64,000 bases of DNA, from positions 2,565 to 66,564 of the forward strand of contig CAKOJJ010000003.1 in the NCBI GenBank assembly GCA_934089275.1. Direction: 5' to 3'. How positions within the stretch are numbered: the first letter of the stretch is position 1; every line of letters begins with the position of its first letter. Of the stretch, positions 1 through 64,000 are shown one piece after another. Source of the stretch: an uncultured Bacilli bacterium. Lineage in GTDB: Bacteria; Bacillota_I; Bacilli_A; RF39; UBA660. A model generated the notes under the pieces. The model ran no database searches, was not told the origin of the DNA, and saw only the letters and a program-made list of their open reading frames with translations. The translations under genes and the position numbers were made by a program.

Positions 1-1
1 A

Positions 2-580
2 AGTTCTGATTTACGAGAAATAATTAATCAACAAATAATATATATTTTGCCAGTTTTGTTATTTTTAATGTATTTTTTAAATACTGGTCAAAGAGTTGCA
101 AAGATTCTATTTATGAATTGTGATGCAGCAATGTTAACTTTTAGTTTTTATAGAAGAAAAGATGTTATTCTATCTTTATTCAAAGAAAGATTAAAAAGTA
201 TTGTTGGAATGAATTTAATACCTTCTTTATTTTTATCATTGGGACTTAATTTAGTTTTGTTTGTTAGTGGAGGAACAAATAATATTTTTAATTATGTTTT
301 GATATTTTTAGCAGTAAATGCAATGAGTGTATTCTTTTCAGTTCATAATTTAGTAATTTACTATTTACTTCAACCATACAACTCCAATAGTGATATTAAA
401 GGATCAAGTTATCGTTTTGTTTCGGTTGCAACTTATTATGTTTGTTATTATGTAAATGAACTTCACATAAACGTATATAATTTTGGCATCTTTATGACTT
501 TATTTAGTATAATTTATGTAGTTGTTTCTTTAATCTTAGTATACAAGTTTGCGTATAAAACTTTCAAAATTAGAGCTTAA
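2..580 (+). CDS. Polytopic membrane protein, 3' part (5' end lies outside the window)
   Basis: The frame is open from nt 2 through listed ORF 47..580. It has several long hydrophobic segments. No family recognised. Confidence 0.5.
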   Translation, partial: SSDLREIINQQIIYILPVLLFLMYFLNTGQRVAKILFMNCDAAMLTFSFYRRKDVILSLFKERLKSIVGMNLIPSLFLSLGLNLVLFVSGGTNNIFNYVLIFLAVNAMSVFFSVHNLVIYYLLQPYNSNSDIKGSSYRFVSVATYYVCYYVNELHINVYNFGIFMTLFSIIYVVVSLILVYKFAYKTFKIRA

Positions 581-628
581 GTAATTATTTACTTTTTGCT
601 CTTTTTTTTGTATATTAGATATAGATAT

Positions 629-704
629 GCCGACTTAGCTCAGCTGGTAGAGCAACGCCCTCGTAACGCGTAGGTCGTAGGTTCGAATCCTATAGTCGGC
701 ACCA
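629..704 (+). tRNA. tRNA-Thr (anticodon CGU)
   Basis: 76-nt cloverleaf read by hand: acceptor GCCGACT/AGTCGGC, D arm GCTC-AGCTGGTA-GAGC, anticodon loop CTCGTAA (CGT), T arm GTAGG-TTCGAAT-CCTAT, encoded CCA. One C-C mismatch at the base of the anticodon stem. Confidence 0.92.
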
Positions 705-1062
705 GATTGAAACTTAACTCGAACTTTTCGAGAAAACATAAAAACTATTCTCAAATTATATTGAAAGTAGTTTTATTTTGGAATAAAATAGTATTTTTTT
801 TGAAACTATTCTTGAAAAGCATTTTACTTAAATTACAAGATTCTATTGATTTTAATAATCTATTTTTATACACTAAGTATGTAGAATTATACAAATGAAA
901 TATATTTCTAAAATAAATGCAGTTTATTGATGAATCGAGAAAAAAGATAGTATAAATCAAATTTGAGATGTTAAAGATAATTAAATAAAATAGATTTTCA
1001 AGTTTGATGTATTTAACAGAGAATATTTAAAAGAATTTTTTATTATTAAGGAAGTGTTGATA

Positions 1063-1779
1063 ATGATTGGAGATTACGAAATAACAATTGATGATATGCA
1101 ACATAATTATTTCCATTTTACTTCAAGCAAAAATTTACAATCAATAAAACAAAATGGTCTTATTCCAAAAATCGGAAAGAATGCTAAATTTATAGAAAAA
1201 TCAGAAAAAGTTTTCTTTGTTGAAGGATTAGACAATTTATTGATTCTATTTGATTGTTGGATAAATTGTTATTATTACATTCCAAGAATAACATTTATTT
1301 ACGCTTTAGGAGCTCGCCTTTTAATGCAAAAATGGTTTCCACAAATTATTGCAGATGTATATTTTGGAGCATTAAAAAAAACAAAAATTCATAGAAAAAG
1401 AGCATACAAAGTCTTTGATAAAATATTAAGTGAGTCGGTTTTGCTTAAATTGGATTTAAAAGAAAATGTTGATTTTCGATATAACGATATAGATGAAATT
1501 AAATCCAAAAATTATAAAAAAAGGCATTTAGAACTGATGGGTTATTCCAAAAAATATTCTTCATTAGAAAATAATTATATGGATAAATGGAATATGCATT
1601 GTAAATCTAACCATATTATAAAAAGTGATAAAATAAAAGTATGCTCTTTAAACACTTCTTGCAAATTAGAAGATATTTTTTGCTATGCAATAAAGCAAAC
1701 TACAATTGATTTGAAAAACATTTGTCCAAAATTATATGATTACTTAGTCAATCATTATAATCAATCTATTAAAGATTAA
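1063..1779 (+). CDS. Hypothetical protein with an N-terminal HFT..NLxSI motif domain
   Basis: ATG at 1063 lies 8 nt after AAGGAAG (the listed ORF starts at GTG 1054). The N-terminus YFHFTSSKNLQSIKQNGLI...EKVFFVEGLDN resembles the N-terminus of the 39723 protein (LYHYTLKENVESILKDKAI...EYVFFTESLND). Confidence 0.55.
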   Translation: MIGDYEITIDDMQHNYFHFTSSKNLQSIKQNGLIPKIGKNAKFIEKSEKVFFVEGLDNLLILFDCWINCYYYIPRITFIYALGARLLMQKWFPQIIADVYFGALKKTKIHRKRAYKVFDKILSESVLLKLDLKENVDFRYNDIDEIKSKNYKKRHLELMGYSKKYSSLENNYMDKWNMHCKSNHIIKSDKIKVCSLNTSCKLEDIFCYAIKQTTIDLKNICPKLYDYLVNHYNQSIKD

Positions 1780-2165
1780 ATTTAAACCTTTTAATAACTT
1801 GATAATAAGTTCTTATTTAATGCTGTAATAATGTTTAAGTTGTATTTTTATATAAAAAGCTATTAATGCTATGCAAGATGAAATCAATGGGCTGGATGAT
1901 ATATCAAGAACTTTGGTGAAAATATATCTTTTAAATAATACTTATAATGATAAGTCAATAGCAGAAAAATATAAGTTAGATTTAAAACAAAAAAGATAAT
2001 TAATAAAATCAGTTTATCAAAAAGCGAAAAATTTGAAATATTATTTTATTTAAAATAAATCAATAAAATGTAAATTTTATTGAAAAATTTTTTGTTAATA
2101 AAAAATATATGTAATAATTTTTCTAGTGAGATATGATTCTCGTTAGAAAGAAATGGTGATAAAAT

Positions 2166-2588
2166 ATGACTAAAATTACTAAAAACATTGTAAAATGTGC
2201 AGTATGTGGGGCAGAAAGCGAACAACTTCTTGTTCACAGTGTTAACTATTTAATAGGATCAAAAGAAGATAATGATGCTTTGATGAATAATAAGCAAAAA
2301 TGTTTAAAATGTGGATATGAAAACCGTGACATCAGTAAAATTGATGAGAACTTAGTAAAAGTAAGTAAATTATTAAATTTAACTTTAAGTGAAACAGTAG
2401 AAAATAGTAAAAAATTAAATGATACAACAACATATTATTGTAATCCAATAGGAGGTGGAATTAGTTTAATTGCTGATGTAAACGGAAATTATTTAATTGC
2501 AACTTCAAATATAAGTTTTGAAAAGTTACTTGAAGAATTTCAAAAAGGAGATAGAAACAGAAATTTTGACACTGATGAAGGCAAATAA
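2166..2588 (+). CDS. Hypothetical zinc-ribbon protein
   Basis: Two CxxC pairs (CAVCG ... CLKCG) near the N-terminus. AGAAATGGTGA lies upstream of the ATG. Confidence 0.55.
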   Translation: MTKITKNIVKCAVCGAESEQLLVHSVNYLIGSKEDNDALMNNKQKCLKCGYENRDISKIDENLVKVSKLLNLTLSETVENSKKLNDTTTYYCNPIGGGISLIADVNGNYLIATSNISFEKLLEEFQKGDRNRNFDTDEGK

Positions 2589-2691
2589 TTTTTTATCAAA
2601 AAGAAGTTAATAAATACAAAATATTATTGTATGTTAAGTTAATTAGTAGTATAGGAACTTTAATTTAGTTGATACTATTAATGGTGATAAA

Positions 2692-3201
2692 ATGTATTAT
2701 ATAAATTTATTTTTTATATTTTCAATATTTGGTTATATTATGGAAAGTTTTTGGAATCTTTTTTGTAAATCGAAGTTTGGAAGTGGAATTCTTTATTTAC
2801 CTTGGACTCCAATATATGGATTTGGAGCAGTTTTAATAATTTTTGTTTTTAATCTTATTCAAAAATATATTCATGTTGCTGGTTGGTTAAATTGTATATT
2901 TTTAGCTTTAATTATGATGGTTTTGTTAACCATAATTGAGTTTATTGGTGGGATATTTATTGAAAAAGTATTTCATAAAACTTTTTGGGATTATAGACCA
3001 TTTAAATATAATGTTGGTAAATATATTTCATTAGAGATTTCTCTTATATGGGCTTTTTCTTCAGTTATATTAGCATATATAGTTGAACCTCTTTTAAAAC
3101 CTTATATAAAAGTTATTCCATCGTATATAACCATTACTTTTATTTGTTTGTTTATAATCGATAATATATTTACTTATATTGGTGGTAAAGTTCATAAATA
3201 G
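2692..3201 (+). CDS. Small polytopic membrane protein (putative ABC-transporter type IV / CmpB-like family)
   Basis: About 5 TM segments. The N-terminal FSIFGYIMESFWN motif is typical of that family as I recall it. Confidence 0.55.
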   Translation: MYYINLFFIFSIFGYIMESFWNLFCKSKFGSGILYLPWTPIYGFGAVLIIFVFNLIQKYIHVAGWLNCIFLALIMMVLLTIIEFIGGIFIEKVFHKTFWDYRPFKYNVGKYISLEISLIWAFSSVILAYIVEPLLKPYIKVIPSYITITFICLFIIDNIFTYIGGKVHK

Positions 3202-3244
3202 TATAGAATTGAAATCATTGGTTAAAATAAATATAGGTGATATT

Positions 3245-3676
3245 ATGGAAGAAAATATAAATGTATTAGATGAATTAAATAAGGGTGCTTGTATGGGAAT
3301 GGATTCCATTGACATGATAAAAAATAAAGTACAAAATGAAGAGTTTAAAAGAACTCTTGATACAATTTATAAAAAATATGAAGAAATATCTAGAAAAATA
3401 AATAAGCTTTATTATAAGTATGATCATGTTGATGATCCAAAAGAAACAAATGCAATTAATAAAGCAATGTTATGGTCAGGAATTGAGATGAAAACGATTG
3501 CTGATACAAGTGATTCTAAACTTGCTGAACTATTATTAAATGGAACTAATATGGGAATAATTGAAGGTAGAAAAATATTTAATAATAAATCAATGGATAT
3601 TGAAGTTGAAGATATTACAAAAGAATTTATTAGAATGCAAGAAGATAGTGTTGAAACTTTAAAGCAATACCTATGA
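3245..3676 (+). CDS. Hypothetical helical protein (possible four-helix-bundle type)
   Basis: ATG 3245 follows ATAGGTGA. The listed start at 3179 would overlap the upstream gene. Charged, helix-prone sequence. Confidence 0.5.
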   Translation: MEENINVLDELNKGACMGMDSIDMIKNKVQNEEFKRTLDTIYKKYEEISRKINKLYYKYDHVDDPKETNAINKAMLWSGIEMKTIADTSDSKLAELLLNGTNMGIIEGRKIFNNKSMDIEVEDITKEFIRMQEDSVETLKQYL

Positions 3677-4045
3677 ATCAGGATTGCTTTTTTTATGAAA
3701 ACTAGTTTTATAGAAACTTAGAATATTATCATTAGAATTGCCTTTTAAAATATTTGCTATTTCAGCTAAATAATCTAACTCATCAACAAAGTACACAGCG
3801 GGAATTACATATACATCTTTTAAAGATTTTAAATATTCTTTTAAATTTGCAAAATCTAATGAATAGAAAAGTTGAAAATAAGTATCAGCTTTTTCTAAAT
3901 TTAAATCATCTTGGCTATTTACTAAATGAAAAATAATATCGTCATTTAAACATAATTCTTTTAATAAATTTATTAGTTCATTATAGTCTTCTTCTGTTTG
4001 AATGTTTTTTAAGATATTTATAAAAACTAATGCTAAATAAGTCAA
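3671..4045 (-). CDS. Hypothetical acidic protein
   Basis: 124-aa ORF convergent with the upstream gene. AGAGGA lies upstream of the start on the minus strand. Confidence 0.45.
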   Translation of the reverse strand: MTYLALVFINILKNIQTEEDYNELINLLKELCLNDDIIFHLVNSQDDLNLEKADTYFQLFYSLDFANLKEYLKSLKDVYVIPAVYFVDELDYLAEIANILKGNSNDNILSFYKTSFHKKSNPDS

Positions 4046-4170
4046 TTTTATTATCCTCTCTAATAAAATATATAAATGTTATGTTAGTATTATTACTACA
4101 ATTAGTGGAAAAATAATCAAAATTGTGGTAAGATTTATATCTGCTGTGAAAAAAGAATTGAGGGAACTTT

Positions 4171-5232
4171 ATGACTTTAAGTGTGTTAAATACTTTTTAT
4201 GATTCAATTGTAAAAGAAGCTGCAAATGGTAGAATAGATTGTTATTTTAAATTTAATGTTTGTTTTGGAACGTATATAAAAGATTTAGATGTTTTTGTTC
4301 CAGCTAAAATAAAAAATAGAAATTATTTGATTCCAATATTAATCATAAGTGATTTTAAGAAGTTTAGTAACTTGTTAGTTCAATATGTTGAATTAGCTTT
4401 AGAATGTTATAAAGATGAACCTTATTTAAAAGAGTTAGATACATTAGAAAATAGTTTTCTATATAAACAAAAAATGATTCTTTGTTTATTATGGAGTAAT
4501 GCAACTATTAATGATTTTAATAATCCTGAGGAATATTTGAGAAAAAAAATAAATTTTATGAAAAACCTTATGGAAGAAAAAATTGATATGGGTTTTTCAA
4601 GTGTTTTAAAAGCTAATTTGGAATGTAAAATTTTTAAAGATAGAATTTATAATGAAACGCCAAATTCAATTGTTTTTAGAGCTTATTTAAATGATAGTGA
4701 ATATTATTTTCCAGTTATTAGATTTGGTATAAGTGATGATGTTGTATATATTTATGCAATGCAAAAGAATAAATCTTTTGTTGGTGAAGAAAGTTTTTCT
4801 AAGAAAATCAATAGACAGCTTTATAAAGCTAATGAAGCAGTTGATATTAATGACAAAAGATATCCAAACATTATGGATGTAACTTCTTCTTTTGTGGTGG
4901 CAGGAGATTTATTTGTTTGGCTTTTTAAAGAACTAGGTTATGAAAATTTTGAAATTGTTTCTTCATTGCCAGTTAGGTGGAATTCCAAAAATATTAAAAA
5001 TCAAAGAAATGGATTTGCTGGATTAACATTAAAAGAGAAACAGGATTACGAAAACGCTACTAAAAAGTTTTTTAATACTTTTAGAAGAATAAGTTATCAT
5101 AATTATGATTTATATACTTTACAAAATGGTGAGAGTTTAGAACTTAAAGTTGCTGAATCTGAAGGATGTGCAAACAATAAAATCTTTAGTGAAATAAGAG
5201 ATTTGGCTAAAAATAATAGAAGTTCTAACTAA
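4171..5232 (+). CDS. Hypothetical protein (353 aa)
   Basis: Long ORF preceded by GAGGGAA. No family recognised. Confidence 0.6.
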   Translation: MTLSVLNTFYDSIVKEAANGRIDCYFKFNVCFGTYIKDLDVFVPAKIKNRNYLIPILIISDFKKFSNLLVQYVELALECYKDEPYLKELDTLENSFLYKQKMILCLLWSNATINDFNNPEEYLRKKINFMKNLMEEKIDMGFSSVLKANLECKIFKDRIYNETPNSIVFRAYLNDSEYYFPVIRFGISDDVVYIYAMQKNKSFVGEESFSKKINRQLYKANEAVDINDKRYPNIMDVTSSFVVAGDLFVWLFKELGYENFEIVSSLPVRWNSKNIKNQRNGFAGLTLKEKQDYENATKKFFNTFRRISYHNYDLYTLQNGESLELKVAESEGCANNKIFSEIRDLAKNNRSSN

Positions 5233-5296
5233 GTAATTTATAATAGTCCAATTTATAGCTTTATGCATACTATAAACTAGAAAGGAATTGACTATT

Positions 5297-5584
5297 ATGA
5301 ATCCAAGATGTTATGAAACTGAAAATATGGATATGAATATGGGAATGGATCCTGATATGATGAATAACAATGGTATGTGTGGTTGTGCATGTCCTCCAGT
5401 ATATGAATGTCCACAAGAAAGAGTATGTACTAGAGTAATTGTACATGAAGTTCCTCATGTAATGCCAATCCATACTAAGATCATAAATCATCACGTTTAT
5501 AAACATTCTTATACTCCTTGTTATACAATGAGTGAATGTGATACTTGTGAAAACGTTTATGATCCATGTTGTAAAAACTTCTAG
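5297..5584 (+). CDS. CotD-like spore coat protein (Cys/His-rich)
   Basis: The segment VIVHEVPHVMPIHTKIINHHVYKHSYTP matches the His-rich repeat style of inner spore coat protein D. Cys-rich ends. ATG 3297-equivalent start at 5297 lies 9 nt after AAAGGAA. Confidence 0.6.
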   Translation: MNPRCYETENMDMNMGMDPDMMNNNGMCGCACPPVYECPQERVCTRVIVHEVPHVMPIHTKIINHHVYKHSYTPCYTMSECDTCENVYDPCCKNF

Positions 5585-5603
5585 AAATAGAAGTTTTTTT
5601 ATG
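5578..5603 (+). terminator. Rho-independent terminator, copy 1 of a 26-nt direct repeat
   Basis: CTTCTA-GAAA-TAGAAG stem-loop plus T7. The stop codon of the CotD-like gene lies inside the stem. Identical 26 nt recur at 6565..6590. Confidence 0.7.
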
Positions 5604-5677
5604 GAAAGTTTTAATAAAAAGTTATGTTTTGTATGGTATAATGTTTTAAATGCTATTGAGTGATTTGTGGTAAATAA

Positions 5678-5758
5678 ATGATTAAAAATATTATATTTGG
5701 TATTGGGGGAATTCTTTTTGATCACAGTAAAGAAAATCTAGAGAAAAATTTAAATTAA
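5678..5758 (+). pseudogene. Remnant of a HAD-family hydrolase N-terminus
   Basis: The 26-codon ORF MIKNIIFGIGGILFDHS... resembles HAD motif I (IIFDxGGVL) with the nucleophile Asp replaced by Gly. It ends abruptly just before the Fic gene. Confidence 0.3.
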
Positions 5759-5782
5759 ATAATAGTTTAAGGGAGAAAAAAT

Positions 5783-6535
5783 ATGAATGTAAGTGAATTA
5801 AAACATGAATTAATTAAACAAAAGAACTCTAAATTCAAAGGTAATATATATCATTATTCTCAAGTTAATTTTGCTTATAATTCAAATAAAATAGAAGGAA
5901 GTAGATTAACTAGTGATCAAACTGAAGCTATTTTTGATACATCTTCTTTTATATCTAAAGCTGACGAATTAATTAAATTGGATGATGTAATTGAATCTAA
6001 AAATCATTTCAAATTATTTGATTACATGTTAGATAATGTAGATCAAGTTTTAACTAAAGAAATGATGATTGAAATGCATAAAATATTAAAGAAGAACACC
6101 AGTGATGAAGATGATCCTAGATATAATGTTGGAGGATTCAAAATAGTTCCTAATATGATAGGTGTTATAAACACGGTTGATACAACAAAACCAGAAAAAG
6201 TTGATGAAGAACTGGATAAATTATTAGATTTATATAATTCTAAAAATAATATTACTTTAGAAGATATAATTGATTTTCATGTTAAATTTGAACGCATTCA
6301 TCCGTTTGGAGACGGAAATGGTCGTGTTGGAAGAATTATTATGTTTAAAGAATGTTTAAAAAATAATATAATTCCTTTTATCGTGCTTGATGATGATAAG
6401 CCTTACTATTTAAGAGGTTTAAAAGAATACGAAAATGACAAAATGTTTTTAATTGATACTATAAAACATGAACAAGACGTTTATGAGGAAATATGTGAAG
6501 AACTATTAAGTTTTGATTTAAATGAAAATGATTAA
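5783..6535 (+). CDS. Fic/DOC family protein (AMPylase-type)
   Basis: Canonical Fic motif HPFGDGNGRVGR (HxFx[DE]GNGRxxR). GGGAGAAAA RBS. Confidence 0.88.
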   Translation: MNVSELKHELIKQKNSKFKGNIYHYSQVNFAYNSNKIEGSRLTSDQTEAIFDTSSFISKADELIKLDDVIESKNHFKLFDYMLDNVDQVLTKEMMIEMHKILKKNTSDEDDPRYNVGGFKIVPNMIGVINTVDTTKPEKVDEELDKLLDLYNSKNNITLEDIIDFHVKFERIHPFGDGNGRVGRIIMFKECLKNNIIPFIVLDDDKPYYLRGLKEYENDKMFLIDTIKHEQDVYEEICEELLSFDLNEND

Positions 6536-6564
6536 AGAAATAGTCTTATTATTTATCATAAAGG

Positions 6565-6590
6565 CTTCTAGAAATAGAAGTTTTTTTATG
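6565..6590 (+). terminator. Rho-independent terminator, copy 2 of the 26-nt direct repeat
   Basis: Identical to 5578..5603 (CTTCTAGAAATAGAAGTTTTTTTATG). Confidence 0.7.
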
Positions 6591-6667
6591 TTTTTGTAAA
6601 TAAAGTGTATAGACTATTTATATATTTTTTTTATTGTAGTATATTTTTAAATAGGAGAGTGAAGAAA

Positions 6668-6868
6668 ATGATTTATCCATCAATTGATAAAATTTTAAAA
6701 ACAGTTGAATCTAAGTATACTTTAGTTCATGTTGTTGCAAAAAGAAGTAGACAAATGCAAGAAACTAAACATTTCCAAATGAAGGAAAATGAATATGTTT
6801 CTAAAAAGGAAATTGGAAGAGCATTGGAAGAAATTGATAAGGGATTAATTCATATTATAAAAAATTAA
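6668..6868 (+). CDS. rpoZ: DNA-directed RNA polymerase subunit omega
   Basis: MIYPSIDKILKTVESKYTLVHVVAKRSRQM matches the RpoZ N-terminal signature. ATG 6668 follows GGAGAGTGAAG. The listed 6605 start is an unlikely extension. Confidence 0.85.
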   Translation: MIYPSIDKILKTVESKYTLVHVVAKRSRQMQETKHFQMKENEYVSKKEIGRALEEIDKGLIHIIKN

Positions 6869-6894
6869 TCTTTTTTTTGTAGGAAGGAAAAAAT

Positions 6895-9441
6895 ATGCAA
6901 TTTTATAATAAAAAAATAGAAGAGATATTTGATGAGTTAGATACAAATGAATCAGGTCTTTCTTCTAAAGAAGCAGAGATAAGAATCTTAAAATATGGTA
7001 AAAATGAATTGGAAGAAAAAAAGAAACAGTCATGGTTTATAAAGTTTTTATCTCAGTTTAATGATTTAATGATTATTATTCTTTTAATTGTTGCAGTATT
7101 TTTAGTTTTTTATGGTATCTTTTTTAGTCATGAATATACAGATGCGATTGTAATATTTGTTGTTGTATTAATTAATTCTATAATGGGATTTATTCAAGAA
7201 GAAAAAGCAGAAGTAACTTTAAATGATTTAAAAAAATATTCTGTTTCAAAATGTAGGGTTAAAAGAGATGGAATTATTCACATAATAGATTCATCTTTAA
7301 TTGTTCCTGGTGATATTGTTATTTATGAAGCAGGAGATAAAGTAACTAGTGATGCAAGAATTATAAGCGAAAGTAATTTAAGTGTTGATGAATCAGCTTT
7401 AACAGGAGAATCTTTACCTGTTAGTAAAAGTAGTGAGGTTTTAGAGGGTAAAAGAATTATTCAAGATAGAACTAATATGCTTTTTTGTGGTTCAGTTATA
7501 ACAAATGGAAAAGTAACGGCAGTTGTAGTATCAACTGGTATGCTTTCAGAAATTGGTCTTATTGCTGTATCTCTTAATACTCCATATGTAGTTCCGTCTC
7601 CTTTGGAAACTAAAATAAAAGAATTAAGTAAGAAAATAACTATATTGATATTTTTTATAATTTTATTTATTTTTATATATGGACTTATAAATGGATACAA
7701 AATACTTGAAATACTTATGTTATGTGTTTCTTTATCAGTTGCAGCTATTCCAGAAGGACTTCCTGCTGTTATTACAATTACCTTATCAAATGGAGCCGCA
7801 GCTTTATTTAGAAAAAATACAGTTGTAAAACAAATAAGTGCAGTTGAAACTTTGGGTGCAGTAGATATAATTTGTTCAGATAAAACTGGAACTATTACTG
7901 AAAATAAAATGAAAGTTGTAAAAACTGATCTAGTTGATGAAAAAATGTTTGAACTTATATCAGTGCTTTGTAATGATGCAATTATAGGTGATGAAGAGAT
8001 TGGGGATCCAACGGAAATAAGTTTACTTAATTATGTTGGAAAAACTAAAATAAAAGAAATTAATGATGAGTATTATAGACTTGTAGATGCGCCTTTTGAT
8101 AGTTCTAGAAAGATGATGAGTACTTTTGTTAGTAATGATAAAAATTCATTTGTATTAGTAAAAGGAAGTCTAGAAAATTTATTAAAAAGATGTAATATAA
8201 CTGATAAGGAAAAAGAAACAATATTAAAAAATGAAAAAGAAATGTCTGATGAATCTTTAAGAGTTATTGGATTTGCTTATAAAGAAGTAAAAAAAGAAAT
8301 AAAATCTTCTAAGGAACTTTTAGATAATGAAAAAGATTTAATTTATGTAGGTATTTGTGGAATGATTGATCCTCCTAGAAAAACCGTTAAGGCTTCAGTT
8401 TTAAAATGTAAAAAAGCTGGTATTAAACCTATAATGATTACTGGAGACTCTTTAAATACAGCTATTAGCATTGCTAAAAGTGTAGGTATAATTGAAGATT
8501 CAAGTGAAGGTATTTTAGGAAGTGAACTTGATAACTATACTGATGAAGAATTAAAGAGTGTTATCACAAAGTATTCAGTTTATGCTAGAGTAACTCCTGA
8601 GCATAAAAGAAGAATAGTTACAGTATTTCAAAGTATGGGAAAAGTTGTTGCAATGACAGGAGATGGAGTAAATGATGCTCCAGCTATAAAAGATGCTCAT
8701 GTTGGAATAGGTATGGGTATTACTGGTACTGAAGTTACCAAGAATGTTGCTGATGTTATTCTTTTAGATGATTCATTTTCAACGATTGTTGATGCCGTAG
8801 AAGAGGGAAGAAGAATATATGCAAATATTAGAAATAATATTGTTTATTCTTTATCAAGCAATTTTGCAGAGATATTTGTAGTGTTAATAAGTATGATATT
8901 TGGTTATAACATTTTGCTTCCAATACATATCTTATTTATTGATTTAGTAACTGATTCAATTCCAAGTATTTGTCTTTCTTATGAAAAAGCTGAAAAAGAG
9001 ATTATGAATCAAGATCCTCGAGGACTTAATAAACCAATGTTTACTAAATTTGTTTGGGGAGAAATTGTTATATCATCAATAATTGAAACTATATTTGTTT
9101 TAGCGACTTATTTTATAGGTTTAAAATATTTTTCAAATGATGTTGCTTCAACTTTAGCTTTATTATCACTTGTAATGCAAGAAATAATCTATGCATTTAG
9201 TTGTCGTAACTTAAAGAAATATATTTTTAAAGAGGGAATGTTTTCTAATAAGGCATTTAATATTGGAATATCGATTTTGCTTATAATTGAGGCTTTAGTA
9301 TTTCTAACACCAATTGGTAATATTATAAATGTTGTAGCTGTTGATATAAAAACAATTTTGTTAGTTGTTTTATTTAACTTGTTGGCATTTATAATTTATG
9401 AAATAGCTAAAGTTAAAATATCAAAATTATTAAAAGATTAA
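6895..9441 (+). CDS. P-type (P2) calcium-translocating ATPase
   Basis: Motifs TGES (ALTGESLPV), PEGLPAV, the phosphorylation site CSDKTGTITENKM, and TGDGVNDAPAIK. About 10 TM segments. Same neighbourhood as the yloB-rpoZ region of Bacillus. Confidence 0.93.
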   Translation: MQFYNKKIEEIFDELDTNESGLSSKEAEIRILKYGKNELEEKKKQSWFIKFLSQFNDLMIIILLIVAVFLVFYGIFFSHEYTDAIVIFVVVLINSIMGFIQEEKAEVTLNDLKKYSVSKCRVKRDGIIHIIDSSLIVPGDIVIYEAGDKVTSDARIISESNLSVDESALTGESLPVSKSSEVLEGKRIIQDRTNMLFCGSVITNGKVTAVVVSTGMLSEIGLIAVSLNTPYVVPSPLETKIKELSKKITILIFFIILFIFIYGLINGYKILEILMLCVSLSVAAIPEGLPAVITITLSNGAAALFRKNTVVKQISAVETLGAVDIICSDKTGTITENKMKVVKTDLVDEKMFELISVLCNDAIIGDEEIGDPTEISLLNYVGKTKIKEINDEYYRLVDAPFDSSRKMMSTFVSNDKNSFVLVKGSLENLLKRCNITDKEKETILKNEKEMSDESLRVIGFAYKEVKKEIKSSKELLDNEKDLIYVGICGMIDPPRKTVKASVLKCKKAGIKPIMITGDSLNTAISIAKSVGIIEDSSEGILGSELDNYTDEELKSVITKYSVYARVTPEHKRRIVTVFQSMGKVVAMTGDGVNDAPAIKDAHVGIGMGITGTEVTKNVADVILLDDSFSTIVDAVEEGRRIYANIRNNIVYSLSSNFAEIFVVLISMIFGYNILLPIHILFIDLVTDSIPSICLSYEKAEKEIMNQDPRGLNKPMFTKFVWGEIVISSIIETIFVLATYFIGLKYFSNDVASTLALLSLVMQEIIYAFSCRNLKKYIFKEGMFSNKAFNIGISILLIIEALVFLTPIGNIINVVAVDIKTILLVVLFNLLAFIIYEIAKVKISKLLKD

Positions 9442-9445
9442 TGAA

Positions 9446-9477
9446 AATTACGCAATTTATTTTGCGTAATTTTTTTA
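9446..9477 (+). terminator. Rho-independent terminator of the ATPase gene
   Basis: AATTACGCAA / TTGCGTAATT stem followed by a T-run. Confidence 0.8.
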
Positions 9478-9504
9478 TTGTAATATTATTTGTAAAAAAG
9501 TAAA

Positions 9505-17725: not shown

Positions 17726-19834
17726 ATGAAAAAAGTGTTAGACATATTAGATATGTTATTCAAAAAAAGTAAAATTGTATTTGCTTTTTTTGCAATAACA
17801 CTTTTTTCAGTTGTATTAATAACCAATTCAGTAAATGCTGCATCCTTTAATTATAGTGATTTTGATTTTGATGAATATTTTAAAGAAAATAATAATTATT
17901 GGACAAATAGTTGTGGTGATGATAAGAATTGTATTGATAAAATCACGAAAAATCAAAAGAAATTTTATACAAAATTATATAAATTGCTTGCTGCATATGC
18001 GAAGAAAGGTATTATAGCTGAAAATAGTTACGTTGATAATATTATTCTTGAAACTGTGTTTATAAATCTTTCTCCGGATATGCTTACTGATGATGATAAT
18101 GATTATAGTAGTGTTTTTGGTGGAAATGGAAAACCTTATACAATCGATGAATCGGAAATTGATGATGTAACAATAGATCCTGATATTGATTATAGTGATA
18201 TTACAGAGGATTATGCTAAATATTATAATGAGGAAAAAGATACTTTAAAAACTCTAGTATCTAACTTATTTTCTTACACAACACGTTGTTATGGAATATA
18301 TGGTGATCCTAAAATAGTTACTAATTCAGATGGAACTGAATCACAAGTTTGTGAAAGAGGTACTCTTGAAAAAATTCCTAAAAAAGGACTTATTGGTGGA
18401 AAGCAAACTAAATGTGTTGATAAAACAACTAATAGTTTAGGTTATTGGAAGTACTACGTTAGTAGACTTCAACATGATCATTTTATTGGTAAGTATTTTT
18501 TATCGTTGACAGTTTTAGGAAGTATACCTGTTGATGAGTCATATGATCAATGTATGAATTCAAGCGATAGTTATCCTGGTGGAACTGTTTATGGTTATAT
18601 GGATAAAGGAGAATTACCAAAACTTGATACTAATAAATATTTTGACTTTTTAAGTTATAATAAATACTTTGATAAAAAAGCTCATTTACAAGAATATTTT
18701 AATGAAAAAGTATTAAAACCAGCAAATGTTAGTTGTATGACTAAAGATCTTTGTGATAACTCTTTAGAGGCAGCGGGATTATATGATCAATATGAAGAAG
18801 AAATAATTGAATCAAGAAGAATGATAATAAAAAGTATTATTTCAATTTTAAACGATTACGGAATTAAAATAGCTTATTCTGGAGTAGGTTTTGAATATGG
18901 CCAAGGTGCTTATGAATCAGATAATTCTGGTTGGTGGTGGCCAATTGGAAGCGATTCTTATTATTCAACTGAGCCGATTCCAACAAAAATCACAAGCTAT
19001 TTTGGAAAACGTGATGCTCCAATTGAGGGTGCTAGTAAAAATCATAAAGGTTTAGATATTGCTCCAATTGTTGATGCTTATAAAACGGGTGGAGGAGATA
19101 GAGATCTTCCGATTATTGCTACAAGAGATGGTGTAGTAGTTTTAGCTTCAGAAAAAATAGACGGTTATGGAAAATATATTAAAATTCAACATGATAACGG
19201 AATGTATTCTGGTTATGGACATATAAAAACTATTTTAGTAACTGAAGGACAAGCTGTAAAACAAGGTGATGTTATAGCTTATATGGGAAATGAAGGAAGG
19301 TCTACTGGTAAACACTTGCACTTTGAAATATTTACTGATAGTTCAACGCGTGTTAATCCTTTAGATTATGTAAGTCAACTTGTTCCACGTCCAGTTGCTT
19401 CTACTGGTAAATTTACTGCTGGTAGTGAAAATAAACAATCGATATGTTTAACTTTAAAAAATGCAGGTTACAGTGATGTAGGTATTGCTGCTTTACTTGG
19501 AAATATTTTTGCTGAAAGTTCATACAATCCAGCGGCTGATAATGGAACACATGGTGGTATTTGCCAATGGGCATATAATGGAAGATATAAAGATTTAATA
19601 AATTTCAGTCCATACAATTATAAGACGTTGGAAGGACAGGTTATGTTTATGATTAATGAACTTCAGACATCGTATGATTCATTAAATGAAAAATTGAAAA
19701 ATGGTGCTGGAACAGCAAACGAACTTGGAAATATGGTTTGTATGAAATATGAAGCTCCAGGTCGTTCATCTTGTGAAGCTCGTTATAAAAATCCAGGAAA
19801 CTTATTATCATATGTACAAAACAATTGTAATTAG
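17726..19834 (+). CDS. Secreted bifunctional cell-wall hydrolase (M23 endopeptidase + lysozyme-like domain), VirB1 analogue
   Basis: Signal/anchor sequence at the N-terminus. M23 motifs HKGLDIAP and GRSTGKHLHFEI. The C-terminal ALLGNIFAESSYNP...GGICQW resembles the phage-tail-lysozyme type domain. Confidence 0.8.
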   Translation: MKKVLDILDMLFKKSKIVFAFFAITLFSVVLITNSVNAASFNYSDFDFDEYFKENNNYWTNSCGDDKNCIDKITKNQKKFYTKLYKLLAAYAKKGIIAENSYVDNIILETVFINLSPDMLTDDDNDYSSVFGGNGKPYTIDESEIDDVTIDPDIDYSDITEDYAKYYNEEKDTLKTLVSNLFSYTTRCYGIYGDPKIVTNSDGTESQVCERGTLEKIPKKGLIGGKQTKCVDKTTNSLGYWKYYVSRLQHDHFIGKYFLSLTVLGSIPVDESYDQCMNSSDSYPGGTVYGYMDKGELPKLDTNKYFDFLSYNKYFDKKAHLQEYFNEKVLKPANVSCMTKDLCDNSLEAAGLYDQYEEEIIESRRMIIKSIISILNDYGIKIAYSGVGFEYGQGAYESDNSGWWWPIGSDSYYSTEPIPTKITSYFGKRDAPIEGASKNHKGLDIAPIVDAYKTGGGDRDLPIIATRDGVVVLASEKIDGYGKYIKIQHDNGMYSGYGHIKTILVTEGQAVKQGDVIAYMGNEGRSTGKHLHFEIFTDSSTRVNPLDYVSQLVPRPVASTGKFTAGSENKQSICLTLKNAGYSDVGIAALLGNIFAESSYNPAADNGTHGGICQWAYNGRYKDLINFSPYNYKTLEGQVMFMINELQTSYDSLNEKLKNGAGTANELGNMVCMKYEAPGRSSCEARYKNPGNLLSYVQNNCN

Positions 19835-19847
19835 AAAGGGATAACTT

Positions 19848-20351
19848 ATGAAAGATATATTAAGTCATAAAAATGTTATGTATGTTTTAATAATTTTAAT
19901 TTTATACACATGTATAGCTTTACTTTTTAATAGAATTAAGTCTAGTAAACAAGAAATATCAGTGGTAGATAATTATTCACGATTTTATACATTAGCAAAT
20001 TCGGCTAATATGTATCTTTCTTATCTTGGACTAGAAAATAGTAAAAATGTTTATACTTTGTTAAATGATGATTACATAAAGGAAAATCAAATAACAGAAG
20101 ATAATGTGATAACAAAACTTAAAGATTTTGAAACAACTAGTCCATCTATTAGAGTAACAAAAATGTTACAACAAACTTTAAATAAACGTTTAAAAAAGTA
20201 TTATATAAAGGGAAATTTAATTGATATATCTGAAGATACATATGATGTCTTGAAAGATTATTATTTAATAATGGAAGTTGATGAAAACAATAATACTTAT
20301 CAAATAACTCCATATGATGGAAAAATATTTATGGAGGGAAAATATGAATAA
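19848..20351 (+). CDS. N-terminally anchored T4SS-cluster protein (possible VirB8/TcpC-like)
   Basis: One N-terminal TM helix plus a ~130-aa ectodomain. The functional assignment is only by position and architecture. Confidence 0.45.
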   Translation: MKDILSHKNVMYVLIILILYTCIALLFNRIKSSKQEISVVDNYSRFYTLANSANMYLSYLGLENSKNVYTLLNDDYIKENQITEDNVITKLKDFETTSPSIRVTKMLQQTLNKRLKKYYIKGNLIDISEDTYDVLKDYYLIMEVDENNNTYQITPYDGKIFMEGKYE

Positions 20352-20832
20352 ATATGATAGTTTAGTAGATATTTTCTTTAAAATTATAATTGGAATAGAA
20401 GTAGTTGCTATTATAGTTTTAATAATTCTTAATATAGTAGCTCCAAGAAGCAATTTAAAACAAAAAAGCTTTTATGAAAATAAAAGTATAAATGAGCTTA
20501 TTCCAATAAGCCCAACTGATGAATTAATTGCCAAAAAATATTTTTCAGATTTTGTAAATTTAACAAACAATGATCTTAAATTAGCATATGATTATGTTGC
20601 TGATTATTATAAAGAAAAAGTTTATCCATCTTATGATTATTTTTCAAAGAATATAATGAAAGATGTTTCTGATGGCTTTAAAGCCGGACAAATTTTTTCT
20701 TATAAGGTTACAGATAAAAGTAAATATAGAGTATTCTATATTAAAGATTCGTCTAATCATGAATATTTGATAAAAGAAGAAGGAATTATGAATTATAAAA
20801 TATATTTAGATGTTGCTAATGTAGATATCTAG
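20344..20832 (+). CDS. N-terminally anchored T4SS-cluster protein (possible VirB8/TcpC-like)
   Basis: ATG 20344 follows GGAGGGA and overlaps the upstream stop by 8 nt. One TM helix plus an ectodomain. Confidence 0.45.
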   Translation: MNKYDSLVDIFFKIIIGIEVVAIIVLIILNIVAPRSNLKQKSFYENKSINELIPISPTDELIAKKYFSDFVNLTNNDLKLAYDYVADYYKEKVYPSYDYFSKNIMKDVSDGFKAGQIFSYKVTDKSKYRVFYIKDSSNHEYLIKEEGIMNYKIYLDVANVDI

Positions 20833-20850
20833 AATAGAAAGGATGATATT

Positions 20851-22077
20851 ATGAACCCTCAAAATGATTTTGGCCTTGGTAATATAGATGGCTCAAATGC
20901 ACTTGATATTGATGTAAATAATGTGGATGATAATATCATTCCTTTTCCTAATGATAATCAAAGTGCTGAAAATAATTCTAGTAATGGTAATGTTCCTGTT
21001 GGTGATGAAGGCAATGGTGCACCTAAATCCCTAGATATGGCTGGTAAAAAGGTAAATGAAAAAGGCGAAGTAGAAGATTCTTCTACAAAGAAAGCTGTAA
21101 AAGCTATAGGGCGTGGAGCTGCTGCATATTTTTCTGGTGGTGAATCATTAAAATATGATCAACAAGTAACTAACAATCTAATTGGAGATAAAGTAATCGG
21201 TGTAGTTTCAGATGGTTTAGAAAAAGTACCTGGAGTTGAAACTTTAGCTGAAGGACTTGATGAGCTTAATGTTTCAGATACTGCTAATGCGGCAATGGAT
21301 ACAGTTGGTTCTGCGATGAATGGTGATATTGCTGGTGCTGTAGAATCCGGAGTTAAAACAGTAAAAGAAGCAAAAAAAACTCGAAAAGCAATTTTAAAAA
21401 AAATACTAATTTTATTTTTACCAATTATATTATTTATAGTGTTATTTATAGTAATTTTATCTCCAATGTTAGGAGGATTTATTGATCTTACAAATAAGGG
21501 TGCAACAAATAGTAATTCATCTGGAAATACATCCACTGGAAGCAAACCAGGACCAAGTGATGATGGAAATTATGTTGATAAAGAAACAATTTCAAATATG
21601 GATATCCAAATCACAGAAGCTCAAATTGAATATCTTAAGTCGACAATTCCTCACTGGGAATCATTAAATACTTTTCAAAAAAATGCAATTATGGCTAGTT
21701 ATTCTATGATTGGTAAGGTCGATTATGTTTGGGGCGGTAAACCTAGTGCAGCAGGTATTAGTGGAGTAGGTAAAGGCCTTGATTGTTCTGGTTTTGTTTC
21801 ATGGACTATATGGACAGCAAGCGGTAATTCTTTTATTCAAAGTACTGAAGAATTAGCAAAAAATTTAGGATTTAATGGTTTAAAACGTATTGAAAAAAGT
21901 GATATATTACCAGGAGATATTGTTATTGTACGTAGACCTGATAATTCAGGACATACATTAATTTATGCTGGAAATGATCAATATATTCATGCTCCAGGTT
22001 CAGGTCAAAAAGTTAAAATGAGTTCTTATACGTTAAAAGAAGATAATGAAATTTATTATGCAAGATATACTGGATAG
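20851..22077 (+). CDS. Membrane-anchored NlpC/P60 cell-wall hydrolase
   Basis: C-terminal VDYVWGGK...GLDCSGFVSW...GHTLIYAG...IHAP (Cys-His NlpC/P60 core). Central TM helix. Comparable to Tn916 Orf14/CwlT. Confidence 0.8.
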   Translation: MNPQNDFGLGNIDGSNALDIDVNNVDDNIIPFPNDNQSAENNSSNGNVPVGDEGNGAPKSLDMAGKKVNEKGEVEDSSTKKAVKAIGRGAAAYFSGGESLKYDQQVTNNLIGDKVIGVVSDGLEKVPGVETLAEGLDELNVSDTANAAMDTVGSAMNGDIAGAVESGVKTVKEAKKTRKAILKKILILFLPIILFIVLFIVILSPMLGGFIDLTNKGATNSNSSGNTSTGSKPGPSDDGNYVDKETISNMDIQITEAQIEYLKSTIPHWESLNTFQKNAIMASYSMIGKVDYVWGGKPSAAGISGVGKGLDCSGFVSWTIWTASGNSFIQSTEELAKNLGFNGLKRIEKSDILPGDIVIVRRPDNSGHTLIYAGNDQYIHAPGSGQKVKMSSYTLKEDNEIYYARYTG

Positions 22078-22088
22078 GGTGATAAATA

Positions 22089-22691
22089 ATGAAAAGAATA
22101 TTAAGGGTATTTATATTATGCTTGATAAGCATTCCGACATTTTGTTTTGCGGCTGGTAGAAATGTAACTTTTGATGCAACTTTTGATGGTGTTGACGCAA
22201 ATTTAATTAACAATATGTATGTTTATTACACTGATAAATCAGAAACTGAATATTCTGTTACTTTAAGAAAAGAAGATAATTATTATTATAGTTATGATCT
22301 TTATAGTGGAAGTGATATTTTAAGAGTAAACGTTATATTTGACCAAAATGATTTTTTGGGAGAGTCAAGTATTGTTAAGACGGACAATGGTTATAATATA
22401 CATATAAATGTAAAACCTAAAAATAATACTGGTGTTATTATAGATAATACGCCTACTACTTCAGTGACTACTACAAGCCCAACAACGGTTGTTGAAGGTC
22501 AAACGACAACTACTATAAAATCTCAAACAACATCTTCTGTTCAAAACGAAACAACTACAAGCAAAACTGAAGAAGAAAAACAAACTCAAATAATAAAAAA
22601 TGTATATTTTTTTATATTAATAGTGCTTGGAATAGTTGCTTTAATATTTTTAGGATATGCGACGATAAAAATTGTAAATGCTAATAAATAA
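22089..22691 (+). CDS. Surface protein with a signal peptide, Thr-rich stalk and C-terminal TM anchor
   Basis: Signal peptide MKRILRVFILCLISIPTFCFA, a T/S-rich linker, and the terminal hydrophobic helix VYFFILIVLGIVALIFLGYA. Confidence 0.65.
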   Translation: MKRILRVFILCLISIPTFCFAAGRNVTFDATFDGVDANLINNMYVYYTDKSETEYSVTLRKEDNYYYSYDLYSGSDILRVNVIFDQNDFLGESSIVKTDNGYNIHINVKPKNNTGVIIDNTPTTSVTTTSPTTVVEGQTTTTIKSQTTSSVQNETTTSKTEEEKQTQIIKNVYFFILIVLGIVALIFLGYATIKIVNANK

Positions 22692-22748
22692 TATAGAAAA
22701 AAGCAAGTATATATATTATAATAATCTATAGAGAAGGAAGGGCTAAAT

Positions 22749-25205
22749 ATGAAATTTAAAGTATCACCAAAAGATATGGTAATTTTTAGTGTTTTTTGTA
22801 TTTTTTTACTTTACTTCAGTTCAATCGCTGTATTGAATGTTTTTACATTAATTAATGATGGAGAATTTTATGGCCTTAATCCGATAGAAGGATTTACTTC
22901 AAAGTATATTATTGGAACTTTATTGGTATTTTTTATTGTTTTAGCCGCAATATTCTTTAGTGTTTCATCATCTATCTTTGAAAGAGGTAAAGGTTTTGGA
23001 TTATCTTTCAGTGAAAAGGAAGAAAAAGGTTACTCTCGTTGGTGTAAAGAAAAAGAAATGAAAAAAGCCTATAAAATATTTGAAGTAGGAGTAAAAGACG
23101 TTTCTGCATCAGCTGGTGGAGTTGTATTTATAAATGATGGTAAAAGAATGTGGGTAGATGACAGTGAAAACCATACTTTAGTAATCGGAGTTACTGGATC
23201 TGGTAAAACAACTGCTGTTGTTGACCCTTTAATTTATAGTTTATGTAAACATGGTGAATCAATGGTTATCACTGATCCAAAAGGTGAAATATATAAAAAC
23301 CATGCTGAACTATTAAAAGCTCGTGGATATAAAATAGTTGTACTTAATTTCCGTGACCCAACAAGAGGTAATGCTTGGAATCCATTAACATTACCTTATA
23401 AATTGTATAAAGCTGGAAATATTGATAAAGCCGTTGAGTTAGTTGATGACGTTGCTTTAAATATTTTACAAGATAAAAAAGCACAAGATCCATTCTGGGA
23501 AAAAAGTGCATCAGACTATTTTTCAGGATGTGCTTTAGGATTACTTGAAGATGCAACCGAAGAAGAGGTTAACTTAAATTCAATAAGTTATATGACAACT
23601 GTTGGAGAGGAAAAACTTCCTGGTAATTCTACATATATTAAAGAGTATTTTACTTTAAAAGGTGAATCATCAAGTCCATATGTATTTGCTAGTAATACAA
23701 TCAATTCGCCAGCAGATACAAAAGGTGGTATCCTTGCTGTATTCCGTCAAAAAATTCGTTTGTTTGCTTCTCGTGAACAATTATCGGAAATGCTTGCTTA
23801 TTCTGACTTTAACATGAGAGATATTGGACAAGAAAAAACAGCAGTTTTTATGATTATACATGATGAAAAGACAACATATCATGCTTTGGCAACAATCTTT
23901 ATAAAACAATGTTATGAAACTTTAATTGATGTTGCTCAAGCTAATGGTGGTAAACTTCCTTTTAGAACAAATTTCATATTGGATGAGTTTGCAAATATGC
24001 CTCCATTAAAAGATGTTACAACAATGGTAACAGCCGCTCGTTCTAGAGCAATAAGATTTACTTTTATTATTCAAAACTTTGCTCAATTAAATGAAGTATA
24101 TGGAAAAGAAGATGCTGAAACTATTCGTTCTAACTGTGGTAATTTAATGTATCTTTTAACAACTGAATTAGCTGCTCTAGAAGAGATATCTAAGCTATGT
24201 GGAGAAGTTAAATCTAAAAAAGATGATAAAACTGCTTCTCAACCATTAGTTACAGTATCGGATTTACAAAAGTTAAAAATGAATGAAGTTATAATTCTAA
24301 GAAATCGTATGAATCCATTTAGGACTAAGTTAAAACAAGGATTCGACACTGACTGGGGTGATTCTGAATTTGGAAAAGCAGAATTTCCAACTAGAGAAAT
24401 AAAAGAAATTAAATTATTTGATGTAAAAGAATTTGTTAAAAAGAGAAAAAATATTAAAGATGATGTTAAAGGTGGATCTTTCAATAATCCATTTGGAAAT
24501 CCTTTTGGCGGAGGAGATACACCAAAGATTCCAACATTTGAAGAGTTTATGGCTGCAAGAAATGCTAAAAAGGCAGAAGAGGCGAAGGCTAAAGAATCAA
24601 CTTCTGCAAATATAACAGCAACTCAAGGTGAAACAAAGCCTAAAGTAGAGCCTGCTAAAAGTAAACTTCCAACATTTGATGTTGATGAAATGGTTAAACG
24701 TATAGATGCTAAATTAGCCGAACTTGAAGCTCAAGAAAAACAAGGAGACTCTGCTAGTGGAAATACTCCTTCAATCACGGATAATAAAGAAATGTTTAAT
24801 CCTTTTGCTGCACCAATTCAAAATCCATTTGAAAAGAAAGATGAACCTGGTGTAAATCCATTTGAGAATAAAGTTTCATCTGTTGTTCCAAATGACAAAA
24901 AAGAAGAACCTTCAATTGTTAATTCAGTTGAAGAAATTAATTTAGATGATCAAATTAAAAATTCTACATCGATGGCTGATCAACCAATTAAAACATTTGA
25001 TGAATTGATAAATGAAAATAAAACTTTGACTGGAATTATTGATCCAACAAAAGTTGTAGAACCAGAAAATAAGAAGATAGAAGAACCAAAGCCGATAGAA
25101 ACTAAGAAAGAAGAACCTTCAATAATGGTAGACACTTCAGCAAAAGTAATGCCAGATAATGATGTATCGGATGATGCTTTCTTTGATGACTTTTTTGAAG
25201 AATAA
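22749..25205 (+). CDS. VirD4/TraG-type type IV coupling protein with a long disordered C-terminal tail
   Basis: Two N-terminal TM helices, Walker A VIGVTGSGKTT and Walker B-like FILDEFANMP. The last ~270 aa are low-complexity with five NPF motifs. Confidence 0.88.
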   Translation: MKFKVSPKDMVIFSVFCIFLLYFSSIAVLNVFTLINDGEFYGLNPIEGFTSKYIIGTLLVFFIVLAAIFFSVSSSIFERGKGFGLSFSEKEEKGYSRWCKEKEMKKAYKIFEVGVKDVSASAGGVVFINDGKRMWVDDSENHTLVIGVTGSGKTTAVVDPLIYSLCKHGESMVITDPKGEIYKNHAELLKARGYKIVVLNFRDPTRGNAWNPLTLPYKLYKAGNIDKAVELVDDVALNILQDKKAQDPFWEKSASDYFSGCALGLLEDATEEEVNLNSISYMTTVGEEKLPGNSTYIKEYFTLKGESSSPYVFASNTINSPADTKGGILAVFRQKIRLFASREQLSEMLAYSDFNMRDIGQEKTAVFMIIHDEKTTYHALATIFIKQCYETLIDVAQANGGKLPFRTNFILDEFANMPPLKDVTTMVTAARSRAIRFTFIIQNFAQLNEVYGKEDAETIRSNCGNLMYLLTTELAALEEISKLCGEVKSKKDDKTASQPLVTVSDLQKLKMNEVIILRNRMNPFRTKLKQGFDTDWGDSEFGKAEFPTREIKEIKLFDVKEFVKKRKNIKDDVKGGSFNNPFGNPFGGGDTPKIPTFEEFMAARNAKKAEEAKAKESTSANITATQGETKPKVEPAKSKLPTFDVDEMVKRIDAKLAELEAQEKQGDSASGNTPSITDNKEMFNPFAAPIQNPFEKKDEPGVNPFENKVSSVVPNDKKEEPSIVNSVEEINLDDQIKNSTSMADQPIKTFDELINENKTLTGIIDPTKVVEPENKKIEEPKPIETKKEEPSIMVDTSAKVMPDNDVSDDAFFDDFFEE

Positions 25206-25229
25206 CAAGAATTTATTTCTTGTTTTTTT
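25204..25229 (+). terminator. Rho-independent terminator closing the T4SS cluster
   Basis: AACAAGAA / TTCTTGTT stem followed by a T-run, overlapping the stop codon. Confidence 0.75.
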
Positions 25230-25284
25230 GTAGTTAATTTATGTATTTTACTCAAAAAAAATATGCACTTTTTAATGCATATTT

Positions 25285-26733
25285 TTATTTAAATAAATTT
25301 TTGAATAATGAGTTTCCAAGTTTTCTTCCAAAGGAAGAAGCTGTGTTTGTAATCATTCTTTCAGTTGCTTTTTCCATTGTTGATTTTTTTGCCTTTGCAG
25401 TAGTTTTTTTAGTAGCAGTTTTCTTTAAAGGCTCTTCATTCTCTTTATTCAATTTGGTAGTTAATATTTCATAAGTTGAAGTGTATTGAAGTTTTTCATC
25501 ATATTTTCCATATAACCATGTTGTTTTTATGAAGTTACTTCTTTCGGTATCTTCGATAGCGCCTATCATACTTTGAGGTGGTAAAATTGTGTATTTTTCA
25601 ACTACAATTGGTTCTCCATCTTCATTTTGAAGAGATATTAATGCTTCTCCAGTCTTTAAAGTACTTATAACTTCTTCTGTGTCAAAGTTAGGATTTTTTC
25701 TAAAGGAATCAGCAGCAGCTTTTAAAACTTTTTCTTCAGATGGAGTATAACTTCTTAAAACATGTTGTATTCTATTACCAAGTTGTGCAAGAATTTCGTC
25801 TGGTATATCTTTTGGACTTTGACTTATAAAATAAAGACCAATTCCTTTTGAGCGAATAAGTTTAACAATTTGAATAATTTGTTTTATAAGATGTTCTGGC
25901 ATAGAATCAAAAATCAAATGTGATTCATCAAAGAAACATACAAGCTTTGGTTTATTTAAATCACCAACTTCAGGGAATTCATTATATAAAGAAGTTAACA
26001 TCCAAAGCATAAACGTTGCATATAGAGTAGGCTTTTGAAATAATTTTTGAGCATCGAATATGTTAATATTGGCATAGCCCGTGTTTACATCAAAATGTAT
26101 TAAATCCTTTAAATTAAATGCTGGTAATCCAAAGAAGAAGTCTCCGCCTTCTGTTTGAAGAGATAAAATGTTTCTTTGAATTGAGCCAATGCTTTGCAAA
26201 GTTATATTTCCGTATGTAAGAGAATATTCTTTTCTTTTTTCTCCAATATATGTTAATGTTGCTTTTAAATCATTTAAATCAATTAATTCAAAACCTTCAT
26301 CTTCAGCTATTTTAAAAGTTATAGCTAAAACACCTTCTTGTGCATCTGTTAAATTAAGCATTCTAGCAAGCAGTTTAGCACCAATGCTTTTTACAGTTGT
26401 TCTAACATTGCATCCATTCTCTCCATATACATCTAAAAATGTTACTGGATATTTTTTTGTTTCAAAATCGGAAATGTTTAAATTATCCAATCTTGATTTT
26501 ATGTTTTCGTTTATTATTCCTTCATTTATAGTTCCAGCTAGATCACCTTTAACGTCACTTAAAAATACAGGTACACCGGCTTCTGAAAAACTTTCAGCTA
26601 AAACTTTTAAAGTAATAGTTTTACCACTTCCACTTGAACCAGTAATAAGTCCATGTCTATTTGCCTTATTTAAAAGTAAAATTGCTTCACTTGACTCATT
26701 TTTTCCAATTATTATATTTCCATTTTTATACAT
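25285..26733 (-). CDS. HerA-like / DUF853 (YjgR-type) P-loop ATPase
   Basis: Walker A GSSGSGKT and Walker B-like LVCFFDESHL. The overall layout is typical of the DUF853 family. K-rich tail. Confidence 0.75.
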   Translation of the reverse strand: MYKNGNIIIGKNESSEAILLLNKANRHGLITGSSGSGKTITLKVLAESFSEAGVPVFLSDVKGDLAGTINEGIINENIKSRLDNLNISDFETKKYPVTFLDVYGENGCNVRTTVKSIGAKLLARMLNLTDAQEGVLAITFKIAEDEGFELIDLNDLKATLTYIGEKRKEYSLTYGNITLQSIGSIQRNILSLQTEGGDFFFGLPAFNLKDLIHFDVNTGYANINIFDAQKLFQKPTLYATFMLWMLTSLYNEFPEVGDLNKPKLVCFFDESHLIFDSMPEHLIKQIIQIVKLIRSKGIGLYFISQSPKDIPDEILAQLGNRIQHVLRSYTPSEEKVLKAAADSFRKNPNFDTEEVISTLKTGEALISLQNEDGEPIVVEKYTILPPQSMIGAIEDTERSNFIKTTWLYGKYDEKLQYTSTYEILTTKLNKENEEPLKKTATKKTTAKAKKSTMEKATERMITNTASSFGRKLGNSLFKNLFK

Positions 26734-26796
26734 AAATAACCTCCAAATGCTTACAATAATTATAACATAAGTAAGTGCTTAAACATATAATATACT

Positions 26797-27009
26797 ATGA
26801 AAAGATTAAGATTAAGTGATTATACAGGGGAAGGAGTACTAATTGATTTGGATATTCAATATATTCCTTATCAAAAATTAATCTATGAACCAGAAAAATA
26901 TTTAAATAAGCATAAAAGATACTTTTTTAAATGTAAACATGGGGTTAAAAGTAAGGAAGTAGTAAGTGTTTTAGAACTTAAAGGTTATGATGTAACTCAA
27001 TTGATTTAA
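26797..27009 (+). CDS. Small rhodanese-like domain protein
   Basis: The FFKCKHGVKSKEVVSVLELKGYDV loop resembles the rhodanese active-site CxxGxR[ST] motif (Arg replaced by Lys). Confidence 0.45.
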   Translation: MKRLRLSDYTGEGVLIDLDIQYIPYQKLIYEPEKYLNKHKRYFFKCKHGVKSKEVVSVLELKGYDVTQLI

Positions 27010-27044
27010 GCGTTGTTTTATTATATAATGGATGTGTGATAAAA

Positions 27045-27659
27045 ATGGATATAGTTTTGATGAGTGTAAACGAAATATTAAATAACTTAGATTCATGGAT
27101 TGAAGTATTCTTATCCAATTTAGGTATTTGGGGAGCATTGATAAGCTGTTTACTTATAACAGTTGAATCAATTCTTCCTGTTTTGCCGTTATGTGTATTT
27201 GTAACTTTAGTTTTTTATGCTTTTGGCTCCTTTTTTGGATTTTTTATAAGTTGGATATTTACTCTTTTTGGTTGCTTTTTATCATTTACTCTTATTAGAA
27301 GTGGATTTAGAAAATGGTTTGTTGATAAATTTCTAAATAAGAAGGAAAAGGGAAAACTTGATAAACTTATGGGATACGTAGATCATATGAGTGTTTCGTC
27401 TCTTGCAATGCTTGTGGCTATTCCTTTTACACCAGCGTTCGCGGTGAATATAGCAGCTGGATTATCCAATATGAGCAGAAAAAAATATATGATAAGTATG
27501 ATGATTGGTAAAGTATTTATGGTTTATTTCTGGGGATATATTGGAACTACTTTAATAGAATGTTTAACTCATCCAGAATATTTAATTAAAATAGTTGTTA
27601 TGATGGGGCTTGCATTTATTATAAGTAAGATTGTTAATAAATATTTAAATTTGGATTAA
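27045..27659 (+). CDS. TVP38/TMEM64 (DedA-related) family membrane protein
   Basis: Polytopic, with a LIRSGFRKWF-type loop after paired TM helices. ATG 27045 is preferred over GTG 27036. Confidence 0.6.
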   Translation: MDIVLMSVNEILNNLDSWIEVFLSNLGIWGALISCLLITVESILPVLPLCVFVTLVFYAFGSFFGFFISWIFTLFGCFLSFTLIRSGFRKWFVDKFLNKKEKGKLDKLMGYVDHMSVSSLAMLVAIPFTPAFAVNIAAGLSNMSRKKYMISMMIGKVFMVYFWGYIGTTLIECLTHPEYLIKIVVMMGLAFIISKIVNKYLNLD

Positions 27660-27669
27660 GAGGTGCATT

Positions 27670-28758
27670 ATGGAATATGTAGTAGTTGCTTTATTAGTTG
27701 TTTTAATAATTCTTGTAATAATTAGTTTAGTAATTTCTAAAAAGAATAAAACAAATGAAGTTAATTTAGTAGGTGAACTTGCTAGTTTTAAAAATGATTT
27801 GACGAAAAATATGGGTGATTTTAAATATGATTTAGCTCGTGAATTAATTAAAGATTTTTCTGAACTAAATGAAAAAGTTGAAAATAAGCTTAATCATATT
27901 AATGATAAAGTAAATGAAAAATTGGATGAAAACTTAGAAAAAACTAATAAAACATTTTCATCAGTTCTTGAACGTCTTTCTAAAATAGATGAAGCTCAAA
28001 AGAATATTGATGATTTATCTAAAGATATAATCAGTTTACAAAGTGTTTTAACTGATAAAAAGACACGTGGAACTTTTGGAGAAGTAAATTTAAATTATAT
28101 ATTGACTAATATCTTTGGCGAAAAAAGAAGTGTTTATGATATTCAATATCATTTGCCAAACGGATATATAAGTGATGCAGTTATTTTTGCTCCATCTCCT
28201 TTAGGTACAATATGTATAGATTCTAAATTTCCTTTAGAAAACTATGAGAAGATGACAAACACAAGTAATTCTAAACAAGAAAGAGAACTTGCATTTAAAC
28301 AATTTAAAGCTGATGTAAAAAAACATATTGATGATATTTCTAGTAAATATATTATAAATGGTGTAACTTCAGATGAGGCTATTATGTTTTTACCAGCAGA
28401 GGCAATCTTTGCAGAGATAAATGCTTATCATTCAGATCTTTTAAATTATGCATATAATAAAAAAGTGTGGATTTGTGGACCAACAACTTTGATGTCAACT
28501 TTATCTACAATAAGTATGATTTTAAAAAATATTGAAAGAGATAAATATACGAAAGTTATTCATGAAGAATTGAATAAACTAGGAATTGAATTTAAAAGAT
28601 ATAAAGAACGTTGGGATAAACTTTCTAAAAGTATTGATTCAGTTTCTAATGAGGTCAAAGATATTCATACTACAACAGATAAAATAAGTAAAAAGTTTGA
28701 ATCAATAAGTAATGTTGATGATCGTTTAATTGAGTACAAAGAAAATGATGTCAACTAG
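27670..28758 (+). CDS. rmuC: DNA recombination protein RmuC
   Basis: N-terminal anchor, coiled coil, and a RGTFGEVNL...DAVIF...IDSKFPLENY nuclease core typical of RmuC. Confidence 0.85.
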   Translation: MEYVVVALLVVLIILVIISLVISKKNKTNEVNLVGELASFKNDLTKNMGDFKYDLARELIKDFSELNEKVENKLNHINDKVNEKLDENLEKTNKTFSSVLERLSKIDEAQKNIDDLSKDIISLQSVLTDKKTRGTFGEVNLNYILTNIFGEKRSVYDIQYHLPNGYISDAVIFAPSPLGTICIDSKFPLENYEKMTNTSNSKQERELAFKQFKADVKKHIDDISSKYIINGVTSDEAIMFLPAEAIFAEINAYHSDLLNYAYNKKVWICGPTTLMSTLSTISMILKNIERDKYTKVIHEELNKLGIEFKRYKERWDKLSKSIDSVSNEVKDIHTTTDKISKKFESISNVDDRLIEYKENDVN

Positions 28759-28818
28759 TTGCAATTTATTGACATAAGTATGTAAAATATAATATTATTT
28801 AGATGAGGAAGTGATAAT

Positions 28819-29844
28819 ATGGATCCATTTACTGCAATAGTTCTTGTATTCCTTGGTATTACTGGTATTGGCTTTGGTGTTGCAAATATTCCGTATTTTA
28901 TAGGAAAACAATATGGAAGAGAAAAAAGAAAAGCTGAAGAAGCTCAAGCAGCAAGAGAAAGAGATCCAGAGTATCAAAAAGAAATGGTTAAAAAAAGGGA
29001 ATTTACAAATTCAATTGATAAAAAGCAAACTATTCCTTTCTTTGGAATAAAAAACAACAGTGATGTGTTCGAAATGCATTTAAGAGAAGAGTTTCAATTT
29101 GATATTGATAGAGACGTTGTTTTAAAAGGAAAACTAAGATGTGTTGATGAAAATAATCAAAAAGTTGAAACTGATATTTATTTATATCAACCTAGATTGT
29201 TTGCATCCAGTGTCGGTGGTAAAAGTGAAGTTTGTATTGGACCTAAATTAAAGAATAATAAGTTAAATAGTAAATATATGTATTTAGCTAAAAGACCAGG
29301 AAAACAAGACGAAATTTATTATAGTTATGTACCTAAAGCTGAAATTGCAACTGGATCAGAATATGATTTTGATAAGGGTAATCCTTATAACGGAAATAAT
29401 CGTATCCTTAATTATATAAATATAACTTTTGATTATGATGCAGATGGAAATTTAGTGCCTGTGGACTTAAAAAATCCAGTTGAAAAGCAACAACTTTTGG
29501 CATATATTCAAAAATATCGAAACACGAATGTTTTAGAAAATTATGTAAGAATAGCTAGAAGAAGAATGGAAGCAGATCTTGAAAAAGAACGTATGGAAAG
29601 ACTTCGTGAAGATATGGATTATAAAGCTGAGCAAAAAGCTGCTGCACAAGCAAATCGTGAAGAGAAAGAGCCAGAAAAAGTTCCTGAAAAAGATAAAGAA
29701 TATTATGATTTTGAATATGGTGTTTATGGAAAGAAAAATCTTTATAGAACAATGGCACAAGCACATATGCCATTACCAAATGGAAGACCTCCAATGGGGC
29801 CACCTCCTGAGGGACCACATGAAAGTCATGGACCAAGAAGATAA
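28819..29844 (+). CDS. Hypothetical membrane-anchored protein with a charged coiled coil and Pro-rich tail
   Basis: N-terminal TM helix and GAGGAAGTGA RBS. No family recognised. Confidence 0.6.
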   Translation: MDPFTAIVLVFLGITGIGFGVANIPYFIGKQYGREKRKAEEAQAARERDPEYQKEMVKKREFTNSIDKKQTIPFFGIKNNSDVFEMHLREEFQFDIDRDVVLKGKLRCVDENNQKVETDIYLYQPRLFASSVGGKSEVCIGPKLKNNKLNSKYMYLAKRPGKQDEIYYSYVPKAEIATGSEYDFDKGNPYNGNNRILNYINITFDYDADGNLVPVDLKNPVEKQQLLAYIQKYRNTNVLENYVRIARRRMEADLEKERMERLREDMDYKAEQKAAAQANREEKEPEKVPEKDKEYYDFEYGVYGKKNLYRTMAQAHMPLPNGRPPMGPPPEGPHESHGPRR

Positions 29845-29915
29845 TTTTATCTTCTTTTTTTGTTGTTTTGACATTATATTTAATTACTTTAATGTACACT
29901 TAAAATGGTGATGCT

Positions 29916-30650
29916 ATGAAGGTATATATTGATTTAATTATTCTAATTAATTTTGTCTATGATTTTTTAATATTGGCTTCAACATCTGTTCTTTTAAAAA
30001 GAAATACCCCTTTAAGAAAACTTCTTATTGGTTCATTTATTGGTATTTTTAGTATATGTACATTGTTTATTAGACTTAATAGTATAGTTCTTTTGTTTTT
30101 TAAATTTATTTTAAGTTTAATTATGGTTATATTTACCTTTGGTAATAAAAATATTGTTGAGAACACTTTTTATTTTTATGTAATTACAATTATTATTGGA
30201 GGATGTCAATATATGTTAACTGGAAGTGCTTATAAAGTTAATCTTGTTATGATGATTATCATATCTCCAATAATTTTAGGAATATATATTTATGCAATGA
30301 GAAAATACAAAGTTGATTTAAAAAAAATATATGATTGCATAATTATTGATAAAGATAATACATATAATTTAAAAGGTTATATGGATACCGGTAATAATTT
30401 AACTGATCCTATAACAAAATTGCCAGTAATTATGGTTAACAATAAAATCAATTTTAAAAGTCATAAAATATTTTATGTACCATATAAAGTAATAAATAAT
30501 GAAGCAATTTTAAAATGTGTAAAAGTAGATAAAGTTTATATTGATTCTAAAGAAGTAAATGTTTTACTTGGATTAATTGACGAATCGGTGTTAAAAAATA
30601 ATATTGATATCATTTTAAATGAAAATATAAGAGGAGAGATAACATGCTAA
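29916..30650 (+). CDS. spoIIGA: Sigma-E processing peptidase SpoIIGA
   Basis: The N-terminus MKVYIDLIILINFVYDFLIL and the aspartic protease motif GYMDTGNNLTDPITKLPVIMV parallel B. subtilis SpoIIGA. It overlaps sigE. Confidence 0.85.
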   Translation: MKVYIDLIILINFVYDFLILASTSVLLKRNTPLRKLLIGSFIGIFSICTLFIRLNSIVLLFFKFILSLIMVIFTFGNKNIVENTFYFYVITIIIGGCQYMLTGSAYKVNLVMMIIISPIILGIYIYAMRKYKVDLKKIYDCIIIDKDNTYNLKGYMDTGNNLTDPITKLPVIMVNNKINFKSHKIFYVPYKVINNEAILKCVKVDKVYIDSKEVNVLLGLIDESVLKNNIDIILNENIRGEITC

Positions 30651-31333
30651 AAAAGATTATAAATAGAATATTAAAATTTTTAAAAGTAGGGGATTCATGT
30701 TTATTTGTTGGAAGTACAGATATTTTACCTCCACCACTTAGTAAAGAGGAAGAATATGAACTTGCTCTTAGAAGCAGTGAAGGTGATAAATTTGCTCGTG
30801 ATAAGCTTATTGAACACAATCTTCGTTTAGTTGTTTTTTTGGCTAAAAAGTATGAGAATACCGGCTATGACATAGAAGATTTAGTATCCATTGGATCAAT
30901 TGGTTTAATTAAGGGTATTAACACTTATAAGGCCGATAAAAATATTAAACTAGCCACTTATGTATCTCGTTGTATATCAAATGAAATATTGATGTTTTTA
31001 AGAAAAAATAAAAAGAAAAAAGTAGAAGTAAGCTTAGAAGAAACATTAAATTATGATGCTGAAGGAAATACTTTAGCTTTAGAAGATGTTTTAGGTACAG
31101 ATGAAGATATAGTTTTAGAAAATGTTAGTAAAAAACAGGAAGCAAAATATTTGGTTAATGAACTTAATATGTTAAATGACCGAGAAAAACTTATTATGAC
31201 TTTAAGATATGGACTTAATAACACTAAAGAATATACTCAAAAAGAAGTTGCAACAATGTTGGGAATATCTCAAAGTTATATTTCAAGAATAGAAAAGAAA
31301 GTTATAAGAAGAATCAAAGAAACAATTAATTAA
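30644..31333 (+). CDS. sigE: Sporulation sigma factor SigE (pro-sigma-E)
   Basis: ILPPPLSKEEE...GDKFARDKLIEHNLRLVV plus a region 4 HTH. It lies directly downstream of spoIIGA. Confidence 0.9.
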   Translation: MLKKIINRILKFLKVGDSCLFVGSTDILPPPLSKEEEYELALRSSEGDKFARDKLIEHNLRLVVFLAKKYENTGYDIEDLVSIGSIGLIKGINTYKADKNIKLATYVSRCISNEILMFLRKNKKKKVEVSLEETLNYDAEGNTLALEDVLGTDEDIVLENVSKKQEAKYLVNELNMLNDREKLIMTLRYGLNNTKEYTQKEVATMLGISQSYISRIEKKVIRRIKETIN

Positions 31334-31414
31334 GTGTAAACAAGTTATCAAGACTATTTAGTTATTATAATATTATAAATTTTATATGTTAAAATTAGTT
31401 AGAGGTGTGGATTT

Positions 31415-32932
31415 GTGGAAACAGTTGAGTTAAATGATTCTTCTAAAAAAAGAAAAGTTAATAAAAAGAAAAATAAAAGACATCCGTTATTTTATAAGAT
31501 ATTTTCATTTGTATTTATAGTATTAACTGTTGTTGCTTTTTCTTTTGCTATATATAATGATATATTTCCTTTAAATATTTTATTATTTTCAGGATTTTTT
31601 ATCATATTAATTGTTTTATTTATAACAGTTTTATTAAACAGTCGATTAAGAATTTGGTTAAAAAGATTGCTACTTGTATTTACATTATTAATAATGTTGT
31701 TAGAAATAATATTCTTACAATATGGCGCAAATACCCTTGAATTTATAAAAAGCATTAATGATAATGGAAAAAGAATAGATGAATATGGTGTTTATGTTTT
31801 AAAGAGCAGTAAATATAACGATTTAAAAGATTTAAATGAAGAGTCGTTTGGTTATTTATCAACTGAAGATGAAAGCAAGATGACTCAAGTATTTGAAAAG
31901 ATTGATAGTCAAATAGATTTTTCTTATCACAAAGATAATGAACAAGATGAGATGTTGAGTAAATTTCAAAAAGGAACATATGCTGCAATTATAATGGAAG
32001 TTTCTAGAGAAGATATTTTAAAAGAAGATGATAATGAGGTATATAAACAATTAAAAAAAGTAGATTCTTTTAAAATAGAAACTACAGTAAAAACCATTAA
32101 GAGTAGTAAAGATATTACTAAGGATACATTCTTTATGTATATAAGTGGAATTGATACAAGTGGATCAGTTCAAAATAAGGCTAGAAGTGATGTTAACTTG
32201 ATAATTGGAGTTAATCCTAGAACTAAAAATATTTTGATGGTATCTACTCCTAGAGATTATTATGTTAAGCTTCATTCTAAAGGAATGATGGATAAATTAA
32301 CACATTCTGGTATATATGGAGTTGAAGAATCTTTACATACTTTAGAAGATTTATATGATGAAAAAATAGATTATTATGCAAGAGTTAATTTCACGTCTTT
32401 TATAAGTATTGTTAATTCTTTAGAGGGAATTGAGGTTAATGTACCTAAAAGTTTTTGTGAACAAAATTCTAAAAGAGAGTTTGGAGATAAACTTATATGC
32501 TTACAAAAAGGAAAACAAAAACTTAATGGTGAACAAGCTTTAGCGCTAGCAAGACATAGACATTCTTTTGCTACTGGAGATCGAGCAAGAGGAGAAAATC
32601 AAATGATGATTCTTGAAGCAATAATTAATAAAGCTATGAGTCCAAGTATTATTACTAAGTATAACTCTTTATTAAAATCACTTGATAAAAAGGTTAGTAC
32701 TAATATGACTAGTGAGGAAATGCTTAAATTTATAAAAAAACAAATGAATAGAACAAGTGGATGGAAGTTTACTAAATTAAGTGCGAATGGTACTGATTCA
32801 AGAGGAGCTTGTTATTCATCAGGCTCAGCGATTGCTTACGTTATGGCTCCAGATGAGTCAACTGTAACATTAATTAAAAATGCAATGGATGCTTTAGTAA
32901 ATGGTAATGAAATTGTTACACAAGTTAGTTAA
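31415..32932 (+). CDS. LCP (LytR-CpsA-Psr) family cell-envelope phosphotransferase
   Basis: N-terminal TM helices. The LCP core is SDVNLIIGVNP...STPRDYYV...NFTSFISIVNSLEGIEVNV...ARHR. Confidence 0.85.
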   Translation: METVELNDSSKKRKVNKKKNKRHPLFYKIFSFVFIVLTVVAFSFAIYNDIFPLNILLFSGFFIILIVLFITVLLNSRLRIWLKRLLLVFTLLIMLLEIIFLQYGANTLEFIKSINDNGKRIDEYGVYVLKSSKYNDLKDLNEESFGYLSTEDESKMTQVFEKIDSQIDFSYHKDNEQDEMLSKFQKGTYAAIIMEVSREDILKEDDNEVYKQLKKVDSFKIETTVKTIKSSKDITKDTFFMYISGIDTSGSVQNKARSDVNLIIGVNPRTKNILMVSTPRDYYVKLHSKGMMDKLTHSGIYGVEESLHTLEDLYDEKIDYYARVNFTSFISIVNSLEGIEVNVPKSFCEQNSKREFGDKLICLQKGKQKLNGEQALALARHRHSFATGDRARGENQMMILEAIINKAMSPSIITKYNSLLKSLDKKVSTNMTSEEMLKFIKKQMNRTSGWKFTKLSANGTDSRGACYSSGSAIAYVMAPDESTVTLIKNAMDALVNGNEIVTQVS

Positions 32933-32938
32933 ATACTA

Positions 32939-32969
32939 TGTCAACCAAAAAAGGTTGACATGTTTTTTT
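32939..32969 (+). terminator. Rho-independent terminator after the LCP gene
   Basis: TGTCAACC / GGTTGACA stem followed by a T-run. It overlaps the rpsP -35 element. Confidence 0.75.
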
Positions 32970-32983
32970 CTATATGATAATAT
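32955..32983 (+). promoter_or_regulatory. sigmaA promoter of rpsP
   Basis: TTGACA, a 17-nt spacer, then TAATAT. Confidence 0.6.
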
Positions 32984-33010
32984 ACTTATAGAAAAAAGGA
33001 GGCATAAAAG

Positions 33011-33286
33011 ATGGCTGTTAAATTAAGATTAAAAAGAATGGGATCTAAACAAAAACCTTTTTATAGAGTTATAGCTGCTGATTCAAGAAGCCCAAGAGAT
33101 GGTAGATTTATCGAAACTGTTGGTACTTATGATCCAGTTAAAAAAGAAGAAAGCATCACTATTGATGAAGAAAAAGCTCTTAAATGGTTAAATAATGGAG
33201 CTCAACCAACTGATACTGTTAAAAATTTATTAACTAAAAAAGGTATCTGGGCTAAATACAAAAATACTAAAAAAGAAGGTAAATAA
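33011..33286 (+). CDS. rpsP: 30S ribosomal protein S16
   Basis: [35 protein letters not shown] is canonical S16. Confidence 0.95.
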
Positions 33287-33289
33287 TTT

Positions 33290-33541
33290 ATGCATAGTGA
33301 ATTAATTGCTTTTACAGAAAATTTAGTTAAGTCTTTAGTTAAAGAACCAGATTTAGTTAAAGTACAAGAATTTTTAGGAGATGAAGATATTATTCAACTT
33401 GAAATTATTGTACCTGAAGATGATATGGGAGTAGTTATTGGTAGAGGTGGAAAAATGGCTTCAGCTATTCGTACACTTATTCAAGCTGCTGCATATAATA
33501 TGGGAATTAATCGCGTTAGAATTAATATTGATTCATTTTAG
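33290..33541 (+). CDS. KH domain RNA-binding protein (YlqC-like)
   Basis: GVVIGRGGKMASAIRTL contains the KH GxxG motif. The position after rpsP is conserved. Confidence 0.85.
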   Translation: MHSELIAFTENLVKSLVKEPDLVKVQEFLGDEDIIQLEIIVPEDDMGVVIGRGGKMASAIRTLIQAAAYNMGINRVRINIDSF

Positions 33542-33638
33542 TGTAAACACATGGTTATGTTTTAATAATCGTGTGTTTTTTCTTGCTATCTTTTGGTCAA
33601 AATTGGTATAATTAAATGGTATAGGAAAGGATATGAAT

Positions 33639-36275
33639 ATGAAATACGTATATTTATTTACTGAAGGTAATGCTGATATGCGAAACTTACTTGGTGGTAA
33701 AGGTGCTAACTTAGCCGAAATGACTAATATAGGTTTACCTGTTCCTCAAGGTTTCACAATCACAACTGAGGCATGTACTCAATATTATGAGGACGGAAGA
33801 GAAATCAATGATGAAATTCAAGCTCAAATAAATGAGTATATTGCAAAAATGGAAGAGATAACTGGAAAGAAATTTGGAGACTTAGAAAATCCATTATTAG
33901 TTTCAGTTAGATCTGGAGCAAGAGCTTCAATGCCAGGTATGATGGATACTATTCTTAATTTAGGTTTAAATGAAGATGTAGTTAATGTACTTGCAGAAAA
34001 ATCTGGAAACCCTCGTTGGGCTTGGGATTGCTATAGAAGATTCATTCAAATGTATTCTGATGTAGTTATGGAAGTAGGAAAGAAATACTTTGAAGAATTA
34101 ATTGATCAAATGAAAGAAAAGAAAGGTGTAAAACTAGACGTAGAATTAACTGCTGAAGATTTACATGAACTTGCTGATCAATTTAAAGCTGAATATAAAT
34201 CAAAAATTGGTGAAGATTTCCCAAGTGATCCAAAGGTTCAATTAATGGGAGCAATCAAAGCTGTATTCCGTTCATGGGATAATCCAAGAGCAAATGTTTA
34301 TAGAAGAGACAATGACATTCCTTATTCATGGGGAACTGCTGTAAATGTTCAATCTATGGCATTTGGTAATATGGGTGATGATTGTGGTACAGGTGTAGCA
34401 TTCACTCGTGACCCAGCTACTGGAGAAAAAGGTTTATTTGGTGAATTCTTAACAAATGCACAAGGTGAAGATGTTGTTGCTGGTGTTAGAACTCCAATGC
34501 ATATTTCTGAAATGGAAGAAAAATTCCCAGAAGCATTTAAACAATTTAAAGAAGTTTGTGCAACTCTTGAAAGTCATTATAGAGACATGCAAGATATGGA
34601 ATTTACTGTTGAACATGGTAAACTTTATATGTTACAAACTAGAAATGGTAAGCGTACAGCTAAAGCTGCTTTAAAAATTGCTTGTGATTTAGTAGATGAA
34701 GGTATGCGTACTGAAGAAGAGGCTGTTGCTATGATAGATCCTCGTAACTTAGATACATTACTTCATCCACAATTTGATGCTGAGGCATTAAAGAAAGCTA
34801 CTCCAATTGGAAAAGGATTAGGTGCTTCTCCTGGTGCTGCTTGTGGTAAAATTGTATTTACTGCAGAAGATGCTGAAAGAGAAGGTATCGGCGGAAAAGG
34901 AGAAAAGGTTGTTCTTGTTAGACTTGAAACTTCTCCAGAAGATATTACTGGTATGAAAGCAAGCCAAGGAATTTTAACAGTTCGTGGTGGTATGACAAGT
35001 CATGCTGCAGTTGTTGCTCGTGGTATGGGAACTTGCTGTGTTTCTGGTTGTGGAGACATCGCTATGGACGAAGAAAACAAGAAATTTACTCTTGCTGGAA
35101 AAACATTCCATGAAGGAGATTATATCTCAATTGATGGTACTACTGGATGCATTTATGATGGAATCATTCCAACAGTCGATGCAACAATCGTAGGTGAATT
35201 TGAAAGAGTTATGTCTTGGGCAGATAAATTCAGAAGACTTCGTGTTAGAACTAATGCTGATACTCCAAGAGATGCTAAAAAAGCACATGAACTTGGTGCT
35301 GAAGGTATTGGACTTTGTCGTACTGAGCATATGTTCTTCGAAGAGGATAGAATTGCTGCATTTAGAGAAATGATTTGTGCTGATACTCTAGAAGAAAGAG
35401 AAACTGCACTTGATAAGATTTTACCTTATCAACAAGGTGATTTCGAAGCTTTATATGAAGCTTTAGAGGGTGATTCAGTAGTAATCCGTTACCTAGATCC
35501 ACCTCTACATGAATTCGTTCCAACTGAAGAAGCAGATATTAAGAAACTAGCTGATGCTCAAGGTAAATCAGTTGAAAGAATTAAAGAAATTATTGCATCT
35601 TTACATGAATTTAATCCTATGATGGGACATCGTGGATGTAGACTTGCAGTAACATATCCTGAAATTGCAAAAATGCAAACAAGAGCAGTTATAAGAGCTG
35701 CAATAAATACTAAGAAAAAACATGCTGACTGGAATGTTGTTCCTGAAATAATGATTCCATTAGTTGGTGAAGTTAAAGAGTTAAAATATGTTAAAGATGT
35801 AGTTACTCAAACTGCTGATGAAGAAATAGCAGCTGCTGGTATCGAACTTGATTACAAAGTTGGTACTATGATCGAAATTCCAAGAGCTGCATTAACTGCA
35901 GATGAAATTGCTGAACAAGCTGAATTCTTCTCATTTGGAACTAACGATTTAACTCAAATGACATTTGGATTCTCAAGAGATGATGCTGGTAAATTCTTAC
36001 CATCATATTATGATAAAAAAATCTATGAAGAAGATCCATTTAAAACACTTGATCAAAAAGGTGTTGGAAAACTAATTGAAACAGCTGTTAAGTTAGGAAA
36101 ATCTACTAGACCTGATATTCATTTAGGAGTATGTGGTGAAACTGGTGGAGATCCTAAATCAATCGAATTCTATCACAATGTTGGACTTGATTATGTTTCA
36201 TGTTCACCATTTAGAGTTCCAGTAGCACGCCTTGCTGCTGCACAAGCCGCTATCAAGTCAGGAACGCAAAAGTAG
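33639..36275 (+). CDS. ppdK: Pyruvate, phosphate dikinase
   Basis: MKYVYLFTEGNADMRNLLGGKGANLAEM, the phospho-His region GGMTSHAAVVARG, and the C-terminal PEP-utilising domain with CRTEHMF. The second ATG is preferred by SD spacing. Confidence 0.95.
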   Translation: MKYVYLFTEGNADMRNLLGGKGANLAEMTNIGLPVPQGFTITTEACTQYYEDGREINDEIQAQINEYIAKMEEITGKKFGDLENPLLVSVRSGARASMPGMMDTILNLGLNEDVVNVLAEKSGNPRWAWDCYRRFIQMYSDVVMEVGKKYFEELIDQMKEKKGVKLDVELTAEDLHELADQFKAEYKSKIGEDFPSDPKVQLMGAIKAVFRSWDNPRANVYRRDNDIPYSWGTAVNVQSMAFGNMGDDCGTGVAFTRDPATGEKGLFGEFLTNAQGEDVVAGVRTPMHISEMEEKFPEAFKQFKEVCATLESHYRDMQDMEFTVEHGKLYMLQTRNGKRTAKAALKIACDLVDEGMRTEEEAVAMIDPRNLDTLLHPQFDAEALKKATPIGKGLGASPGAACGKIVFTAEDAEREGIGGKGEKVVLVRLETSPEDITGMKASQGILTVRGGMTSHAAVVARGMGTCCVSGCGDIAMDEENKKFTLAGKTFHEGDYISIDGTTGCIYDGIIPTVDATIVGEFERVMSWADKFRRLRVRTNADTPRDAKKAHELGAEGIGLCRTEHMFFEEDRIAAFREMICADTLEERETALDKILPYQQGDFEALYEALEGDSVVIRYLDPPLHEFVPTEEADIKKLADAQGKSVERIKEIIASLHEFNPMMGHRGCRLAVTYPEIAKMQTRAVIRAAINTKKKHADWNVVPEIMIPLVGEVKELKYVKDVVTQTADEEIAAAGIELDYKVGTMIEIPRAALTADEIAEQAEFFSFGTNDLTQMTFGFSRDDAGKFLPSYYDKKIYEEDPFKTLDQKGVGKLIETAVKLGKSTRPDIHLGVCGETGGDPKSIEFYHNVGLDYVSCSPFRVPVARLAAAQAAIKSGTQK

Positions 36276-36410
36276 ATAAAAGAACAAAAGTGTTTTTAAG
36301 CCGTATAATCATTACGAATGACGATATTATAAGGTATAGAAATGATATACCTGAATGTAAAAATATAGTCATTAAAAAACCAATTATTCTTGATGTTTAT
36401 ATATAATTTT

Positions 36411-36452
36411 AAGACTGAGATGACTTTTATGTTGCAAATCTCAGTCTTTTTT
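36411..36452 (+). terminator. Rho-independent terminator downstream of ppdK
   Basis: AAGACTGAGAT / ATCTCAGTCTT stem followed by a T-run. Confidence 0.75.
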
Positions 36453-36528
36453 GCATCTAAAGTAAAAATATATTAATTTTTATGATAAAATATAATTATC
36501 TGCTAAAAATCCAAATAGGAGGGTAATT

Positions 36529-37521
36529 ATGAATAATAAAACTTTGATATTAAGGCCAATGATGAAAATATCTGATATGGTTCCTTATTTGAAAAATAAA
36601 AACATTAAATTTGAATGTTGTTCAGAACAGGATGCTGAAATATATTTAAAAGAAAATAATAACTATTATAATGTAACATCATATAAAAATAATTTTGTTA
36701 AATATCAATGTGGTGAGCTTGAAGGAAAATATATAGATTTAGATTTTGCATATTTAAAAGATTTATCTATTATAGACTATAGAACTAGACTAGTATTATT
36801 TAAAATGATAATTGATATAGAACATTATTTAAAAATAAGAATACTAAATACTATTGAGGGAATATCAGAAGAGGATGGTTATAAAATTGTTAATTTATAT
36901 TTGGAAAAAGATTTTAATGACAAGGAACGTCCTAAAAGAGTGCATGAAAGCATTAGAAAAAAAGTATCAAATGAGTATTATCAAAAAATATTTTCTAAAT
37001 ACGATTTAGATAAAGATACTAAAATAGAAAATATACCTATTTGGGAATTCCTTGAAATAATCACATTTGGTGAATTGATTAATTTTTTTGATTTCTTTAC
37101 TAAGTATTATATTTTAGACGACAATAAATATATATTTATTTTAAGAGAAGTAAATAAACTTAGAAATGCTGTTGCTCATAATTCTTGTGTATTATGTGAG
37201 CTAGACAAAAAAGACAATACGCATAGAGTTGATACGTTAGTTATTAATTATTTAAAAGATTGTGGCATTGGGAAAGAGAATAGAAATACTAAACTTTCTA
37301 ATTCTAGAATAAGACAAATTACCTATACTTTATATATGTTTAATATTATAGTAAGTAGTGATGGCGTAAAGAATAATGTAAAACACGATATTACAAAATT
37401 ATTTTATGGAAGAATAATTTTAAATGGAAAATACTATAATAATAATGGACTATTGAAATCCATATATAATTATTTTGATAAAATTATTGAGAAAAATTAT
37501 AAAGAAAATTTGGAGCAATAG
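36529..37521 (+). CDS. Abi_2 (AbiD/AbiF-like) abortive-infection family protein
   Basis: YLKNKNIKF...AEIYLKENNNYYNVTSYKNNF...DLSIIDYRTRLVLFKMIIDIEHYLK...LRNAVAHNSCV follows the Abi_2 family pattern. Confidence 0.75.
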   Translation: MNNKTLILRPMMKISDMVPYLKNKNIKFECCSEQDAEIYLKENNNYYNVTSYKNNFVKYQCGELEGKYIDLDFAYLKDLSIIDYRTRLVLFKMIIDIEHYLKIRILNTIEGISEEDGYKIVNLYLEKDFNDKERPKRVHESIRKKVSNEYYQKIFSKYDLDKDTKIENIPIWEFLEIITFGELINFFDFFTKYYILDDNKYIFILREVNKLRNAVAHNSCVLCELDKKDNTHRVDTLVINYLKDCGIGKENRNTKLSNSRIRQITYTLYMFNIIVSSDGVKNNVKHDITKLFYGRIILNGKYYNNNGLLKSIYNYFDKIIEKNYKENLEQ

Positions 37522-37522
37522 T

Positions 37523-37551
37523 TTGACATAGAAAAATATTTGTGATATATT
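37523..37551 (+). promoter_or_regulatory. Promoter-like element immediately after the Abi gene
   Basis: TTGACA, a 17-nt spacer, then TATATT with a TG at the extended -10 position. Confidence 0.35.
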
Positions 37552-37588
37552 GTCTATGCAAGGAAAAAATGTTAAATCATTTTTGTAA

Positions 37589-37619
37589 GGGGTCTATTTT
37601 AGGATAGAGCCCTATTTTT
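37589..37619 (+). terminator. Terminator-like hairpin (Abi gene and/or a short transcript)
   Basis: GGGGTCTAT / ATAGAGCCC stem with one mismatch, followed by a T-run. Confidence 0.5.
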
Positions 37620-37742
37620 CTTTAAAAAAATTTAAAAGAAAAAACATTAAGTCAATTAGTTGAAAAAAATATCAAAGCATTCTGAACTAAACTGTGATAC
37701 AAGCTGCTATTAAAGAAAAAAGTAGTAAATAATTGGTATAAG

Positions 37743-37782
37743 AGACTAAGTATTTTTTTACAACTTAGTCTTTTTATTTTTT
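37743..37782 (+). terminator. Orphan rho-independent terminator in decayed intergenic DNA
   Basis: Perfect 9-bp stem AGACTAAGT / ACTTAGTCT followed by a T-run. No intact ORF upstream. Confidence 0.6.
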
Positions 37783-38297
37783 GATAAAAAAACAAAATAT
37801 TGAAAGAATATATTAAAAATTTGATAAATCATTTAATAATAACTAATTACATTTTTAAGAAAGAGGATGTGGATATATATTTGCTACAAGAACTTTAGCT
37901 GATAATAAAGATAAAATACTATTTATATTTCTGTGATGAAGCTGAAAACAAAGAATACAAAGGGTAAGAGTATACTTTATTTGAAAGTTATAATGAAACA
38001 ATTACTAAAATAAGCTCTGGAGATAAAAAAATCACTTAACATCAAATATTATTTGAGAAAAATTAAAATCAATATCATTGGCTATTCACAAATATGTAAA
38101 AATCTTTTTTATTCGGAATTGTTACTTGAAATAAATGTTGTAGATTAAGATGACAAAATTAACTTATAAAATACAATTATCTTTGGAAAAAATTGTGAAT
38201 AATATTAATTCAACCAAAAGTAGAGTAATTCAACTTTCTCTTTATAGCTATTATGTATTAATTAATTCTATAATAAATATATGGAAGGAGAAAAAAG

Positions 38298-38987
38298 ATG
38301 AAAAAGAAATTTTTACTATTAGGAATGATTCTAGTTGCAATATTAACTATTACAGGATGTAGAAAAGAGGAAAAGGTGATTATTAATAAAGATGGAGCTG
38401 GATTTAAAGAAGAATATGAATCTTTAAATGGAAAAGTAAATAGTGGAGGGAAAAAATATCGTACATTAACAATTACTAAAGATAATCCATTTATATATAT
38501 AACTCCAGAAAAATTATTAGAGAAAATGAATAATAAAGAAAGTTTTTACGTTTACTTTGGTTCTAAATTTTGTCCTTGGTGTCGAGCAGTAATTGAAACT
38601 GCCACAAAAGTTGTAAAGAAAAAAGAGTTAGATAAGATTTATTATATTGATATTTGGGATGATAAAGCAAATGAAATATTAAGAGATAAGTATATAATCA
38701 ACGACAATAATGAACTAGAGCAAGTGATTCAAGGAACTAAATCATATTATGAAATCCTTAAAAGATTTGATAGTTTATTAGATGATTATACTTTAACAGA
38801 TAAAAAAGGTAACCAAGTCCAAGTTGAGGAAAAAAGGATATTTGCTCCAAACTTTATATTTATTGAAAATGGAAATGCTAGAAGACTTGTATCCGGTATA
38901 CCTGACATGCTTAAAAATCCTCACGAAGAATTATCTGAAGAAGTATTAAAAGTTGAAGAAAATATTTTTAATGAATTTTTTGAATAG
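38298..38987 (+). CDS. Thioredoxin-fold lipoprotein
   Basis: Lipobox LTITGC after the signal peptide. CPWC redox motif (FGSKFCPWCRAV). GGAAGGAGAAAA RBS. Confidence 0.75.
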   Translation: MKKKFLLLGMILVAILTITGCRKEEKVIINKDGAGFKEEYESLNGKVNSGGKKYRTLTITKDNPFIYITPEKLLEKMNNKESFYVYFGSKFCPWCRAVIETATKVVKKKELDKIYYIDIWDDKANEILRDKYIINDNNELEQVIQGTKSYYEILKRFDSLLDDYTLTDKKGNQVQVEEKRIFAPNFIFIENGNARRLVSGIPDMLKNPHEELSEEVLKVEENIFNEFFE

Positions 38988-39722
38988 AATTGTGGAGATT
39001 AGTAAAAAATTTTCATAACAAAAACAAAGTGTTTATTAAAAAAGTATAAATTAACTAGCAGGCTATATTTAGGCTGCTTTTTTATAGTAGTGACTATAAT
39101 ATACTCGTGATAAACACAAAATCTTTAAAGAAAACTTTAAAAATGAAAAAATTACTTCAACTTTAAGAATAGAAATAATTTGTAATCTGCTAAAATAATT
39201 TAATTTAGCTGAAAATAATTTTGAAAAAGTCGGAAAAATGAATAAAAAAAGGGTTCTATTAAAAAAGTTGTAAGAGAAGTAATAAATGATTTTGTCAAAA
39301 GACTATATATTAGAAGTTATGATAAACCGATTAGCACTAGAAATGTTCTTATTAAATGAAGATATCAATTTTAACACATATAAAAAGTTGACTAATATAT
39401 TATTTAGAGAAGATAATTATTTAGTTAGATAGATTTAAATAAAGCTGTTGATTGAAAACAACTTGGATAAAGAAGACGAAATACTTGCTATGGAAAGAAA
39501 TCCTGTAAAAGATACAGAAATAAGATTGTTGCTTCAAAATGCTCCTACAGAGAAAGTAAATGACATACTAGTATTTAAGAAAGGTATTGATACAAGTTAT
39601 CAATATGAAGGATATTATACTTATAAACTTGAAAATTTAGATCAAAATGGCTAATTTTTTATAATAAATTAACCTTGTAAACATAAATGCTGTAATGTTA
39701 TATTATAAGTAAGGAGAGTTTT

Positions 39723-41234
39723 ATGAAAATTGAAAAAGTAAACCCAAAAACAAAATATTTATATCATTATACATTAAAAGAAAATGTAGAAAGTATTTTA
39801 AAAGATAAGGCTATAATTTCAAAAGATGAATATGTTTTTTTTACAGAAAGTTTAAATGATTCAATCAATGCTTTTGAGAATGAAAAATTGGTTCCTGGAA
39901 AATTATATGTTGATTTTAATGGTAATTTAAAAAAAAGAGATAAAGTTAATAAAGAAAATTATTGTATTATAAAAATACCATGTGTAGATGATAATAATTT
40001 TTACACATTTAGTTTTGATAATCAAAAAGATGATTCTATTTATGGAATTTCTATTACACACAAAGGATCATATTCTTTTGAAAAAGCAAAGGTTTTAGAA
40101 ATACCTAATTATAGAAAAATAAATCCATTGAAAAAGGTAGTTGCTACTGCAGCTATATCAAGTATACTTCTATTTCCATATAATACATTTGCTGCAAACT
40201 GGTTGGATACAAATAACTATGATACTAGTTGGTATGTAGAAACTACTAATTATTATGATATTAATAATGCAAAAGAATTAGCTGGTCTTGCATATTTAGT
40301 AAATAAAGAAAATATTACTTTTGAAAAAAAATATATTAATATTAACGCTGACATTGATTTAACTGAAAATAAATGGGAAGTAATAAAAGATATATTTAAT
40401 GGATCTATTTGTGGATCGCATCGTATTCTTTTAAATTATTTAGATAAGAATTTATTTTCAAATAAAACTTACAATAAGTTATCTTATTTATTTGAAGTAA
40501 GATTAGATACTTATAGAACAACAAAAGTAGAGATTGAATCTCCATATACAATACAATTGTTAAAAGAAAAATTAAATGCTAAATATGTGTTTTTTAAGAA
40601 TAAAGAATTAACTGATGATACTTTATTAACCTCTTTAAACTTAGATGAAAATGAATTACTTGAGGTATTTGAAAATAAATTTAAATATGTAATAAATTAT
40701 AAAGGTGACAAGTTCTCTTTTAATTTTGAAACTGGAGAATCTATAGAAAACGTTAAAGAAATGTATTCTAGCAGAACTAAATTACCTAAAGAAAGATTAG
40801 TTATTAAATTTAAAGATAAAGTTCTTAAAAATGATAGAACTTTGGCTGATTATAACATTCAACGTACCGAAGATATCTATGCATATTTTATGGCTAATGT
40901 AAAAACTACTATAAGTGATGGTGGTAAATATGAATTATCAACAACTGAAGCTTTATCAGGAGATGAAATAATACTTAAACTTATTCCTGAAGACGGCTAT
41001 GAACTTAAAAGTGTTTTAGTGAATGGAAAAGAATATTTGAACTCTGTAAATGATAATATTTTAAAATTTGTATGTGGTGAAGAAGATGTAGACATAAAAA
41101 TATCTTATAAATTAAAAGAAGATCAAATAAAGAATCCTAAAACGAATGACAATATAATCAAGTATATTTTTGTTTCTTTATTTTCTTTATGTAGCTTAGT
41201 TTCACTTAATATAAAGAGAAAACTTACTAAGTAA
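39723..41234 (+). CDS. Sortase B-anchored surface protein with two ubiquitin-like domains and an unusual N-terminal extension
   Basis: aa 1-135 form a soluble domain. aa 136-158 look like a signal peptide (KKVVATAAISSILLFPYNTFA). aa ~255-390 form two beta-grasp/ubiquitin-like modules (IENVK, RTLADYNIQ). The C-terminus is NPKTND plus a TM helix and a KRK tail. Confidence 0.8.
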   Translation: MKIEKVNPKTKYLYHYTLKENVESILKDKAIISKDEYVFFTESLNDSINAFENEKLVPGKLYVDFNGNLKKRDKVNKENYCIIKIPCVDDNNFYTFSFDNQKDDSIYGISITHKGSYSFEKAKVLEIPNYRKINPLKKVVATAAISSILLFPYNTFAANWLDTNNYDTSWYVETTNYYDINNAKELAGLAYLVNKENITFEKKYININADIDLTENKWEVIKDIFNGSICGSHRILLNYLDKNLFSNKTYNKLSYLFEVRLDTYRTTKVEIESPYTIQLLKEKLNAKYVFFKNKELTDDTLLTSLNLDENELLEVFENKFKYVINYKGDKFSFNFETGESIENVKEMYSSRTKLPKERLVIKFKDKVLKNDRTLADYNIQRTEDIYAYFMANVKTTISDGGKYELSTTEALSGDEIILKLIPEDGYELKSVLVNGKEYLNSVNDNILKFVCGEEDVDIKISYKLKEDQIKNPKTNDNIIKYIFVSLFSLCSLVSLNIKRKLTK

Positions 41235-41376
41235 TATAAAAAAATTGTATTTTTTTTAAAAGTATTTTAACTAAGATGAATAATTTTACCAATGTAATCA
41301 ATGCTTTTTATGGTAAATTTATTGATATAAAAAGGTTTTTAATTATATAATAAGAATATGGAAGGAGAGAGAGTTT

Positions 41377-42597
41377 ATGAAAAAAGTTAGTAGACTAGTT
41401 TTATCTTTAATTATTGGATTATTTATTTTTTCTACAAATGTATTTGCAAAAAATGAAATAACTTTAAACTTTGATGGTGGAATTATTCATGATGGGTATG
41501 TGGAATATGCCGAAATAGGAAAATTACAATTATTTAAAGGTGATGATTTGGTTGTAAATGTTGAAAACAATATGAAAATTGATTTAGATGAAGATAGTTA
41601 TAATCTTTCGATTGAAGCACTTACTGCTTCAGGTATGACGAATACATTGTCGGTAAAATTGAAAATCAATAAATGGTATTATGCTTCAACAAGATCTAAT
41701 TCTAAAATTGAATTTAACCTAGATTCAAGCAAATTCAGTGAAACATTAGATATTAAACTTGAAAGAACAGGGGCAGTTGTTAATACAAAGGTGGAAGATG
41801 TTTTCACGAAAATAAAACCTATTGCAACAATTGATTTAACTAGTGATTGTGTAATTGATTTTACAAAAGAAGACGAACTAACAAAAAGTTTAAAAATGTT
41901 TGCAGATTTAGAGAAAACTATATATTACAAAATCGAAAGTAACGGGTTAGTAAAAACTGAAAATGAAAACGAAGCTAATATAAAAATAGTTGGTAACAAA
42001 GCGGAAAACAAAGCAATAATTAAAGTTTTAAATGTTGGCAATAAAAAAGAAGAAACAATTAAAGGAGTAAAAGTTGTATATACTGGATCTGATTTGAAAT
42101 ATCAAGGAAGTGTTGAGGATATAATAACTGAAACAAGAACTGATTATTACACAATAAATGATTATGAATATACATTCCAATATTCAAAAAAAGAAACAAC
42201 AGATTATAAATTCATTGAAGGTGAAAATCAAATTTATACAATTAATAAATTTGATAAAATGACTTTTAGAATAAATGTTGATTATAGTTTATTTGAAAAT
42301 GGTGGAAAAGTATTTATAGATGATGTTCTAGTTGATTCTAAAAATTATACTTCTTTAAGTGGTAGTACAATAATTACTTTTAATAGAGAATATGTTGATA
42401 CACTAAAACTTGGAGAACATACTTTAAAAGTAGTATTTAATAATGGTGTTGAAACATCTACTAAGTTTACGATTAATGAAGAAGTTAAAAATCCTAAAAC
42501 CAGTGATAATGTTTTTACATACATCATGTTATCAGTAATATCTGTTTTAGGAATAATTACAATTTTATTATTTAATAATAAAAAAATTAAAAATTAG
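41377..42597 (+). CDS. Sortase B-anchored surface protein
   Basis: Signal peptide ending NVFA-KNE. The C-terminus is NPKTSD (42490-42507), a TM helix and a basic tail. Confidence 0.8.
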   Translation: MKKVSRLVLSLIIGLFIFSTNVFAKNEITLNFDGGIIHDGYVEYAEIGKLQLFKGDDLVVNVENNMKIDLDEDSYNLSIEALTASGMTNTLSVKLKINKWYYASTRSNSKIEFNLDSSKFSETLDIKLERTGAVVNTKVEDVFTKIKPIATIDLTSDCVIDFTKEDELTKSLKMFADLEKTIYYKIESNGLVKTENENEANIKIVGNKAENKAIIKVLNVGNKKEETIKGVKVVYTGSDLKYQGSVEDIITETRTDYYTINDYEYTFQYSKKETTDYKFIEGENQIYTINKFDKMTFRINVDYSLFENGGKVFIDDVLVDSKNYTSLSGSTIITFNREYVDTLKLGEHTLKVVFNNGVETSTKFTINEEVKNPKTSDNVFTYIMLSVISVLGIITILLFNNKKIKN

Positions 42598-42609
42598 GAG
42601 GATAAAAAA

Positions 42610-44082
42610 ATGAAAATAAAAAACACTTTATTTATGATGTTAATTGCAGTAATTGGTATTTTAGGTTTTAATACAGTAAATGCTGCAACTATAAGTGAAA
42701 ATGGAAAATATTCTTTAGTGCTAACTATTGATGGTTTAGAAGATGGTGTTATCGATGATGGAGAATATGCAAAACTTATAAGATTTAATGTTGAAAATGG
42801 AGAAACAACTGTTAAAGTATCTGAATTAACAAAAGGAATTACTCCATTTAATGGAAAAAATGAATTTTCTCATTGGGTAAATTCAAGCAAGGAAAAAGTT
42901 GACGAATTAAGCATATCTGATTTTACTAGTAATGGTAACTTTTATACTTCAACTGGTAAAGAAGTAACATATTCAAATGGTTTTAGACTTATAGCAAAAT
43001 TTGAAGGAAAATCATTAGAAGATGGAGATAACTATTATGTAACTCTTGATGCCTTTGGAGGAGAAGTAAATAGTAAAGCTAAACTATCATTAACAAGTTC
43101 AAAAGAAACATTTAAAACAATTAATTTAAAAAATTATGTACCAGTTAGAAAAGGATATACTTTTATAGGTTGGGACTTAAACGGAAAAATTGTTACTTCT
43201 ATTGATTCAAGTGCTTTTACAAAAAGTGTTACCATTACTGTAACTGCAACTTATACAAAAAATGCTTTTGATGGAACTGACAGAGTATTAATCTTAGATG
43301 CTAATGGTGGAACTATTGACAATGAATTATCTAAAAAGTACGATTATTTAGGTGGAGGAAATTCTGGAACAGCCATGTCACTTTTACCATATGTTCCAAC
43401 AAGAAAAGGATATACATTCAATGGATGGAATTCTAAAAAAGATGGAAGTGAAAAGAAATATTCTTATATCTATTGGAGAAAATGGGATAAAGATGATGAA
43501 GAAGATCTTCAAAGAGACACTATGATAACAAATGAAAATGGTGCTGAATATTATCAAAATGTAACTTTATATGCAACTTGGACTAAAAACTCAACTGAAG
43601 AAGAAACTGTAAAAGAAATTCAAAGTACTGGTGAAACTAAAGGACAAATTGAATTTTCTGAAGGAGTTAATAAAGACTATAAATTGGATATTAAACCAAT
43701 GGAAGTAAAAAAAGAATTAACAGATAAAAATGTTAAATATATTGTAGATATTAATGTATTAGATAATGGTCAAATTGTAGAAATTAGTAATACTAAAATG
43801 AAAATAAGATTTGCTTTACCAGAAGATTTAAAAGGATATAAAACATATAAAATCGTTTATATTTTAAATGGTGAAATAAAAGAAACTATTCCAGCAACTA
43901 TTGAAGATGGATATATAGTTTTTGAAACAAGTCATTTAAGTGAGTACGGAGTTATTGCAACAAATGAAACTGTTACTAATCCAAAGACTTTAGACAATAT
44001 ACTTTTATACTTTGTAATAAGTGTTTTATCTTTAACAGGTGTTATTGGTACTTATCTATATAAGAAAAAAATGCAAAATTAA
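42610..44082 (+). CDS. Sortase B-anchored surface protein with Listeria-Bacteroides (Flg_new) repeats
   Basis: Signal peptide ending VNA-ATI. Repeats YVPVRKGYTFIGWDLNG and YVPTRKGYTFNGWNSKKDG. The C-terminus is NPKTLD (43978-43995), a TM helix and a KKK tail. Confidence 0.82.
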   Translation: MKIKNTLFMMLIAVIGILGFNTVNAATISENGKYSLVLTIDGLEDGVIDDGEYAKLIRFNVENGETTVKVSELTKGITPFNGKNEFSHWVNSSKEKVDELSISDFTSNGNFYTSTGKEVTYSNGFRLIAKFEGKSLEDGDNYYVTLDAFGGEVNSKAKLSLTSSKETFKTINLKNYVPVRKGYTFIGWDLNGKIVTSIDSSAFTKSVTITVTATYTKNAFDGTDRVLILDANGGTIDNELSKKYDYLGGGNSGTAMSLLPYVPTRKGYTFNGWNSKKDGSEKKYSYIYWRKWDKDDEEDLQRDTMITNENGAEYYQNVTLYATWTKNSTEEETVKEIQSTGETKGQIEFSEGVNKDYKLDIKPMEVKKELTDKNVKYIVDINVLDNGQIVEISNTKMKIRFALPEDLKGYKTYKIVYILNGEIKETIPATIEDGYIVFETSHLSEYGVIATNETVTNPKTLDNILLYFVISVLSLTGVIGTYLYKKKMQN

Positions 44083-44107
44083 AAGAGCTTTCTTAGCTCT
44101 TTTTTTC
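44083..44107. terminator. Bidirectional terminator between convergent genes
   Basis: AAGAGCT / AGCTCTT stem flanked by A- and T-runs. It overlaps both stop codons. Confidence 0.7.
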
Positions 44108-44896
44108 ATATTTTATTAATTTTGCATGAACTACTAATTTTTCATTAGTTCTGTAACATGTTGATAAAGTTAGTATTTTATCATTTGTAGTGACTTCAGT
44201 ATTAAATTTATATATGCTTCTATTTTTTATTAAGTTAATAAATTCTTTATATTCATCGTCAGTACTAAAATTTGTTTTTAAGTAATCCAAAGAAGTTGGT
44301 ATATGATAAATACTAAATATTTGATATAAACCATTTTCTTTTTCAGTTGATACTTTTATTATGTGATTGCTTTTTTCATTAAACCAACTTTTTTTTAAAG
44401 TATTGCTTAATGAACCAAACATTGTTTTATCTTTTCTATTATGAGCATATATAATTGAATTTTTATTATCTAATAAGTTATTTCTATAATCTAAAAATAA
44501 CCAACCAGCATCATTTTTCTTTTTGTTAAAACTATGGGTTAAATAATAATCATTGTTGTCTGTTTGGACAAAAGGATAATTTATATTTGTTCCATTAACA
44601 GTTATCCAACCAACTATATCTTTATTCGTACTTTTTAACTTAGAAAAATCAACATCTATTAAACTCATTTGTATATAATCCCAATAAGGGTTATCTTTTT
44701 TTGGAGTTTCTTGTTGTTCAACAATTTCTGAATTATCAGTGCTTTCTTTTATATCAACATTTTCTAAGGTTTTATTGAGTTCATTTGTTATCTTATCTGA
44801 ATCGTTTTTCCAGTTAATTATTTTATATAATGAAAAACAAAAAAGAAGAATAAAAATAATCATCAAAATATTTATAAATAATTTTCTTTTATTCAT
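44093..44896 (-). CDS. srtB: Class B sortase
   Basis: N-terminal anchor, NKDIVGWITVNGTNINYPFVQ, YAHN, and catalytic TLSTC...VVHAKLI. Co-linear with S. aureus SrtB by eye. Confidence 0.88.
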   Translation of the reverse strand: MNKRKLFINILMIIFILLFCFSLYKIINWKNDSDKITNELNKTLENVDIKESTDNSEIVEQQETPKKDNPYWDYIQMSLIDVDFSKLKSTNKDIVGWITVNGTNINYPFVQTDNNDYYLTHSFNKKKNDAGWLFLDYRNNLLDNKNSIIYAHNRKDKTMFGSLSNTLKKSWFNEKSNHIIKVSTEKENGLYQIFSIYHIPTSLDYLKTNFSTDDEYKEFINLIKNRSIYKFNTEVTTNDKILTLSTCYRTNEKLVVHAKLIKYEKKS

Positions 44897-45050
44897 TTCA
44901 TCACCTATAATTATTATACTATAAATTTAATTAATTTTTTCATAAAAGATGTTATACTAAAAATGATTAAATTATGGAAATATGTTAACCCTTGAAATGT
45001 TTCCTATTAAAATTCATTTTATTTTAATATGATGTTTTTGGAGGTGGATT

Positions 45051-45761
45051 ATGAATCAAGAAAAAATTGGAAAATTTATTGCTAGTATTAGGAAAGAGAA
45101 AAATATAACTCAAAACGAACTTGCAGAAAAATTAGGAGTCTCTGATAGAACAATTGGTAATTGGGAAAATGGAAGAAATATGCCAGATGTTTCACTTTTT
45201 AAACCACTTTGTGAAGAACTTGGTGTAACTTTAAATGATCTTTTAAGTGGAGAAAAAGTAAGTGAAAACTGCTATCAAGAAAGATTAGAGGAAAATATTA
45301 TAAGTGCGATTGATTATAGTAATAAAAAAATTGAGAAAAATAATAATGTAATGGCTTTGGCTTTTATTATATTATGTGTTTTATCATCTTTTGCTGTTAT
45401 TTCAATATTTCCAAGTGAGAGTAGTTGGGGATCAATTTGTTCTGTTTTAAGTATTCTTTTTTCTTTAATTGGAGTGGCAAAGCTTACAAAAAAAATAAAC
45501 TATTTAAAAAGGTTATTTATTATTTTTAGCTATTTTTTTCTAGTTTTTATGATGTTAATTGTTATTGATTATATTGGCGTCGTTAATGTAAAACAAGCCC
45601 CAAGGTTTTCAATTGTTAAAGTTACAGGTGATAATGTTGTTTATTATGATACACTTTTTTATGATGTTATAAGATGCAATGTTAATGAAAAAAATGAAAC
45701 ATTTAGAGTTATTAAAAATCAAAAATATGATACAAATAATATAGATTATTTTTGCAAATAA
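45051..45761 (+). CDS. XRE-family HTH regulator fused to a membrane domain
   Basis: N-terminal IRKEKNITQNELAEKLGVSDRTIGNWENG HTH. Three TM segments follow. Confidence 0.8.
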   Translation: MNQEKIGKFIASIRKEKNITQNELAEKLGVSDRTIGNWENGRNMPDVSLFKPLCEELGVTLNDLLSGEKVSENCYQERLEENIISAIDYSNKKIEKNNNVMALAFIILCVLSSFAVISIFPSESSWGSICSVLSILFSLIGVAKLTKKINYLKRLFIIFSYFFLVFMMLIVIDYIGVVNVKQAPRFSIVKVTGDNVVYYDTLFYDVIRCNVNEKNETFRVIKNQKYDTNNIDYFCK

Positions 45762-45837
45762 TTTTTTATTCAACCAACAGTTCGTGTAAAAAAATACTTT
45801 TAATTTATAAAATAATAGCATGAAAGGAGAAAACTAT

Positions 45838-46446
45838 ATGGATCAAATCAAAATAGGTAAATTTATTTCATTAAAAAGAAGAGAAAAAAATATAACTCAA
45901 AGTGAACTTGCGGAGATGCTTGGTATAACTGATCGTGCGATAAGCAAATGGGAAAATGGTGTGTGTATGCCAGATGTTTCTAATATTCCTGAGTTATGTA
46001 ATATTCTAGGAATTACTATTAATGATCTATTTAGTGGATATGTTGTTGATATGAAAGAAATTGATAAGCAAATGGAAAATAATTTACTAGAACTTGCTAA
46101 ACAAAAAGAGGAAGCTGATAAAAAATTATTGAGTACTGAAACATTTATGACTTTAGTTACAATAGTTTTTTATGTCGCATTGGTGTTAGTTGCATCATTT
46201 GTTGATATGTCTGATATAGTAAGAATTATTATTATAGTTCCAGCAACAATAGCAGTATTCTTTGTATGTCTTTTAGCTATACGAATTGAACAAGTTGCAG
46301 GATATTATGAATGTCCAAATTGCAGCTATAAGTATATTCCTAGCTATAAAAGTGTTTTAATGGCTGCTCATATTGGTAGAACAAGAAAGATGACTTGTCC
46401 TAAATGTAAAAATAAATCTTGGCATAAAAAGATTACTACAAGATAG
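45838..46446 (+). CDS. XRE-family HTH regulator fused to a membrane domain and a zinc ribbon
   Basis: LKRREKNITQSELAEMLGITDRAISKWENG HTH, TM segments, and a C-terminal CPNC...CPKC pair. ATG 45838 follows AAAGGAGAAAA. Confidence 0.8.
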   Translation: MDQIKIGKFISLKRREKNITQSELAEMLGITDRAISKWENGVCMPDVSNIPELCNILGITINDLFSGYVVDMKEIDKQMENNLLELAKQKEEADKKLLSTETFMTLVTIVFYVALVLVASFVDMSDIVRIIIIVPATIAVFFVCLLAIRIEQVAGYYECPNCSYKYIPSYKSVLMAAHIGRTRKMTCPKCKNKSWHKKITTR

Positions 46447-46538
46447 TATACTTTATAGTATGCTTTTTCTTTTTTGATAAATATTTGATATAATATTTTT
46501 ATAGAAAAAAATTATTATGATGTAAGGTGGGGTATTTC

Positions 46539-46850
46539 ATGGGCCATTTAGAAGTTAGAAAATTAATAAGAAACTACAATTTTTATAATGATTCAAATAA
46601 AGAAACGAAACATAAATGCGATTTTTGCATTCCTTGTATTCTTAAAGTAACTACTTTAGATGGTAAATGTATTAATTATGATGTTTTAAAGTGTAAAGAC
46701 TGTCTTTCTTTTATTAATCAAAAAGAAAATGGACAAGATACTATTTTTAACGAATTAAATGATAAACCTACTATAACTGCTATTACCGGAAGAAGAAATC
46801 CGATACCAGCATTTAAAGATTTACTAGACGTCAAATTTATTGAAAATTAA
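46539..46850 (+). CDS. Hypothetical Cys-rich small protein
   Basis: CDFCIPC...CKDC motifs. ATG 46539 lies 8 nt after AAGGTGG. Confidence 0.5.
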   Translation: MGHLEVRKLIRNYNFYNDSNKETKHKCDFCIPCILKVTTLDGKCINYDVLKCKDCLSFINQKENGQDTIFNELNDKPTITAITGRRNPIPAFKDLLDVKFIEN

Positions 46851-46961
46851 AAATAGTAAGTTATAAATTTTTTAAGAGCATAAAGAAAGATTTTATGCTC
46901 TTTTAATTTCTAGTAATTTTTTTTAAAGTATGATAGAATATCTCCCAAAAGGAAGATATGT

Positions 46962-48407
46962 ATGTTAGAAAGTGAAATATTAGAGATAAATTCTTTTATT
47001 AATTCTTGTGAAAAAGATTTTTATAATGACATATATGACAAAGATAAAATTGATATTGCTAGAAAATATTTTCAAAGAGTTAAGCAAGTTGCTGATATTG
47101 AAAAAAATGCTTATTTTGTTGCTATTTCAGAAAAACTTTGGTTTATTATAAAAAATATTTCTGTACATTATAAAAAGAACAATTCAACTACTGTAAAACC
47201 TGAAGAGGTTTTGGATTTAGTTTCTGATACAAGTATTACACAATATGTTATTTCTTTGATAATTGAAAAACGTTTAATAGATCCCAAACTTATTGCACGT
47301 TTTGCTTATATAGAACTTTCTAAACTTGTATATTATGATATATCTTATTCAAAAATAACTGATAGAAATAGGAGAGATATTATAGTTAATACTCCTATCA
47401 ATGTATATAATGCAAAACTATTTTCTTATGTTGTTTGTACTCAATGGTTACAATTATACACATATATTTTATCTCAATTTGGTATGACAATTAGAAAGAT
47501 GAATAGAACCGGAGAAGATCATGTTTGGGGTGAAATAGATATAAATGATGATGAGATCATTATAGTTGACGCTACGGATTATATTGGAAATTCAATTGAT
47601 TTAAGTAATGCTAAATCAATAAGTCCAACTAAAGGATTTTTAATTGTACCTAAAAAATATTCAGGTATTAAACTATTTGATATCTATAATCTTGCTGAAA
47701 ATAGAGAAATCCTTAAAGAATTAAGTAAGTATTATGATTTGAATAGAGAATTAGATATGAGTCTTGGTTTAATTACTAATTCGACATATCCGATAGAAGA
47801 GTTGTTAAATTCAACTGAGTTGTTTGCAAGTAATACATCGTCAATAGATAATCCAAAAGAAGCTTCTAGATTCTTTAAACAAGCACGAAATTTTATACTA
47901 AATACTCCTTTACCAAATAATATGGATGGATATGAAGCGTTTGCTTATTATTATAAATTTATTGAAAGATTACCAATAAATATAAGAGGATGTTTATCAA
48001 TGAAAACTTTGTATGCAGATTCTTTTGATTATAAACAAAAACTTTTGAAAAAGAAGTATTTAAATGCTCCTGTTGAATATTTAAAATATCTAGAAGATTT
48101 AGTTTATTCAAGATATTACGAATATTTCCAAGGAGGGATAAGTGAAGGATCCTTATTTGAAAAAATTCGTAATGGTTATATTGATATTGATAAATTAAGT
48201 GATCTTGTTTTAACAGAAGAACTTAAAATAGCAGAAATTAATAGAAGACTTAATCCATATTATGCTATTAATGAGTTAACTTTTTATAATATGTTTGAAG
48301 ATGATTTTGATTCTATGTCTTTATTATATGAACCAGCTTTAGGTAAAAAACTTTATAAATCTCCAGATGATTTAAATGCATTTAAAAGAGAAAACAATTT
48401 GTTATAA
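46962..48407 (+). CDS. Transglutaminase-like (papain-fold) domain protein
   Basis: Cys-His-Asp arrangement VVCTQW ... GEDHVWGEIDI ... IIVDATD, typical of the transglutaminase-like core. Confidence 0.6.
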   Translation: MLESEILEINSFINSCEKDFYNDIYDKDKIDIARKYFQRVKQVADIEKNAYFVAISEKLWFIIKNISVHYKKNNSTTVKPEEVLDLVSDTSITQYVISLIIEKRLIDPKLIARFAYIELSKLVYYDISYSKITDRNRRDIIVNTPINVYNAKLFSYVVCTQWLQLYTYILSQFGMTIRKMNRTGEDHVWGEIDINDDEIIIVDATDYIGNSIDLSNAKSISPTKGFLIVPKKYSGIKLFDIYNLAENREILKELSKYYDLNRELDMSLGLITNSTYPIEELLNSTELFASNTSSIDNPKEASRFFKQARNFILNTPLPNNMDGYEAFAYYYKFIERLPINIRGCLSMKTLYADSFDYKQKLLKKKYLNAPVEYLKYLEDLVYSRYYEYFQGGISEGSLFEKIRNGYIDIDKLSDLVLTEELKIAEINRRLNPYYAINELTFYNMFEDDFDSMSLLYEPALGKKLYKSPDDLNAFKRENNLL

Positions 48408-48460
48408 TGTTTTTTCTTTTTTTTATATCAAATAAATGATAGAATTAATTTGGTGGTAGA

Positions 48461-49210
48461 ATGAAAATCTTAATAACTATTGGTATTATCCTTTTATGTA
48501 TATTTATTATATTAGGTATTATATTTCTATATTTATATTTTAAATTGAAAACTAGTATAAAAAGTCTAGGATTAACTAAAAGTGATTTCATGAGTATGAT
48601 TAAAGAGGGAGAAGAAGATAGTAAATATCGTCATAAATCTATTTCTGGAATGAGCAATTTATTGCTTCCAAGAATTATTAAAGACTTTCCAAATTTTAGT
48701 GAATCAGAATTATATAGTAAAGTTGAAACATCTTTGCTTGCTATTTTCCATTCTTTAGAGGATGGTTATGTTCAAAAGAAAGTTGAACTTAATATAATAA
48801 AAAGTAATTTAGAAAGTAAAATACAGGATTTAAAAAATAGCAATACAAAAGTTAGATTTGAAGATATTGTATTCCATAAGCACGCTATAAAAGGGTATAA
48901 AAAAACAGATGGAGTTTTAATTATTACTGTTGCAACTTCATTGGAATATTATTATTCTTGTAAAAAAGATGATAAAGTAGTAGATGAATATCGTGACTAT
49001 AAAAAACAAACTTCATATACAACTAAATTCATATATGTTTATGACCCCGAAAAATATGAACAAACATCATCTTTAGTTGGAATTCATTGTCCAAACTGTG
49101 GTTCACCAGTTAAAGAGCTTTCTAATAAGCATTGCTCTTATTGTGGAAGTGGACTAGAAGATATTAATTTAAAATCTTGGTTTATAAGTGAATATAAAGA
49201 GGATAAATAA
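48461..49210 (+). CDS. Membrane-anchored protein with a C-terminal zinc ribbon
   Basis: N-terminal TM helix. CPNCGSPV...CSYCGS near the C-terminus. Confidence 0.6.
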   Translation: MKILITIGIILLCIFIILGIIFLYLYFKLKTSIKSLGLTKSDFMSMIKEGEEDSKYRHKSISGMSNLLLPRIIKDFPNFSESELYSKVETSLLAIFHSLEDGYVQKKVELNIIKSNLESKIQDLKNSNTKVRFEDIVFHKHAIKGYKKTDGVLIITVATSLEYYYSCKKDDKVVDEYRDYKKQTSYTTKFIYVYDPEKYEQTSSLVGIHCPNCGSPVKELSNKHCSYCGSGLEDINLKSWFISEYKEDK

Positions 49211-49245
49211 AGTTTAATTCTCTTTTTTTGTGATATAATATCTTT

Positions 49246-51426
49246 ATGGATAAAATTACTGGAAAATTCAAAAAAATTATTTATGATGGAAATACGGGAT
49301 ATAAGGTCCTTCTTTTTCGCGTGAAAACAGCTAATGATGAAATAAAAGATATTGTAAATACAACAATAACTATTAATGGCTATTTTCATGAAACTAATAT
49401 GGATGAATCATATGAATTAACGGGAAATTATGTTCTTAACGAAAAATATGGATATCAATTTCAAGTAAGTAGTTATAAAAAAGAGGAAATCGTTGGAGTC
49501 AATAAAGTAGAGGAATTTTTATCATCCCCATTTATTAAAGGATGTGGAGAAAAAACAGCTAAAAAGATAGTTGAAGTTTTAGGAGAAAATGCAATTACAT
49601 TAATTAAAGAAGATAAAAACAATTTATATAAAGTTGGTATCTCTGAATCTACTGTTGAAAAAATATATAAATCTATAATGGATTATTATGATTCGGATGA
49701 AACTATTATGTTTTTAAAAAGTCTAGATTTTTCAAATAAAGAAGTTATGAAAATATTAAATAAATATGGTAATAAGGCTCGTGAAATTGCTAAAAATAAT
49801 TTGTATGCTTTAATTGAATTTGTTGATTTTCCATCTTTAGATAAAGCATATTTTAAAATATATGATGAAACAAATGATATGCGTATCAGTGCTTGTATTA
49901 TTGAAGCTATGAAAAGAGCTACGTTTTCATCAGGGGATACTTATTCTTTTAAAGATGAAATTCTTGCCATTTTAAATCAAGATTTTGATATTGAAATAAA
50001 TGAACATATAGATGACATCTTTGAAAAGTTAATCTTTAGTGGTGACGTAAAGATAATAGATGATAAGTATTATTTAATGGATGCATATCTTGATGAAAAG
50101 AATATTGCGGATACTTTATCTAAAATGTTAAATAATGAGGAAAGTAATATTAATGGTTTTGATAAATTCTTTGAATTTGTTGAAAGTGAATTCAATATCA
50201 AGTACGATGATAATCAAAGAAATGCCATTAAAGAAGTATTAAGACAACCAGTATCAATTATTACTGGTGGTCCAGGAACAGGTAAAACGACAATTATAAA
50301 AGGATTACTTAGAATGTATCAATATGTAAATAACTTAACTGATTTACAAATGAGTACCCATGTTGCTCTTTTAGCTCCAACTGGAAGAGCAAGTAAACGT
50401 ATGAGTGAGACAACTAATTTTGGTTCTTCTACTATACATAGATATTTAAAATGGAATAAAGAAAGCAATGAATTTGGAGTAAATGAATTTAATAAAGAAG
50501 TTCATAAGTTTATTATTGTTGATGAAACAAGTATGATTGATAATTTTTTAATGAGTTCACTTCTTAAAGGAATTGATTCAAAAACTAAAATATGTTTTGT
50601 AGGTGATGAATATCAACTTCCATCAGTAAACTCTGGAAATGTTTTAAGGGATTTAATTAAAACAGGTATGTTTCCACATATAAGATTAACTGAGATTTAT
50701 CGTCAAAGTGATAATTCCTTTATTCCTATACTTGCAAGTGAAGTAAAAAATATGGAACTTGATTATGATGTACAAGAGAAAAAAGATGACTATAATTTTT
50801 TACCATGTGATAAAGAAAATATTAAAGATATGATTGGAATGATTATTAGAAAATCTGTTGAAAAGGGTATTGATGAAAAAAAGATTCAAGTGCTTATTCC
50901 AATGTATAAAGGCGCAAATGGAATAGATGAAGTTAATAAAGTATTGCAAACTATTTTTAATCCATATAACTCTCATCTAGATGAAGTTGAAATTGGTCCA
51001 GTTACGTTTAGAGTTGGAGATAAAATTATAAATCTTGTCAATAATGTTGAAGAAAATATCTTTAATGGAGATATTGGTTATATAAGTGAAATAAATAAAT
51101 CTAAACCTTCTGAATTTATGAAGATTGATTTTTATGGTAATAAAGTTACTTTTAAAAGAGAAGAAATTCAAACAATTAAACATGCTTATGCAATGAGTAT
51201 TCATAAAAGTCAAGGTAGTGAATTTGATCATGTTATATTACCTGTTTCTAATGAATATATGCGTATGCTTTATAATAAACTTATTTATACAGGTATATCA
51301 AGAGCCAAGAAATCTTTGGTGATTATTGGTGATATGCGTGCATTTGTATATGGTGTAAATAATAATTATAGTAAAGAAAGAAAAACTTCGTTGGTAGAAT
51401 TCATTATGAATAATTTTAACTCATAA
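49246..51426 (+). CDS. recD2: SF1B ATP-dependent DNA helicase RecD2
   Basis: Motifs ITGGPGTGKTT, IIVDETSMID, GDEYQLPSV and IHKSQGSEFDHVILPV. The N-terminal OB/HhH region is typical of RecD2. Confidence 0.9.
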   Translation: MDKITGKFKKIIYDGNTGYKVLLFRVKTANDEIKDIVNTTITINGYFHETNMDESYELTGNYVLNEKYGYQFQVSSYKKEEIVGVNKVEEFLSSPFIKGCGEKTAKKIVEVLGENAITLIKEDKNNLYKVGISESTVEKIYKSIMDYYDSDETIMFLKSLDFSNKEVMKILNKYGNKAREIAKNNLYALIEFVDFPSLDKAYFKIYDETNDMRISACIIEAMKRATFSSGDTYSFKDEILAILNQDFDIEINEHIDDIFEKLIFSGDVKIIDDKYYLMDAYLDEKNIADTLSKMLNNEESNINGFDKFFEFVESEFNIKYDDNQRNAIKEVLRQPVSIITGGPGTGKTTIIKGLLRMYQYVNNLTDLQMSTHVALLAPTGRASKRMSETTNFGSSTIHRYLKWNKESNEFGVNEFNKEVHKFIIVDETSMIDNFLMSSLLKGIDSKTKICFVGDEYQLPSVNSGNVLRDLIKTGMFPHIRLTEIYRQSDNSFIPILASEVKNMELDYDVQEKKDDYNFLPCDKENIKDMIGMIIRKSVEKGIDEKKIQVLIPMYKGANGIDEVNKVLQTIFNPYNSHLDEVEIGPVTFRVGDKIINLVNNVEENIFNGDIGYISEINKSKPSEFMKIDFYGNKVTFKREEIQTIKHAYAMSIHKSQGSEFDHVILPVSNEYMRMLYNKLIYTGISRAKKSLVIIGDMRAFVYGVNNNYSKERKTSLVEFIMNNFNS

Positions 51427-51452
51427 ATCCATACTAAAAATGGAGGTATGTT

Positions 51453-51587
51453 ATGAAAAAAATGATGAATATTGCTTGTCCTTTGTTTTCTCTTTCTTGT
51501 CTTATGTTAACAGGTTATCTTTTATATAAACAAAATGGGAGAAACATGTTAGATATAATAATAGAAGAAATTGATACAATAAAATAG
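51453..51587 (+). CDS. Possible 44-aa membrane peptide
   Basis: ATG lies 7 nt after GGAGGT. It translates to MKKMMNIACPLFSLSCLMLTGYLLYKQNGRNMLDIIIEEIDTIK and ends at the bidirectional terminator. Confidence 0.35.
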   Translation: MKKMMNIACPLFSLSCLMLTGYLLYKQNGRNMLDIIIEEIDTIK

Positions 51588-51613
51588 AACTTCGAAATTG
51601 AAGTTCTATTTTA
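51584..51613. terminator. Bidirectional rho-independent terminator
   Basis: Perfect 10-bp stem ATAGAACTTC / GAAGTTCTAT flanked by A- and T-runs. Confidence 0.8.
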
Positions 51614-52532
51614 ATTCTACATAAATTGATTTATCAAAAGAATGATCTTTAATATCAAATGATTCAAGAGTAGGTGTATCTATAAGATAAAATTTGTGAA
51701 GTAGGTTGTTAACTGAATGATCTTCACTTACGGGGTCATCCCAAGTAAGATCGATATGTTTCCATTCGTTATTTATTTTTACAGCATTCCATACGTGAGT
51801 TTTACTGGCTACTTTGTAATTATCTAATCCAAGTTTATCAAGAACGATGCTCATAACATCTGTGTAACCAGAACAAATACCGAAACCCTCGAATAAAGGA
51901 CCGTTTGCTCTAGCAGAGTTATGTGTAGTTTCTCCTTTTTTTATTTCATTTTCATAAGCTTCATCATATTTTGTGTTGTTTATAATATAGTCATGGAAAG
52001 CATAAATAATATCTTCATTACTCATATCTTGAGTTACAATGTCTTTCCATATAGAATCAATTTTATTACTAATATTTATAATATCTTCGTTTGAGTATAG
52101 TCTTTTGATATCCAATGTTACTTCTCCAGAGGTATCAAATTGAACTTTTAAACTAGTAAAATTATTATATGGAGAAACGAAGTTTCCAATAGTTGTTAAA
52201 ATATCAACGTTTTCTGGATTGCTTATTTTTTTTACATCATCTAAACAATCTAAATATTCACTTGGACAATAGAAAGTAAAGTTTTCATAACCAGAATCTA
52301 AAACTGTATAAAATACATTTAAAAGTTCTTGATAATTATATGGTTTATAATCTTTACTTATTTGTACAAAGTCGTAATTTTTATTTTTAGAATATTGATT
52401 TTTCTTTTCGATACTTAAAGTAGGGGTGTTATTAAAAAATTTTTTAGTAATGTTTACAATACTATCCAATTTGTAGATTGTAAATCCAAGTATGCATACA
52501 CATATTAGAAGAGTTAATAATCGTTTTTTCAT
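51606..52532 (-). CDS. Membrane-anchored transglutaminase-like domain protein
   Basis: N-terminal anchor. GICSGYTDVMSIVL ... KTHVWNAVKINNEWKHIDLTWDD forms the Cys-His-Asp core. Confidence 0.7.
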   Translation of the reverse strand: MKKRLLTLLICVCILGFTIYKLDSIVNITKKFFNNTPTLSIEKKNQYSKNKNYDFVQISKDYKPYNYQELLNVFYTVLDSGYENFTFYCPSEYLDCLDDVKKISNPENVDILTTIGNFVSPYNNFTSLKVQFDTSGEVTLDIKRLYSNEDIINISNKIDSIWKDIVTQDMSNEDIIYAFHDYIINNTKYDEAYENEIKKGETTHNSARANGPLFEGFGICSGYTDVMSIVLDKLGLDNYKVASKTHVWNAVKINNEWKHIDLTWDDPVSEDHSVNNLLHKFYLIDTPTLESFDIKDHSFDKSIYVELK

Positions 52533-52587
52533 GTGACCACCTATTTAATATAATAACATATATGCAGTATAAAAAAAAGAAATGAAA

Positions 52588-52854
52588 TTAATTATTCATT
52601 TCTTTTACTTTTTTATTTAATCTTGATTTTTGTCTAGCACAAGTATTCTTCTTAACTAATCCTTTAGAACAAGCTTTGTCAATATTTGCTATAACGTTTT
52701 TAAGTTCTTTATTAGCAGTTTCAGAATCATTATTCTTAATAGCTTTTTCACATTTCTTCATAGAATTTTTAACTCTTGCAGTATATTCGTTGTTTGCAGC
52801 AGTTTGAACTCTATCAGTTTTTACAGATTTTTTAGAACTTTTAATATTAGGCAT
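52588..52854 (-). CDS. rpsT: 30S ribosomal protein S20
   Basis: MPNIKSSKKSVKTDRVQ...ARQKSRL is canonical S20. AAGGAAGGAGCG RBS. The listed start at 52908 is an unlikely extension. Confidence 0.9.
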   Translation of the reverse strand: MPNIKSSKKSVKTDRVQTAANNEYTARVKNSMKKCEKAIKNNDSETANKELKNVIANIDKACSKGLVKKNTCARQKSRLNKKVKEMNN

Positions 52855-52991
52855 TATAATTCGCTCCTTCCTTAAATACATATTAGATTTTATCAAAAAA
52901 ATATGCATTTTGCAAACAAATTCGGTAAATATTTGTAAATATTATAAAAAAATTGAAAAAGTTATAGTTAATCATGCTAAAATTATGTTAA

Positions 52992-54470
52992 ATGGATGGT
53001 GATATTATGCAAAGTATTAAATCAGATATTGAGGAATTAAAGGAACTTGCTAATTCTGCTGAAATGACTTCCGAAGAAAAGAAAATTATAACAAAATTTT
53101 TAAATTATATTAGGTTAAATATTAAATTAAGTATTTTTAATAAGGTTATTTCTAGTAAAGATGAAGTTACAGAATTGGTTGCTTCAATTGATAATTTAAT
53201 TTCTATGTATGAACAATCTTTAAGAAATAGTGTTGATGATAATGGTTATAGTTTTAAGATAAAAAGACTTAATGAAATAAAGGCCAGTATTTTAGAAAAC
53301 AATTATGAATATTTTGTACAAGATATAATTAATGATTTTCAAGATGAACAAGAACTTATTGATATGTGCAGTTTATCATTATCATCTGATTATCGAAAAT
53401 TTGAAACTTATTTTGGTAAACCATTGGTTTCAAATGACGGAAAAAGTATTCATGGTTATAAAATAGATGAAGAAACTGTTGATCGTGTATTTAGTATAAT
53501 TATGAATAGACCTTTAAATAGAAGTATTAATAGTTATGTATTTGCTCTAAAATCATCTCAAAAATTTGATTTTAAATTAAAACAATTAAAGAATAGAAGA
53601 GAATTGTTTGAAAAGTGTATTGAAAATCATGATTTATTAGAAGACTTCATAAAAACTCTTGTTGAATTAGCAAAAGAAAAAGAAGAGTATGGAAAATATG
53701 AAAGTGTTTATAGAAGAAATAATAATGTGATTCAAGTAATAGATTCAGGATCTTTTCTTGAAAGACTTAGTAAAAAATACGAAAGAGCTAAAAGAGTAGA
53801 GGAAAACGAGAGACTTGAAAAAGATTATCTTCAAACTCAAAGAGAGCGTATAGCAACATTAGAAGAAAAAAGAAACGATTTATTTACAAAATTAGCTGAT
53901 GTTGGATTAGAATATGTGTTAATTCAATTAGAAAATAAAATAAAAATGGTAAATGCAAAAGTAATTTATGAAATTGATCCTAAAACGGTTGATAATTATG
54001 ATCATGTTGCCCATACATTGTTTAATGAATTAATAGCTTTTAACAATAAATCAATATTCTCAAAAGATGCTAGGTGTCAAAGAGAAATTGATTTGGCTGA
54101 TGATCTTTATAGTTTAATTCTTGAAGAAAAACAAAAATATATAACAAAAAAAGAAAATATTTTTTACAATATGGACGCTGCTGGTCAAACTTTAATAAAT
54201 GAGCATTTAAGTGACTGTGTTAAAATTTCTGAATTAGAAAATTCTGATAGAAGGTACTGTGTTTCTCCAATGTTAAGTGCATTTATAATAAGAGTTATTT
54301 CTAAACTAAAAGGCATTAGTTTTAATGATTTAAGTGAAACTTTCTTGGATGAGAGTGATCAAAATAAATTAAAAAAAGATTATGATGATTTTATAAATAG
54401 AAAAATTGGTGAAGTTTACGATCAAATTAGTCGATTAAAAGATGATGAAGTTCCTATAAATAATTTATAG
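52992..54470 (+). CDS. Hypothetical coiled-coil protein (492 aa)
   Basis: Long ORF. ATG 53007 is an alternative start. No family recognised. Confidence 0.6.
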   Translation: MDGDIMQSIKSDIEELKELANSAEMTSEEKKIITKFLNYIRLNIKLSIFNKVISSKDEVTELVASIDNLISMYEQSLRNSVDDNGYSFKIKRLNEIKASILENNYEYFVQDIINDFQDEQELIDMCSLSLSSDYRKFETYFGKPLVSNDGKSIHGYKIDEETVDRVFSIIMNRPLNRSINSYVFALKSSQKFDFKLKQLKNRRELFEKCIENHDLLEDFIKTLVELAKEKEEYGKYESVYRRNNNVIQVIDSGSFLERLSKKYERAKRVEENERLEKDYLQTQRERIATLEEKRNDLFTKLADVGLEYVLIQLENKIKMVNAKVIYEIDPKTVDNYDHVAHTLFNELIAFNNKSIFSKDARCQREIDLADDLYSLILEEKQKYITKKENIFYNMDAAGQTLINEHLSDCVKISELENSDRRYCVSPMLSAFIIRVISKLKGISFNDLSETFLDESDQNKLKKDYDDFINRKIGEVYDQISRLKDDEVPINNL

Positions 54471-54533
54471 GAATTTTTTTATATATTTGTATAAAAGGAA
54501 AAAAATAAACCCATATATATAGTAGGTGATAAT

Positions 54534-55160
54534 ATGGATTTGTTAGTTGTAATGTCAAGAACAATATTTTTTTACTTCTTAATTTTAATATGCTATCGTG
54601 TAATGGGAAAAAGGGAAATTGCTCAGCTTTCTGTAAGTGATTTAACTATTTCGATACTTATAGCAGAGTTAGTAGCAATTAGTATTGAAAACAAAGATGA
54701 ATCTACTTTTCTAACAATTCTTCCAATTCTACTTTTGGTTTTCTTAGAAATATTGTTAGCATATATACAACTTAAATGTAATGGTTTAAGAAGATTAATT
54801 GATGGAAAGCCAAGTATGATAATTGATAATGGTAAACTAAATATTAAAGAAATGGTTCGTCAACGTTACAGTGTTGATGACTTGGTATTAGCGTTAAGAA
54901 CTAATAAAGTAAAAAATATTAAAGATGTTGATTATGCGATACTAGAAACCGATGGAAGCTTATCGGTATTTAAAAAAAGTATGGATTCAAGTTATCCTCT
55001 TCCAATTGTTGTTGATGGTAAAATAGATGAAAATGTCTTAAAAAAATATCATAAAAGTAAAGAATGGTTAATAAAAAAATTAGAGGAAAACAATTTAACC
55101 TTAAAAACCACTTTATATGCTTTTTATAAAGGAAATACAATGTATGTTGTAAGAAAATGA
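54534..55160 (+). CDS. DUF421 (YetF-like) membrane protein
   Basis: RVMGKREIAQLSVSDLTISILIAELVA and the overall size match the DUF421 family common in spore formers. Confidence 0.75.
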   Translation: MDLLVVMSRTIFFYFLILICYRVMGKREIAQLSVSDLTISILIAELVAISIENKDESTFLTILPILLLVFLEILLAYIQLKCNGLRRLIDGKPSMIIDNGKLNIKEMVRQRYSVDDLVLALRTNKVKNIKDVDYAILETDGSLSVFKKSMDSSYPLPIVVDGKIDENVLKKYHKSKEWLIKKLEENNLTLKTTLYAFYKGNTMYVVRK

Positions 55161-55293
55161 TAAATTTGGTTTTTGATATGATTAATTAATGTAAAACAAA
55201 AGTGTAAAAATAAATGTAAATAGATATAATATTTACATTTTTTAATTGAACTAAAAAAATCTTCATTTTATAATTTTATTATAGGTGAGGCAT

Positions 55294-55983
55294 ATGAAAG
55301 GTAAAACATCTGGAATAATAGAATTATTATTAAGCATATTAGTCATTGTTTTATTTCATTTCTTCTATTTTAAGTTATTAAGTCTTTTTGGTTTACACTT
55401 AAAAGGCATAGCTTATTTAATAGCAGATACAATAAAATATGTATTAATGTCAGTTATAATTTTCTTTATCTATTATAAGTATATTGTTCATGGGCATAGA
55501 CAATATAACAAGACGTTTTTAAACAATGTTATATATTCCGTAGCAACTTTTATCTTTTTAATAGTTATTACAATTGTTTTACATGATTTACTTAATTCAA
55601 TAGGATCATCTAAAGGATTGAAAGTAGGATATTACTTTGTTGATTATTTTCATCAAAAATTTACTTTGACTTTTATTCTTAATTTCCTAAAGAATGTAAT
55701 TTTCATACCATTCCTATTATGTGTAATATTTCCTTTAGGTTTTTCAAGCATATTTAAGAAAAATTTTACAGCTTCTATAATATGTGGGTTAACATACGGA
55801 ATATTATATGGTTTAAGTCGTGGAGGTACTTTTGAAACTGCACTTTTCTATAGTATTACTCCTGGAGTTATTATGATGACTCTTACATATTTATATAAAG
55901 CAAATAAAAATATATTTGCCGTTATTGTAACATATATAATATATGTATTATTTGGAGTTTTCTTAATAAACTATATAGTATAG
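55294..55983 (+). CDS. Polytopic membrane protein
   Basis: ATG 55294 follows AGGTGAGG. About 6 TM segments. No family recognised. Confidence 0.6.
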   Translation: MKGKTSGIIELLLSILVIVLFHFFYFKLLSLFGLHLKGIAYLIADTIKYVLMSVIIFFIYYKYIVHGHRQYNKTFLNNVIYSVATFIFLIVITIVLHDLLNSIGSSKGLKVGYYFVDYFHQKFTLTFILNFLKNVIFIPFLLCVIFPLGFSSIFKKNFTASIICGLTYGILYGLSRGGTFETALFYSITPGVIMMTLTYLYKANKNIFAVIVTYIIYVLFGVFLINYIV

Positions 55984-55991
55984 GTGAAAAT

Positions 55992-56873
55992 ATGAATAAC
56001 TTTAAAAAAGCTTTATTGAAAATATTACTAGCAATTGTTGTGTTCTTTTATACTTCAATACCAGTTTTAGTTATTTTAAGAACTATTGGTATGAATATAA
56101 CTTCGGCAAATTATAAATCACTTGTTGTTTTTGATTTTATTTCTTCTTTTATTGTTGCAATATTAATAAGTTTTATCTATTTTGATTTACTTAAAGAGGA
56201 TTTAAAAAAAATAAAAGAAAAATGTGATAATAAATTTGTTAATTATTTAAAGAACATTATTATTGGATTTCTATGTTTGCTTGCTGTTAAGTATATAAGT
56301 GCCATAGTGGTAACTGTTATAAGCACGATACTTGGGGTTGAAATTAGTACTTCAGATAATCAAGCAGTAATAGAAAAAATGGTAAATAATTTACCATTAT
56401 TAATTACTTTGTCTGCCTCTTTCTTTGCTCCTGTGAGCGAGGAAGTGTTATTTAGAGGTGGTATAAGAAAACTTATGAATAATAAAGGGGTATTTATAAC
56501 TGTAAGTGGACTTATCTTTGGACTGATGCATGTAACGGATAATATTGTCTTTATTTTAGAAATATTATTTATAGGTATGATTGTTAATTATATCTTAAAT
56601 AATAAATCTAACGATCGATTAGTCAAATTATCCGTTATGGCAATAGTTCTATTACTAATTCTAAGTGGTGTTATTTATTACTTTGAATTTGGAAATTTGA
56701 TTACGAAAATTACAAGTTTAAATATAAATGAAATTATTAATAGTATTTCTTATATAGCCATGGGAATGTATTTAGCATATATTTATGCTAAAGAAAATAA
56801 TATATATATAAATATTGGAGTTCATTCGCTTAACAATATTTTATCGATGATAGTGTTATTGCTTTTCGCGTAA
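55992..56873 (+). CDS. CPBP family intramembrane glutamic endopeptidase (CAAX protease-like)
   Basis: Motifs SEEVLFRGG, FGLMH and HSLNN in a polytopic protein. Confidence 0.8.
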   Translation: MNNFKKALLKILLAIVVFFYTSIPVLVILRTIGMNITSANYKSLVVFDFISSFIVAILISFIYFDLLKEDLKKIKEKCDNKFVNYLKNIIIGFLCLLAVKYISAIVVTVISTILGVEISTSDNQAVIEKMVNNLPLLITLSASFFAPVSEEVLFRGGIRKLMNNKGVFITVSGLIFGLMHVTDNIVFILEILFIGMIVNYILNNKSNDRLVKLSVMAIVLLLILSGVIYYFEFGNLITKITSLNINEIINSISYIAMGMYLAYIYAKENNIYINIGVHSLNNILSMIVLLLFA

Positions 56874-56904
56874 TAATAATTTATAATATATCGAAAAAAG
56901 AAGT

Positions 56905-57369
56905 GTGATTAATATGTTAACTATCGATGATTTGTTATTTATTGCAATCGTTGTGTGGTTACTTCTTATTTCGGTAATAGTGTTAAAAGCATTGAAGAAT
57001 AAGGAGGAAATCATGAGTAGTGAAGCAAAATCAAGAAGAGATATGATTGATTTAGAAAAAATAACAAAAAATATAGAAAGAGATTATAAACCTGCTAATA
57101 TAAATTTAACTAGCTATGAGCAAGAACAAGAGGATAATGCTATAATTAGTTATCAAGAGTTATTGAATAGTAAGGATAAAAATCATGTTAATTACGACGG
57201 ATCTTTTAATAATAAAACAGATATAGATATAAAAAAAGTTGATTTAAGCAATAATGATAAAAATGGTTATGATGAGCATAATCAAATAAATGTAACTTTA
57301 ATGAGTTATGAAAAAGAAGAAGCTTTTTTAAAAGCTTTAAAACAATTAAAAATTGATTTAGTTAGATAA
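56905..57369 (+). CDS. Hypothetical N-terminally anchored protein
   Basis: One TM helix followed by a charged region. ATG 56914 is an alternative start. Confidence 0.5.
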   Translation: MINMLTIDDLLFIAIVVWLLLISVIVLKALKNKEEIMSSEAKSRRDMIDLEKITKNIERDYKPANINLTSYEQEQEDNAIISYQELLNSKDKNHVNYDGSFNNKTDIDIKKVDLSNNDKNGYDEHNQINVTLMSYEKEEAFLKALKQLKIDLVR

Positions 57370-57389
57370 CTCAAAAAGCAAAAATGTTA

Positions 57390-57423
57390 AAACTACCAAA
57401 CTTAAAATTTGGTAGTTTTTTTT
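57390..57423 (+). terminator. Rho-independent terminator
   Basis: AAACTACCAAA / TTTGGTAGTTT stem followed by a T-run. Confidence 0.8.
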
Positions 57424-57521
57424 AATAAATTTTAATTATCTACATATAAATTGATAAAAATGTTAAAAATTTTATTCTCCAAATTTTACCACAAATTACA
57501 AATGTTATAAAACTGAAAATT

Positions 57522-58158
57522 TTTACACATAATAAAAACGATATATATTCTATACAATAAATATCTTGTGTAATAAAGAATTTGACAAAATAACGTAAAC
57601 CCTTCAAAACGACTTGAAAATCGGGGGGGGTATTATAAAATAAAGTGGTAGAAAGTAGGAAAGAATATGAAAAAGAAAAGTATGCTTATAGTAGCAATAT
57701 TATTAATGTCTATTGGATTTGCAGCAGTATCAACAACATTAGTAATAAATGGAAATGCAAACGTAAGTGAAAATGAAGAAGATTTCAGTGTAATCTTCAC
57801 AGCTGCAAGTATAGATGGAAAGGATGTATACAATTCAGTAATAGATGATACAAAGAAAATAATTAATTTCACAACAAGTGAACTAAAAACACTTAATCAA
57901 ACAAGTATACTAACATATGAAGTAACAAACAACTCAAGTAACTATGATGCAGAAGTAAAAGTAACATGTGTACCAAAAGACGGAACAACAGCAAAATATA
58001 CAAGTATTAAAAATAAACTAGAAAATGATGCAACGAAAGTATTAGCTAAAAAAAGCGTAAACGGAACATTAACAATAACTCTTGATAAAATGCCAACAGA
58101 AGAAGTAAGTGAAGAATATACATGTAAGTTAGAATTCAATGCCGTAGAAAGAGATACA
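57522..58158 (+). repeat. Copy 2 of the ~650-bp dispersed repeat (promoter, 5'UTR, signal peptide and N-terminal domain)
   Basis: Hand alignment with 9505..10155. Confidence 0.85.
57614..57641 (+). promoter_or_regulatory. Putative sigmaA promoter with a G8 tract in the spacer
   Basis: TTGAAA (57614-19), a 16-nt spacer containing G8 (57623-30), then TAAAAT (57636-41). Confidence 0.5.

Positions 58159-64000: not shown

What the first reader, a model, noticed from the sequence alone, without database searches (positions are those of the whole stretch)
40485..40892. Two tandem ubiquitin-like domains, one with eukaryote-type IENVK and RTLxDYNIQ motifs, inside a sortase-anchored bacterial surface protein
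Residues ~319-390 read KYVINYKGDKFSFNFETGESIENVKEMYSSRTKLPKERLVIKFKDKVLKNDRTLADYNIQRTEDIYAYF. I aligned 61 of these residues by hand, without gaps, against ubiquitin [61 protein letters not shown]. About 18 of 61 positions are identical, including both signature motifs. Residues ~255-316 (LFEVRLDTYRTTKVEIESPYTIQLLKEKL...YVFFKNKELTDDTLLTSLNLDENELLEVF) form a more degenerate copy. Neither has a C-terminal GG, so they are structural modules rather than conjugatable tags. Ubiquitin-like sequences this close to the eukaryotic consensus are rare in bacteria. The Bacteroides fragilis secreted ubiquitin is the known precedent. Here the modules would be displayed on the cell wall of a probable host-associated Firmicute, which suggests host-mimicry or binding of ubiquitin-interacting host proteins.
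Basis: partly seen in the sequence, partly recalled or inferred. Interest (0 to 1): 0.72.

Follow-up and report, generated by a model that had tools for sequence, protein, structure and literature searches.

The report
Ubiquitin-type domains in a wall-anchored protein
A gut bacterium's cell-wall-anchored surface protein really does contain two ubiquitin-type domains, probably descended from captured eukaryotic or giant-virus ubiquitin and now most likely serving as stalk modules rather than as ubiquitin mimics, and the same protein begins with an unusual enzyme-like domain placed in front of its export signal.

Summary
The gene at 39723..41234 (+) encodes a 503-aa protein. Residues 319-392 pass Pfam's ubiquitin threshold (50 bits, cut-off 25.4). 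Residues 254-317 are a trimmed, sub-threshold copy. A confident AlphaFold model matches linear di-ubiquitin and ISG15.

The protein ends in NPKTN, a hydrophobic stretch and a basic tail. Two further NPKT proteins and a class B sortase lie just downstream.

It represents about 100 sequence clusters from uncultured low-GC gut Firmicutes. Other gut and rumen Firmicutes place far more ubiquitin-like domains directly behind signal peptides (Ruminococcus albus 7: 87% identical to human ubiquitin). This points to a captured eukaryote- or virus-type ubiquitin that later diverged.

There is no Gly-Gly tail. The Ile44 recognition patch is replaced (I44K in 58 of 68 homologues). No conjugation genes lie nearby. 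Mimicry of ubiquitin for host UBA/UIM proteins is therefore not supported; a stalk or spacer role is the best reading.

It sits before an internal, cleavable-looking signal peptide.

Verdict: a new variant of a known kind, moderately interesting.

The parts
39711..39718 (+). Ribosome-binding site (AAGGAGAG) upstream of the ATG at 39723
   Evidence: Read directly from the sequence. It supports the long ORF start, as does the fact that about 100 homologue clusters cover the query from residue 1.
39723..40112 (+). N-terminal domain, aa 1-130: ADP-ribosyltransferase (ART)-fold domain, predicted cytoplasmic. It is the most conserved part of the protein.
   Evidence: The AF2 model has pLDDT 91.4. 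Foldseek against PDB gives Tpt1/KptA at E = 3.5e-3 and TM 0.50, then DarT, cholera toxin A1, TreTu and CC0527. Foldseek against BFVD gives phage DarT, RNA 2'-phosphotransferase and an RNA polymerase ADP-ribosyltransferase. A profile against PDB sequences gives a weak Tpt1 hit on the motif LYHGT..YVHLS, matching YLYHYT..YVFFT. Homologues give sub-threshold Pfam hits to PTS_2-RNA, Tox-ART-HYD1 and DarT. Only 109 representatives exist among 1.84 billion proteins, 108 of them with the domain at the N-terminal end. Mean pairwise identity is 0.73.
40113..40193 (+). Linker plus internal signal-peptide-like segment, aa 131-157 (RKINPLKK-VVATAAISSILLF-PYNTFA). Predicted signal peptidase I site after A157 (TFA|ANW).
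   Evidence: Across the family: P at -6 in 65/68, T/A/V at -3, Y/F at -2, A at -1 in 66/68. The N-flank is basic and the hydrophobic core is only about 13 residues. The c-region resembles those of the neighbouring genes' N-terminal signal peptides (NVFA|K, NTVNA|A). AF2 pLDDT is below 50 here. There is no conserved internal Met. Cleavage itself is inferred.
40194..40472 (+). 'W-domain', aa 158-250 (WLD..YDxSWY..AGLAxLVN..TFEGK..W..GxHR): N-terminal head of the mature protein
   Evidence: pLDDT is about 95 and mean pairwise identity 0.64. Invariant W160, W170, G188, W218, G231, H233 and R234. Homologous N-terminal modules occur widely in secreted proteins, sometimes with GLUG (PF07581) or Peptidase_M26_N (PF05342). 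No Pfam family matches and no PDB relative is found by sequence.
40482..40673 (+). UBL1, aa 254-317: trimmed ubiquitin-fold domain lacking the loop that corresponds to ubiquitin residues ~34-41
   Evidence: PF00240 gives 16.5 bits and E = 0.007, below threshold. hhalign to UBL2 gives 70% probability and E = 4e-5. The AF2 secondary structure and the Foldseek alignments to di-ubiquitin and ISG15 span both domains.
40677..40898 (+). UBL2, aa 319-392: ubiquitin-family domain that aligns without gaps to ubiquitin 1-76. It has no GG, and the I44 patch is replaced.
   Evidence: PF00240 gives 47.5-50 bits against a cut-off of 25.4. PDB ubiquitin E is about 4e-6. The family profile scores ubiquitin at 73 bits, NEDD8 at 50 and SUMO1 at 21.
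40899..41117 (+). All-beta domain, aa 393-465, resembling the divergent InlB B-repeat (Flg_new_2)
   Evidence: For the domain alone, PF18998 gives E = 6e-4 and 20.2 bits, below the 23.6 cut-off. Homologues P0012, P0065, P0099 and P0130 carry PF18998 hits. pLDDT is about 95. It is unrelated in sequence to the UBLs.
41133..41234 (+). Cell-wall sorting signal: NPKTN (aa 471-475), hydrophobic segment, NIKRKLTK tail, stop codon
   Evidence: Read from the sequence. P472, T474 and D476 are nearly invariant, giving a family motif NPxT[GNS]-DN. The motif type fits class B sortases (established knowledge: IsdC NPQTN, B. anthracis NPKTG).
41377..42597 (+). Neighbouring surface protein (406 aa) with an N-terminal signal peptide, a CBM_X2-like region and an NPKTSD sorting signal
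   Evidence: Its C-terminal region resembles that of P0113, a protein with a 78%-ubiquitin domain at its tip.
42610..44082 (+). Neighbouring surface protein (490 aa) with a signal peptide, Listeria-Bacteroides repeats and an NPKTLD sorting signal
   Evidence: PF09479 E = 5e-11. TIGR02543.
44081..44103 (.). Bidirectional terminator-like hairpin between the last substrate gene and the convergent sortase gene
   Evidence: 2 terminator-like sites found (this hairpin on both strands), against 0.6 expected.
44093..44896 (-). Class B sortase (267 aa, TLSTC active-site motif)
   Evidence: TIGR03064 sortase_srtB gives 181.9 bits against a cut-off of 153.75. PF04203 E = 5e-13.

Best explanation
The gene encodes a multi-domain precursor of a surface protein that a class B sortase attaches to the cell wall. 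The organism is an uncultured, low-GC gut Firmicute.

Domain order:
1. An ART-fold N-domain that stays in the cytoplasm.
2. An internal Sec signal peptide, probably cut after A157.
3. A conserved 'W-domain' that becomes the distal head of the mature protein.
4. Two head-to-tail ubiquitin-family beta-grasp domains.
5. A B-repeat-like beta domain.
6. The NPKTN wall-sorting signal.

The two ubiquitin-like domains descend from a eukaryote- or giant-virus-type ubiquitin. Gut and rumen Firmicutes acquired it horizontally and have repeatedly fused it behind signal peptides. In this family the domains have diverged, lost the Gly-Gly tail and lost the Ile44 recognition patch.

They are therefore not conjugated and are not recognised as ubiquitin. 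Most likely they act as compact, stable stalk or spacer modules, together with the B-repeat-like domain, holding the head away from the wall. A new ligand-binding surface is possible.

Shown: domain identities, folds, conservation patterns, the sortase context and the distribution.
Inferred: signal-peptide cleavage, wall anchoring, the horizontal origin and the spacer role.
For: Ubiquitin-family membership and fold.

The gene is real, not an assembly artefact. About 100 full-length homologue clusters exist, with conserved synteny in an 85%-identical relative from a Hadza gut MAG.

Sortase anchoring:
- NPKTN plus hydrophobic segment plus basic tail.
- A class B sortase and two further NPKT substrates lie adjacent.
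- A sortase is also adjacent in a distant homologue's locus.

Horizontal origin:
- Identity to human ubiquitin falls in steps: R. albus 7 secreted protein 87%, P0113 78%, L020 66%, P0115 64%, family consensus 44%, window 31%.
- The family profile scores bacterial and 'ESGD'-type viral ubiquitins highest, then human ubiquitin, well above NEDD8 and SUMO1.
- GC3 of the UBL-coding DNA equals that of the rest of the gene, so the transfer is old.

Not a ubiquitin mimic and not conjugated:
- L8, I44, H68, V70 and R42 are replaced, and G75-G76 are replaced by I/V and N/K, while the hydrophobic core is kept.
- No E1, E2 or JAB genes appear among the ORFs scanned in the stretches 29.9-33 and 36.5-54.5 kb, or in the homologues' loci.

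Spacer role:
- The domains are internal, between head and anchor.
- Relatives keep every other part but lack both UBLs (P0101). Others carry the N-domain, signal peptide and W-domain with different ectodomains.
- The UBLs are less conserved (0.48 and 0.55) than the head (0.64).
- Beta-grasp ubiquitin-like folds are a recognised class of stalk repeat in wall-attached proteins (PMC9704523).
Against: No experiment supports any step.

Several polar surface positions of UBL2 remain strongly conserved: the E18-S22 loop, K27, K33, K48, D52 and the R54-T55-D58-N60 region. This could reflect a binding function rather than fold maintenance.

In the related proteins from R. albus 7, P0113, P0115 and L020, the ubiquitin domain sits at the very tip of the mature protein. 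That is the usual place for a ligand-binding module, and the R. albus copy keeps L8, I44, H68 and V70.

The number of UBLs does not vary among family members (two, or none in P0101), unlike typical length-variable stalks.

The window protein has almost no low-complexity wall-spanning spacer. Part of the 'stalk' may therefore be buried in the wall.

The donor of the ubiquitin is unidentified, and no formal phylogeny was built.
Confidence: 0.55

Rival explanations
1. The ubiquitin-like domains are functional ligand-binding or effector modules: an adhesin or decoy that engages a host or microbial partner through a non-canonical surface. This would be as in related proteins that display a ubiquitin domain at the tip. 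It is the first reader's idea, broadened.
For: In the relatives from R. albus 7, P0113, P0115 and L020, the ubiquitin domain comes directly after the signal-peptide cleavage site. R. albus keeps the I44 patch. Many polar UBL2 surface residues are at least 80% conserved at about 50% overall identity. The organisms live in the gut.
Against: In this family the I44/L8/H68/V70 patch is replaced, with I44K in 58/68. The UBLs are internal. Family relatives without UBLs exist. The head domain is more conserved than the UBLs. No partner is known.
Confidence: 0.22
2. The protein is not cut by signal peptidase. It stays in the membrane through the internal hydrophobic segment while its C-terminus is linked to peptidoglycan. 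The beta-grasp domains then form a tether between membrane and wall, and this reports to the cytoplasmic ART-fold domain as a trans-envelope sensor.
For: The topology (N-in, C-terminal sorting signal) is compatible. The N-domain is the most conserved part. It also exists as a stand-alone cytoplasmic protein. Anti-sigma factors of the RsgI type share the layout of cytoplasmic domain, single span and outside sensor (established knowledge).
Against: The hydrophobic core is only about 13 residues. It is followed by a strongly conserved Pro(-6)...[TAV]-[YF]-A|A signal-peptidase motif, which argues for cleavage. No catalytic Glu/Asp is securely identified in the N-domain. ART-family matches are all below threshold.
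Confidence: 0.1
3. The ubiquitin-like domains act like Bacteroides BfUbb: they are released and kill or inhibit competing bacteria.
For: BfUbb and BoUbb are exported ubiquitin homologues of gut bacteria that lack GG and act as antibacterial toxins (PMC5705921, PMC11467351).
Against: Here the domains are embedded in a 503-aa wall-anchored protein, with no evident release site. Identity to ubiquitin is only 31%. There is no SusCD-type importer logic in Gram-positive targets, and no immunity-like gene is consistently adjacent.
Confidence: 0.05
4. The resemblance to ubiquitin is chance or convergence of an unrelated bacterial beta-grasp domain.
For: UBL1 alone is below the Pfam threshold. Identity of UBL2 to human ubiquitin is only 31%.
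Against: Pfam E = 2.6e-13. UBL2 aligns without gaps over 76 residues with the core retained. Intermediates reach 87% identity in homologous positions of related secreted proteins. The family profile clearly prefers ubiquitin over NEDD8 and SUMO1.
Confidence: 0.01

Closest known systems
Bacteroides secreted ubiquitin homologues BfUbb and BoUbb
   Same: A eukaryote-type ubiquitin-family sequence in a gut bacterium. It is exported by a signal peptide, lacks the Gly-Gly tail and is attributed to horizontal transfer (PMC3352274, PMC5705921, PMC11467351).
   Different: BfUbb is a free protein of about 76 aa from a Gram-negative bacterium. It is 63% identical to ubiquitin and acts as an antibacterial toxin imported by a SusCD transporter. 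Here, two diverged copies (31% identity, and a trimmed one) are internal modules of a sortase-anchored Gram-positive protein.
Ruminococcus albus 7 'ubiquitin family protein' WP_013483628.1, with metagenomic P0113, P0115/P0116 and L020 ORF 4632..5318
   Same: Firmicute secreted or sortase-anchored proteins with a PF00240 domain. They share S57A, and mostly the ESGD signature. P0113 has the same NPKT sorting-signal type, with a class-B-like sortase next to it.
   Different: They have a single ubiquitin domain directly after the signal-peptide cleavage site, 64-87% identical to ubiquitin. They have no ART-fold N-domain and no W-domain, and different C-terminal parts.
Polyubiquitin, ISG15 and FAT10 (tandem ubiquitin folds)
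   Same: Two beta-grasp domains head to tail with a short linker. These are the best Foldseek matches.
   Different: There is no conjugation tail and no recognition patch. The setting is extracellular and wall-anchored, and the first copy has an 8-residue deletion.
Beta-grasp and B-repeat stalk modules of Gram-positive surface proteins (InlB B-repeat / Flg_new_2; 'Periscope' stalk repeats)
   Same: Small, stable domains placed between a wall anchor and a distal functional domain. Ubiquitin-like folds of Pfam clan CL0072 are listed among the stalk repeats (PMC9704523).
   Different: Those modules belong to bacterial families with no detectable sequence relation to ubiquitin. Here the sequence belongs to the ubiquitin family itself.
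Class B sortase substrates (for example S. aureus IsdC with NPQTN)
   Same: NPxT[NG]-type sorting signal with an adjacent srtB gene.
   Different: There is no NEAT or haem-uptake context. The precursor carries a folded domain in front of its signal peptide.
H-Y-[E/D] clade ADP-ribosyltransferase-fold proteins (Tpt1/KptA, DarT, Tox-ART-HYD1) - for the N-domain
   Same: The fold, and the beta-1 motif [LY]-Y-H-x-T followed by Y-V-x-[FL]-[ST].
   Different: All family matches are below threshold. The domain is only 130 aa and lacks the Tpt1 N-lobe. It has no secure catalytic acid. It is at the N-terminus of 108 of 109 representatives, and in the long surface proteins read it lies upstream of a signal peptide.

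Membership tests
Ubiquitin family (Pfam PF00240) | Score above the Pfam gathering threshold | tested here: met
   UBL2 gives 50 bits (whole protein) or 47.5 bits (domain alone), against a cut-off of 25.4. UBL1 alone gives 16.5 bits, which is not met.
Ubiquitin family (Pfam PF00240) | Beta-grasp fold | tested here: met
   AF2 model with pLDDT 86. Foldseek matches di/tri/tetra-ubiquitin at E = 5e-12 to 1e-9 and ISG15 at about 1e-8, with alignments spanning both domains.
Conjugatable ubiquitin-like modifiers | Exposed C-terminal Gly-Gly (or Gly) and associated E1/E2/protease genes | tested here: not met
   G75-G76 are replaced by I/V and N/K, and the chain continues into the next domain. No conjugation genes were found among the ORFs scanned around the gene or in the homologues' loci.
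Functional mimic of ubiquitin for UBA/UIM/CUE receptors | L8-I44-H68-V70 hydrophobic patch | tested here: not met
   L8 to S/Y, I44 to K (58/68), H68 to D/N/Y, V70 to Y (61/68).
BfUbb-type secreted bacterial ubiquitin toxins | Free-standing protein of about 76 aa released from the cell | tested here: not met
   The domains are internal to a 503-aa protein with a wall-sorting signal.
Class B sortase substrate | C-terminal NPxT[NG]-type motif, hydrophobic segment and positively charged tail | tested here: met
   NPKTN-DNIIKYIFVSLFSLCSLVSL-NIKRKLTK. P472, T474 and D476 are nearly invariant in 68 homologues.
Class B sortase substrate | Cognate class B sortase encoded nearby | tested here: met
   44093..44896 (-): TIGR03064, 181.9 bits against a cut-off of 153.75.
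Class B sortase substrate | Covalent linkage to peptidoglycan | not testable with these tools
   Needs cell-wall fractionation and mass spectrometry.
Sec-type cleavable signal peptide | Basic n-region, hydrophobic h-region, and small residues at -3 and -1 | tested here: met
   RKINPLKK / VVATAAISSILLF / PYNTFA|A. A at -1 in 66/68, T/A/V at -3 and P at -6 in 65/68.
Sec-type cleavable signal peptide | Located at the N-terminus of the precursor | tested here: not met
   It begins at about residue 137, after a folded 130-aa domain. No conserved internal start codon exists.
ADP-ribosyltransferase superfamily (N-domain) | ART fold | tested here: inconclusive
   Most of the highest-probability Foldseek matches are ART-fold proteins, but E is only 3.5e-3 and TM about 0.5. 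BFVD gives E = 5.7e-4, with DarT and 2'-phosphotransferase among the hits.
ADP-ribosyltransferase superfamily (N-domain) | Family-level sequence match and a catalytic H-Y-E/D triad | tested here: inconclusive
   The window protein has no Pfam hit. Homologues reach only 12-18 bits for PTS_2-RNA, Tox-ART-HYD1 and DarT, against cut-offs of 22.5-26. H15 is invariant, Y/F candidates exist, and no acidic residue is securely assigned.
InlB B-repeat (PF18998 Flg_new_2), aa 393-465 | Score above the Pfam threshold | tested here: inconclusive
   The window domain gives 20.2 bits against a cut-off of 23.6. Some homologues carry the hit, for example P0130 at 27 bits.

The most novel reading that the evidence does not exclude
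The gene encodes a two-compartment protein of a kind not described. A cytoplasmic ADP-ribosyltransferase-fold enzyme or sensor is made as one chain with a wall-anchored ectodomain built from captured ubiquitin.

Two versions are possible:
- Signal peptidase releases the ART domain in the cytoplasm in exact one-to-one proportion with each exported surface protein.
- The chain stays uncut. It then forms a covalent wall-to-membrane tether, whose ubiquitin-fold domains transmit envelope strain or ligand binding to the cytoplasmic ART domain.
Probability: 0.12. Interest if true: 0.85.

Novelty: new variant of a known kind. Interest (0 to 1): 0.58.

Why it matters
Published work treats Bacteroides BfUbb, and later BoUbb, as the bacterial examples of eukaryote-type ubiquitin. 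One paper calls B. fragilis the only bacterium known to have one (PMC6194340).

The data here point to a second, larger and unstudied reservoir. Gut and rumen Firmicutes have placed ubiquitin-family domains behind signal peptides in at least five architectures. Identity to ubiquitin ranges from 87% down to about 30%. In this family the domains are tandem internal modules of a sortase-anchored protein.

That gives a natural series for studying how a captured eukaryotic signalling protein is domesticated into an extracellular building block. It also shows which surfaces are kept or discarded.

There are practical angles too:
- Surface-displayed ubiquitin-like epitopes in abundant gut bacteria bear on the antigenic-mimicry question already raised for BfUbb.
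- The ART-fold domain in front of a signal peptide is an unusual export architecture and deserves a biochemical look.

Tried and rejected
- A second ubiquitin-like sequence in the window. The tblastn hit at 62973..63077 (E = 0.004) lies in an LtaS/sulfatase-like ORF and is a spurious match to 'LIFAGKQL'.
- Internal translation start giving a normal signal peptide. The window has a TTG at L137, but no start codon is conserved there in the family, and the N-domain is fused in about 100 clusters.
- Prophage or phage carriage. No family relative is found in IMG/VR or in INPHARED phages. Two IMG/VR contigs carrying the ESGD pattern are giant-virus-type ubiquitins, not this family.
- A strict two-motif DNA pattern in JGI metagenomes found nothing.
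- Profile searches of the word-indexed protein database with the N-domain and the W-domain returned only short fragments and added little.
- W-domain against PDB by sequence gave only chance-level hits.
- The B-repeat-like domain as a third ubiquitin fold. There is no profile similarity to the UBLs, and the model shows no helix.
- A functional link between the ART-fold domain and the UBLs, as in SidE or CteC ADP-ribosylation of ubiquitin. They lie on opposite sides of the membrane, the two parts occur separately in relatives, and R42 is not conserved.
- Promoter scan: hits are no more frequent than in shuffled sequence.
- Literature searches for Firmicute surface ubiquitin, or for a domain preceding a signal peptide in sortase substrates, found nothing relevant.
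Full report
**1. What is at the coordinates**

The interval 40485..40892 lies inside one ORF, 39723..41234 on the + strand (503 aa). An AAGGAGAG ribosome-binding site sits just upstream of its ATG.

Evidence for the second domain (UBL2, aa 319-392):
- Pfam's ubiquitin model (PF00240) matches residues 323-381 at E = 2.6e-13 and 50 bits, against a curated cut-off of 25.4. The SUMO-like Rad60-SLD model scores much lower, at 23.5 bits.
- phmmer against all PDB chains returns ubiquitin and polyubiquitin. Mono-ubiquitin chains score E about 4e-6.
- The domain aligns to ubiquitin residues 1-76 without a gap. Local identity is 20/65, or 31%.

Evidence for the first domain (UBL1, aa 254-317):
- On its own it is weak: PF00240 gives 16.5 bits and E = 0.007, though over HMM positions 3-68.
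- A profile-profile comparison of the family's UBL1 and UBL2 columns gives 70% probability and E = 4e-5. UBL1 has an 8-residue deletion in the loop after the helix.

An AlphaFold2 model built on 68 homologues has mean pLDDT 86 and exceeds 90 through most of the UBL region. Foldseek matches it to linear di-, tri- and tetra-ubiquitin (E = 5e-12 to 1e-9) and to the two-domain ISG15 (about 1e-8). The alignments span both domains.

**2. The whole protein**

The gene represents a family of about 100 clusters at 90% identity. Members are 465-598 aa long, and almost all cover the query end to end (alignment A1). Six parts can be delimited.

(a) Residues 1-130 form a domain with many invariant residues, including Y12, Y14, H15, T17, F39, F40, E54, Y62, D64, R72, Y80, D90 and H113.

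(b) Residues ~131-157 form a linker and a segment that looks like a Gram-positive signal peptide.
- It has a basic stretch (RKINPLKK), a 13-residue hydrophobic core and the sequence PYNTFA|A.
- In the family, Pro at -6 occurs in 65/68 sequences, T/A/V at -3, Y/F at -2 and Ala at -1 in 66/68.
- The c-region resembles those of the two neighbouring genes' ordinary N-terminal signal peptides.

(c) Residues 158-250 form a 'W-domain' (WLD..YDxSWY..AGLAxLVN..TFEGK..W..GxHR).

(d) UBL1.

(e) UBL2.

(f) Residues 393-465 form an all-beta domain just below threshold for the divergent InlB B-repeat (PF18998, 20.2 bits against 23.6). Several homologues pass that threshold.

The protein then ends with NPKTN, a hydrophobic stretch and the tail NIKRKLTK.

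Mean pairwise identity across the family, by part:

| Part | Mean pairwise identity |
|---|---|
| N-domain | 0.73 |
| W-domain | 0.64 |
| UBL2 | 0.55 |
| B-repeat-like domain | 0.50 |
| UBL1 | 0.48 |

**3. Sortase context**

Two further genes follow the UBL gene, at 41377..42597 and 42610..44082. Both have N-terminal signal peptides, and they end in NPKTSD and NPKTLD sorting signals.

Next comes a terminator-like hairpin at 44081..44103. After it lies a convergent gene, 44093..44896, which is a class B sortase (TIGR03064, 181.9 bits against a cut-off of 153.75).

NPxT[NG] motifs are the known specificity of class B sortases (established knowledge: IsdC NPQTN). An 85%-identical homologue in a Hadza gut MAG has the same neighbourhood. 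A 47%-identical one has a sortase immediately downstream.

Wall anchoring is thus well supported by sequence, but it is not shown experimentally.

**4. Organism and distribution**

The window has 23-27% GC around the gene. It also carries PPDK, SpoIIGA with a sigma factor, and an LCP-family gene.

Relatives come from MAGs labelled uncultured Bacilli, Clostridium sp., Clostridia and Candidatus Coprovivens. They also come from human-gut metagenome assemblies. None was found in viral or phage collections.

**5. Where the ubiquitin came from**

Other Firmicute exported proteins carry a much less diverged ubiquitin domain immediately after the signal-peptide cleavage site.

| Protein | Source and features | Identity to human ubiquitin |
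|---|---|---|
| WP_013483628.1 | Ruminococcus albus 7 megaplasmid, annotated 'ubiquitin family protein' | 66/76 (87%) |
| P0113 | Metagenomic; NPKTFDN sorting signal; class-B-like sortase next door; 26% GC | 78% |
| L020 ORF 4632..5318 | Gut MAG | 66% |
| P0115 | Choline-binding repeats; SPQTG signal; ordinary chromosomal context | 64% |

The L020 ubiquitin gene sits directly upstream of a gene encoding the N-domain, signal peptide and W-domain without any UBL.

The window's UBL2 is closer to these bacterial domains (48% to P0115) than to human ubiquitin. A profile of the family's UBL2 gives the following scores:

| Sequence | Bits |
|---|---|
| P0113 | 84.8 |
| P0115 | 83.1 |
| 'ESGD'-type giant-virus ubiquitin | 81.4 |
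| Human ubiquitin | 73.0 |
| NEDD8 | 50.5 |
| SUMO1 | 21.4 |

S57A is shared by R. albus, P0113, P0115 and this family. P19S/S20G is shared by P0113, P0115 and the family consensus (the window itself reads T19-G20), and also by some giant-virus ubiquitins. The UBL-coding DNA has the same GC3 as the rest of the gene.

The simplest reading is an old capture of a eukaryote- or virus-type ubiquitin by gut or rumen Firmicutes. Reuse as a module of exported proteins followed, and then divergence. The head-to-tail arrangement with a 3-residue linker fits either a polyubiquitin origin or an internal duplication. I did not build a formal phylogeny, and the donor is unknown.

**6. What the domains can and cannot do**

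Mapping the 68 homologues onto ubiquitin shows what is kept and what is lost.

Retained:
- the hydrophobic core
- the K27-D52 pair
- the R54-T55-L56-x-D58-Y59-N60-I61 turn

Replaced or lost:
- the recognition surface: L8 to S/Y, I44 to K (58/68), H68 to D/N/Y, V70 to Y (61/68), R42 to I/V
- the tail: G75-G76 become I/V and N/K, and the chain runs on into the next domain

Even the 78%-identical P0113 has I44T, H68Q, V70T and G75N/G76N. Seven of its 18 changes fall on 12 recognition or tail positions (hypergeometric p about 0.005, with the position set chosen after the fact).

No E1, E2 or JAB-type genes appear among the ORFs scanned around the gene or in four homologous loci.

So the domains are not modifiers.

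Three points favour a structural stalk role:
- The domains sit between the head and the anchor.
- Relatives exist that lack both UBLs but keep everything else (P0101).
- Beta-grasp folds are a recognised stalk-repeat class in wall-attached proteins (PMC9704523).

Two points keep a binding role open:
- Several polar surface positions are conserved.
- In the related proteins the ubiquitin domain sits at the tip.

**7. The N-terminal domain**

Fold evidence:
- Its separate AlphaFold model is confident (pLDDT 91.4).
- Most of its highest-probability PDB Foldseek matches have the ADP-ribosyltransferase fold. They include Tpt1/KptA (E = 3.5e-3, TM 0.50), DarT, cholera toxin A1, TreTu and CC0527.
- The viral structure library gives DarT, RNA 2'-phosphotransferase and an RNA polymerase ADP-ribosyltransferase.
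- A sequence profile gives a weak Tpt1 hit on the motif LYHGT...YVHLS, which matches YLYHYT...YVFFT.
- Homologues give sub-threshold Pfam hits to PTS_2-RNA, Tox-ART-HYD1 and DarT.

Distribution:
- An exhaustive profile search of 1.84 billion representatives found only 109 proteins. In all but one the domain lies at the N-terminal end, in most from the first dozen residues.
- The long proteins read continue with a linker and a signal-peptide-like segment. A W-domain follows in most but not in the Mogibacterium-type proteins (P0126, L019), and most end in an NPxTG-type signal.
- The short ones (130-260 aa) are stand-alone proteins without any export signal.

The basic N-flank of the hydrophobic segment places the domain in the cytoplasm. 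Membership of the ART superfamily is likely. No family threshold is met, however, and no catalytic acid is securely assigned. Activity is therefore unknown.

**8. Comparison with what is known, and novelty**

The papers found describe only Bacteroides ubiquitin homologues. [quoted passage not shown] I found nothing on Firmicute surface-bound ubiquitin domains, on the R. albus protein, or on domains preceding signal peptides in sortase substrates.

Automatic annotation already names these proteins 'ubiquitin-like protein', so the domain hit itself is not new information in databases.

I rate the finding a new variant of a known kind. It is a bacterial, horizontally acquired ubiquitin homologue in a new structural role and architecture. 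The attached N-terminal module may prove more novel.

Interest is moderate (0.58). It would be notable for people working on ubiquitin evolution and gut-bacterial surfaces. The function is unproven, and no long-standing question becomes directly testable.

Noticed in passing
window 39723..40193: A 130-aa ADP-ribosyltransferase-fold domain, highly conserved, precedes an internal, cleavable-looking signal peptide. Only 109 representatives exist among 1.84 billion proteins, 108 of them with the domain at the N-terminal end. It also occurs as a stand-alone cytoplasmic protein and in front of unrelated ectodomains.
   Followed up: yes
L047 4923..5663 (Ruminococcus albus 7 plasmid pRUMAL01, NC_014824.1 387760-388500): A cultured rumen Firmicute encodes a 246-aa secreted 'ubiquitin family protein'. 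Its mature N-terminus is 87% identical to human ubiquitin, keeps L8/I44/H68/V70 and lacks GG. No paper on it was found.
   Followed up: partly
P0113 (L024 643..2043); P0115 (L023 6001..7857); L020 4632..5318: Three more architectures have a ubiquitin domain (78%, 64% and 66% identical to human ubiquitin) directly after the signal peptide. P0113 has NPKTFDN with an adjacent class-B-like sortase. P0115 has choline-binding repeats and SPQTG. The L020 gene lies directly upstream of a gene encoding the N-domain, signal peptide and W-domain.
   Followed up: partly
L025 3496..3732 and L026 8979..9509 (IMG/VR contigs): Giant-virus-type ubiquitin and di-ubiquitin carry the 'ESGD' (P19S/S20G) signature that the bacterial surface ubiquitin domains share. 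This is a possible clue to the donor lineage.
   Followed up: no
window 36529..37521 and 38298..38987: Just upstream lie an Abi_2 (abortive-infection-like) gene (PF07751, E = 1e-23) and a lipoprotein with a thioredoxin-like CxxC region, weakly similar to PedC/BrcD bacteriocin-maturation disulfide isomerases. Relatives carry an acetyltransferase and Fic at this position instead, so this flank is variable.
   Followed up: no
window 39448..39654 and 39240..39430: Short ORFs and remnants (a 68-aa TTG ORF, and a truncated MNKKRVLLKKL signal-peptide-like start) lie between the lipoprotein gene and the UBL gene. They may be debris of a former gene.
   Followed up: no
window 29916..31333: SpoIIGA protease and an adjacent sigma factor (a sporulation sigma-E-type pair) suggest the organism is, or descends from, a spore former.
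   Followed up: no
window 61748..62209: A 153-aa protein has a prepilin-type N-terminus (KNGFTLVEVLAVISILGVV), i.e. a type IV pilin or competence pseudopilin-like gene.
   Followed up: no
window 62703..64000: An LtaS/sulfatase-like ORF runs off the window end. It gave a spurious tblastn hit to ubiquitin (LIFAGKNL against LIFAGKQL).
   Followed up: yes
window 46962..48407 and 52992..54470: Two large ORFs (481 and 492 aa) have no Pfam match at E <= 0.001.
   Followed up: no
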